From positions 94,596,880 through 94,660,879 of the forward strand of contig JARFYF010000094.1 of assembly GCA_030265395.1 (NCBI GenBank): a DNA stretch of 64,000 nt. The letters run 5' to 3'. The stretch comes from Rhina ancylostomus (Eukaryota). Each line of letters begins with the position of its first letter. Positions within the stretch are counted from its first letter, which is position 1. Under the pieces are notes generated by a model. That model saw only the letters and a program-made list of their open reading frames with translations. It did no database searches and was not told the origin of the DNA. The translations under genes and the position numbers were made by a program. Shown here piece by piece: positions 1 to 64,000 of the stretch.

Positions 1-28
1 TCAGTGATAATAAATCTGATTCTGATTT
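1..28 (+). mobile_element. 3' tip of a Rex1/Babar-type LINE with (TCTGAT)n tail
   Basis: TCAGTGATAATAAATCTGATTCTGATT matches the reverse complement of the tail at 3441-3476. Confidence 0.65.
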
Positions 29-1039
29 TCCAATTTGTTCTTGTCCAATTCTATATGTAGAGCCAACAGAATTAACTGTTTCATAAAAACAATTCGAACC
101 ATTCAGTTAGACAACAGGTTTACAATCACACAAGTGTAGCCATTATTTCTCATTAGTCTCTTCAAGAGTGCCCCAGCTATTGACAGGATAGGGTGACGTG
201 TCTTCTGACAAATTTCCTCTCTAGTCACTTATGAGGTGGGACTGGTTCACTTGCAGTAAAAATAATTAAATATCCCTTCCAAAGGGATGAGAACATGATG
301 TACTTTGATTTTTATTTGGAATAATGATCAGATTAAAGCATTGTACTAATTGAAAGAGTAGGGAATGTTATAATTGTAAGGGAATGTTTTCCACTGAGTT
401 TATTGATCCTGTTAGAATTAATTTGAATGCTGCAGAGTATTTAATGTTCTTCTAAAAATTATACAAAGTATTCTGAAAAATTATACATAGCAAGTAATTT
501 TGAAATCTTGTAAAATATCATACTCTAATAACTGGAGTTTTGACAATTGATCAAGAAATTAAACTGGATTCTTAAATGTGTCAGTGTTAAACATTGGGAT
601 TCCTGTCCCCTTTTCTGTCAAAGTTTATCATTGCTTTTTGCTTTTATTCGAATAAGAAGCAACTTAAGATGTTGAATCAATAAACAAGTCCGGTGAGTGA
701 ATTTAGCTGAATTTAAGCTGAATTTAAAACCACTGAGTTCCATGACTATGCTGTTGTGGAATGTGTTCTGACATGCTCCTTTAATCAAACTATGTGAGTC
801 TTGTAAATGTGTGTATGTCAGAAAGGGGTTAGAACATAAGATGGGCATGGCAACTTGGTCCTGAAGTCAATCATAAAGGTGCTGCAATCTGAAATCAAAA
901 ACTGCCTTTGGACAAAATGAATTTACTCAAAAGATTTGATTGTGTTTTATTACATTTTGTAAATATAGGATCCTCTGAGGATTAGAGTGGGGAAATAAAA
1001 GCATAGCCTTTGTAAACATTGCTTGGACTTTGGTGGGAC

Positions 1040-1640
1040 TGTTGATTCGACTCTTTGTCACCACATTTTAGGCTAGATGTCTAATTGGGGAGGATGGAAG
1101 GGGTTTACCAGAATGGTATCAGAGAGGAGGCACTTGAGCCATGTGGAATTGTTGTCTTGGACCAATGAAGGTTGAGAGGAAATTTGGTATACTGCTCAAA
1201 ATTATGCATGACTTTGATGACATAATTAAGAAAACTACTTCATGTGGCAAAAAGAATCACTAATCAAAGGACACAAATTGATTGAAGAATCACTATTATG
1301 TAGAAGAGAGTCGGAATAAACGGATGTTTCTCAGGCTGGAAGACGGAGCTAGTGGGGTGCCCCATGCATTAGATTTTGGCCTGCTACTATAACCCTATTG
1401 TTGACTTGCAGTGAACCAGAGTGTCATGAGGGAACATTTTTTACAATATTTGTTGCTGTGATCTGCGTGGAGGACAGTGATGAAGATTTGACATATCATT
1501 CAACATAGAATTTAAGGGAAAACATTTGCAGGGCTATTGAGAAAGAGCAGTGCAGTGGAGGTAATTGGATAAATCCATCAAAGAATCATCACAGGATCAC
1601 GGGTGAATGGCGTTCTCCTGCACCGCATCATGCCTTACAT
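1040..1640 (+). mobile_element. Old CR1 LINE fragments (RT C-terminus / 3' end, mosaic)
   Basis: Decayed CR1 motifs: tttaccagaatggtatcag...gaggttgagaggaaattt and ctagtggggtgcccca. Confidence 0.6.
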
Positions 1641-2034
1641 TCTATATCATTTATTCTCATCAATGTGGCAGCATTAGTACCAACAAGTGAAACCACATAC
1701 TTTTTAATGAAAAATCAGCATCTCCAGCTCAGCCAGAAATTATATCATACGGTTTTAAGTTCTTTTTCAGCTGAAAACAAAGCCCAAGCTGCTCAAATGT
1801 TACAAATTTAGCAAACTTATTTTTAATTAAATAATTGGATAGCCAAAGGAATTAATGCCAGCTGGAGTTTTAGGAATTAAAGGAAGTGTGGCTAAATGAT
1901 AGAAGTTAGTTAATGGAGAGGAAATTAAGAGTTGGAATAAATGAGTATTTACTTATGGCACAGAAGGATGCCAATCCCCCACTTACTTCACTGTAACCTT
2001 TTCTCTCTCATATGCCCATCAACTCTGATAATTA

Positions 2035-2176
2035 GTCATAGGGATATGATATTGTTGTTATCATAGACACATGGTTAAGAGAAGTGCAGAATTGGCAACT
2101 CAGCATTCCAGGCGTGACAGAGGGATGTAAAAAATGAGGTGGCATTGCAATATTAATTAAGAATCCATTACGAATC
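2035..2176 (+). mobile_element. CR1 ORF2 endonuclease N-terminal fragment
   Basis: Translates GYDIVVIIDTWLREVQNWQLSIPG...GGIAILIK, resembling the APE motifs DIVAITETWL and GGGVAL. Runs into an N-gap. Confidence 0.7.
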
Positions 2177-2469
2177 NNNNNNNNNNNNNNNNNNNNNNNN
2201 NNNNNNNNNNNNNNNNNNNNNNNNNNNNNNNNNNNNNNNNNNNNNNNNNNNNNNNNNNNNNNNNNNNNNNNNNNNNNNNNNNNNNNNNNNNNNNNNNNNN
2301 NNNNNNNNNNNNNNNNNNNNNNNNNNNNNNNNNNNNNNNNNNNNNNNNNNNNNNNNNNNNNNNNNNNNNNNNNNNNNNNNNNNNNNNNNNNNNNNNNNNN
2401 NNNNNNNNAAAAAGATCCTTTGTTCTGGCCTCTTTCTTCTATGTGATAAGCAGTCTTCAAACCATGTTA

Positions 2470-2610
2470 GACAGAAGACAGAAGAGATTGCAGATCCTGG
2501 AATCTAGAGCAAAAAAAAAAGCTGTTGGAGGAACTCAGTGGGTCAGGCAGCATCTGTGGAGACAAAGGGAAGGTTGATGTTTCGGGTCGAGACCCTGCAT
2601 CAGGACTTGA
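2470..2610 (-). mobile_element. Penelope terminal-repeat module with hammerhead-like core
   Basis: The minus strand reads AGTC-CTGATGC-A-GGGTCTCGACCC-GAAA-CATC-AACCT, followed by the shared CCACAGATGCTGCCTGACC...GAGTTCCTCC...GATTCCAG tail. Confidence 0.8.
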
Positions 2611-2875
2611 GAGGTAAGTGGTGGGAGATTTAGAGGGAATCTGAGAATGTTCCTTTCATCAGGAGCATGGTTGGAATCTGGAATGCACTGTCTGAGGAGG
2701 TGCTAGAAGCAGACACTCTTACAAAATTTAAGAAGTATCTAGATGAGCACTTGGAAGGTATAGAAGGCTACAGGCCAAGTGGTATAACATGGGATTAGTA
2801 TAGCTGGATATCTGATGGTTGGTGTGGATGTGGTGAATCAGAGAGCCTGTTTCTGTTCTGTATGACTCAATGAAC
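2611..2875 (+). mobile_element. CR1 LINE 3' end
   Basis: Contains ggttggaatctggaatgcactgtctgaggaggtg...tttaagaag...gagcctgtttctgttctgtatgactc. Confidence 0.75.
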
Positions 2876-2889
2876 TCCTCAATGATAAT

Positions 2890-3085
2890 TCTGCAACCCA
2901 CCTACGTTATGTGTAATTTACAGTAGTCAAAGTATCAGCCAGAAGGTCTTTGGCACAGGGAGGAAACCAGAGCATCTGGGGGAAGCCCTCGCAGTCACAG
3001 AAAGAAAGTGCAAACTCCACAGAAACAAACCCTGGTTGTTGAAGCTGTATAGTAGCATCATTAAATACTGTGCCACACTGTCAAC
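2890..3085 (-). mobile_element. Degraded V-SINE
   Basis: gggaggaaaccagagca...gtgcaaactccacag is the reverse complement of the V-domain seen at 13580-13660. Confidence 0.65.
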
Positions 3086-3440
3086 CTATTGGGTGCTGTG
3101 TTACTTGAAAGAAGGACTGGAAATTTTATGTTTCTTTCTGATCATCACCCATTAAGATGGATGTAAAGATTTTGGATGGTAGAATGGAGACTTACTAGGA
3201 AGTCAGAGCTGGGTCCACTTTTGTTTGGGCTGTGTACATTCTTTTAAATTTAGGTGCAGAGAATGTAGTAATGATGCTTAATGACAATATAAAAGGAGAG
3301 AAGCAAAATAAATGAAGAGATTTAAGGAAGGTCTGTTCCTTCCTTAGGGTAGTAAGGTGACATACAGATGAAGGGGCATTGTCCTGAAATGTTGACTCTC
3401 TTTCTTTCTCCATAGACGCCACCTGACCTGCCAACTGTTT

Positions 3441-3716
3441 CAGAATCAGAATCAGAATCAGGTTTATTATCACTGACATATGTCGTGAAATTTGTTATTT
3501 TGTGGCAGCAGTGCAGTGCAAGACATAAAGACATAAAAGTTACTGTAAGTTACAAAAATAAATAAATAGTGGAAAAGAGGAACAAAGGATCGTGTTCATG
3601 GGTTCATGGACCATTCAGAAATCTGATGGCAGAGGGGAAGAAGCTGTTCCTGAAACATTGAGTGTGTGTCTCCAGGCTCCTGTATCTCCTCCCTGATGGT
3701 AGTAATGTGAAGAGGG
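3441..3716 (-). mobile_element. Rex1/Babar LINE 3' end, nested in a Penelope terminal-repeat module (about 3360-3735)
   Basis: (CAGAAT)3 tail followed by GGTTTATTATCACTGA, then gaagctgttcctgaa...ctcctgtatctcctccctgatgg (the LPSGRRYRS region on the minus strand). The host module resumes with gcattttctgttttt. Confidence 0.75.
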
Positions 3717-3849
3717 CATTTTCTGTTTTTGATGCAGTTTAATGAGTCAGATATGTGGAAGAAAAAGCATGAACAATTCAGTATTATTAATGGAAAAAAT
3801 GGAAAGATATGGATCAACGTGAGCCAGAGGTTCAAATATATAATAACTT

Positions 3850-4225
3850 ACATAGTTTGTCCCAAGGTGCCTCTCAGCCTATGAAGTACTTCTTGAACTG
3901 TGATTACTGTTGCAATGTGAGGGAACATAGCAGAAAAATTCACACATTTTGTCACCTGCAAAAAAAAAGTGATATGAGAAGAATTAATTTATTTTAGCTA
4001 TGGTATTTGAGGGATGAATATTGGCCAGGGAAACTCCACTGATTTACTTCAAATTCTGGCATGAGACTTCTTACATCCTTTTGAGAGGTCTTCAGTTTAA
4101 CATCTCATCCAAACCAAGCACCTCTGATGGGGTGTCAGCCAAAATTATGTGCCTCATTGGAGAGGGGCTTGAAACCATGGCCTGCTGGCTCTCAGGCAAG
4201 AGTCATTCTACTGAGCCAAGTCACA
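3850..4225 (-). mobile_element. DeuSINE (SacSINE1/AmnSINE1-like)
   Basis: Reverse complement of Deu-domain motifs: gagggatgaatattggccagg and gtttaacatctcatccaaa..agcacctc. A tRNA-like head ends at ctactgagccaag. Confidence 0.7.
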
Positions 4226-5084
4226 CTACTGAAATATCACTCCATAATTCTAGTCCCGGGAGGCAATCTTCTTATGTACAAATGTGGCAATAGTCCATTT
4301 TCCATTCCAATCTTGGCTGAGTAATATTTCTTATTTCCTGCAATTACTACAGAATTATGAGCAGTTTTATCTTCTCAGTTGGTGTCCACCAGAAACTAGC
4401 CTGACACCGTCCAATCTCATTTGACAAAGGATTATACAGCAACAGAGGGAAAATACTTTTGTTCAATCAGTCTGGTGGGAGTTGAACATAGCTCTCAGAA
4501 GGTAACGATGCCAACTTTTCACACTATCCAGTATAAAAGTGATATTTCCGTTTATTAAAAAGGAGTGGTTTCAGCATTTATTTGTGCAAAAGTAGCAGTT
4601 CATTTTAACATTTATTCAGATAACAATTAACATAAAGTTATCTCTTGGGTATAACTTGCAAATCTAATTATTTTCTTTCAAACCTTCTATCATAAAATTG
4701 ACAAATCTTCATGTTAAAACAGAAACCACTGTATGTGACAATGCAACAATAACAAGTAAAATTGTAACCAAACCCTTTGTACACATTTTTAAGATAATAA
4801 ATTAATTTTGGGATTCAGATTTGCTCGTGTGCTTGAGAATGCCTGAATTAGCTTTTACCTCCTATATCACCGAAAACCATTCACCATATTCACTGGAGTG
4901 CATCCAGTACTCATGCAATTACTAACTGGATTGGCTTGTATTCCTTTAAACTTATTGAATTACATGAAATCCAAATAAAACATTGATTGGTTCTTTCAAA
5001 TCCATTTGTCCAACCTCTAATACACTGGCCTCCACACCCTACCAATCCACCACATAAAGGTCCGAGTATTATTTCTCAGTGACT

Positions 5085-5870
5085 TCATGAAACCACAGAA
5101 TTGTTACAGTATGGAGGGAGGCCATTCACTGTCATGGAGTTGTACAGTACAGAAACAGGCCTTTTGGCCTACAATGTCCACACGACCTGTTACACCTATC
5201 TACACTAATCATTTACTTGCACTTAGGTCCATAGCCTTCTACAGCTTGTCAGTTCAAGCACAGCCTGTTGAGTCCTTCTCAGCTCTATGTAAGAGCAACT
5301 GACTGGCCCCACTGCTCTGTCCTTGTCCCATAGCCATGCAAATTCTTTCTTTTCAGATATTTACCCAACTCCCTTTCTGAACAGTACAATTGAATCGCCC
5401 TCCACTGCTATCTCCGGCAGTGTCTACCAGACCTTAATCATTCACTGCATAAAAAGATTTTTCTCGTATGACCTCTGGGTTTTTTACCAATTGCCTTCAT
5501 TCTAAATCCCATAGATTTGGACCTCTCTATCAATGGGAATAATTGAACATGACCTATTCTGTCAATCCCCTTGGTAATTTTAAATACATTTAACAGAACT
5601 CCTTGCGACCTTCTCAGCTCCAAAGAGAACAACTGCAGTTTCTCCACATCATTACAGTCCTTCAACCCTGGAGTCCTTTGGGCAAATGTATTCTGGACCA
5701 TCCCCAAAGCCTTAACATCATTCCTAAAGCTTGGCACCCAGAATTGGACACAATGCTCCAGTTGTGGTCAAACCAGTGTTTTAAAAAGTTCATCATGACT
5801 TCCTCAAACTCCCACTCTGTGTCTCTATTTGGAAGCCCAGGAGGCCATTTGCTTTTTTAACCACTTTCTT
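5085..5870 (-). mobile_element. CR1 LINE 3' part (RT C-terminus + 3' UTR)
   Basis: ORF 5438-5737(-) PSFRNDVKALGMVQNTF...LFSLELRRSQGVLLNVFKITKGIDR resembles CR1 PHYRKDVEALERVQRRF...LFSLERRRLRGDLIEVFK. Confidence 0.85.
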
Positions 5871-5984
5871 AAGCTATGTTCAACAAACAATGCAAATATA
5901 TCCCCATATCTATTATTCCTTTTAGAATTGGTTGATATTGTCTTTTTTCCATTCTTTCTTCCAAAGTGTAACATTCCATATTCA

Positions 5985-6580
5985 GTATGCAGTGATTGCC
6001 CTGCATTTCCAGTTGCCTGTCACCTTTGTTCTCCTTCCCTTCGCTTTGGCCTGCCTCTGTACGGCTTCATGAACTGTCTTGGTGGCTTCAATGGCTTCCT
6101 GCACAGTGTCAATGAGGCCCATCATCTTGCATCTCAGGCACATTGCAGCCCTCAAAGCTTCTGTGATGGAGCTTTCTTGTTCTGTTATGGGTTGTCCACC
6201 TCTTATGTCAGCTCAGTTTTCCTTTTTCCTTGGGAATCTGCTAACTTTCCCTTTGATTTTGCGTTTCACCAGCAGCTCTGTATTCTGTGTCCCTTTGTTT
6301 TCTCTCTAACTGTCCTCAATGGTCTGTTTGCCAGATGCCCCTCAAGGCTGGTAGCCGTGGCCTCTCCCTATTGAAGATGTCCCCTGTCTTGTCTGCCCCT
6401 CCCCCAGCCTCCCCGCTCTTGAATCTAATGTGTTTTCTCACCTTCCTAGTTCTAAAGGAAGGTCTTCAACCTGAAACGTTAACTTCGTTTCTCTCTCCAC
6501 AGATACTGTCTGACCTGCTGAGTGTTTCCAGAAGTTTCTGTTTTTATTTCAGATTTCCAGCATTTTCACTTTTCGATTTT
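5985..6580 (+). mobile_element. Penelope-like element 3' end (GIY-YIG C-terminal remnant, pyrimidine-rich UTR, terminal module)
   Basis: PVACHL.SPS resembles the LVARHFN.PS segment at about 44260-44300(-). The terminal module gaaggtcttcaacctgaaacgttaact...ccacagatactgtctgacctgctgagt lies at 6447-6580. Confidence 0.7.
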
Positions 6581-8269
6581 CACACTCCACATTTCTCAGG
6601 ATTAAATTTCATAGTGTCAATGCCCATGCTGACCAAGATACCCATCTAAGCTAGTCCCTTTTGCCTGTTTTTGGCCCAAATCCCTCTGAACCTTTCCTAT
6701 CCTTGCATCTGCCCAAATGTCTTTTAAATGTGGTTAAATGGTACCTGCCTCAACCACTCATCCACCACATGTCTGCCCATTCCTACAGTGTGCTCTTCAT
6801 TTCCTTGAAGTTCATTATTCTTCTCTTCACCATCTACTTCATCTCCAAGATTGTTTTTCATTTTCAAATTCAGTGGACAGTTTTTGGTGCTCAACTTTGT
6901 GACCCATCCCTTTCTTACAAACTTCCAAGATCCATCCCATCAGGGCTCGTACACATTCTTTATTTTGATTAATCCATCATTGAGGCAGTAGTTTGGGCCC
7001 TAAACTCTCAAATTCCATCCTGTAATTCCATCATCATTCTTCCTTCCTTTAAAATGCACCTTAAGGACTGGCTCATCAGTCTCAATAAATCTTATGTGGC
7101 TCTGCAGAATTATTTTTTGTCCCTATGGAGCATCTCCAGATGTCTTACTTCATTATAGGAATGGTAGGAATTCAATTTTTTTGTTACTGCCTCATTGATG
7201 GCTTAATCCTAATATCTGTAGTACCGGGAGAATGGAATACCTGTAAATTTGTGAGAACATTCATTTAACTTTGATGCGTATTATAAGTATACATGGTGCA
7301 TTGCATCAATCTACCAAGACAGAATCTTGATCATAATTATACTATCTGGTCTTTCATCCAAATTATTTTCCCTCAATTCCTCTTCAGTTTGCTTCTCGTT
7401 GGACGTTTGTTGGATTTAAGAGTTAAATAGTTTGATTTCCTCAACAAATGTAGCAGCTCTGTCCCCCACAACTTTTCCCATAGCTCTAAATGATCTAAAA
7501 CAATTTGGAAGGCTGGTTGTCCATTTGGCCCATCAAGTACATTCTTTCCAGGGATTGCATATTGTGATGATGAGCTCTACTGTAAATACTGTGGAGAAAC
7601 ATTTACACCCACACCTTACATGGTATTTTTAATTGTATACTATTTGGGTGCACCGGTAGGTAACTGAGTCATAGAGAAGTGGATTACCTCTTGACATGTT
7701 CCTAATTCTATCCATGTGCATCATTACATGGATCCAGTGCTTATATACAAGGATATAGCCCTGATGGGCCTGGGTGGGTTATGGCCAACCTAATGAGCAG
7801 CCAAACCCATCCAAATCTGAGCTTGAGTCATTGCCACAAATAAATAAATGCCAACATAACTGGAACCGAGATCAGTCCCTCAAAACTATGACTTTAAACA
7901 ACAACTCCAGCAGAAACAACCTCTTGATGAGTCACCCTTAGTGTCTGTGTTGCAGTGGATTTTTTTGATGCGTTACGAAGTAAGACATTTGGTCTGACAT
8001 GGGGCATTTAGTCATTGCCCACTCATTACTGGTTGAAGCCCCATCCAAATTCTCAGCTGCACTATTGGTTGAAAAATGACTTCCATAAGGGCTTCAGCTA
8101 TCTTATCAACTGTCTTTGCCTAGACTCCAGAGCTGTGGGGACAACAGCATCCACAATGAGTTGTGGCTTGGCAAGTATTCCCATCTGGGAGCAGAAACAT
8201 TTCAACGGGAAGGATAGGTGAGAGGTGGGACTTCGGAGGCCTGGGACTTGATCAAATCCCCCCCATTTC

Positions 8270-8510
8270 TGAAGCATTTAAGTTCAGTTCATTAAACCAA
8301 AAATCTGGAAATAAAAATCTAGTATCAATAAAGTAGCTATTAGGTTGTTGTAAAAAATCCATCTACAACACTAATCTGCCATCCTTACCAAGTCTGGCTC
8401 ATATGTGACTTCCTAGCCAATGTGCTCGATGTTTGAAGAGACCAAACAAGATAATTAGGACTAAGCATTAAATTCTAGCTTTGCATCCTGCGGATGAGCA
8501 TCAAAAATCA
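8270..8510 (+). mobile_element. SINE fragment of the family at 22665-23022
   Basis: Shared motifs aaaatctggaaataaaa, gttgtaaaaaatccatct and ctgccatccttacc. Confidence 0.6.
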
Positions 8511-9080
8511 ACGGTTCCCCCTCACTCCCACAGCAGACGTTAATTCCTTTTTAATAATTGAGAAGCCAAGAGAGGTGAAGTCGATTGAAGCACAGTACCA
8601 GCAGTTAGTGATGGTAGAGGGGGCTCTCTGGAGCTATACGTCAATGTGACTGCGAACAATGATAATCTGGGTCAGTGTTGGGGGGCGGGCCATACGAGAG
8701 GTTTTAAATAATCGAGGAAAAAAGCGAGAGGAAGCTTTTTGGAATTGACTGGTGTCCGGGTCCCGCTCCCCTGTAACTGCGCTCGGCTGTCTCCGTCTCC
8801 CTGCTCCTGTAACCTGCTGCAATCCTCCGTGCAACACTGAGCACAGTCCTTCACATCACACCAGTCCGAGCGGGTAAAAATAGCCCCAGATCCCAGCCCG
8901 GGCGCTGGGACCAGGCGGATCCAGCTCCTCGTCAGCCGGTCGGCGTCAGAAACCAGTCGTCCCGCCCGCGGCGGAGATCCGGCGGGTCAGTCAGCCGCCG
9001 AGAAGCTCACTTTGCGCAGAGAGAGTGAGAGAGGCGAGGGGGGGGGGGGGGTGAGAGTCCTCGCCCCAGCCCCGGTGGAG

Positions 9081-9260
9081 ATGCGGGCTCCCCTGCTGCT
9101 CCTGGGCACCGCGGCTCTGCTGTCGGCCGCCAGCGCCGCCCCTCTGAGCCCGTGTGCCGGCCGGCCCTGCCTCAACAATGGCACTTGTCTAACTTTCCAA
9201 GGGCAGGCGACGTCCTACAACTGCTCCTGCAGCCCCGGGTTCGCGGGTCAGCACTGCCAG
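9081..9260 (+). CDS. DNER: First coding exon of a Delta/Notch-like EGF repeat-containing transmembrane protein (signal peptide + EGF1); gene continues beyond the window
   Basis: ATG at 9081 has G at -3. The 60 codons read MRAPLLLLGTAALLSAASAAPLSPCAGRPCLNNGTCLTFQGQATSYNCSCSPGFAGQHCQ: a hydrophobic leader plus a 6-Cys EGF, ending CAG|GTAAGG (phase 0), inside a CpG island. As I recall the human protein, DNER exon 1 has the same layout (signal peptide + EGF1 in one exon, AAPLS..PC, ending G..CQ) before a very long intron. The symbol is from recall, not a search. Confidence 0.85.
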
Positions 9261-9520
9261 GTAAGGCTGAAGGGCCGATGCATCGGGGTGGGAGCACCGG
9301 GCAGGTGTTGACTGCTGGGTCGCGGGGGGCGGGGGGGGGGGGGGGTGCTCAAAGCTGCCGCTCTGACCGGTCGGAGGTTGTGAAGATGAGGCGAGCCCGG
9401 GTTTGGAGCGGTTCCGCTCCGCGTTAATTTGAAGATCCCAGGGTGTTCCAGCGAGGGAAGCGGGTCCCTGGTTCACCTGGTTCACTCCACAGCGCCAGAA
9501 AGCGGCGGGGATCCGAGAGA

Positions 9521-9710
9521 CCCCCGACCCCTCACCCAGTCGCTCCCCTCCCCGACCCCTCACCAGTCACCTCCCTCCCCGACCCCTCACCAGTTACCCC
9601 ACTCCCCAATCGCCCCCTCCTCGACCCCTCATCAGTCACTCCCCGACATTTACCCCCGACCCCCCACCACTCCCCGCTCCCCGGCCCCTCAGCAGTTCCC
9701 CACCCCAGCC
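9521..9710. repeat. Degenerate C-rich tandem repeat (about 27-30 bp unit, CCCCGACCCCTCACCAGTC...)
   Basis: Units start near 9521, 9550, 9577, 9620 and 9679. Confidence 0.75.
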
Positions 9711-10254
9711 GTGGACACTGTCACCCAGTGTGGGATGTGGCGGGGAGCCGCCACTCCCCAGGCCGGCGGCTGACGGCTGGGTTCCGGGAGGAACTTCGAC
9801 GGACAAGGTGATTCAATGACAGCGGCCGGCTCCTCCCTCACTCCCCGCGCCGCCCGGACCTCCCATGGAAACCGGTGGCTCCACATCGCAGGAGTTGTGG
9901 CAGCCCCGGACGTGGCTGCCCTGGAGCGGCGGAGCGACCATCGCGGTGACTTGTCGATGGCCGGACACACACACAACCAGCCCGAGTGGCAGGAGGGTGT
10001 CTCCGGCCCATCATGTGCACTTTCCCCGGAGTTAATACGTGTGTTTGGAGACGGCGGATTTAGCCATTTGATCGGGAAATCTAATCAAACGGCGCGTTGA
10101 AGCCTCAGTTCCTCACCCAACCTCAAACCGGGACAGTGGGTGATGGCAGGTGAGCGAGGGCCCAGCGGCGGGTTCGCTTCCTCAGTTCTGCCCCCACCTC
10201 AATCAAACATGTTGCTCCGCTCGAACCTCTGCTGATGTTCTCCGCGAACTCCTT

Positions 10255-10606
10255 CCCCCTGTCCCCTCCCTTCTCCTCCCTTCCTCTCCACTCCCCTCCC
10301 CCATCTGCCTCTATTTGCATTTCTCCCTTATCTTATTTCCTCCTATCACCCATCAGCCTCTGTCTCTAATCTCCCTCCTCTCCCTCCCTCAGCTGTTTCT
10401 ATCTATCCATCAAACTCCACCTCACCTTGTTGCACCTATCACCCACCAGCCCCCATCTCATCCCTCTCTCTTACCTCTTTATATTGGTTATCTTCGCTGT
10501 ACTCTTGGTTCTGATGCATGGCCATGACCTGAAACTTCAGCTATCCCTTTGCTTCCACAGATGCTGCTTGACCTGCTGAGTTCCTCCAGCAGTTTGATTT
10601 TTGCAA
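10255..10606 (+). mobile_element. Penelope 3' end with terminal module
   Basis: The body (cctatcacccaccagcc...cctctttatattggttatc) matches 43420-43520(-). It is followed by ctgatgcatggccatgacctgaaac and ccacagatgctgcttgacctgctgagttcctccagc. Confidence 0.75.
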
Positions 10607-11384
10607 CAGGAAGGATTGAGGAAAGTGTTAGGGCAATAGCACAACCTTGTTTGATACCTATCTTCACTGAGAGTGGTTCTGTTGTTTACCCAGGTGTTAT
10701 TATCATGTTTTCATGTAGCAAGTGTAAGATTGAGATGAATTTCTACCTATTACTGAATTTTAAGAGCATGTTCCTTCGTCCAATCACCACAATGTTATAA
10801 TGAAGTACATGTTAAAAATTCACCTGAAAAGCATTTGTAAACAGCAATCAACATGTCCAGGTTTGCAGAGAACACACTGAAAATCGAATGTATGTACAAG
10901 TAATTCAACCAATAGTTTCTCTATGGAGGTCTATCCCTTATGTGTAATTAAAATTCTTGTAACTTTGTGCACAACACACAATTTATGTCCCTATAGCACA
11001 ATTGTATTGCGACCATGAACTTCAACAGTAAAGGCATGAAAAGAAGCCAGTCTCCATCAGTACTCATGTGTTAACTTGATTTCTCCCCCAATGTTTCTGA
11101 GATCCTCCCAACAGAAGATAAATCTTTTATTTTATATTTCCAGGGGTCACTAATTCAAGATTACTTTCTCTGTTGCTTAACTCCAATGACACAGGATCCC
11201 ATCAACCACTGGAGACGTGTGGTTCCTGTCCTAATTACCTATCTGCCACCCAAGGTCAAATCTGTCCTTGAGCAGCTTTACTAGTTGAAGTTTCAGACCA
11301 TCTGCCATTGCAGGAGAATTGCTTTCATCACATTTTATGCATAAATGCTTGTAGAAGGCCCAGGATGTGTAAAGTTATAAGCTA

Positions 11385-11653
11385 AGGTATCAAAACACAC
11401 AGTGGAATGCATCTTTTGCATAGAGTGTTCTGGGTGCAGCCCGCAAGTGTTGCCACGCTTTCGGCACCAACATAGCATGCCCACAACTTCCTAACCTGTA
11501 CATGTTTGGAATGTGGAAGGAAACTGGAGCACCCAGAGGAAACCCATGCCAACATGGGGAGAACATACAAACTCCTTACAGACAGCGGCATGAATTGAAC
11601 CTGGGTCCCTGGTGCTGTAATAGCGTTATGCTAACCACTACACTACCGTGCCT
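11385..11653 (-). mobile_element. V-SINE with Rex/Babar-like 3' tail
   Basis: The minus strand has a tRNA head (GGCACGGTAGTGTAGTGGTTAGC...GGTTCAATTC) and a V-domain. The tail GCATGCTATGTTGGTGCC...GATGCATTCCACTGTG is the same type as at 43843-44123. Confidence 0.85.
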
Positions 11654-13506
11654 GTTAACAAACACAATCCATTATATATTATTGCATGCTGAAGAATTTC
11701 TTTTGTAGTATTAACAATGCAATCTTTCTCAGTATTGCATCGGGGTGCGAGTCTAGAGTATGAAAGGATAGCTCTTCTATGTGGGTTGAAGCTGCAGTCT
11801 TCTGCCTCAAAGATTATATCGAGCCAGTTAGTCACTGAAAAAAGGTTGGATTGCAATTTAATTATTTGTCTTTTATATAGAAGTATCCTTTAAATCAGCA
11901 AAAATTGACTCTAATATGGAGATGCTATTCATGCCTGAGATGACAGCTGAAACATAACCATCATATCCTTAAAAAGCATTGTATCAAAAGATCTACCACA
12001 TTTTTTCACAACTATCCAGTTTTTACTCAACTTTATATACTCCAATATTTGTGACTTGAACTTGCAGTCTTTAATTAATGGGTACCAATGACTTATGAGC
12101 TAATCTTTGATGTAATTTGGTTTTTTTTGTAAATATATTACTGAGTTTGCCTGATATTTGGAGATGTTTTGGTTCCAATAATGTTTGGAATTTTGAAAAA
12201 GCTGATCTCACATAAATATGAAACTACTGGTCTGTTTTAAACAGCTATTTCATTCACTAATGCCCTTCAGGAAAGAAAATCAAACATCCTTGGCTCCAGA
12301 CACAAGTCACTCTTAACTTACACCTCTACTCGGACAATTAGAGATGGACAATAGATGCTGACATTGCCAAATATATCAACGTGCTGTGAACAAATAAATT
12401 AAAGAAAGCAACCTGTGCAGAGATTATTTCTAATCCTATAACACAGTGTTTGCTGTTATAGCAGGGAGGGCAGTGTAAATTCACTAAGTGGAAAACCTCT
12501 TGAGCTGCGAACATGAAAAGAGACAAGACAGCTAAAATTGAATCAAATATGGTTTCTGACCATCCTCCAAAATTGTGGTGACTGCTCTTGACGATAATAG
12601 TCACCTAACGACTCTCAGACATGCTTCCACTAACATTACTGTGATTACAGGGCCAGCTGCTTTTCCCCACCAATATTTTTCCACATGTGATGAGAAACTC
12701 TAATGGTTTTTGCAATTTTTAATGACAATCATTAAATATAGAAGTGTCATCTTTGTTTCCCAAATTAAAATAAGACAGCACACAGAATAATTCACTCCCC
12801 TCAATCCTACACCTTCATCAAAATTCTGACATGGTTGAAGTAGTTTGAGTAAAAATGTTTCTACTTCACTAATAGTGTTTTATCTCCTGTGAGAGAACTT
12901 CTAATTGTAGAAATTACAGTTACAACTAAAATTGGATCACAGATGGTTTCTGCTCATCCTCCATTTAATAAATAAATCTGACAATTTAAGCAAACACAAA
13001 TCCTGATGAAACACATGGCTAACTTACCAAGAAATGTCAAGTTTGAAATTAATTTTGTTGGTTCAAAAATGTTGAGATGTAGGTGGATAACAGTAACCAG
13101 TTGGAAATCATTGTACCATAGCCCATTTAGCTAATTCATTCAGCAATGCAATATGATGAAATATAACAAAAAACAATAAACAGCCAACAGTAATTTACTC
13201 AAAATCATGCGCTTCTAAAATGTGCTTTAATCTTAAAATGAAACTTGCTAATTTTAATATGATGAACAACTATCAGTAAGTTTTGCATGTTAAATGATTT
13301 TATCTCACCTAAAAGGTTGAATGAAAAATGAAGTTCAGTTGAAGTCATTTGATTCATTGGAGTTCAATGCAAAAGGAAATGCAGGGAAGATTTTTGATCT
13401 ATTCTAGCACTCACTGCAATCAGGGATTTCCTTTAAGATTTGCAAAGACATAAGGCGTCAACTTCCTCTGACTGTTTTGTTTTCATGCCATCATGATCTT
13501 CATGAT

Positions 13507-13750
13507 GGGCGACAGGGTAGCGTAGCAGTTAGCGCAATGCTATTACAGCACCAGTGATCAGGGTTCGATTCCCATCGCTGTCTGTAAGGAGTTTGTACGT
13601 TCTCCCGTGTCTGCATGGGTTTTCTCTGGGTACTCCAGTTTCCTCCCACATTCCAAAAACATACGGGTAGGTTAATATAGGTTTAAATTGGGTGGCGTGG
13701 ACTCGTTGGGACAAAAGGGCCTGTTACCATGCTGTAAATTTAAAAAAAAT
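13507..13750 (+). mobile_element. HE1-like V-SINE with CR1-type tail
   Basis: A-box-like TAGCGTAGCAGTT, B-box GGTTCGATTCC at 13562-13572, V-domain GGAGTTTGTACGTTCTCCC...TTTCCTCCCACATTCCAAA, and tail GGGCCTGTTACCATGCTGTA. Confidence 0.85.
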
Positions 13751-14959
13751 TTAATGTTCTTTGGGATAGGATGACAAAACTCTGACAGCATTCTCCGAAT
13801 AGGGCCATGCTATTGATTTGTATAATTTTAGTATAATTCAGAATCTTCCAGTCCAGTTTCTAATTGTCCAAAATTTCAATAACTCCATCAACTTTACTCT
13901 TTGTAAGCATCTTTAGAAGTGGAGATGATAATGATCCTCCTTTATCCATTCTGATTCTGATTGACTATTGTGGATTATGAAACACTGGGTTTTTATGCTG
14001 CATTCTCCAATGGTACATTTTCCAAAGGTGGGGATTTTTACACAAGCTGTACAGCCCTTGATTTTCATACCACATCTTCGATGCCTCTGATTTTCTTATG
14101 TGTAAATGATCCCTCCTGGATTTGCTCTGTGCTGTCCAGCACCGGACAATACCAATGGATTTTCATTTGTGCATACATGACTTTTGACATCCATGGGTCT
14201 TGCACAGTGGCTGTGAAGTCTTTGGTTTGTATTTTTTTACGGTCTTTTTTTAAGCAGACTTCATAGGTATATCCTTAAAGTAATATTTACCTGATGATTT
14301 TCGTAACTGCTTCCAGTAAGGTGCACCTTTTTCCCTCCAATATTTCTCCAACTATGAAGGACAGTAGATATCTTCTGACTTTTCTTTTGGTCAGAACCAA
14401 CACATGCCTGGGATTGATTTTCAACCTCCAATCACCCCTCCAAAATAGCACACAAACCTCACTGATCCTTCCCCACCCTGGATCTGCCGACCCAACCCCA
14501 TACCACCACAGCAGAAGGCACCACCACTGATTTCACCCTTGCTGACCTCCAATCAGCCACTAATGTCAGCCCCTGACTATCTTTCCAACCCCACTAAACA
14601 GCAGTTCTACACACACAGCTGACACACGTATGCTATTTAATTTTCCGCTTGCAGATGCTTGAACAAAGCAATAAATGGCCCACCAAGAACCAACTGAGTA
14701 ATGCATCTTTAGCAGTGCAAATGAGCTTCCAGATTCTTATATTCCCTGACTTGCACATAGTGTGTCCTAACGTACAGGTTACCAAAGAGATGTGAAAGTT
14801 TTCCTGCAAGGATACATTTTGTAATACTGTGCAGATTTCTGTCAAGTTTTATCACATTAGAAAATCAATCCTTTGGAATTTAGGATCACTCTTCTACTCA
14901 AATAAATAACATGTAATTGTGTTGCATATCAGTCAATACAGTGGTTTTGTTTCAGAACA

Positions 14960-15096
14960 TTCCAGTCCTGATGAAGAGTCTCGGCCTGAAACGTGGACTG
15001 TTTATTTCCCTCCATGGATGCTGCCTGACCTGCTGAGTTCCTCCAGCACTTTCTGTGTATTGCTCCAGATTCCAGCATCTGCAGAGTTTCTTGTGT
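14960..15096 (+). mobile_element. Stand-alone Penelope terminal-repeat module
   Basis: Complete module with no adjacent Penelope body. Confidence 0.8.
14963..15000 (+). ncRNA. Minimal type I hammerhead ribozyme motif (cleavage triplet mutated to GUG)
   Basis: CAGTC-CTGATGA-A-GAGTCTCGGCCT-GAAA-CG-TG-GACTG. Stem I (CAGTC/GACTG) is perfect, both core boxes are intact, and stem III is the palindrome ACGT. Confidence 0.7.
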
Positions 15097-16084
15097 AATC
15101 CTTGCGTTTGTTCAGGGTCCCAAACGAACCGCTCTGTAACCACGGTCCCTTTGAGGAGGGGGCCGTTTGCTCTACGTGGTTCGGCCTTGTTGTTTCTCAC
15201 ACCTCGTCCCCTTCTCTTCACAGCCTCTGCCCAGAAAGCCTTGAAGTTCGACTAGACCAGGGCGACGTGAAGCTGCGTCGGATGGGCCAACCACCTTGAC
15301 GTGCGGGCGGTCTGCGGGTGTCGCGCTGCCATGTCAGTCGATCAGCCTCTCCCTGGACTTCCTGCGGCCTCCCGAGAGGATCTGAACCTTCACAAACAAA
15401 TCGGCCCTGGGTCAGGTCAAGCCTGACCCCCTTTGCTCGTGCATTGTGGGAGTGGGCTGGTTGGCGTTGGGGCTTTTAATTATTCTCACATCCCTCCCTC
15501 CCAGCGAGGACCCCTTCTCCCCCCCCCCCCCACCTCTCTACTCCCCCTCATGTACATGTGTTGGGCACATGTTCAGTTCCAGTGACCCAACCCAACAACC
15601 TTGGGACCCAGCCCAACTCCAGTTCATTTTGGAGTCTCTACTCTTTTTCCCAAAGGGAAGGGTGGGTCAGCATCTATCCAGAAGTTCTCTCGCAATCAAA
15701 CTGGCTCCACCCCATCACTGCCCACTCCTTCAGGACGGTAACTATAGTCTCCAGGATCCAAGCAGCGACCAACATTGTCCACGAAGCTTTGTGGCAGTGT
15801 TATCAAACCAACATTGACGTCTGACGCCCCTGGCTGGACGTGAGACCAAGTGACTCGAAACCCCTGCTCCCTCTGCACATTGTGACCCCACCCCACTGCC
15901 CAGGAGTGGCCCGGAACCTCCAGGAATTGAAGACAAGTTCGCCATAGATGCCCGTGAGTGCCCAGACTGCGGAATGCATCCGAAGAACGTTATGTGTTTT
16001 TAAAAAAACGAAAGCACCCTTCAGTATTTTTGGGATAGGGGAGAGGAAAGGATGTTTGTTATTTGGGGAGCTGGTGGCTGGCTG

Positions 16085-16370
16085 CAGGAGAGTCCGTTGA
16101 TGTACACAGCAAGATCCCGCAAACAGCAAAGTGGTGGTGACCAATTTGTTGATTGGCTGAATTGATCAGGACACCAGGAAACCCCCTTACTCTCCAATAC
16201 TGCACAATGGGATCTTTCTGCCTGTTTGAGAGGGTCGTCAGGGGTCTCAAGTTTAGCATCTCTTTAACAGGGGTTGTCTGGATTTTTGTGATCAAGTTCC
16301 TGGAGCTGGACTCGAACTCGTGGATTGGAGGCGGAGGTAGGACCTGCCTGAGCCACCAGCTGACATCTCC
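16085..16370 (-). mobile_element. DeuSINE
   Basis: acagcaagatcccgcaaacagcaa, caggacaccagg and tgggatcttt...tgagaggg are reverse-complement Deu-domain motifs. Confidence 0.65.
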
Positions 16371-17019
16371 TCCCGCGGACTTCCTACTCCCTCTCCTGTC
16401 GGGCTTCGGATCCAGCTGGCTCCTGGCATCCAAGAGCACATTCGATCCCGGCATCTCGGAATGATTTGCATTCCCCCGGGGACGCACGTGAGCCCCTCTT
16501 TCTCGGAAACAGTGACCTGTCGCATTCTCCTGGTACAAACTGGCACTTATCCTTCAGCCTCTGGACTTTGCCCCTCGTATTTAAAGATCATCTTTTATAA
16601 AAAGACCACTGACAAAGATTAGCCCCCTAACACCGCCAACCACACTGGTATGCACAGAGTAAAGCATTAATACTTGTATGATTTGATCTGTGGCCTTAGG
16701 TGGATCTATATTTTGAGGATAATTCTTTGCAGAACAATTGTTTAGATTTTTTTCTCCCCCAATCGCGTTTGGAAAGGCAGAGAATTTACTGCATGTTTCT
16801 CCTTTTCTATGGAGTTTGTGAGCCTTGATACTCAAATCATCTTAATCGTTAAACGTTTTCTCGTTTTCTGCTATAAAGTGTCTTGGATTCAGCACAGCAC
16901 TTTCTGAGATCTTAATGTATCGGTAAGGGGACCGTGAATTCGGATTAAAACTGAAATGTTTACCCATTGATACTGGTTGGGCTCCTGTTACTTGGACTCC
17001 TGATGTGGTACAGGAAGAA

Positions 17020-17220
17020 TAGCAAACGGCCTGCTGGACGAACTCAGCGGGTTGAGCAGCATCTGTGGGAGGAAAGGAACTGTCGACACTTCAGGTGGAA
17101 ACCCTGCAGGAAACATCGACAGTTCCTTTCCCTCCCCCACAGACGCTGCTCGACCCGCTGAGTTCCTCCAGCAGATTGTTTGTTGCTCCAGATTCCAGCA
17201 TCTGCAGCAATGGTGTCTGA
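17020..17220. repeat. Head-to-head inverted pair of Penelope terminal modules (hairpin)
   Basis: 17031-17086 is a near-perfect reverse complement of 17116-17174. Confidence 0.9.
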
Positions 17221-18575
17221 TGTCTCCTGGGGCAGAAGAAAGTTGTGTGGTCCGCTGAAATGTTCATGATCGAAGACTATTGTGACCCAATCCACACTCC
17301 CACCTGTCCCCATAGAGTTGTACAGCATGGAAAGAGGCCCTTCAGCCCAACTGGTCCACGCCAGCTAAGACCCATCTAAGCTAGTCCCNNNNNNNNNNNN
17401 NNNNNNNNNNNNNNNNNNNNNNNNNNNNNNNNNNNNNNNNNNNNNNNNNNNNNNNNNNNNNNNNNNNNNNNNNNNNNNNNNNNNNNNNCACCTTGAACTA
17501 CTTGGGAAGATGCTAGTGCCAATGATTGGAATGATCGGGTATTGAATTGAGCTGTCAGTGATCATATTCTCCAGTGGCTAGACTGAATATTCTCATTGTT
17601 TGCAGTGAGGATCAGCATTGAAGTCAATATGCATCTTGGAGTGTGAAGGCTCAATAAAGCAATGTTCCAAAACCCAAACCATTGCTACTCTTGTGTTGAG
17701 TTAAGTTAATGTGAAATGTCAAAGAATTTATTGGTTTTGCAGATAAGTGAAATTGTGATGATACAGCCAGCTCTGCAAAGTGTCTCCTGTTTAAATCTCC
17801 CAACATTTAATGCCAAGGTGAATTGGGTAACCTAATGACTACCTGCCACAAATAACTGGCAGCCAGTATGGTGACTGCTTTTCTGCCCTTCTAAATAATA
17901 GTTAATCATATCTGGTCACTTTTGATGTTTTAAATTATTAACTTGCCAATCAACTAATATTCAGGAGATAGTTTGCAAGATCCTTTCATTGTACATGCAG
18001 ATTTTAATTACACATCTGATTGCAAATATATATATTTGATCATAGCTTTTTATATTTTCTGATTAATTTTCTCTTCCCTCCTGCTGAAGCAGAGCTTGTA
18101 CAATACATACAGTAGCTGATTAAAGAGCCTTGTGATGATTTAGTGCAAGTTGTTGTTAATTGTGGACATTACAGCTGCTCTGGTCCTCTGCCATTGCCCA
18201 TGTACAAATGATTAATAACAGGAACCCTGTGCATTTCTGAACCCAGCCCAAGAGAGTTCTGTTAAATTAGCCATGGTCAGTAGTATTCACACTCTCTGTG
18301 GGTAAGCTGAGTGACGNNNNNNCTAGTTCAGTATTAAACAGGGTGCGTGAAATGGGAGGGATGTAGGTGTTGTTGTTGTGCAAGACCAAACATGATGAAT
18401 ATTGATGCTGTAATACTACCCAATGTTGTCTAGACCTCCAACAAGAGATTTTCCACTCTCACATGCAATCTATTGTCAGCCTATTAATAACGTGTTATTT
18501 ATTTTGCCATTCTGTGCCTCCCCCATCACCCTGCCCCACTCTCTGATTTTGCACTAGACCACTTTGTCCACAGGC

Positions 18576-19059
18576 AGCTGTCTCACAGAGTACTCTCTGA
18601 TCTACGGGCTGTTCCCAGGAACACACACCGAGACAGACATCAAGTGCTGCTGGAAGATCATCAACTCGGTGAAAGGTCTGTCCAAAACTTGTTGGTCTTC
18701 CAGCACAGCGAGATGTCCATAAGGGAACGCTGCAAACTGGCGCAGTCCAGGCTGCAGGAGTACGTGCTGAGAGACACACTGAAGCACAGTGCAGAGGCTC
18801 TGTAGGGAAGGACCACAGTATAGGCTCCTTCCGCTATTGCACATAGAGGGTGGGGAAGCCCCTCGAACAATAAAACAGGTATCACCTCAGGGAGCCACAT
18901 TAGTGGCAATGGTGCTATGTTTGTGTGTTTTTTTTCTCTTAAGTTTTACACTACTGGTTGTGACAATCATGAATGTTAAGCTTTTGTATTTTGCACTGTT
19001 TTCTTCCTTTGCATATATTTTATCTTATGAATAAAGTTTATTTTTGAAATAAAAAAAAA
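18576..19059 (+). mobile_element. Tx1-like L1-clade LINE, 5'-truncated (ORF2 C-terminus, 3' UTR, poly-A)
   Basis: Translates LIYGLFPGTHTETDIKCCWKIINSVK / NLLVFQHSEMSIRERCKLAQSRLQEYVLRDTLK, followed by a T-rich UTR, AATAAA and an A-tail. Possible TSD ACAGGC at 18570-18575 and 19059-19064. Confidence 0.75.
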
Positions 19060-20266
19060 CAGGCTAAATTTTCCCAACAGATCCCCATCCTCTTTAACTA
19101 GCACCTCAGAATATGAGAATCCATTGAATAATCCTCAGTGTGGTTACTGAATGGGCCAAGAGCTATATAAAATAACAGAATTTGGATTCAGTTTCAAGTT
19201 ATATCACTAATCACGGGGTTTGGGAAATGTTAGCAATCTAATAGATTTCTTTCACTTCAGGCCAACGAGAACTGATATTGGTTTATAAAAATGAATTACA
19301 TCTTCATTTTATGAACTCTAAGTAGAGAGGAGCAATTGCTTCCAGGATGAAGGTTACCTCTTCTGCTAATCTATGGATTGCAACTGATTGATAAACTTTA
19401 TGAATAAAGTTTATTATTGATAAANNNNNNNNNNNNNNNNNNNNNNNNNNNNNNNNNNNNNNNNNNNNNNNNNNNNNNNNNNNNNNNNNNNNNNNNNNNN
19501 NNNNNNNNNNNNNNNNNNNNNNNNNNNNNNNNNNNNNNNNNNNNNNNNNNNNNNNNNNNNNNNNNNNNNNNNNNNNNNNNNNNNNNNNNNNNNNNNNNNN
19601 NNNNNNNNNNNNNNNNNNNNNNNNNNNNNNNNNNNNNNNNNNNNNNNNNNNNNNNNNNNNNNNNNNNNNNNNNNNNNNNNNNNNNNNNNNNNNNNNNNNN
19701 NNNNNNNNNNNNNNNNNNNNNNNNNNNNNNNNNNNNNNNNNNNNNNNNNNNNNNNNNNNNNNNNNNNNNNNNNNNNNNNNNNNNNNNNNNNNNNNNNNNN
19801 NNNNNNNNNNNNNNNNNNNNNNNNNNNNNNNNNNNNNNNNNNNNNNNNNNNNNNNNNNNNNNNNNNNNNNNNNNNNNNNNNNNNNNNNNNNNNNNNNNNN
19901 NNNNNNNNNNNNNNNNNNNNNNNNNNNNNNNNNNNNNNNNNNNNNNNNNNNNNNNNNNNNNNNNNNNNNNNNNNNNNNNNNNNNNNNNNNNNNNNNNNNN
20001 NNNNNNNNNNNNNNNNNNNNNNNNNNNNNNNNNNNNNNNNNNNNNNNNNNNNNNNNNNNNNNNNNNNNNNNNNNNNNNNNNNNNNNNNNNNNNNNNNNNN
20101 NNNNNNNNNNNNNNNNNNNNNNNNNNNNNNNNNNNNNNNNNNNNNNNNNNNNNNNNNNNNNNNNNNNNNNNNNNNNNNNNNNNNNNNNNNNNNNNNNNNN
20201 NNNNNNNNNNNNNNNNNNNNNNNNNNNNNNNNNNNNNNNNNNNNNNNNNNNNNNNNNNNNNNNNNC

Positions 20267-20401
20267 TCGACTTGAAATGTTGACTGTTTATTTCCCTCCG
20301 TCGATGCTGCCTGACATGCTGAGTTCCTCCAGCATTTTGTCTTTTGCAGTCCAAAGAGAGATTTTAAATTCTCTCTCTCAGCATCTGCAGAATCTCTTGT
20401 G
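20267..20401 (+). mobile_element. Penelope terminal module emerging from an N-gap, with a 34-bp internal insertion
   Basis: ctcgacttgaaatgttgactg...gatgctgcctgacatgctgagttcctccagc...cagcatctgcagaatctcttgtg. Confidence 0.8.
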
Positions 20402-22664
20402 ATTGATAGCAAGGACAGATTTTGCAGCATAATCAAATCACAGTTCAGTAATGCACCTTTAATGAATGCCACTTTGTAAACAATAGAGAATTTGGGGAAT
20501 AAAGAAAGGAACTACTTGTGACATTTTTATATTACTTTCTGTCTATCTGTTATCTGGTTTCCCCAAAGCCAGTGATTTGAAAAAGTTAGTATGAGTTTTG
20601 GCCTCCTGGGTCTGTCTGCTCCAGGTCTTAACATGTGCAATGTAGTCTATTGCATCGTGGACTGTTCAATCCCTGTGGCGTTATCCTGTGATGTCAGTGA
20701 TATAAGGCCATAAAGTTTTCTCATATTTTGTACCATGACTTTGATTGCTTTGATTCCAATCATATTTAAAGTCTAATGCTCATTGACGTCTGTGAGCAAT
20801 TAAATTGCCTTAGGGGCAATGGTGATTTGTTGCTCAGTGGGTGCAGTTTGCCTCTGCTATAGTCACTGAGAGAGAGAATTTAAAATCTCTCTTTCGACTC
20901 TTGAAAGTTATCAGAAGGTCCTCTTGAAGGGTAATAGAAAGAGTTGCAAATTAGAGCAAAACCTATTGATGGGAGAAGTGAGTTCAAAATTTGAATGTGG
21001 ACTGAGGGAATCAATTAAAAGTTGGTGGAGTTTTGGATGGGTCTGTCTATTTGATTCCTCCACATGTAAGTTTTTAGTTTATTTTCACTGTGGTAGGCAA
21101 GCACTGCTTAGGGGGAAAGTTGACAGTGCCGTTCTGTGGTTACCTCTTCCTATTAAGGAAGGAAATACTTGATATTATTGGAAGATACCCAAGTGTAGCC
21201 TTGGGATCCTGTCCCTTAGGCAGATATGGTGATGGATATAGGAAGGCCATAGGAATTTTCAAGGAATTTGGAAACAAGTTCCTTCCAAGGAGTCAGAATG
21301 AAGGAAGAATTTTCAAATTATTTCACAGAATTAAGACTTTCCGTACAATCCCTAACAACAATGGTTCAGTTATTCCAACTGGAACAGTTTGAATAATTGA
21401 AGATAGCATTTAGTTCCTGAACCAAAAAACTTCTGTTGCTTCATTTGCTATGCTCAATGTCAATAGTACAGTAGCATTTAATTTATTAAACTCTGGGTTT
21501 TGATGAACTGTCCTTATTATAAATCGGCCATTGTGAATATTTCATCATCTCTTTGTCTCCATGGTACTGCATATTTTGTCCTGAATAATTGCATAGAATG
21601 CATATTTAGTGAGGTATGATCCATGTCACCAAGTTAATCTGCTCTTGTATTTATTAATTGCATAATTATTAATTACTTCAGTGTAAGTTGTCATATATAA
21701 AAATCTAATCACATTTATAATCTAATGCTCAATGACATCTGAGACATTAAGTTACATTCTGCTTTTCACAAAAGATTCTTATTCGCTGTATGGGGTAGTT
21801 CGTGAAGGCACATGGTATACTCAGTTTTTGACTATTGAAAATTGAACATTTTTGTTCAATTTAAACTCTTAGCTCTTTTTATTACGGTATAATTTGTTAA
21901 TTTTGTGGTGAAATATTTCGAGTTATGATAGATATAGAAAAATTTCTATTAAAAATACAGTGATTTTTAAAAATCAGAGCTCCTTAAAAGATGTGTCTGG
22001 CCCTATTTTAATATTTTCAATTAGCATATCCTATTTGATTGTGGTATCAAAATCAATAAAAATGTCTTAAACTGTCCTACCCAATTTGTGTGGTTGGGAT
22101 AGGACATCTTCACAAGGAAAACTATTGTGACGTGGTCAACAGATAGAAGACAGAAACTGCTGTTTATATTTTACAGTCATACCTCCCATGATTGCTATAA
22201 TTCCTATTGGTCTTGACCAGTAAGAATTATATAGGATAGAAAAGATATTTCCTAAGATATTTTCCATTCTATAGATAGATTTAATGTAGATAGACATTGT
22301 ATCGACCTACAGGAAAGAAAAGATATTGGGAAAGGGGGCATGTTCCTCAATCAATCTATGCAAGGAAACTTTGTAAAACATGTGCAGAACATAGATCACA
22401 TATCAAGATATGCAGGGTATCTTGTATTTTTATATTAACGTGAAACTTTAGCACATTTATATACCATTCATAATGATAATCTGGCAAACAACTTATTCTG
22501 GACCTTCCATCACAGATAAATCACTATGTACTTTGGCTATTGCAGGTACATATTTTATCTACTTTGCACAGAACATTCATGGAGGAGCCTAGACTGAAGC
22601 AAAAATGAGTCAAACTTAATCAATGTATGACTGAATCCTATCCTTTTAATACACTGCATATGTC

Positions 22665-23022
22665 GGATAGTAGTTAAAATATTGGATTATTGTCCAGAAA
22701 CCTAGCTTGCAGATCTAGAGACACGAGGCAAGAGTTTGAACCCCAACATAGAAATAAAGGAAATTAATTTCAAACAATTAAATAACTGTGAAAGAAAAGC
22801 TAGAGTCAAAAAGGTAACCAAGAAACTACTAGATTACCATAAAAGCCCATGTGGTTCTCTGCTTCACTAATGTTCTTCAGAGAATGAATTTTGCAATCAT
22901 CTATAGGTAACTTCAGATTCTATAAGAATCTTAAATGTCCTCAGTAGGCAATAGGGACAACCAATAAATTGTTGCTCTTTCAGATTTCCTCCACATCCTG
23001 TGAATGAATGAATAAATAAATA
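22665..23022 (+). mobile_element. tRNA-related SINE sharing its 3' tail with the LINE at 24620-25415
   Basis: Head: attggattattgtccagaaacctag...gagtttgaacccca. Tail: ggcaatagggacaaccaataaat...ccacatcctgtgaatgaat. Confidence 0.65.
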
Positions 23023-23349
23023 AAATGTTTTGAAATTGGCAATGAGTCAGTAGCAATGGAAAGGTGTGAGGGAATTGTTATCTATGGCCATAATGCTACA
23101 AGTGTACCACAGGTTAAAAAAATCAAGCTTATTATGTTAATTTGTAACTTACGCACTGTGATCACTGGCAAATCAATTCATGCAAATGGAATTATGAAGC
23201 CTTGCATACAGCAATCATATACCACCGTAGAACCTCAGGCAAGAAGCATGGCAAGCATTAGCTCAACTCAATCCATTTTAATGCCACAAGTTTCCTACCT
23301 TGGACACTTGGATCTAAGAAAACTAAAATGAAATATTTCTCAACAAGCC

Positions 23350-23985
23350 AACGACATTATGAAGGAGCAGAAGGAGCTTGGTTTCATGTAGACGAATACT
23401 CAAAATAGTCTGCAGCTATAAAAAAAGATCAATAAGTCCATTTGAAGGTCAGCTCTTACCTCTAATGGGTTGGACTCAAAAGCTATAAATCAAGTGGACA
23501 GAACGTTGTTTAGACTGCAATTGGAATGCCAAGTTGAGTTTTCACCAACAAACACAAGGAAAGCTATTTTGGTCTTCCTGACTGTACAATGCAGATTCAT
23601 CAGAATGTTTCTAGGGCTTAAATGAATTAATTGTAAGGACAGTTGGCATACATCCATTCTTTATTCTGATCAATTTAGAAAGCTGAAGGGTGATGTTTCA
23701 ATTGACTGAGCAATTCAGAAGGATAGATAAGAGAAACTCCTGGTGGGATTGTCCAAAGCAACAAGGTGTAATCTCAGAACTGGGGTCATTCTTGCACAAA
23801 GAATAATGGAAGTATAGAACTCACATCTACCCCCTCCCCCAAATGGTTATAGACATTGGTTCAATAATAATTTTCAGTGATGTGATTGATAGGTATTGTT
23901 AATGGGATCAAGGGATATGACTGAAGTGGGTAAACTACATGTTGGAAGAGGCTGAGGTTGTGAATGGTCCACTCCTGTTCCACTA
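23350..23985 (+). mobile_element. Old CR1 LINE 3' part
   Basis: Contains gcagattcatcagaatg, tttagaaagctgaagggtgat, gggatcaagggatatg and gaatggtccactcctgttcc. Confidence 0.7.
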
Positions 23986-24619
23986 GCTCTGCCAGCGCAT
24001 AGTCTGAAGAGCTCGCCTGATTTACTCAACACTCTGTGTAACTTAATCGTCGGCTTCCAGACACTATTGAAGGATTCCTTTACATTTGGGCTTTCCCATA
24101 CTAATCATGTATTTAAAACTATTTGGAGAGAAGTATTCAGCATACTTCAATCATTTAATTTCTATGATAGCAAATTCTGTATTTCTGACAGAATAATTTA
24201 ATTAAGAAATCATATTGCCAAGTTAGTCATTTTAACAATAATGAAACATGGGTCATTGATCTCCATATTGCTGTTATGTACATCTGAAAAGGTGGCTTGA
24301 ATGTTCAAGTCAAGTGTTTTATGCTGGACAGTGAATTCATTCTTCATTTAATTTAGTTTATTATTTATACAGAAAGGTTACTGATAACTGGCAGCTCACA
24401 CATCACACATGGTCATTCAGGATCTGAAGCACAGCTCTTTTAAACCTCTGTTATTGGTTAGAAATTAAAATCAATATTATTCCACAGTAGTATCCTTAAC
24501 TGCCAATAATATCCTGTCCACACTTAGTTTATTTAAGTCTCCATCCATCATAAGGGCAGAAATGGGATGTTAACTGATGATGCATAATGTTCAATTCTCT
24601 TCACATGCTGAAATGGCCC

Positions 24620-25415
24620 ATACTACATTCAGCAAGACCTAGATAACATTCAGACACGGGCTGATAACTGGCAAGTAACATTCTTGCCACAACCATTTCT
24701 GACGAGAGAGTTTAAGCTCCTACCCTTGACGTTCAATGACATTGCTAACAAAAGTCTCCTGCCATCAACATCCTGGGGGTCGCCATTGACCAGAAACTGA
24801 ACTAGACCATGCACATAAATACTGCAGCTACAAGCGCAGGTCAGAGGGTATCCTGCAGCGCATGGCTCACTTCCTGACATCCCAAAGCCACAAGGCACAA
24901 GTCAAGAGTGTGATGGAATACTTTTGCCTTGCATGAATGAGAGCAGCTACAACAAGACTCAAGAAGGTCAACACCAGGACAAAACAGCCCACTTGATTTT
25001 CACCCAACCACCACCCTAAACATCCATTCCCTACTCCATCATTGCACAATGGCTGTGTCATCTACAAAATATCTTGCAGTTAGTTGCCCAGGTTCCCCTG
25101 ACAGAACTTCCCAAACCCGCAACCTCTGATATCAAGAAGGACAAGGGCAGCTGGAGCTTGGGTACACCAAAACCAGTAGATTTCCTCCCAAATCATGCAT
25201 TGTCCTGATTTGAAAATATATCGCTGTTTCTTCATGAACACCGGGTTTAATTCCCGGAACTCCCCACCCAAATGCATTAAGAGTGTCCACCACCAGATGG
25301 ACTGCAGTATTCAAGAAGGCAATTCACCATCACTTTCTCAAGGGCAATCAGGGAAGTGCTATAAATGCAGGTCTTGTGAGTGATCCCCAGGTCCCCAAAA
25401 ATGAATTTAAAAATG
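24620..25415 (+). mobile_element. CR1/L2-group LINE 3' part (a family distinct from the dominant CR1)
   Basis: Translates IQQDLDNIQTRADNWQVTFLP, INILGVAIDQKLN and KAQVKSVMEY. Tail: ttcaagaaggc...ttctcaagggcaatcaggg...ataaatgc...atgaatttaaaa. Confidence 0.75.
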
Positions 25416-25930
25416 CATTGAATGATTTTCTACAGTACCTTTAAAAGTAGTTACTGAGATGCAAATATGATCAAGAGCATAGAATTTTCAATATCAGCTG
25501 GAAGATTTATTTCTGTGGAAGAAATGAAAAAGATGTAGACAGTACACTGCGTTGGCATGGGCAGCAGTGAACATTGGAGGAGATATGAGTGAAGGTGATC
25601 ACTTTGGAATTTCAGTCTGTTCACTAATGATACTAAAGCACAGGAGCTCATCAAAGTTTCTCTACTGATTCACTTTATCCTGGCACAAACATATATTCTG
25701 GTAGATACCCCCTTTGTATGAAGGACAGCTTTTGAGGTATTTCTTTTCCAAATTTGAATTTTTATATCAGATTAGTATCAAAGAATTGTTTCAGCACAAA
25801 AGGAGGCTATTCAGCCTTTCAAGTCAATGCCAGCTCCTGTCACTCCCATTTCCCTTTTTTTCCTTTAGTCCAGGAAATCAATTTCCTTCAAGTGTCTTTC
25901 AAATTCCCATTTGAATGCTCAGATGATATA

Positions 25931-26435
25931 TCAGAATCAGTTTTTATTGTCACTTCCATACACACTTACAACATGCATGGGAGCGAAATACTGTACTCCA
26001 CAGATCAAGGTGCTGGTCACATTAAGGACAATAAGAGACATGCAAAGACATAAAGACATTAACAACATTGGAATCGCATTAAAAAAGAGACTAGAATAAA
26101 AAAACAGCTTAAAATGAACGTACTGATGCCACAGTCAGACATGTAAAGTGCTGGTGCATTTTTGTACGCCTAGCATCCTTTAGGGTTGGAGGAAGGGATG
26201 GAGGGATGGGGGCAGCATTTTGAGGGAATTCATAGTTCTGATGGCTTGTGGGAAAAAGCTATTGCACAATCAGTTTGTTCTTGCACGGATGCACCAGAGC
26301 CTTCTTCCGGATGGCAAGGGGTGCAAAGAGGTGGTGGGAGGGGTGAGAAGGGTCAGACATTACGTGTGTTGCTTTTCTGACACGACGGTCCATATATATG
26401 TCTGTAATAGAGGGTAGAGAGACACCCACAATCTT
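25931..26435 (-). mobile_element. Rex1/Babar LINE 3' end, same family as 30000-31100
   Basis: Colinear with and highly similar to 30000-30505. Confidence 0.85.
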
Positions 26436-27404
26436 CATTGAAAGATAGAGAGTTCAACACTGAGTCTGGTACTGGCCAAGCAAATTTATGAGCAGAACAA
26501 TTCATTTTCTAATTCTGACTTCTCCACGAGTATCAGTAACTCCTCTTTACAGCTATCCCTCTAATGCCAAAATCGCCAATGAGAACCGTAGATTATTACA
26601 CTTGTAATATGCAACACAGGTAGATGGGCTGTGAAAGACACCAACAATGTCACTGAGTGCTTGGCAGAGTCAAGAGATGAATGAACTTCTGCATTCCTAT
26701 AGGCTCTTCAGTGGATGCACTGTCAGAACAACCACTGACTCTGGAAGATAGCCGACTGTACGGGATCTGAAACTGCAAGTATGGATTAATGTTAATTCCA
26801 AAATTTAACTGGTTCTCTATTGAATAATCTTTGACGAGTGATGACATCTGCAGCTTCTCAATGAATCATCATGCCAGTAACGACCTCTTGCTTTCAATTT
26901 TTAAAAAAGTCACCTATTTCTGGATCTCCTGAACACTCTGAGGCAGGAGCGAATGAAGTGATTATAAGTTGGGTCACTGCTTTCTTCCTTGGGTCACTTT
27001 GTTTCCGCATGAACGTTATTCAGTGGAGCTGGGTTGCCGTCATAGAGAAGGAACATGCATTATTCAGGCTGAGGAATGAAATAATCTCCAGATGATTCAA
27101 TTTCAGTACCAAAATGAGCCTATAATATAAGGTAGTACTTACAATACTAATGCAGGATATTGAGACCTTGATGCATGAGAAGTCAAAGATAAACTAGAAG
27201 CCTTCCATCACAAACTCTTGTGTCAAGTACTGTAGGTGTTGTCAAGAAACTCTGCTTTGCTAATTTGCAGAAGAAGATACTGCAACAGAAGGGAGAGCCA
27301 ACAGCAGCGGTGGTTGAGACACCAAAATCATAAAGTATTGAGGACAGGGAAGGAAATGGGCAAAATGAGTAAAAACCTTTCACACCATGTTAAGACTCAA
27401 GGTG

Positions 27405-27718
27405 AATGGTCACGGTCTTTTTTCCCAGGGGAGTCTAAAACTAGAGGACATAGACTTCAGGTGGGAGAGGAAATATTTAAAAGGGACCTGAGGGGCAAGT
27501 TTTTCACACAGAGGGTGGTGGGTAGATGGAACAAGCTGCCAGAGGAAGTGGTGGAGGTGAGTATAATTAGTGTTTATAAGACATTTGGACAGGCACATGG
27601 ACAAGAAAGGTTAAGAGGGAAATGGGCAGGCAAATGGTACTAGCTTGGAGAGACATCTTGGTTGGCATGGATGGGTTGGCTCAAAGGAGCTGTTTCTGTG
27701 ATGTATAACTCTATGACA
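27405..27718 (+). mobile_element. CR1 (HER1-like) 3' end
   Basis: SKTRGHRLQV...FKRDLRGKFFTQRVVGRWNKLPEEVVE, with tail gtataactctatgac. Confidence 0.9.
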
Positions 27719-28362
27719 AAAACATTCAATAAGGTTGCTAATATCAGGAAATGACTGCTGTCCAACATAGTTGGCATTGATTTAACATTTTCTTGCCTTG
27801 CAAGCTCTGGTGACTCATTATTTCTTGTTGTTGTGCTCCTGATAATCACAGTTTGCTCTTCTTGGCATCTGGTTTTTAATTCGTATTAAAGGGAATCAAA
27901 GGATATGGGATGAGTGCGGCTGAGGTAAAAGATCAGCCAATGACCTTAATGAAAGGGTAAGCAGATATGAAGGGTTGAATGGCCTCTTCCTGATTCTATA
28001 CCTTATGCCCTTGTATTCAATGGTTCTGTCCTTAACCAGTCTCTTTTGTTTGAACCTTCTATATTGTAGCAGGGGTGCCTGAAACCGAGTACAAAGAACA
28101 GACAACTGCTCAGTTCTTCTCTGTGTCAATACCTCATAGTTTGGAAGAGCAGAGGAGACCACTCGGCCCCTTGTATTTGTCCCGGCTCTTTCGAAGAGGC
28201 ATTCAAATAATATTCTATTGCGGCAACTTCAGTTTCACTGCTCACAAGATGTTCTCACAGCANNNNNNNNNNNNNNNNNNNNNNNNNNNNNNNNNNNNNN
28301 NNNNNNNNNNNNNNNNNNNNNNNNNNNNNNNNNNNNNNNNNNNNNNNNNNNNNNNNNNNNNN

Positions 28363-28615
28363 TGTGCAAGACAAGTTTTTCACTGTACCTCGGTACAAGT
28401 GACAATAATAAGCCAATACATGCTGCTTGACCTGCTGAGTTCCTCCAGCAGATTGTTTGTTGCTCCAGATTCCAGCATCTGCAGTCTCTCTCGTGTGTCC
28501 AGGGAATGGAGGGACGTGGATCAAGTGCAGGCAGACGGGATTAGTTTAAATTGGCATCGTGGTCAGCACAGACCTGGTGGGCCAAACGGCTTGTTCCTGT
28601 GCTATGTTCTGCGTG
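28363..28615 (+). mobile_element. Composite: Rex/Babar tail + Penelope module tail + CR1 tail
   Basis: cactgtacctcggtacaagtgacaataataagccaatac, then gctgcttgacctgctgagttcctccagc...gcagtctc, then ggtgggccaaacggcttgttcctgtgct. Confidence 0.7.
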
Positions 28616-29019
28616 GCACTGTTTAATTCGAAGGGTGTGATGCAGAGGGAGGGACGCATCAGCCCAGGTGCGCTGGACTGCAGCCATCTGCTGCTGGGGC
28701 TCCTAGGGTGTCCAGTGTGATGCGAGTGGGTGGACTGCTCGGTGAATCACAGGCCAAAGATTCAGTGATAAACGTCAATACAATGGAAGCAACCTATCCA
28801 ACACAGACCAACACTGCCACCTCCTGGCAGGCCTGCAGAGGACACGGAAAACTAAAAGCAGCCCCATGACACAAACATCTGACCACAGCTCATCCAGCAA
28901 AGCAAATAAATCCTTACGATACCTGTCCTTAAATCCCTTCCATTTTTTCCATCTCTGTCATCTGCACCAGCCTGGAGTTCTCTGCTCCAATCCCCGATTG
29001 AAGAGGCTACAGTGAGTGG

Positions 29020-29500
29020 TGGGACTCAGCCAGTTCTTTCACGGGTACAGCACTCCCCACCATCGAGGACATCTATGATGATGTCTCAGGAAGGTGACAT
29101 CCATCATCAGGGACCCCCTCCATCCGGGCCGTGCCCTCTTCTCAATGCTGCCGTCAGGCAGGAGGTACAGGAGCCTGAAGACCCCACACCTCAAGGTTCA
29201 ACAACAGCTTCTTCCCCACTGCCGTCAGAGTCTTGAACCCACCGGAAAATCACTAACGCCACCTCGAGCCGTTTTTTTTTCCGTTCTTCCAATCTTTCAC
29301 TTACGTTATTATCTTTGTTTCATTGTTAAATTTGCACATGTAAGTTACATAACTCATGTTAGTTTAAGTTTATGTTAACTTATACTTGTCTTTGTCTTGT
29401 AATGTGCAACGCTGTTGCTGCAGGAGGGTGATTTTCATGGCATTTGCACCCCCTGTATGTTCGTCCATGACAATAAACTTGAACTTGAACATAAACTTGA
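29020..29500 (+). mobile_element. Rex1/Babar LINE 3' end with (CTTGAA)n tail
   Basis: SIIRDPLHPGRALFSMLPSGRRYRSLK...NSFFPTAVR, ending gacaataaacttgaacttgaac. Confidence 0.85.
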
Positions 29501-29739
29501 ACAGAATACTAAGCGGGGTGGTGCGATTGCCTTGGGGTCGGAGGACCTAGGGGGTACAGATGCATCATTTCCCCTCCCACCCTACCCTTTCACTGCAGAA
29601 AAATGAATCACCTGAGCAAATAGTGTGGAGTGATTTCTTCAAAATAGACCCAAAGACGTTCAGCCAAGGGGAATGATTGCGCTCTCTACATCTGAGCCGT
29701 GGATTGGGGCCCTCTGCTGGTCAAACGCTACGTCCCGTT

Positions 29740-29995
29740 AAATTGGTAAATTGGTCAATTGGTTTATTGTTGTCCGAAGTACAGTGAAAAACATTTCTTG
29801 CATATCGTCCATACGAATCAATTCACTACAACAGTGCATTGAGGTAGTACAAGGTAAAACTATAACAGGGTGCAGAATAAAGCATTACAGTTCTAGAGAA
29901 AGTGCAGTGCAGGTAGACATAAGGTGCAAGGTCAGAACAAGGTAGATTGTGAGGTCAAGAGTCCACCTCATCGTATAAGGGAACAAATCAAAAGT
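29740..29995 (-). mobile_element. Rex1/Babar 3' UTR with (CCAATT)-type tail
   Basis: aattggtaaattggtcaattggtttattgttgtc...gtgaggtcaagagtcca. Same family as 38780-38992(+), 47875-48090(-) and 50685-50935(-). Confidence 0.75.
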
Positions 29996-29999
29996 TTTA

Positions 30000-31100
30000 T
30001 CAGAATCAGAATCAATTTATTGTCACTTCCAATTCACTTTCAGCATGCATGGGAGCGAAATACCGTACTCCACAGATTGAGGTGCTGGTCACATTAAAGA
30101 CAATAAGAGGCACAAAGACAGAAAGACATTAACGACATTGGACCTGTATTAAAAAGAGACCCGAATAAAAAAACAGCTTAAAATGGATGTACTGATGCCA
30201 CAGTCATCAGACACTTAAAGTGCTGGGGCATTTTTGTATGCCTAGCATCCTTCAGTTTTGGAGGGAGGGATGAAGGGATGGGGAGCAGCATTTTGAGGGA
30301 GTTCATGGTTCTGCTGGCTTGTGGGAAAAAGCTATTGCACAGTCTGGTAGTTCTTGCACGGCTGCTCTGGAGCCTCCTTCTGGATGGCAAGGGTGCAAAA
30401 AGGTGGTGGGAGGGGTGAGAAGGGTCAGACATTATGTTTGTGGCCTTTCTGACACATCGGTCCGTATATATGTCCGCAATGGAGGGTAGAGAGACACCTA
30501 TAATCTTTTCTGCAGGGACTTTCGTCCAGCGGCTGAACAGCTCCCATACCAGATGGTGATGCAGTGTGTCAGGATACTCCCAATGGTTCCTCTATAAAAT
30601 GTTTTCATGATGGATGGAGGGGAGTTCACTTTCCTCAATCTCCGCAGGGAGCAGAGGCGTTTCTGGGCTTTCTTAATGAGGGCTGTGGCGTTGATGGACC
30701 AGTTCAGGTCGTCGGCGATGTGCACCCCCAGGACCTGGTGCTGCTGATTTGTTCCATCACAGACCCGTTGATGGTCAGCGGGGCGTGCACACGCCGACCC
30801 TTCCTGAAGCCCACTACCATCTCCCCACATTCAGGGAGAGCTTGTTCCTGCACCACAAGGCCAGTTGCCTCACCTCCTCTCTGCAGTGCGTTTGATCGTT
30901 GTTCGTGACGAGACCCACCACTGTCGTGTCGTCGGCCAATTTAACAATGTGATTGGAGCTGGATCTGGCCTCGCCGTCGTGAGTCGGCGACGTGAACAGG
31001 GGCGGGCTGAGCACACAGCCCTGAGGGGAGCCAGTGCTCAGTGTGATGGTGCTCGAGGTTTTCTCCCCTATTTTGACTAACTGTGGCCTGCACGTGAGAA
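30000..31100 (-). mobile_element. Rex1/Babar LINE, 5'-truncated, with frameshifted RT C-terminal half
   Basis: Translates TGSPQGCVLSPPLF, IVKLADDTTVVGLVTNND, LGVHIADDLNWS...KKAQKRL..LRRLRK...FYRGTI.SILT.CITIWYG and DPSHPSHHLF.PLPS.RR...TTRL.NSFFPQA. Has a (TCTGAT)n tail. Confidence 0.9.
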
Positions 31101-32399
31101 AGTGAGAAAGAATATCCTGTTCATATAAAGATTTAACATGTTAAAATACAGCAATAATCATAAAACTAGTTCCTTAACCTGACGAACAGGCAGTCTTGCA
31201 CCTGGTCGCAGAAAACCCAATCCAAGGTAATGATGAAATTGGATTTCCCATGTGACAGATACCTGTGGACTGATTAACCTGTATTTCAGTCTTTGCGATT
31301 TTGCAGCACATTCTCCAAGGAGAAGGCTAAGTAGGTGATTGTGGGGGTGGGATAGAGGGGAGGATTGAATTCAGTTTGATTGATGAGAAGGAAAAATAGT
31401 CTCTGATTACATTTCACAAATCTGCAGAAGCTAAATATTAGCTGTTAGGTTTACAGGAGACCATAAACTATGAACTACAAATGATTAAAGATTCCTTTAA
31501 TGCTCAAGTGACTTTCTCTGTACTTTATTACACTAACAAGATGGTGATTGAACAAATGATTATTTATGATTCAATTCCTGTTAGCCTAAGGAAAGGGTTC
31601 TATAAATGTGAATATGCACAATTCTATTTAATATGTTGAACATTACCAGAGAATCAGTTTATAATGGCTTACATCAATAATATAACGATTGTACTTTAAC
31701 GAAAGAAACATATATTGATTTGAATCCTGCTGCATCCATGCTGAAGTGACCTTATCAAATGTGATGGTAAATTTGAAAAGGTTTCTACATGTTTTATAAT
31801 ACTAATAAAGTATTGCAGTGCGCTTGATGCCATAAGCCATGCACAATAGTTTCTCATGTGTAAGTCCATTACAAAGTGAGTTCCTGAGCTGCCAAAAGAG
31901 GAAAGGCACGTGGTTGAAAAACAGCTACTTATCCTGCTACTCTCATGCAACTTTTAACAGAGTAACACGCAGTGATGATATCTCTAGAGGCCTGGTAGCA
32001 CAAACCCACCTCCGTCACTGCTCCTTGCTTTCTGCTGGACTGGCAATTTTAAAATCTGCCTTTGTATCTAAGGTTGCACTAAGCCAGTGGTAAAAGGATT
32101 GCTTAGATGCCAATGTCATTGATAGTAGGCATCCATGGAAATATTCAAAGAGAGATTTGCAGTTTTAAAAAATTAATTCTGCACCAATTAAAGAGCCATT
32201 TCCTGCCTTTACATAATATACAGTCTCTTGGCACTGCTTTGTGTAATACTAAGTGGTGTGTGGCAGCAGGTCCCAGGGCTGTTCCCAATCACTCTTTCTT
32301 ACAGAACAAAACAAATGAGCCATATTCCCCCATACAGTGGGACCCATCATGCCCAAACTTTCTTAACCTGAGTTTGCCTGGAATTTGCTTTTTTCTACA

Positions 32400-34500
32400 A
32401 CTGACAACAGTACTAGAACAGTTGGTGGGCCTAAACGCTGATAAATCCCAAGACCTGATCTACCGCGGAGGGTTTTGAAAGACTTGGCTATAGAGAGAGG
32501 AAACACTCCGGTTACCATCTTCCAAAATTCTATGGATTCTGGAATTGTTTCTTTGACTTAGAAGGTAACAAATGTGACTCCCCCCCCCCACACACACATT
32601 TAAGAAGGGAGAGTGAGAGAAAACAGGGAACTACCAACCTGTAAGCCTAATGTCAGAGGTGGGGAAGGAGCTGGAGTCTATAGTGAAAGGTGCAATATCA
32701 TAAAAGACTACCTTGAAAAGAATAGTAGGACTCAGCAGAGTCAACATGAAATTATGAAAGGAAAATCATGCGTGACTAATCTACTGGAATTTATTAAGGA
32801 TATGATGAGGAGACTAGATAAGTGGAGCCAGTGGACGTGGTGTATAGTAAAACTCAGATAATCCATTACCTGATTGTTTGGAAATACTGATAGTTTGGCA
32901 CCTGGCTCCTTCATTGTTCCAGACCGTAGGGAGCTTGTGCAGAAGAACCGAGGTCTGGAATGTGGGCCAGATGTGCAGTCAGCGCCAGCATCAGGAATAC
33001 AGGACAGTGAGTAGGTTTGTGGCAGAAGCCAGGATCAGGAACACGGGTCGGTTTGAAGCTGGAGCTGGAGTCCAGTGTGATAATATGTTTTGAACTAGCT
33101 GAAATTTACAAGCTGAAACTTACTGGTTTCTAATCCCTATTCCCTTTAAATTCACTGAGTTCAACTGAAAAATTTATTATACTACTGTATATCATGTAAT
33201 AAAAGTACATGGGATAATAACATGTCTAACATTCCAGAAAATATGTCATACCTCCACCACCTGAGTCTTGAGGGTGGTGAATTATCGGAGTATTGCGGTA
33301 TTTGGATTTTCAGGAAGTTTTCAATAAGTTCCCACAGAGGGGGTTGGTGAAGAAGGTTAGAACACACAGAGTTGGAAGTTATATAAGGTATGGATTGAAA
33401 AGTCGTAATTAGACGTAAAACAAAAAGAGGGAATAAACAGATTGTTCCCAGATTGGTGGGCTGTGACTAATAAGGTCTGGCAGGGATCAGTCCCTGGGCT
33501 CCAGCTATTCAATCTAACAACCACTGATAGGGCCTGGCAGCGATTGGTCCTGGGTCCCAGCTATTCTCTGTTATTCTCTGTATCAGTGAATAGGCAGAGG
33601 AATCAAATGTCATATTTCCAACTTTGCTGAAGATACAAAATTGCATAGGGAAGAGAATGTAAAGAGTTTCAAGGAGGTATAGACAAGCTGGGTCATTAGG
33701 TAAGGACATGGTAGATGGGATATAATATGGAAAATGTGAAGTTATCCACTTTAGGGTATAAAACAGAAAAAACAGAGAAATATTTACATAGTGAGAGACT
33801 GTGTAATGGTGATGTTCAAAGGGACCTGGATGTGCTTCCAAACAAGTCTCCTATGGTCATCTTGTTTATGTGCAGCAAGAGATTAGGAAGGGAAGTAGTA
33901 CATTGGCCTTTATTATGAGAGGATTGGAGCAAAGGAGTAAAGATTTCTCACTGCATTTATAGTGAGCCTTGGTAAGACTGCACGTGGAGCATTGTGTTAG
34001 TTTTGGTCTCCTTATCTAAAGACGATATACTTCCATTGGAGGGAGAGCAGCAAAGATTCACTGGACTGGTTCCAAGAATGGCAGGCTTGCCTTATGAGAA
34101 GAGATTGAGTCAACTAAGTCTGTACTCATCACAGCTGAAAAGAATGAGAGGAGATCTTATTGAAACTTACAATATCCCTACACAGCAGGAGAGACTGGAT
34201 ATAGGAAGGATGTTTCCCTGGGCCAGGGACTGTAGAACCAGGGGTTGCAGTCTCAGAACATGGGGTTGAACGGAGACATTTCTTCAGGTAGAGGACAATG
34301 AATCTTTGGAATTCTCTGCCCTAAAGAGCCCAGCCACTGAGTTCACTCAGAACAGAAATCGATAGATTTCTGTATATTAAGGTAATCAAAGGATATGAAG
34401 ATTTCGCAGAGAAATGACATTGAGGTAGAAGATCAGCCATGATGTTGATGAATGGTGGAGCAGACACAAAGGGTCAAGGGACCACCCTCAGCTCTGCTTT
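32400..34500 (+). mobile_element. CR1 LINE, about 1.6 kb of decayed ORF2 RT region + 3' UTR, interrupted by a MITE
   Basis: QSQHEIMKGKSCVTNLLEF, VDVVY|LDFQ, SNFAEDTKL, LEGEQQRFTGLVPRMAGLPYEKRL...RMRGDLIETY. Confidence 0.9.
32845..33298. mobile_element. Tc1/mariner (pogo/Tigger-like) MITE with TA duplication
   Basis: Degenerate TIRs TAGTAAAACTCAGATAATCC and GAATTATCGGAGTATTGCGG (14/20 match), with TA on both sides. Removing the insert restores CR1 VDVVYLDFQ. Confidence 0.75.
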
Positions 34501-35299
34501 TCATGTGACTATCATAATGATATGATGATGATTGAACAGACTGACTGCAGCTTTCAGGCCAGATCCCTCAGAAACAACACATTTTAGGCTCCAGAGGAGC
34601 CCAACTGGCGAAAGGAAAATTAAAACTTCAGATTCAATTATTGTTCCAAATTGAACAGTTCCAAATCTTTACACTAGCAGTAGAAGTGCATGCGTCTGCC
34701 ATTTCAGTCTCTAGTCTGAGCATGTCTCCCCAATCCCTCATTGTAAAATATGTATAATCAAACAGAAAATCAGATTGTGAATGGATGGAGCTGTGATAAA
34801 GTGGAAATGAGCAGTTGTTAAATTCATGAATTTTAATCAAGTTTCATCCTCTTTAGGAACTGGAACAATCACATTCATCCATGAAGATATCAAATCCTTT
34901 TTGCATTTAAAATGCTATGGTCAGAATCATCATTCATATATCATATTTTATGGGAAATTTTGATGAGAAATTCATCCTGAATTGGTGACACTGAACATAT
35001 CATTAGTAGCATTCAGCATGTTCTGCTCTGCAACTGAAATTCTTTGCATTAAAGTCAATGAACTTAATTTCAGGGGCAAGGTTTATCCTACTGACAATGC
35101 TGTATAACATATATAGCACCACTAACTGGGATGAACTTACAGGCCATTGTATCTTTATTCTGATTTTATTGTATAATTTTAGACTCTGATAATGGTCACA
35201 GTGATTAAAAATTTCCCAGAAGGGTCCCTATGTTAATTACTACAAATTACTCAGAAAACCAGCTACAGGAGGAACCTGGCAACACATTGGTTGTCCTAA

Positions 35300-35660
35300 T
35301 TCATTCTCAGGATGTGGTTGTCACTGGAAAAGCCAGCACTTGTTGTTGACCCTTTCACTGTCTGATCCTGTGTGCACCAAGATTTACTACATTGTCAGGA
35401 CATTTCAGGAGACAGGCAAAAGCAAATTGCATGGCTGGGTCTGGAGAAAGGCAAGTTAAGGATGACAAGCCTCCCTCCTTGAGAAATATCAGTGAACCAG
35501 AGAGATTCTTTTAGGACAGTCAGGGTCACCCATCCTAGTGTTAAATTTTCCTTCCAAAACTTCTTTCATTACATGAATGGAACTAAAGTGGGATTGAAAC
35601 TTGGGTGTTCAGATCAATGGTTCAGAACTTGAGATCCTAATGCTGTAACACCATACTGTG
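35300..35660 (-). mobile_element. SINE of the 22665-23022 family
   Basis: ggatgtggttgtcactggaaaagccagcacttgttg...agtgaaccag...gtgggattgaaac. Confidence 0.6.
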
Positions 35661-36848
35661 GTAACGTAACTGGAAATGCTATACATTAGAATCATAGGAA
35701 TTTACAGCTCTGAAGGAGGTCATTCAGCCCATTTTCTTAACGCTGGCCAAAAATGGAGCTAGCTAAGTTACTTCCACACAGCAGCTCTCAGTTCACCACC
35801 CTGTAGTTAGAGCAGTTCATTTGCAGGCCCCTGCACTCAGCCAATAAAGGCAAATTCACTTTCTTAACCACCATATCTACCTGTTCTGCTACCTTTGCTG
35901 CATTGGTATCCAGAGGTGGGCACTATTAATTGAGAGTCATTAGTTCAAATCCAACAAAATCAAACAACTAATAAATGTCAGAAGAGAAAGCTAAGTGTCA
36001 GCATTTTTACTCCAAATAAGTATATATTAATGCAAGTATAGAAATAGAGTGAAGCAAACCGCTGCTCTTATTTCTGAGATAGAGATAAGCAGTTGAATGC
36101 ATTTTAATTCTGCTGGCTTAGTGAGTAATCATCTGACCTGCTGCTCTCTAGCTTTCTACCTGAGAGTTGCTTGGCAAACCTTTGACAATCCTGCCAAACC
36201 TAGAGTAATGCCATCTCTCCCTTTGGCAAATGCTTCACTGTGCTGGGTTAGGGTTAGGGAAACTGCATGACCAGCACTCACTCACACTGGGGATGCCCCT
36301 ATTAATGGTGCCACCTTGCCACCCAAAACTATTATTTGATCCTCACCACAGGCAACACCTGACAACCAAAACCTGGGCCGCTTTTTTTAATATACATCCA
36401 ACAGTTGCTCCATGATAAGTTTTGAACTGGCTTACCAATAGATTGACTTGACTACTCCATGTCAATGACAGTTTATTTCAGCTGAATGTAAGAGACTTTC
36501 TATGAGATAATTTACCATACACAAGTAGTGGAACTACTTGGAAACTTGGAAAAAATTGGATCCAAGGAACATTTCAGGGAGCAAATTGCAGGGTACTAGT
36601 TGGTATCTGTTCCCAATATTGGCTTCAGTATTTGGATGGTCCATGCGATATTGAGTGAAAAAAGTCCTAGACATCAAAATGGAAAAAAAGCTCATGGTTA
36701 TAATGCACCTCGTGCTTGAATATTTAAAAGAAAAACTGGGAACAAGATNNNNNNNNNNNNNNNNNNNNNNNNNNNNNNNNNNNNNNNNNNNNNNNNNNNN
36801 NNNNNNNNNNNNNNNNNNNNNNNNNNNNNNNNNNNNNNNNNNNNNNNN

Positions 36849-37016
36849 AATCTGAAATAAAAACAGAAATGTTGGAAGTACTCACCAGGTCAGAGAGCTT
36901 CTGTGGAAGGAGAAACAAAGTTAAGGATTGTTGATCTAAATCATTAACACTGTTTGTCTTTCCACAGGTGCTGCCTGGCCTGCTAAGTGTTTCCACCGTT
37001 TTCTGTTTTATTTCAT
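36849..37016. repeat. Head-to-head inverted pair of Penelope terminal modules (older subfamily)
   Basis: 36849-36924 is the diverged reverse complement of 36943-37015. Confidence 0.75.
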
Positions 37017-38779
37017 GCTTGAATACTCTGGCAACAGTTAATTGAGGCAGTGGAGGCTGCCACCCAGTAGAAGTGTTCAGTATTATTATAAACCATCATT
37101 TCCCTAAAATAGAGTTAAAAGAAATGAGACCCTGAACACAAGACTGGCTTCAAGGGGCTGGTTGGGTGTGACGAATGTTGACATCTGACCATACATATTC
37201 AGTTTGAAAATTGTTCTCATTGTTTCCATAGATTTCAAGTGGCTAATACCAATCTATGTGTTCTGATTTAGGACTTTCCTATCAAGGTAGCAATGGTATA
37301 AAGCATCATCTTTCTGAATCCAAAGACCAAGAAAATCCTGAACAAACCCCATACCAACAATTCAATAAAATCACAAGTAGGACTGGGCTTCTGAGCCAAA
37401 TTGCCAGGGCTTGTCCACAAGTTGATAACATCTGTATTAATATATCAGCCATCATGTTCAATGGTTGAACTGAGTGGGATTCTTTTTGTCAAAAAGAGTA
37501 GATTGAAAACAACAAAGTCTTTTATGATTATAAACACAGAGTTGATGTTTCCAATTCTGTGGGAATCCAAAACCAAGATTCTTAAGTTTAAGAATCTAAT
37601 AAGGAATTCAAGAGATTGGTGATAGCAGGGAACTCAATACCATTTGGAATGGTTGAGTGAATCCCATAAGTGCATTTTTGAGGATGTGAGATAGGTACAT
37701 TGAGGGAGAGAGGAATAAAAAAATATGTTGCTGGGAGAGATGAAGTAAGGTATGAAGAGGGTCATCAGCAGAAAAATAAACCTGACAGAGCAAATGATCT
37801 GTTTATGCAATATAAACTTCAATGTAATATTTGTTGGCTTGTTTTGGTATTGAACAGACAGTCTGAACAATCTATATCCTTACTGATTATTTAAATGCTT
37901 CAGAAATGTTCCTGCAACTGAACATAGTTTTTCAAATCTCTATTTCAAATGATAAAGTGAATGGAAGGAACATGACAAATTTTAAGAAATAATTCACAGA
38001 ACTAAATTTAATTTATAGCTTTTAAAGAAGCGACCAGTGAAAGTGGATAGCTGCTAAATTATTGCAGTGTGATTATGGACTGAACAAGAGCAACTAATTC
38101 TGAAATGTGGGAACTGATCCATCCACTGTTTCTGAATGATGTTGTCACCTCACCAGTCAAACTATTGGTTTCCTTTATGCCTCCTAGATCTGCAATCAAT
38201 GGAGACATTTGTAATTTAGGTCATTTGTTTCAATGCCTCAGCAAGATACCATGATCTGTTCTCAGTATGAGAGAACAAACATGCAAACCACAACAGAACT
38301 TTATCTAAGACACTGCAGAAGTATGAAACTGGCTTGAAGTGGTTCATTTATTGATGTTCCCTCCATCCTAAATGTTTTCTGCCTCTTGCACTGTGCAATG
38401 TTTCCTCTAATGACCTGTGTGAACCGATGTGAACTACTACCACAGTCCTGGATTAGTTTATTCACAATTCTATACTTGTAAGCATATATATAAAAATAAC
38501 ATTAAACCCACTCAGTACATCAGACAACAGAAATGGACTTAATATTTCAGGTTGATGATCTGGATTTTGTTTTAGCATTTTCTATTTTATTTCAGATTTC
38601 CAGCCTCTGCCAGTGTTTTTGTTTGTAAACAAGTTACTTTGTTGGACGACCAAGGCTCCTGTGGTAGCTTCCCCAGTAACGTTGCTCTCATGTTTCCTGA
38701 AATTGCTTGGCTGAGATCAAGAAAGAAACTGAGTTCTTGTTCTCTATGTGGTTGGAAACCGTGGCCTTGTTGGAAAGCG

Positions 38780-38992
38780 ATATCATACGCTAAAAGATGA
38801 TCTCTTGATCTCCTAACCTACCTCGTCGTAGCCCTTGCACTTTATTTGTCTACCTGCACTGCACTTTCTCTGTAACTATATTTTGCATTCTGTTTTCCTT
38901 TTTACTACCTCAAATGATCTGTCTGGATGGCATGTAAACAAAAGCTTTTCACTCAACCTCAGTACACGTGACAATAATAAACCAGTTCCAAT
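38780..38992 (+). mobile_element. Rex1/Babar 3' UTR
   Basis: cttgcactttatttgtctacctgcactgcactttctc...agtacacgtgacaataataaaccagttccaat. Confidence 0.75.
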
Positions 38993-39444
38993 GACAGTGG
39001 TGAGGGTTGGTCTGTGAATAGAATTGAAAAACGAAATTAACAGCAAGAAAGATAAAGAAGAAAGAAGTTTCATGTCGTGAAAATGATGGACTACACAATA
39101 ATACAAGAAAACCCAGCATTATGACAAGCAAAGCATTGTTCTTTATTCATATTATTGGTTCTGGTTGCTAAGCAACATGATCACCTCTCTGCTTCTTACA
39201 TTGTTTTTGCTCAGATCAGGAAGGATGTGGAGAGAAAAATGGAATCTGTATATTTGTAAAGAAAGGTACTGCAAAGGCTCCTTTTAAAAGATTTCACTGT
39301 CCCAATCCATGAATAAAAGTTTTAAGTACATTTCAATGATGAATAGTTGGTCCTTGAAGATCATTGCAGCTATTACATACAATGTATAGAGCCAGTGTAT
39401 TAGTGAGCATCAATGGTGGGGAGGAATGAAGGAACCATGAGAGC

Positions 39445-39860
39445 AAAAGAACAGAAACACAAGGATAAGCCAATTAGCACCAGAAGTCTTCTCTAATTCC
39501 AAATATTCAATGAGACCGTGACTGATCTGTGACCTTGCTCCTTATACATTTTTCTCCAGACTCCTTAATATGTTTGATTGACAAAATATGATCTCATATT
39601 TAAAATTAACACATCAATTCCATATATAATTCTAGTCAATCTATGCTGCCTTCTCTCTAAGGTGAATACCCCTACAGTGCGGTGCTCTGAACTGTTCACG
39701 ATATTTCAGGTGTGGTCTCACCAAGGCTTTATACAAGTTGTAGCAGGACCTCTACTCACTTGGATTCTGAGCCTTTATAGATGGCCAACATTCTGTTACC
39801 CTCTTTGATTTAGTCTCTGCATATGCCCATGGGATTTTAATACGTTCTGTACATTTGCTC
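39445..39860 (-). mobile_element. Old CR1 fragments
   Basis: gaactgttcacgatatttcaggtgtggtctcaccaaggctttatac is the reverse complement of YKALVRPHLKYREQF, matching CR1 LYKALVRPHLEYCVQF. Confidence 0.65.
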
Positions 39861-40514
39861 TCCCACCCCTTGTGTGGCCCTCTTGAGCTAAATGGCCTTT
39901 TAATCTGTTATAAATGCTGTAATGTATGTTTTCTACAGGCCAGGAATTCTCTGTTTGGAATTAGATAATATTTTAAAAGAAATAATCTTTGTGCTCTTTT
40001 GAGATTGGGTGCTTTTTATGCAAGTCACCATCTTTCTTTTTCCCATGACTGACGTTTTTCTGAGTAGAACCATTAATCGAGACGTTCCATAATATAATCA
40101 CAAAGAGTCTGATAAAAACAGAAGTAATTAAACAACATCACTTGTAAAGCTAATATGATATTGTATTCGTGAAAATGATATTCATGCTGACTTGCTGAGG
40201 ATGACATTTCATCTTTAATCAAACTGGTCACCCCCCACTTGGTCAGCATGTAGATGTGTGGAGAAGGTGGCATTGTAAAAGCTAATGAGAAATATCTTAA
40301 ATGAAACTTTTGGCCATAAGACGTTGCAAAATGAATGTGTGATCCCACCTTAGTGCTGCCATTCCATTCTCTGGTGAGAACATATCTTTAATTCCCGATT
40401 TTCTCACACATCTGACGTGAGTCCAGAGTAAGGACACAATACATTAAGATACGAGATGATATCAAGGAGCAGTTTCTCACGCAAACAGTGACATCACTGC
40501 AGAACTCCTGACCT

Positions 40515-42108
40515 TACTGATTCCTTGTGAACTGTAAATTGTTCTTCAGCTCTTAGATTTATTGCATCGATGTATAATGGAGATCAAAAACTGTCCAAGG
40601 TTCTTTTCTTAGTTTTCCACACCTGCATTCATTACTTCCAGAGAGGTTTTTTTTAATGTGTATAACCATTTATTTAGGAGCCAAGAGGATAATTCCACAT
40701 TCTGAGTTCTTACTGTTCCATGCCAGCTCCGTTCTTATATTTTAGCAGACGAGGCTTAGAGGCAAAATAGGTTGAAAATAGGCAAAATAAGACTAACAGA
40801 TTTTTATTAGACAAGGGCTTACAGGACATGTAATCAAGATGGATGACTGGAATTTACCAATCAGCACAAGCTGATTAGTAGGTGGAACATGCTGAATGGC
40901 CTCTTTCTGTGTGAGCATAAGGTTACAAACACTAACACCTAAGTGATGGTAAAATATACATTTTAGGTGGAAGATATTGAAAGCCTCTGAGGTGAGAAAA
41001 TAAACACTTTGTTAAAGATACAGAATTGTAGCCTACCAGTATGGTTAACAAGCAGGAATTGATTTGAACATATGTTGAACTGCTTCACAGAATGGAACTT
41101 CAATATTTGTAGTTGGCATTAAAAAATGCAAACCAATCTTTCCAAGGAACCTCAGAACTGGACTGATGTGCAGTCTGGGAGAGGTGAGAGAGTGGCCTGA
41201 AATATCTGGGGCTTTTCACTTTCTAAGAACAACTGCCAAAGAAATATCCTGGGTGCAATCGAGAGCTTACCACAAGGAGGATCAGGATGAGAAAGCTAAT
41301 CCTACAATGAATAATTTGTAACATAGTTCATGCTATTCCTGTTAATATCAATCACCCAGGCTGTTTATTAATTTCTGCTCATGTTTTCAGAGCTTCAGCT
41401 CTTCAAGCCTTCTGAATCTCTACTTTTCTGTTGAAGAATCTTATGAGTTTAATTAGGTAGTTTTATTCAGGCAGTGTGTTACACCAAGTACACATACTAT
41501 CGATATTCTTACCACTATTACACATCATCTAAACTATTCTACATTCAAATCACTTCAACTATTCCATGCCTTGCAGTGTACAAATGTTTGTCAGGTAGTC
41601 AGTCTAGGCCAAACCTACCAAAGTCGGAGAGACTTGTTTGACTCCTCCTCTGATAGCAATGGTGATGTTTGTATCTCACCTGCTCTTTATCCTGCTTGTC
41701 TACCCCTGTGAGTGTGTGATCAGCTACATGATCAGTTCCTGATGGGCCACCTAGGCCGTACTCTCCTTACTGGCTGGCCATGTTTCCCTACTGTTATCTT
41801 GTTGCCTGGGCTAAGACTGCCAGACCCCAATGTGAACAGTTTGTCTTGGATAAGTTGGCTATGGCCAAGCTTTATCAGTCTACTGATTCCTTGTGAACTG
41901 CAAATTTTCCTTCAGCTCTTAGGATTTATTGCTTCAATGTATAATGGAGAACAAAAACTGACCACGGTTCTTTCCTTAGTTTTCCACACCTGCATTCTTT
42001 ATTTCCAGAGAGGTTTTTTATGTACTTTACTATTTATTTAGGGGTCGAGAGGATAATTCCACATTCTGAGTTCTTTCTGTTCCATGCTAGCTCCATTCTT
42101 ATATTTTA
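40515..42108 (+). repeat. Pair of about 230-bp direct repeats (40515-40744 and 41881-42108)
   Basis: Both copies run from TACTGATTCCTTGTGAACTG to TTCTTATATTTTA, with scattered substitutions. Confidence 0.9.
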
Positions 42109-42169
42109 ATCCTGTTCTTGCAATCTTGGGAGCTCATCGATATTCAATATTTTTAATATACGCTACATC

Positions 42170-42600
42170 AACACCAACATCAGCAAAACTCATTTAATCT
42201 TGAAAAATATCCCAAAGCATCTACAGGAGCAATATCAAACACAATTAACAGCAAACTACCAATGGCAACATGAAGACCAATAATCAAAAGTTTAACCAAG
42301 GAAGTTTGTTTTAAGGGGAGTATGATAGAAGTGGGAAAGCAGCTGTCCAGGGAGGGAATTCTAGAATTTAAGGCTTCATTAGGTGAAGCTATGGTTGCCA
42401 ATGACAGTGTAATTAAAATCACAGAAGTGGGAAAGATGAGAATTTAGGGAATGCAGGAATCTTGGGGTGTGTAGCTGGAGGAGATTCAGAGATAGATTCA
42501 GAGAAGTTTCAAAATGTGGGTGAATGATGAGCTAACATATATTGGTGAGCACGGGATGGGCTTAGTTCAATAGTTAATGCAAGATAATCCATTCCTGGGA
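42170..42600 (-). mobile_element. Old L2-type LINE 3' end
   Basis: atcccaaagcatctacaggagc...gtccagggagggaattctagaatttaagg. The tail resembles the DeuSINE/L2 tail. Confidence 0.5.
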
Positions 42601-43309
42601 TAGCTTTTTACTCAAAAACAGAAAGCTTCCTTTAACAACATTTTTTGAGGGTAATATTTAAATTGTGCAATTGTGTAAAAAGGGTCACGATGAATTCTAG
42701 CCATTTTACTCTCTATTCCCACTCCTTGGCATTTAGGGTATGGGAGGCCAACAGTTGTCCACTTCAAGGTGGCTCCTGACCTTGATCAACCACCTGGTCC
42801 TGAGGCATTACCAGAAATGAGGACCTTAGAAGAAGTCCAATAGTGTCCGGCTCAAATTGTAGAATGAGTTTAGTTGGGCAGATTTGGGAGCATTCCCCTG
42901 CAGTAGAAGTTGCTTCTATAAGTAAAACATTTTATCAAACCATTTTTCCAATTCCGTTCTGTTCATGTGTAGCACCTTTGATATCCAAATGTGATTAAAG
43001 ACAACCCAGCCTTTATGAGTACTGTCACTGTTCTTGAATGCTGAAAACCTTAGGTCACTGTTTCCTTTCACCTCCTGGGTTTAACTCCTGTACTAATTGG
43101 CTGGGTGAAACAATTCTTTATAGATCAGTTATAAGATTTCTAAACCTATTCTCCTCATTAAACTGATCAAACTCGCTACTAATTTGCACTATCTCATCCA
43201 GAGGCTCTAATGTATGCCACTCTTAGTAGAGAAATGTACCCTGCATGATACCTGACCTGGAGTGTTCAATTCCATACCCACAAAGAAATAGTGCAGATTT
43301 CTATTTCAT

Positions 43310-45397
43310 GCAGCAAAAAACAAACTGCTGGAGGAATTCAACGGGTCAGGCAGCATCTGTGGAGGAAGAGGGATAGTTGACGTTTTGGGTTGAGACCCCT
43401 GCATCAGGGCTGAGAGTGTAGGGCAAGATAGCCAGTATAAAGAGGTGAGGGGGACTGGTGAGGTAGGAGCCAGCTGGCGATAGGTGGAACCAGGTGAGGA
43501 GGGATATGATGGGCAGATGGACCCAGGTCGGGGAAGGGAAGGGGGAAGTAGAATCAAAGGCTGGAAGGTGATAAGTGGAGACAACAAAGGGCTGCAGATT
43601 CTGGAATCTCAAGGTGATAAGTGGAACCAGATAATGGAGGGATGATGGGCAGGTGGAACCAGTGGAGGAGGAGATAGGAAACCCAGTGAGTAAAGTGTGT
43701 GGCTGATGGGCACACGGAACCAGGTAAGGGAGGGGAAAGAAACTGGGTAACAGGCAGTTGGGGGAGGAGGTTGAAAAGAAGGTGGGGGGAGAGAATCTGG
43801 GTGGATCAGAAGGAGGGTGAAAGGAACACAAGGGCTGTGGGTGATAGGGTAGCAGTTAGCGTAATGCTGTTATAGCACCAGTGACCTGGGTTCAATTCCG
43901 GCCGCTGTCTGTAAGGAGTTTGTACGTTCTCCCCGTGTCTGTGTGAGTTTCCTCCAGGTGCTCCGGTTTCCTCCCACATCCCAAAGACATACAAGTTGTG
44001 GGCATGCTATGTTGGTGCCAGAAGTGTGGTGACACTTGCAGGCTGTCCCCAGAACACTCCATGCAAAAAAAGATGCATTTCACTGTGGGTATCAATGTAT
44101 ATGTGACTAATAAAGATATCTTAAATTGGAAAATTCAATGTTCATACCATTGGGTTGTGGACTACCCAAACAGAATATGAGGTACTGTTCTCTAGTTTGC
44201 ATTTGGCATCACCCTGGTGGTGGAGGAGGCCAAGGGCAGTGTAGTGTAGGTCAGTGTAGGAACGGGAAGGGCAGTTGAAATGGCGTGCTACCAGGAGCTT
44301 GAGATGGTCATTGTGGACAGAGCACAGATGATTGGCAAAGCGGTTGCCTAGTTGATGTAGAGGAGTCCACATCGAGAGCACATTAAGACGAGGTTGGAAG
44401 AGGTACATGTGAACTCTTGCCTCACCTGGAAGGGCTGTTTGGGTCCCTGGATGGTGGTGAGGAAGGAGGTGTGTTGACAGGTGTTGCATCTCCTGCAGTT
44501 GCAGGAGTTAGTGCCTGGGGAGGGGGAGGGATGGTTGGGGAGAGATGAGAGAACCAGGGAGTCACGGAGAGATTGATCCCCATGGAAAGCAGAAAGGGGT
44601 GTGGAGGGGAAGATGTGACTGGTGGTGGGATCGCATAGCAGCTGGCGAAAATGACAAAGAATGGTGTGCTGGTTGTGGAGGCTGATAGGTTGAAAGGTGA
44701 GGACCAAGGGAACTCTTCTGTCTGGGGGGAGGCAGGGTGAGAGCAGAAGTGCGGGAAGTGCAGGACATGCAGGTCATGGCTCCATCAACTACAGTAGAGG
44801 TGCATCCACATCTCCTGAAAAAGGAGGACATTTCNNNNNNNNNNNNNNNNNNNNNNNNNNNNNNNNNNNNNNNNNNNNNNNNNNNNNNNNNNNNNNNNNN
44901 NNNNNNNNNNNNNNNNNNNNNNNNNNNNNNNNNNTCCACATCTCCTGAAAAAGGAGGACATTTCGTATGTCCTGGAATGGAAAGTCTCATATCGATGCAG
45001 GGGAGATAGAAAAACAGAGAGAAAGGGGTGGTGTCCTTGCAAGAGACAGGATGGGAGGAAGTGTATTCTAGATAGCTGTGGGAGTGCGTGGGTTTATAGT
45101 AAATATCAGTGGATAGTTTGTCTCCTGAGATGGAGAACAGAGAGATCCAGAAAGGAGAGAGAGGTGTCAGAAATGGTCAAGTGAATTTGAGGATGGGGTG
45201 GAAGTTAATAGCGAAGTTGATAAAATAGATGAGTTCTACATCAGTGCAGGAGGCAGCACCAATGTAGTCATTGATGTAGCAAAGAAGGCAATGGGGAGTG
45301 GTGCCTGAGTAGTTTTGGAACAAGGACTGTTCCACGTAGCCAACAAAAAGTCAGATGCAGCTAGGGACCTGCTCCAGATTCCAGCATCTGCAGTCTC
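43310..45397 (-). mobile_element. Penelope-like element, 5'-truncated (RT remnant, GIY-YIG, 3' UTR, terminal module), with a 16-bp TSD and an inverted 3' tip
   Basis: The minus strand gives GYVEQSLF...CYINDYIG (decayed RYIDD), EMSSFF, CNCRRCNTC, FQVRQEFTCTSSNLV..CSRCGLLYI and LGNRFANHL...VARHFN. CAGATTTCTATTTCAT occurs at 43294-43309 and 45398-45413. Confidence 0.9.
43843..44123 (+). mobile_element. V-SINE with Rex/Babar-like tail, nested in the Penelope element
   Basis: B-box GGTTCAATTCC, V-domain, and tail GATGCATTTCACTGTG...ATGTGACTAATAAAGATATCTT. Confidence 0.85.
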
Positions 45398-45559
45398 CAG
45401 ATTTCTATTTCATAACATTTGATATTTCCTTGAGCAGGATGCACATTTGTTTCAAAAATCTATATTCATTGTAATACAGAAATCTAACGCTACCAAGTAG
45501 TGAACTAGTCAATGCTATAACAATGTCCTGCAACCACAAGAAACACCTTAAGGTATTAG

Positions 45560-45928
45560 TCGTCCTTCTGGGTAAGGAGGTTATGGGCCAAAGTCACAAT
45601 CCAAAGACTTGAGCACTTGCTGCATTGCCTGAAGTGTTGCCTTTCTGATGAGATTTTAACTCAAAGCCCTGTCGGCTCTCTCAGGTGGAGGTAAATGATC
45701 CCCTGACACAATTTCAGGGAAGACCAGGGTGGCCTCAGCGACCTGCCCAATATTTATCCCTTCACCAACATTGCTAAATAGATTATTTAGTTATTATAAC
45801 ATTGCAGTTTGTTGGAGTTAGCATTGCGTAAATTCGCAGTTTCCTACCAATAATTACTAAACTTCAATAATTACTTCATTGGCTGCGAAGTACTTGATAG
45901 ATGCTAGATAAATGCAAGTGTTTTTTTC
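45560..45928 (+). mobile_element. DeuSINE (SacSINE1/AmnSINE1-like), near full length
   Basis: gacttgagcac...ctttctgatgag...ctctcaggtgga.gtaaa.gatccc...ccaatatttatccct...cttcattggctg.gaag...gctagataaatgcaagt. Confidence 0.8.
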
Positions 45929-46744
45929 AGTGTGTTATCCGGTTACTCTAAATTCTCATTGCCCAGCTGATAGATCATATTCTACTGTGCACATTATTCT
46001 ACACTTCAGATAAGCAAATTAGGAGATGAATTGTGTGACTTACAAAAACATTATAAGCATAGGAATAAACTTTTGCTACATTTCAGGTTTGTGATTTATT
46101 TACTGAGTTAAGACTTCTGAGAGGATCTGAACCCATTGGCTGATGAGGGAATCCTTAAAAGTTTTTGTATTTAGATGGCACAGTATATTTTTACAAGTTG
46201 GTGGTTAAGACCTTTAAGCTAAAGTATCTCCTGTCATGCACTGTACAAGTTCTAATCCCCATAAGAAGGTCCTTGATCATGTATGAGTTCCTGGTGAGGA
46301 GACCAAGTTTGTATTAATGACTGTGGACTTTTAAGTTGCAAGACCAGACACCTGCTTGTTAAAATTGTTTGCTTCTACAAAGCTATGAGTCTACACCAAT
46401 GCATTGTATAATGGTTAGGTTATTGGACCAGCAGCCAATATTATGGAGCATTGATCCAGAAACATGAGATCAAATCCCATCGTAGCAAAGTATGTTGATG
46501 GCTCTACAGCAAAAACCTGCCTTAGTTATACTCGTCTTTGTACTGATGCATTTGCCTCTCTGAATTTATGCTGTGGGCTTTTCACTCAGGGAGAGGAAAG
46601 GAACCAGTAGTTGAAGGCAAGAGTTAGAGATCTGAGGACACAAGGTGGACAATTCTGAATTACAATCACTGCAAAAAAAAGCTCTGCATCAATATAAAGA
46701 TTTGACACAGGTTGAAAATAAAATCATGTTGTGGCAACTCTTAA

Positions 46745-46910
46745 GAGAGATTATCTAATCATTCTCTCGCCGCTGTTGTTGGAGCTTGTGCACAAATTGG
46801 CAGATTACAATTCCCTAAGTTACACCAGTGACTGCACTTCAAAATATATAATTGGCCATGAAGTACTAAAGGATATCCTGAGCTAATGAAAAATGCTATA
46901 TAAATGTCAT
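46745..46910 (+). mobile_element. DeuSINE 3' half
   Basis: ggagcttgtgcacaaattggc...agtgactgcacttcaaaa...gctatataaatg. Confidence 0.7.
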
Positions 46911-47664
46911 TTTTAAAACAGAAAAGCAGACATAATTGTCAAAGCAATACAAATTGTGCAATTTACCTGTTGACTTTGATTTGGCAAATTTGGTGGAAGG
47001 TTTGCTTGGCTTCTTCAGCTATTTATGAACAAATAATATCAAAGCTGTCCAAAACTAAACCAAACAAAATGATTTTTTTTGTGGGTTACACAAATATACT
47101 TTGCATTGCAATTTTTGTCAGCTATGTTCAGAATAACATTGAGAAGGCTATCAAAGCATGAATATTGCCGAGTTTATATAACTTCCAAGAGAATTGGCAC
47201 ATCCACTGTTTTCAATTCATGTTAAAGATGTATCTTTGTAACAAATGCAATTGAATTAGTCAATTTCCTCTCCAGTATCTATCCAGTGTAGTTCATAGTT
47301 ATATTGAAGCCATTAATCTCAGACCACAGTTACATAAACACTTCTATAGCTACATTCTGTCTGTCTGTTAGTTTGTGCCTCTCTTGCTCCCGGTAGATTA
47401 CAGACCACAGAGCTTTCAGAGACTGTGAATAGCTTCTAATTAGAGTAGTTTCATGACACACAGCCTAGTAATTAATGACTCTGTCCAGCTGTCAATTATT
47501 TCCTGAGCTCCAATCTGTTCTTTCTACCAATAATAAAACCTTCATTAGTGAGAACATTCAGCAGACCTACCCAGAGGCTTCAATTGATTACAATATAATA
47601 ACATTCCCCTAAGACTTTTCTGACCTTCTTGCTATTGAGGAGTGACAATAAGATCCATCCATAA

Positions 47665-48090
47665 AATCATAAGAGCATATGAAGTGGGAGTGGGAATTGG
47701 CTACAATCCACCTTGAGCCTGCTCCACCATTTAATAAAGTTTTGGCTGATCTGATCTTGGTCTCAGCTCCACTTTGCCACCTATACCCCATAACTCTCCA
47801 CCCCACTAAATTCCATCTAAGAGAGGTGGCCTTGAATATAATCAATGACTCAACCTCTTTAACATTCTGGGATAGAGACAATAAGGTGCAAGGTCATAAC
47901 AAGGTAGATTGTGAAGTCAAGAGTCCATCTCATGTTATAATGGGACTGTTTAATTGTTTTATCATCATGGGATAGAAGCTGTCCTTGAGCCTGGTGGTAT
48001 GTGCCCTCAGGCTCTTGTATCTTCTGCCTGATGGGAGAGGAGGGAAGAGAGAATGACTCGCGTGGGTGGGGTGGGGTCTTTGATTGTTGG
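47665..48090 (-). mobile_element. CR1 3' end (47665-47875) abutting a Rex/Babar fragment (47875-48090)
   Basis: ccttgagcctgctccaccatttaata...ggctgatctg, then gaagctgtccttgagcctggtggta...cttctgcctgatggg. Confidence 0.75.
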
Positions 48091-48903
48091 ATTCCCATTG
48101 TTTTGGCTTTTTTAGGTTGCCCAGTTTAGCGAAGAGAGGAGGATATTATGGCAGCATGTTGCAACATCTAGTGGAGGGTGGATATATTACTGGAATGTAA
48201 AAGGGGTCTTCATTTTCTAACTTCCCATTTTCCTCTCTGATCCATCTGCAATTGGAAACTGCAAATCTTTCAACAAGTAGAAACAGCAAAATAGAGTTGG
48301 CTAAATTTAAAATCGAAGGCTTTGAAACTGAAGGGAATATCTAACAGCTACTGAGGAATTCTATATTTTGGGTGGATATGGACATTACTGGCAAGGCTCG
48401 CCTTTATTGCCCATCCCATTTTGCCTCTTGAGAAGGTAGTGGTGCAACTGAGACCATTTCAGAGAGCATTTTTAGAGTCAATCACATGGGCTGGGTCTGG
48501 ATCTAGTGGATGCTCACAGTCTTACTGCAGTCTCACAGTCAGTAGCATGCAGAAGTGATTTTTATTCAAAGATTTTGAGTGCTGCTTGCAAATTTAGAAG
48601 ACCAATAAGTTATGCACTGTTCTTTTTGACCATATAAAATCTTTGATAGTTTTTGAAATTTTAACAAACTTCATGCAGGGAAGCACTTGAATCTGGATCA
48701 TGGGGAGAATAACCAAATAGAGATTGAAATATGGGATGTGGAATTTGAACAACAATTCTTCCTGTTGATTCCTGTTCATATACTTCTTCCACAAGAAACG
48801 TGTCTTGGAGGGTACTGGAGGATGCCCGATCAGTTCATTCTATTGGGAATACCGCTGTCTATATAAAACCTTGTACAAGTTTTATAAAAAATATCTATAT
48901 ATT

Positions 48904-48947
<44 letters not shown>
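48904..48947. repeat. Compound (TG)n(TA)n microsatellite
   Basis: Read directly from the sequence. Confidence 0.95.
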
Positions 48948-48951
<4 letters not shown>

Positions 48952-49959
48952 TATATGCAGATATATATACATATACACCTTTTATATTTAAAGTAATAAT
49001 TTGAAATTGTTTGCTTAAAAGTATCAGCAATCTATCTATTTAAGTGTAACAATATCCCCTGCTTCTATGAAAAGTTTACCTCATAGAGGTTGATATGACA
49101 GTTATATGTATTAAATGATCAATTATGTCAATCAGCTAAGGGGCTCAGGGAGAAGAGTGGTTGGTCAGACCACAGAGATTCAGCCTCCAATTTCAATCTA
49201 TATTTGCAAAACAATCCAAGCTTGTAAGAAATGTTTTGAAGGGGTTAGCTTCATTAGCATGGAAACAGCATGGAAACAGACCCTTCAGCCCACACAAGTC
49301 TGTGCCAACCATCAAGCACCCATTGATCTAGATCATGGGGAGAATAACCATTCCTCTAGTATGTTTGAGAGAAAGATAATCACCAAGGTTGTAACTTCAA
49401 TATAAAATGTCTTTCAAAAATCAACAATGAGATGAATGTGGTTTCATGAAAGATTATTTTGTATTAAAGATTGAAACCTGAGTTCAGAGTATTTCATGGA
49501 GATAATTCCAGCAAAGGAAGCATTACTAGGATAAAGGATCCATACCAGCACTGCTGCTATTTAAAGCTTCCTTCAGATATACAGTATGTGCTGTCTCTTT
49601 TGATATTTCCAAGGCCACCAACCTAGATAATAGCATTCAACATTTCAAGTTCCAATTGAAAGATTAACTGAAAACATTTTAAATTCTGTTTGAACATGCA
49701 ATCATCTTATTTTTCAAATCTTCCTCCATGTTCTAAACAGTTTAGGTATTTCAAATGATTCAAAAATCAAAAGCAGTGCCTGCAAATCTTTTGTATTTCA
49801 ACAAATACAGGACAAGATGTTTGACAAATCTGCTCTCTTAGTGATTCCTGTTGGAACATTCTGGATTGAAGTAGTCAGAAAATATTCATGGGTGGGAAAG
49901 TTTTGATGCTCAGGTCTTGAATTTAGTTCGGATATGTTTGGAGTCCTGAGACAGTTGCT

Positions 49960-50575
49960 TGAGACCCATAAGAAATAGGAACAGGAGTAGGTCATTCAGT
50001 CCCCTAAGTCNNNNNNNNNNNNNNNNNNNNNNNNNNNNNNNNNNNNNNNNNNNNNNNNNNNNNNNNNNNNNNNNNNNNNNNNNNNNNNNNNNNNNNNNNN
50101 NNNNNNNNNNNNNNNNNNNNNNNNNNNNNNNNNNNNNNNNNNNNNNNNNNNNNNNNNNNNNNNNNNNNNNNNNNNNNNNNNNNNNNNNNNNNNNNNNNNN
50201 NNNNNNNNNNNNNNNNNNNNNNNNNNNNNNNNNNNNNNNNNNNNNNNNNNNNNNNNNNNNNNNNNNNNNNNNNNNNNNNNNNNNNNNNNNNNNNNNNNNN
50301 NNNNNNNNNGCCTCTCATTCTTCTAAACCAATGAGTACAGACCCAACTTGTTCAACCTTTGCTCATAAGACAATCCAGGATCACCCTAGTGAATCTTCTC
50401 TGAATTGCATTCAATGATCTTAAATAATGGGCCAAAATTGTACACATATCTCTAGATGTGGCCTCACTAGTATCTGTACAGTTATAGGAAGACTTACCTA
50501 CTTTTATGACCCAATTTCATTAAGAGAAAAGCCAGCTTTCCATTAGCCTTCCCTATTAGTTGCTACACCCATATA
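49960..50575 (-). mobile_element. CR1 LINE 3' part spanning an N-gap
   Basis: cataagaaataggaacaggagtaggtcattcag before the gap; gccaaaattgtacac...gtggcctcactag after it. Confidence 0.75.
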
Positions 50576-50684
50576 CTACATGAGGTGCTTCTTTATTTTG
50601 GTTACTGGTTTATTCACATGATGCTGTAAATTTTTTTTAATCCAAATCCCACAAGGTATGATTATTAATGCAGGATAGAGGAAA

Positions 50685-50935
50685 GGAATTGGAATTGGTT
50701 TGTTATTGTCACATGTACCGAGGTACAATGAAAATCTTGTTTTGCATACCATTCATACAGATCAATTCACTGCACAGTACATCAAGGTAGTACAAGGTAA
50801 GACAATAACAGAATGCAGAATAAAATGTTACAACTACAGACAAAGTGCAGTACAGGTAGACAATAGTGTACAATGTCATAACAATCTAGATTGTGAGGTC
50901 AAGAGTCCATCTTATCGTACTAGGGAACCTTTCAA
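50685..50935 (-). mobile_element. Rex1/Babar 3' UTR with (CCAATT)n tail
   Basis: ggaattggaattggtttgttattgtcacatgtaccgagg...gtgaggtcaagagtccatc. Confidence 0.8.
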
Positions 50936-51337
50936 TAGGGGGATTGAATGGTGCTGTTAATAGGCTGATCATTTAAACATTTAGGGTATATAAAGAAGCT
51001 TGCAACAGGTACGGAATAAAGGAAAAGCTGAAGGCCATGTAGAAGTATGGTTCTGTCTGTTGGGTTTCTTTACATATCCGTCAACAAGAGAATATTATGG
51101 TCACTCAGCTCATCAGGAAGGTGAGAGCAGGTACAGCTTGTTTGAAGACCTTCTTCAATTAGAGGAAAGGCTCATTGAAAGGATCCTATGTTCACCAGAG
51201 ATACAGATGCCAGAAGGTCAGCATATAGACCAATGTTTGCAGTACAGTCAAAGCCCACATGAGGATGAAGTCCTTGTACATTTTTCCAGGTACGGAGATG
51301 GCGTAGTAGTGCAGAGACCAGTAGCTTGCAATGTAGT

Positions 51338-52245
51338 CATAGAATCATAGAGTCTTACAGCACAAGAAGAGCTGTAAGGGCATACTATGTCCAATAGCTA
51401 ATCCAAATAGCGGCCAAAGGGCCTACCATGTCCAATACAACCAACAAGTACTTATCCATACTATAACATAGAACCTAGAACAGTACAGCACAGGGACAGG
51501 CCCTTAAGCCCACGATTTTGTGCCGAATTACTTAAACTAGTAATTAAATGCCTAACTAAACTAATCCCTTCTGCCTACACAATGGCCATATCCCTCCATT
51601 CTCTGCAATTATCTAACAGCCTTTTAAACACCTCATTTTTTCCTCCACCACCACCCCTGGCAGCACATTCCAGGCACCCAACACTCCCTGTGCAAAAAAC
51701 TTGCCTCACACATCTCCTTTGAACATACCCCCATCACCTTAAATGCATGCCCTCTAGAATTAGATATTTTGACCCTGGCAAAATCATACCAGCTGTCCAT
51801 CTATGCCTCTTACAATCTTATAAACTTCTATCAGGTCTCCCCTCAGCCTCTGTTGCTCCAGAGAAAGCAACCAGTTTGTCCAACCTCTCTCTATAGCATA
51901 TGCCCTCTAATGCAGGCAACTGGATTAGCAGCCAGTCCTGCTAAACCTTTTCTGCACTGTCTCCTAAACCTCCGCACCCTTGTTATAAAGGGGAAACCAA
52001 AATTGAATACAATACTCCAGATGCAACCTAACCAGAGTTTTATGAAGTTGCAACATAACTTTCTGACTCTTGAGCTCAGTGCCTTGACTAATAAAGGCAA
52101 GCATGTTATATGCCTCCCTATCAACCTGATTAGGCACTTTCAGGGAGCTATGGACTTAGACCCCAAGATCCCTCTGTACATCAACACTGTTAATGGTCCT
52201 GCCATTAACTATGCACTGTCCCTTTGCATTTGATCTCCCGAAGTG
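51338..52245 (-). mobile_element. CR1 (HER1-like) 3' part plus an extra CR1 tail
   Basis: catagaacctagaacagtacagcacagggacaggccctt tail. accaaaattgaatacaatactccagatgcaacctaaccagagtttt corresponds to KTLVRLHLEYCIQFW on the minus strand. Confidence 0.85.
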
Positions 52246-52831
52246 ATTTCACAATTGGCCAGTTAGTTAGCATGACTAAGACCCATTTTTATTGTTCAAT
52301 GCCAAATTTATTTAATTACATGAACATAAATGCCTAAGGTGCCACAACAGGATTCAGGGTTATGTTCCTGAATCAATGGTCCAGATTGTCATAATGTTGA
52401 TCAAGAGCAAACTCACAGAGAACCCAAATGCAGCACACTGATACAAGACTGGAGTCAGGATACTTCCTCNNNNNNNNNNNNNNNNNNNNNNNNNNNNNNN
52501 NNNNNNNNNNNNNNNNNNNNNNNNNNNNNNNNNNNNNNNNNNNNNNNNNNNNNNNNNNNNNNNNNNNNNNNNNNNNNNNNNNNNNNNNNNNNNNNNNNNN
52601 NNNNNNNNNNNNNNNNNNNNNNNNNNNNNNNNNNNNNNNNNNNNNNNNNNNNNNNNNNNNNNNNNNNNNNNNNNNNNNNNNNNNNNNNNNNNNNNNNNNN
52701 NNNNNNNNNNNNNNNNNNNNNNNNNNNNNNNNNNNNNNNNNNNNNNNNNNNNNNNNNNNNNNNNNNNNNNNNNNNNNNNNNNNNNNNNNNNNNNNNNNNN
52801 NNNNNNNNNNNNNNNNNNNNNNNNNNNNNNN

Positions 52832-52908
52832 NCCTGGCCTGCTGAGTTCCTCCAGCATCATCATGCTTTTCATCTAGATTCCAGCATCTGCAGTCCTTTG
52901 TTTCTCTA
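52832..52908 (+). mobile_element. Penelope terminal-module tail after an N-gap
   Basis: cctgctgagttcctccagcatc...agattccagcatctgcagtcctttgtttctc. Confidence 0.8.
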
Positions 52909-54221
52909 ATATTTTAATATTTCTTCATGGAAAGATTGCATAGGGTAATCAATTGGTTACATGGTAGGTTCTGTTTAATTTAAGAAATAAAGCCTTCAGC
53001 TAAAGATAAGTACATCAAACTAAGTGTGATCAAACAAAATGAAAGCTGAAGATCATGTGAGGCAGACTTTAATCATTAGGTATTCTGAAGAGGATGCTTG
53101 GCTTTGATATTGTCAATTTTATGAAAGTAAAAACATGATTAATTTTCATTTCTCATACTGAAAATAAGCAAAGCCTTTGACGAACGAAAATAAACTCAGA
53201 GGACAAGTCATTAGGATAACTTAATAGGCCTGGTATTTTCTTCTGGTATTGTTAGAGGAAACGTTAAATGTAGTTCAAAAACGCAATTTCAAAACTAAGT
53301 GATTGTTCAGTCATTTTCAGGATTAATATTCATTTATGCAAACCTTTTCTCTTATGCCCCTGCATTAGAATGGCAAAATCATTCCCTTATTATACTGTAT
53401 AATACAGGACCACATGACTGTGTAATGGTGATATTATGACAGGTTTTGAGCTTTTTGAGATTTTTAAGTAAATTATTAAAATGCTTTGGAAGAATTACCT
53501 CTTTAAGATTCTTGTAGAACTCAGTCAGGCATTAGAGGCCTAAAATAAATAAATCTATTCTTATTTTGCCATAAATTTAGCTCCTCATTGCTACAGGACA
53601 ATTCTCTCACGTGCAGCCCATCTCTGTTATGCATCAGGAAATCTCCCTGAAGCTGATGTTCAAATACCATGACAGAACCCTATGACCACAATCCCACCCC
53701 ACACACAGAGCTGAATATCTCCAAGTGAAGTACTTAATCAGCTGTCATTATTGAATTTCTATTGACTATAGAAACTATGATGTAATTCAGCTAATTCTAG
53801 CTCGTATAAAATGGGTGACTACCCATCTAACACTTACAGTACTGAATTAGTTAACACCAACTACGGCTTAAAGTTCAAGAGGTTCTGGATGATATAAGTG
53901 ACAAAATTCATTTCTCCTGTTGAAGTCTTAACATTATTTCTCTTATCTTTAGTTACTTCTTTCATCATGAGCGTTAGCTTAACTGCATGGCTTGTAGTGT
54001 GTTACAGCTTCACTCCCTCATGATTGCCTTGTGCGTGTTGTTAGTTTCCTGGCAAGAATCATGCTCCAGACTGCTGCTGTGAACAGCATCATTTACAAAA
54101 AAGAATTTTAGTAGGAGGAGGATTTACTTTCTCTCTTTATCAATAACTTTTTGAACAGGTGATGGAGGAGAGGGTGCAAGACATTTCCAGTCTATATGTG
54201 ACAGCTGTAATTATCTGCATT

Positions 54222-54620
54222 ATAGAGTCATACAGCATGGAAACAGGCCCTTTGGCCCAACTGGTCTTAGCCAACCAAGATTCCCATCTAAACTAGTCCC
54301 ATTTGCCCGCGTTTGGCTGATGAAGGTTAACGTGCCAAAAGCTTTCTTCACCACCTTATCTGTCTGTGATGCCACTTTCAGGGACTTTTACTTCTAGGTC
54401 CGTCTGCTCTCCAACACTCCTCAGAACCTTACCATCAACTGTGAATGCCCTACCCTGGTTTGTCTCCCCAAAATGCAACACCTTGCACTTAAACTCTGAA
54501 TTAAACTGTATTTGCCATTCCTCAGCCCAGTTACCCAAAAGGCAAGATTCCCCTGTAAATCCTGATAACCATCTTCACAGTCATCAGTGTCACCTACTTT
54601 AGTGTCATCTGTAAACTTAA
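54222..54620 (-). mobile_element. CR1 tail + RT fragment
   Basis: ORF 54356-54538(-) reads NWAEEWQIQFN..KCKVLHFG...EQTDLEV. Confidence 0.8.
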
Positions 54621-54989
54621 TTTATGTTGGACTGTCTGTGCAGAAGCTACTTCCAGATGAGCATATGATGAATTTTATCTTTCTACACCTCAAATTAGTT
54701 TTTCCTTGCACTGATTAATAGGCAGTTTGAGTTGTGGCAATCTGGTCTGGTGATTTGTCAAAAGTTAAATAGTTCAAGCAATTAACTTATTCACCGAATA
54801 AATGCATAAGGTTATTGGTTGCTCTTCTCTCAGTCAACACAGAATCCATAGGCTGAGTAATGAATTAGCATCTGTTCTTTACAAAATTATCATTTAGAAT
54901 CATCAAATGATACACTACAGAAGGAGGCTATTCAGCCCATTGATGTATATTGTAATTGTATGCACCCTTTGTTGGGCCTTATCTGGATC

Positions 54990-55465
54990 ACTATCTTTAG
55001 CTTTGAGCACTAAACGACAAGAATGATAATTGGTCTCGGAACAAATTCACCAGAATTTAACAGGGTTTATCAGAGTAATTTACAAGGAGAAGTTGATTGA
55101 ACTTGGTTTGATTTTGTCTGAGTTTGAAAAGTTGAGGGATGATCTAGTGGAGATATTTAAAAGATTGAAAAGGGCAGGTGCAGCAAATTATTTCCTCCAG
55201 TAGGTCAATCCAGTGCAAGGAGCAGTAATTTTATAATTAGAACCAGGGGAATCAAGAGTTAAATCAGTAAGCATTCTTTCATACAAGGGGTAGTGGAAAT
55301 CTGGAACTTATTCTCCAGTTGAAGCATTTGACTGAGATTGATTACGATTAAATTATATTGAGGCTTCTATTCAGTAAAATAAATGGAATTGAGATGAATC
55401 TCAACTTTGATCAGATTAAATGGTGGACCAGACTCAAGGGGCAATATAGCTTGTTGCTATGGCCG
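54990..55465 (+). mobile_element. Old CR1 3' part
   Basis: aaattcaccagaat, gttgagggatgatctagtggaga and gggtagtggaaatctggaact. Confidence 0.7.
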
Positions 55466-56184
55466 ATGTAAGTTTTTGTGGTTATGGCAATATTCTATTC
55501 CCTTCTTTATACAACCTAATATTATCTTTGGTTTCTGGCAGCAGACAAACATTGGCATGGTGTCTTAATGTATCTATTTGTTATGAGTCCCAGATCTCTT
55601 TCCACATGTATCTGCGTCAACTATCTCCCATTAATTCTACGATCCCCCTGCTTATTTGTTATACCTAAATGAATGAGATTGACTTATTTACATTTAACTG
55701 CACCTGGCAAGAATCTTAAATTTGTTAGAAGGATGTGCCGTATTCAGTGATGACTTGTTTTGGAGGGAATCACTTAAGTATTGCACTAGTTTATGTACCA
55801 TTGGCTAAGTGGGGCAACTTTATTCAGCTTCTTGCTTTGAAGGAATTAAAAATGTAAAACTAGTGTGAATCTAATTGTGATAAAACGGATGCGGTACCCT
55901 GTGTTTCGCCTTGGTGTTGATGCCATGGCTTAATGTAACAACTGCCCTCAGGAAAGGGTCATTAGAACATAGAATACTACAGCACATGAAGAGGCCCTTC
56001 AACCCACAAAGTCTGTGCCTATCATGGTGCCAAATTGGTACTAAAGAATATTTTTGTCCTCTCTCTCTCTCTCTAGACAAATGTCCTAACATCAAACTTC
56101 ATATTGGTCATATCAAGGATAGAGACAGCATTAACACTGAAAGTAATGTGAAATAGGTTCAGTTTACTTATTCATTCAAAACAT

Positions 56185-56460
56185 AGGGGCAATGCAGGCA
56201 TTTACTTTTCATCCCTAATTGCCCTTGAATTGTGGCATGTGGGTTTGGAGTCACATGTAGGTGAGACCTGTGCATTAGATGTGTTTTTGTGAGAGTGTCA
56301 TCAGCATTACTGACACTCACTTTTCTATTCCCAATTTATTGAATTACCTAAAATTAAATTCCACAGCTGCTGTGCTTGGATTTGAACTCATGTCTCTGGA
56401 TCTTTAGGCAGCCCCCTGGACTGATGGTGCATGAATTGACCCATTGTGCCACTACACTTC
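56185..56460 (-). mobile_element. SINE of the 22665-23022 family
   Basis: catccctaattgcccttga is the reverse complement of the tail TCAAGGGCAATTAGGGATG. Also ggagtcacatgtagg and ggatttgaactcatgtctctgga. Confidence 0.7.
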
Positions 56461-58164
56461 TTCATGGCAATCTGACAGCCAATTTCACACTGCTGTTGAT
56501 TTTCTTCACTCAATGTGACATCAGCTGCCTAATTGACAAGAGTATAGTCCTGAGTGACGGTTAAAACTGAGTTTACTTCCTCATTCATATACATATTTAG
56601 AATTTGGACAACTAGCTCTGTGTATATGGAGTAGCTCCATAAATAGTGGATACACAATGCTTTTTCATATCTATTATAAATAGAAGCAACACTTGGATAG
56701 TCACTTCTCTTAAGTGGGGGCATCTTTTGTGTCTTCATTTAACTGAAAGAGTTGCAATATATAATTTATACTTTCATTCAGAAAGGCTACTGCAGTTGCA
56801 AATGAGTTACTGCAAACAAAGAAAGCATGTCCCATCTTATTAGTTTAAGGTAACTAAGTATGCATTCTGTATAATCTGCTTAGAAGTACACATACAGCAT
56901 ATCATACAGTCTTCCAGAAAATATAGACACTGAATACAATTCTTCAATAAATATTCATGAATTTACCACTAAAATCCTTATAGTGTATATACACAGTAAC
57001 CTACTGAATCTCTTCATAGATTTTACAAATAGTACTCTGTAGAATACTTCAGAGTATACAGATAAACTGAGCCATTTAAATTATTTCAGGACAGACAGGG
57101 TATTCCTGCAGTGGCCATACTTTCATAACACCATACATGGGAAGCTAATTTTCTTATTACAGCTTAAAAGTAGAGTGGCTTTCTGAGGCAGTTGAGTAAG
57201 TTTAAAATCATACCTGTGGATCAGTTTCCCTGAGTAAGTTGAACATTTACAAATCAAATAGCAGATGCCATCAAACAGCTTATTGATTATGTCACACCCA
57301 AAGGGATCACTTGGTTATTATCAATGCTTGAACTCATTGCAAATGACCTGGTAAACGTAATTATCATGAAATGATTTGTATATTATGCAGAGTGTATTGT
57401 TATAAGAGCACTTATTTTGCCAATGTTATTACCATCAATAAACTGTAATGATTACCTCCCAAATGGCATCTGGCCAGATGATTCATCGGTGATAACAATG
57501 CAGATAGCTTGGTTATCACATGTCTAAGTCCTTATTTTTTATATGAAAGAAGTATATTTCAGCATTGCCACAATGGCCATATCTCTTTGGGGACTTGCTC
57601 ACTGACCTGTTCTATTATAGATCTGGAATTAGCCATTTAATTTCCCCAGGTTTATTAATGGCATTTTATGATATCACAAATGCTTTGCTGCATTGAATTT
57701 CGTTAGGGGTGGGAGGTATCCCCACATTCATGAATGGGAAAAATATTGCTTTTCTGTACTTACAGTGGAAAGCAGGCCGATTTATCTCTGCTTTCACAGC
57801 ACTTACTTGCTTGAGGTGAGGTATTTGAAAACAAGAGGAGCCCATGCAAGAAGTGGAAGCAGCTCCTTTACCAGTGGAATCGAGGTATGAGGGACCCTTG
57901 AACAGAATGCAGGCAGCTCTGTGCTGTGGTGCTTCCTGGAAATGCATTGGCTATAGTTGAATCTGTTAGATTTTCTTAAGGTCCATGGCAATATAGATTA
58001 TAACCAAACAAGAGTCCATGAGATTTATACAGTTAACTGGTTCTTTAACTGTGGAATTTTGATTGTATCCAAGCTTGGTTATATTGCCCCACATTATAAT
58101 GAAACATTTACTCTTTTGACTTCCTTGGTAATATTTTGCCCCCCTTAAAGATATGATATTGGCT

Positions 58165-58610
58165 TAATCATGTTATCTTTGCTGAATGACTAGGTCTCTT
58201 GTCTCTGAATCAAAGGGTTATGAAATCAAGTACCAGAGTGGAACTTGATTACATAATCTAGGTCAACTACCTTGCAGTATGGAAAAGGTGGGGTATTACC
58301 AGGTATGATGCTCCTTCAAACAGAATTTCATTGAGGCTACACTTCATGTACAGGATGATGTTCAAAATCAGTTGATGTTTTTAGACAAGGGTAGAGAATT
58401 TGTCTGGTCTGCACAGATGCTGCTCCCTCAAAAATAAATTTCTTACATAGTCATCTCACTTGTGTTTGTTGGATGATGATATATGCAAATTGGCTGTCAC
58501 ATTTTCTTGTAGAAATGCATTTGCTAAACTTCCAGTTAATTAATTCCTCATGAAATGATTCTACAAGATGTTCAAGGTGCATCCTTTCAATCTTTTCAAG
58601 TACAAGTGTT
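58165..58610 (+). mobile_element. Old DeuSINE
   Basis: gtctctgaatcaaaggg...acataatctagg...gcaaattggctg. Confidence 0.55.
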
Positions 58611-58819
58611 TGAAGGTGATACCACTAACATATGTGGCAGATAGAGTATTGCATGGTTTTGCATTAAGAACTGCTCTCTATGTTGTTGCAGCTCTGTGGA
58701 ACTTGCTTGTAAGTCTGTTTATTTCTAAAGGAAATGTCAGAGTGAGAAGAAGCTAGCACCTTAAACTTACTGAAAAAAACCAGAAAATGCAGATCAGGCC
58801 GCATTTGTGAGAAAAGAAA

Positions 58820-58857
58820 CAGTTAACGTTTCCAATCGAAGACCCTTCATCAGAATT
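58820..58857 (-). ncRNA. Minimal hammerhead motif with intact core, within a Penelope module (about 58765-58857)
   Basis: The minus strand reads AATT-CTGATGA-A-GGGTCTTCGATTG-GAAA-CG-TT-AACTG. The GUU triplet obeys the NUH rule; stem I is weak. Confidence 0.6.
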
Positions 58858-60299
58858 CTTTTATTCAAGAAGGTGCCCTTGTTGTTAAATTGAATCACCA
58901 ANNNNNNNNNNNNNNNNNNNNNNNNNNNNNNNNNNNNNNNNNNNNNNNNNNNNNNNNNNNNNNNNNNNNNNNNNNNNNNNNNNNNNNAGAAAACCAATGG
59001 CCCAGAGTTCAAAAGCTTGAGGGGAGATAGCATTGGGTGGTGATGGTGGTGGTGGTGTGATCTCAGTAATCCATTCAACACCCAAGCACAGTATTCCGTA
59101 AGTGGCAGGTAATCCTTTTAGCCTGATTATTGCCCTTTAAGTGATGGCAAAAATCGGCCACAGGCAGCAGGAGGAAGAAAGGGAAAGTCAACTAATGACG
59201 AGGGTGGGGCCGTTTCACTCCCTCCTGCTCAGCCATTGGCATGCACTGCCAATTGTCAGGCCAATGGTTAGATGAACAAATTGGAAACAAATCCAGTGGT
59301 TTAACAGCCACACGATTCAACTTAATCGGAAAGAAGATGTTCTGCTTATTGCCCAGGTGTAAATCAGTGTAAATGTAAACAGCTTAGCCCAAGAGCATAA
59401 TGTTTAAATTAGAAGGTAGTAACAAACAGTGTGTATGCAACGTGAATAATTTGCTTCTCCTGGCCATAATGACCTTCACAACATTTTGCATTCCAAGCTG
59501 CTATCTCAAATAAATACGTCTTCAAGAACTGAATCTGCTTATTAGGACAATGTCCTACATCATCAATAACTTCCCATTGTTTTCCCAACAGAATTTTAAC
59601 AACGAGACTATGTCATCCTATGCAGGTCACTGAAACCATAGCAGAGGATTAATGCGCAATTTCTCCTGGTGGTGCATGCACATTTAAAACTGTTCCACAT
59701 CTTATTTCCATAACAATGGGCACAAAACCAAATCGATAACATTAATTTGATAAATATTACATTCTAAGACTACAGTAAAGCTTGCTGTTCAATTCTGAGT
59801 TTTTGACCTGGGAACACATAGCCCCATTTATAAATCCCACGTCAGATGATTTTTTTAACTTCTATTTCTGTCCACTCCACTCTTCCCCCTTTTCCAAGGA
59901 TGTTGTTGTCTTGCATGGAGTTTCTGTAGGGTAGGTCATCCTCTGTTATTGCACAAATGTGTTCATTTTGTATGTGTTGGACTCTGTGTCAGCCAGGCCA
60001 AATCCCCTTCTCACTTGAAGTCCAAATGTTGCCCCAACAGTCAGAACTCCATAACTATCGTGGATAAGTTGGCTCGATTTTGCTATACCTTTCCCTTTGG
60101 ATTAATCTTGCCTGCAGGTTGCACCTTTAAATGTGTTTCACATTTACTGATAACTTTGATATTATAGAAAAGTCAAATTTGTGAGACCTGTAAGCCGGTA
60201 CCATTTTAAGAATCAAATTTTACAATAGGATTTTAACATAAAAAGTACTAGGAAGGAGATGAGAATAACTTTGTTTCACAGTGAGTTGTTACCTAAAGA

Positions 60300-61725
60300 G
60301 GTTGTATGCAGAGATATTTCTATAAATATTTAATAATCTGCTAGATAAAGGTGTGGTGGGAAGCTAACATGATGCCTATATTTAACAGGTCAGAACATCT
60401 TCAGGGAATTATACACCAGTCAGCTTAACACTGATGGTAAGAAAACTAATGGAATCTCTACTAGAGGAGAGACTAGAAGAACATGTGAAAATTAAAAGTA
60501 TGTTAATGTCTAGTTTGCACAGACTCTAAAAGGGAATTTTTAAGGTACCAACAGAATAGTCAATGGCACTGATGTAGGTTATCTAGATTTTCAAAGGGCT
60601 TTTGATAAGGCTCGCAACAGTAGAGTGATGTATAAGGTCAGTGAACACACAGCCTTCAGACAGATGATAGAGAGTAGAAGTAAAGTGTAGTTGATCACAG
60701 TGGAAGAATGTGGGTGAAAGTGTCCCCACAAGGATCACTACCAGGACCACTGCTTTCACTTTGAAATACTAATTCGATGGGTAGGGCGGGATGAGGATGT
60801 GGAGTGGTTGGGAGTCAATGCTGAGGCGGCTGCAACAAATAACAGGACGACATTAATAAGCTTGTAATCAGGCAAATAATTGTCAAATAAAGTTCAACAC
60901 AGATATGTATAAGGTTGTATATTATGGTAGGAAGAGGAAATGAAGTTGCTTGTAAGGCAGAAGGTGGTGTAGAGGTAAAAATGGATCTCATAGAACAATC
61001 AATAACATTGTGCCAGAGATTAGTAAGGCAGTTTAAAAAAAAGGCAAAGATGTTACTTCTAAAGTGATAGAATTAAAAATTAAAGAAAGGTCCTGACCCA
61101 AAACGTTGACCACCTGCATCATAGAGTTTTTTTATCTAGATTCCAGCATCTGCAGTCCTTTGTTTCTCTAAAAATTGTGGAGGTTATGTCAAATCTGTAT
61201 CCAGCTTTGGTTAGGCCATACTNNNNNNNNNNGGTGTACTGCATACATTTCTGGTCATCAAGTTATACGGAGGATATAAAGGCACTGGAGAGAGTATAGG
61301 GAGGATTTACAAGGATGGTACAAAAAATGCAAGGACGTACACATCAGGAAAGGACGAACAATCTCGTCTCTTTATTTCTCAAGAAAGGTGAGGGTGACCT
61401 GTTAGATGTCTATAAAATTAAGAGATCCACTTATCAAGTGGATACAAGAGAATGTTTCCATCTGCAGGGAAGAGTATACCTAGAGGTCACCAATATAAGC
61501 TAATCACCATAAATTCCATTAGTAAATTCATATAAAACATCTTTACCCAAAGAAGCATATAAATGTAGAGTGTTTGAAATGAATGGTGTAGATACATTTA
61601 AGGGAAGGTTGACAAGCATAGAAGGGAGAAGGAAAAAAAGGTCTAAGCTGATAGACTCAGATAAGGAAAGCAAAAAATAAATACCAGCATGGACTTGTTG
61701 GGCAAAATATATTGATTCTTTGCCA
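60300..61725 (+). mobile_element. Old CR1 LINE RT region + 3' end
   Basis: DVGYLDFQRAFDK at about 60571-60609; gtccccacaaggatca (VPQGS-like); KALERV.GGFTRMV. Confidence 0.85.
61082..61168 (+). mobile_element. Short Penelope terminal module inserted into CR1, with an 8-bp TSD
   Basis: TAAAAATT at 61074-61081 and 61169-61176. The insert reads gaaaggtcctgacccaaaacgttgacc...agattccagcatctgcagtcc. Confidence 0.75.
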
Positions 61726-62589
61726 TTATCCTTGCAATCTAGCATTATGAACTGTAATGTGGAGTCTGAGAGGACAGTGGGAACAGTGTTAATAGTAACT
61801 TTCAAATGGAAAATAGATATATACTCAAAAAATTGCAGAACCATAGGGTAAGAGCAGGAAAGTGGTACTAATTGTCATCGTACTCAGAGCTGTCTCATGT
61901 ACACTGGGCTGAATGGCCCTCTGCACTGGTTTGCAGTTTTTTTATTGGGTTTCCAGCATTCTGTTTTCAGTGATTTTTGTTTTTCCTTTGGGGAAGGGAA
62001 AAGGATTTTTTTTCACTTTCCTTTGTGTAATGGAGCTTGGGAGCTGCTTCTCTCAAATCCATACCTCAATTCCTCTGAGGTACTGCCAGAGAGTGCACTA
62101 TCTAGGGGGCATTCAGATAGAAGTAACAATAAAGCTGTCGGATAGTTGTTTGGTTACAATCCAGAACATAAGATTTTCACATCTTCATGGATATTCTTAG
62201 AAATCTGGCAAACTTGCGGTAACAATAGATCAATGAAACTGTGACTTGGCTGAATCGCTGAGTGTGGATGTGTTCGTGCCAAGCTAATTCTGTTGGCTTT
62301 TCATTCTACGTTGAAAGATCAGCAATCCCTTGCAGAACAATGCTCATGGGATGGATCAAATCAACCAGCAATATGCTTAGAGGCTGCAGCGTAAAGAATG
62401 ACCGAGCAGAGAGATACCAGTGCATCAGATGTTGTGTGCTTCAACATACCAACATCTGGCCATGTTTACAACACTGCACCAAATGTAGACAGGAAAATGT
62501 TCAAATTTTAAAACAGTGCTNNNAACGCAAAGCAAATCAGTACTAATGCTTCTTGTTTGGATCTAAAAAGATAACACAATATTACCTCT

Positions 62590-62860
62590 CAGTCTTTGCC
62601 TTGGTATCACCTTTTTTGTCATTAATCCTTCCTCTCTTCCTCCTTATCACAGACCTGCCCTTTTTGGCTCTCCTACCCTTGCACCTTTTTTCTAGATGTT
62701 AAAACCTGTTCATTTCTAACTTCTCTAAGTTCTGTTGAAAGATCATCAAGTTGGATCATTCACTATTTTTCTCACCACCGCAGTTGCTTGGCTTTCTGAA
62801 CATTTCCAGCACCTTCCTGCTTGATATCAGATTTGGACCATCTGCAACATTTTATTTCTT
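62590..62860 (+). mobile_element. Old Penelope 3' end with a degenerate terminal module
   Basis: Pyrimidine-rich UTR followed by agttctgttgaaagatcatcaa...catttccagcacc...catctgca. Confidence 0.55.
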
Positions 62861-64000
62861 CAACCTTTAAAGTCTTTTGATCCTTTGTCTGAAGGGAGTC
62901 CATCACGTAGGGCCAGAATAGGCAGACGGCGAGCCAGCGGTCCGTACAAGTTCAGAAGAATGGAACGCACTAGGAATGATATGCAGGTTCATCTGACCTC
63001 CCACTCCACCCCTGGTTTCACCACTCAGTCCAGGGATGTCCCATAACTTACTGCCCTAAGGGGCCTAATACACTGTGTCTCTGACCTCTTAGCTTTACAC
63101 CAACCAGAGCTGGCATAGCTGAATGGGTTCTCTGGCCCTTTTTGTTTAAAAAGTAAAAGTAAGTGAAGTTAAGCGGTTTGTTTATTTTTACTTTTTTGGA
63201 TTAACATTTTTTTCAATTAACATGTCAACTAAATATGTTTTAAGTGACACAATGCCTCTATAAAATCCAAGATTCCATATGCTTCATTAATTGCTTTCTC
63301 AACCTGCCCTGCCATTTTCAATGAACTATGCAAATATTTCCCCTTGTCTTGTACTCCTTTTAGAGTTGTGCCCTCTAGTTTATCCTGCTTTTCTCATCCT
63401 TCCTATCAAACCGTGACACTTGAAATCTCCCAGCATTAAATTTCATTCACCTCTGATCCACTCAATCCACCAGCCCTTCTCCATCTCCTTGAATCCTTTA
63501 TTCTGGCTTGGAATAGTATTGTTACTGTGTGCAGCCTTACTGAGTTTCATCTCATCTGAAGGTGCCAGATTTGATGACAGTTTTAAAACTGCTTGATTGT
63601 GTTTGGAATTTTTATGTAGGTATCAACCTGTTCCTATTTCAAGTGAGTTAGCACCATTGTTAAGGGTTTGGGTAATGAAACGTCAAGTGATATATTGTGC
63701 ATTTACCATCTAATATTTCCCACAGTAACTTCTAGCCTTTAGATGCTGATTTTGAGAGTGGCTATATGATTCTGTGTGCTCAGAAAAGTGATTCTGCTGA
63801 GTCAGAATGGTGGAAAGATAAGGTGTTCACATTGGTTTAGGGAATAAGAGGCCATGGGAGAGCTTGGTGAGCAAATTAGGAAAATTAGAGAAGGTTGGGT
63901 GACTTGTTGAAGTAGCAAAGACAGCTGAATGATCACAGACCTTCCTGCAGTATGTTAAACGGATCACATCTATTCAAGGAAACATTGTGAATGAAGCATT

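Follow-up and report, generated by a model that had tools for sequence, protein, structure and literature searches.

The window analyzed here, a 64-kb stretch of DNA, carries at positions 14960-15097 of its plus strand one copy of a dispersed repeat of about 140 bases in which the pattern of a minimal hammerhead ribozyme can be read. The question raised by this locus is whether the module is a mobile family in its own right, defined by its ribozyme, or a fragment of a larger element. We consider it likely that the repeat represents the 3′ terminus of Neptune-type Penelope-like elements, with a decayed hammerhead, and that its lone copies are short, 5′-truncated insertions made by these elements themselves. 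The association of ribozyme and element is ordinary in itself; the value of the locus lies in the fossil record of an insertion mechanism.

Copies and subfamilies of the dispersed repeat

The original prediction listed 15 sites for the repeat, and all 15 were recovered by a profile search of the window. A profile built from 7 copies retrieved 15 arms at E ≤ 2e-4 and gave no match in the reversed window. Further arms, at 38508-38561(-), 38574-38619(+), 45369-45397(+), and 61085-61167(+), were picked up by a fuller profile, whose best match in the reversed window had E = 1.4. Because the profiles were derived from the very copies they found, the reversed-window control is the sole independent part of this result. 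The arms occur at a density of roughly one per 3 to 4 kb. Two features of the predicted family had to be revised. The sites at 17020, 36849, and 38505, described as plus-strand single copies, are really minus-strand arms of head-to-head pairs. In place of one family with one length of ~140 nt, we found at least four subfamilies (A to D), with pairwise identities of 48 to 93% and copy lengths of about 30 nt to 2 kb.

The flagged copy (14960-15097, plus strand) belongs to subfamily A and consists of the hammerhead, downstream stems, and a tail, its 5′ end lying about 9 to 20 nt before the core. Another subfamily A copy (20266-20401, plus) is tailed and has a short insertion ahead of the tail, and its 5′ end falls into an assembly gap. 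At 20348-20381 there is a palindrome-containing stretch of 34 nt that recurs, inverted and 97% alike, at 20866-20899; one of the two interrupts the module at 20267 ahead of its tail. Subfamily B includes a longer, tailed copy with about 90 nt of upstream repeat (6364-6575, plus) and a longer, old copy with upstream repeat and tail (62640-62858, plus), and these two (the 6447 and 62725 sites) have the 90 nt in common (score 32; shuffled, 18). A short subfamily B copy (58771-58857, minus) is tail-less and starts about 3 nt before the core; its core letters are intact and its stems mismatched. Two head-to-head pairs also belong to subfamily B: one at 36849-37015, and a decayed one at 38505-38622 (minus arm 38505-38561, tail-less; plus arm 38562-38622, tailed).

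Subfamily C is represented by a short, tailed copy (2477-2612, minus) starting about 11 to 15 nt before the core and by a long, tail-less copy (10230-10604, plus) with about 280 nt of upstream repeat in common with the body element described below (score 164; shuffled maximum, 77), both bearing the core change A9C. It also includes a tailed piece without a hammerhead (28419-28498, plus), which adjoins another repeat and a gap on its 5′ side, and a head-to-head pair (17031-17208) in which both the tail-less minus arm (17031-17108) and the tailed plus arm (17110-17208) begin within the hammerhead. Subfamily D comprises a tailed piece with its 5′ end in a gap (52833-52909, plus) and a short, tailed copy that starts in the core and carries an internal deletion (61082-61168, plus). 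A short, decayed copy (3364-3443, plus) starts at the core and adjoins another repeat on its 3′ side. It has a weak A-rich upstream extension in common with the 61082 copy, a likeness for which no null was computed. The internal deletions of the copy at 61082-61168 and of one in a related locus (L027:1981-2035) are ~50 nt long, start in or just past the hammerhead, and may be template jumps. The head-to-head pairs at 17031-17174 and 36867-37001 would form long hairpins if transcribed, and their microRNA-like Rfam scores fall below gathering thresholds.

The hammerhead at the level of copies and families

The flagged copy contains a minimal type I hammerhead pattern at 14963-15000 (plus). Stem I (14963-14967 and 14996-15000) pairs CAGTC perfectly with GACTG and encloses the core CUGAUGA (14968-14974), an extra A, stem II (14976-14987), GAAA (14988-14991), and the palindrome ACGU (14991-14994). 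The core reconstructed in the original prediction fits this stretch letter for letter apart from two departures: the cleavage position (14995) is occupied by G, and stem II contains an A·C mismatch. A G at the hammerhead cleavage position is barred by the NUH rule, and on these letters we predict that the flagged copy is noncleaving. The second stem I that had been pointed out, AGTT/AACT at 6448, is present, but the core of the 6447 copy is broken.

Decay is general among the window copies. Only 8 arms span the core region completely, and no module copy passes a minimal-hammerhead descriptor scan of the window; the two matches returned by the scan lie outside the module and are without stem I. 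The same descriptor does detect intact motifs in two related loci, L030 and L013. An Rfam search of the window up to E = 10 gave no hammerhead match. The 58765 copy keeps the core letters and has lost the stems, and the remaining copies have core changes, the CUGANGA box being intact in the 14960 and 58765 copies and in L030. Of the 8 window copies in correct register, 4 retain an intact palindrome, and single-copy folds are no better than those of shuffled sequences (z of -1.1 to +1.0). At the consensus level, the GAAA, the palindromic 15.1-16.1 segment replacing stem III, and the UH are all present, and the CUGANGA box with one extra base ahead of stem II is found in the consensus of subfamilies A and B. 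Column agreement among the window copies is 107/127 in the core versus 121/169 and 133/196 in the linkers. We predict that the window copies are dead and drifting neutrally.

Covariation among 9 window copies alone, in an alignment partly out of register, is at shuffle level (317/500), as expected under neutral decay. Given this null, related Neptune-like loci were fetched by protein; metagenome contigs supplied 29 of them and genome contigs 1, with 40 to 63% identity in the best segment. The window profile matches the L030 hammerhead 130 nt behind the ORF (E = 4e-4 in 80,714 nt) and, more weakly, the spot behind the ORF in L026 and L007. A cross-family alignment was assembled from 13 rows (7 fetched-locus motifs and 6 window copies). 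It contains 16 doubly changed cells, versus 6.8 in shuffles, and gives a covariation score of 0.46, versus 0.29 in shuffles, none of the 500 shuffles scoring as high. Slid registers score 0.14 or less, and the 8 ungapped rows agree with the full set. The 13 rows stand for about six families, and their relatedness inflates the test, so these numbers are not to be read as probabilities. The covariation proposed for stem I thus holds for stems I and II once related elements are added, but not among the window copies alone.

Together with the fit to the published consensus, this family-level covariation bears out the assignment to the minimal type I hammerheads of Penelope terminal repeats. Viewed across the family, the motif is a genuine minimal hammerhead, of which each window copy holds a fossil. 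The pseudo-LTR hammerheads described by Cervera and de la Pena (2014; PMC4209133) resemble those seen here in their U-rich lead, short stem I, CUGANGA box with an extra base, stem II opened by G-C, GAAA, CG palindrome, and UH. They also occur mostly alone, in many families per genome, and in opposite-strand pairs. A point of difference is stem II, which measures 4 to 5 bp in the repeat described here. That report places minimal hammerheads in fish Neptune, coelacanth, and Xenopus, with thousands of lone ones from Penelope ends in the latter two genomes. A term search of the searchable portion of its supplement gave no shark or ray row, and our literature search returned no match for Penelope-like hammerheads in cartilaginous fish.

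Subfamily C departs from the common core. It reads CUGAUG-C-A, with C at position 9 (A9C), in all four copies that cover the site, at 2603(-), 10511(+), 17108(-), and 43407(-), which places it outside the CUGANGAH consensus given for metazoan Penelope hammerheads in PMC4209133. In the part of the literature covered by our search, there was no match for A9C in a hammerhead catalytic core. Since subfamily C spread with this change, either cleavage may not be needed or the change may be tolerated by the core. Among the fetched loci, the cores at L007:1468, L019:3571, L026:2091(-), and L027:1988 read CCGACGA or CCGAUGA, with C at position 4.

The body element and two kinds of 3′ end

A 5′-truncated, frameshifted Penelope-like ORF was located by tblastn at 44119-45365 (minus). 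Read in order over 45365-44119(-), its pieces are the end of a reverse transcriptase (RT), a thumb, a CX4CX2C linker lying between RT and endonuclease (44351-44728, minus), and a GIY-YIG endonuclease with CCHH; the CxxC and the two His segments can be read in the translated window. The best tblastn piece is 60% identical to the query protein, P0001, over 129 residues, and Pfam GIY-YIG matches P0001 at E = 4.6e-4, below the curated cutoff. The closest named proteins (3 among 350 candidates) are from Mobula hypostoma and Hypanus sabinus, which makes an origin in a cartilaginous fish likely, and viral contigs yielded no relatives. The 3′ noncoding part of the element (43310-44118, minus) is interrupted by a SINE. 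It ends in a tail-less subfamily C hammerhead copy (43310-43416, minus; core start at 43407, changes A9C and G12A), with which the 2.1-kb element closes. An inverted, tail-only arm of 29 nt (45369-45397, plus) stands at the 5′ end, and the whole is flanked by a 16-bp target duplication (45398-45413 on the left and 43294-43309 on the right, in the element sense).

Domain layout, linker, and arms suggest that the body element is Neptune-type, a CX2-5CxxC linker being common to Neptune and Nematis (PMC8557442). Neptune-clade EN+ elements share with it the order of RT, Cys linker, and GIY-YIG with CCHH, and also strong 5′ truncation, an inverted 5′ arm, and target duplications; inverted arms and a tail of 30 to 40 bp at one end are reported for Penelope-like elements (PMC8557442, PMC3846280). 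The hammerhead motif lies in a Penelope-like terminal repeat here (43310-45365) and also in L007, L019, and L030. We found no second body, full-length copy, or tandem copy in the window. Subfamily C is the only one with a body in the window, and bodies for A, B, and D are presumed.

Three further observations concern this element and its relatives. A tail-like piece of 30 nt (43582-43611, minus) sits in the element's untranslated region between 14-nt direct repeats. It was considered as a tail-only insertion and is ambiguous, an old internal duplication being the alternative, because the surrounding region is internally repetitive and the 10505 copy partly aligns across the piece. An identical 30-nt stretch at 44805-44834 and 44935-44964 flanks a 100-N gap and is probably an assembly overlap. 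Finally, a contig assigned to a bacterial metagenome-assembled genome (MAG) carries, at L030:43-1370, a piece of Neptune-like ORF together with a minimal hammerhead that is intact; this is probably animal DNA that was carried along.

Counted from the first core base, the 3′ ends of the repeat fall into two classes, at about +98 for tail-less and about +128 for tailed arms. The difference is an optional tail of 30 to 35 nt, found in the flagged copy at 15064-15097 (plus). Only one arm is tailed in the body element, in the 17031 pair, and in the 38505 pair; in the 36849 pair, the plus arm has no tail and the minus arm enters a gap within the tail region. The fetched locus L019 has the same layout as the body element, with a tail-less direct copy behind the ORF and a tailed inverted arm in front. 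Tail-defining start sites ~100 to 130 nt past the hammerhead are likewise described for Poseidon of Anolis carolinensis (Frangieh et al. 2024; PMC11167929). For this anole Penelope element, the report gives two start sites, nicking of both strands, and uncleaved RNA as the dominant substrate. Poseidon differs in belonging to another clade, and the passages of that report consulted here do not mention that 5′ ends cluster at the hammerhead. The model of two start sites would be widened from the lizard Poseidon to a Neptune-type family by what is seen here, namely two kinds of 3′ end, tails on one side, and head-to-head pairs.

Downstream of the hammerhead, a two-stem domain is predicted at 15016-15080 (plus), with an outer stem at 15016-15023/15073-15080 and an inner hairpin at 15030-15048. 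In the flagged copy, this predicted fold has a z-score of -0.5. The stem columns are the best kept of the module (outer stem, 83/90; inner hairpin, 70/79), and a similar pair of stems forms in the folds of L017, L019, and L030 despite a different sequence. The domain is a candidate for a combined protein-binding and start signal.

5′ ends and the origin of the lone copies

The 5′ ends of 17 arms could be placed, leaving out 20267 and 52832 (gaps) and 28420 (adjoining another repeat). Ten of these ends fall within the core of the hammerhead or along its 5′ edge (-20 to +21), namely at +21, +19, +17, +9, +4, +4, +2, -3, -12, and -12. The others lie at about +99, +97, +70, -88, -92, -284, and -1960; the +99 end is that of the ambiguous piece at 43582-43611, and counting it works against bunching. 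No end falls at the cleavage site (+28/+29), the nearest being at +21, and the template is thus indicated to be uncleaved RNA, which bears on the role of the hammerhead in these elements. At most 0.8% of simulated random-truncation runs placed 10 or more ends in their best 42-nt window, a figure tempered by boundaries set by eye, a window chosen post hoc, and pair arms that are not independent. With single copies counted by themselves, the figure is 5 of 10, and old copies of very small size easily escape notice. The bunching is suggestive rather than established. The idea of a continuous 5′-truncation distribution for the lone copies agrees with lengths from ~30 nt to 2 kb, but not with ends that bunch at the hammerhead. 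The majority lines of subfamilies A, B, and C show a pyrimidine tract ending in AG ahead of the core. An intron that ends at helix I is on record in Drosophila virilis (PMC4209133), and no common spliced leader or 5′ head was found ahead of the short window copies.

If the lone copies are truncated insertions of Neptune-type elements, the element's protein would bind its own RNA near the hammerhead and nick both strands. By analogy with the findings in PMC11167929, copying would start internally on the RNA, at positions about 98 and 128 nt past the core start; two start sites and nicking of both strands would give rise to tail-less and tailed ends and to head-to-head pairs. The template would be uncleaved, and copying would often halt within about 140 nt, at the hammerhead or its 5′ edge. 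Most likely, the template's 5′ end would lie immediately before stem I, or the enzyme would stall at stem II, and stopping there would produce the module size of ~110 to 140 nt. The products would then be joined singly or head to head. In active master elements, the hammerhead may cleave weakly, as a dimer via the ACGU palindrome or with help from protein.

A more specific proposal, which we advance tentatively and hold to be possible rather than probable, is that the Neptune hammerhead region is a strong stop for the element's own RT, so that the commonest product of transposition would be a "strong-stop" insert of ~110 to 140 nt. Copying from the downstream two-stem domain would end at the 5′ edge of the uncleaved hammerhead. 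Bunching like that in the window is seen in unrelated families, with an L019 arm at +4 (duplicated as L020) and a pair of L027 arms at about -1 and -8; further ends in fetched loci lie, by local match, at -5 (L027) and -8 (L026), and also at -131 (L022) and beyond -245 (L017). Such inserts would explain the thousands of lone minimal hammerheads in animal genomes. The term "strong-stop" does not occur in the related papers that were checked for it. At the arm density of the window, a cartilaginous-fish genome would offer very many copies bearing on this idea and on the A9C variant.

A different origin is that the short module is a separate nonautonomous element, SINE- or retrozyme-like, that has its own transcription and makes use of the Neptune protein. 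We judge this unlikely. Two of its premises do stand: the module is far commoner than Penelope bodies, with about 19 arms versus 1 body in 64 kb, and a lone copy (61082) is flanked by an 8-bp target duplication (61074-61081 and 61169-61176), a common word of 8 or more occurring in 1.7% of 2,838 random flank pairs. The bunched 5′ ends (10 of 17 in 42 nt) would also suit a separate element, not being predicted by plain random truncation. Terminal repeats are movable in trans (PMC3846280), and animal retrozymes derive from such repeats, one chondrichthyan genome being positive (bioRxiv 10.64898/2026.07.22.740005). Against these points, the module falls into four subfamilies, and B and C each hold both short and long copies. 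On a tree of 16 of the 18 arms, without a starred branch and hence weakly supported, short and long copies require 4 changes versus 3.7 when shuffled and thus appear intermixed. Instead of one sharp 5′ boundary, the ends cover about 35 nt, and no common 5′ head was found.

Animal non-LTR retrozymes resemble the module in being noncoding, hammerhead-bearing, related to Penelope repeats, and dispersed as monomers (PMC7229834; bioRxiv 10.64898/2026.07.22.740005). Their defining traits, however, are tandem units arranged head to tail and circular RNA (PMC7229834), whereas the window holds single copies and head-to-head pairs. The module is absent from all 5 tandem arrays of the window, and pattern scans of genome, viral, and metagenome contigs gave 0 matches to it. 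The retrozymes of PMC7229834 have canonical type I hammerheads (6-bp helix I, loop-loop contacts, and a short helix III), whereas the core here is of the minimal type; minimal motifs are also admitted for retrozymes in the bioRxiv report, which reads retrozymes as derivatives of Penelope terminal repeats. A separate, ribozyme-defined, retrozyme-like family, as originally suggested, is not supported: short and long copies appear to intermix, tandem units and starts at the cleavage site are absent, and the tails and inverted arms are ordinary for Penelope elements, features already in print for them. Lone hammerheads in excess of bodies were likewise described in PMC4209133, where they are read as "probably related to truncated PLEs", so a separate family is neither needed nor favored.

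It is very improbable that hammerhead cleavage, with or without circularization, makes the template and that the ribozyme thereby defines the unit copied. This route was proposed for these elements in PMC4209133, and compensating changes preserve the motif in families that are distant from one another. The ends tell against it, with 0 of 17 starts at +28/+29, 8 arms that span the whole core, and none circularly permuted; so do the spread of subfamily C with C at position 9 (4/4 copies) and the report that ribozyme mutants left in vitro insertion unchanged (PMC11167929). We give almost no credence to the view that the pattern is a chance or protein-binding sequence, or that the lone copies are deletion or recombination relics of longer elements, for although there is no Rfam match, no copy passes the descriptor, and a deletion origin was suggested for rotifer solo repeats (PMC3846280), the cross-family covariation and the fit to the published consensus oppose the former, and the target duplication and inverted arms round short copies point to direct insertion.

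Several other features were noted in the window. Three tRNA-headed, SINE-like copies (11395-11645, 13513-13668, and 43845-44090) are 81 to 86% alike, with a weak tRNA match at 13511-13583; the copy at 43845-44090 is inside the 3′ noncoding part of the Penelope element. LINE remnants with a weak RT match lie at 25930-26435 and 30005-31140, the two copies being 87% alike over 510 nt. A 230-nt direct repeat (40515-40744 and 41881-42108) is 89% alike between its copies. A segment at 9090-9260 (plus) encodes a signal-peptide-like stretch and one EGF domain (Pfam EGF, E = 2.8e-7), followed by a splice donor, and is probably the first exon of a host gene.
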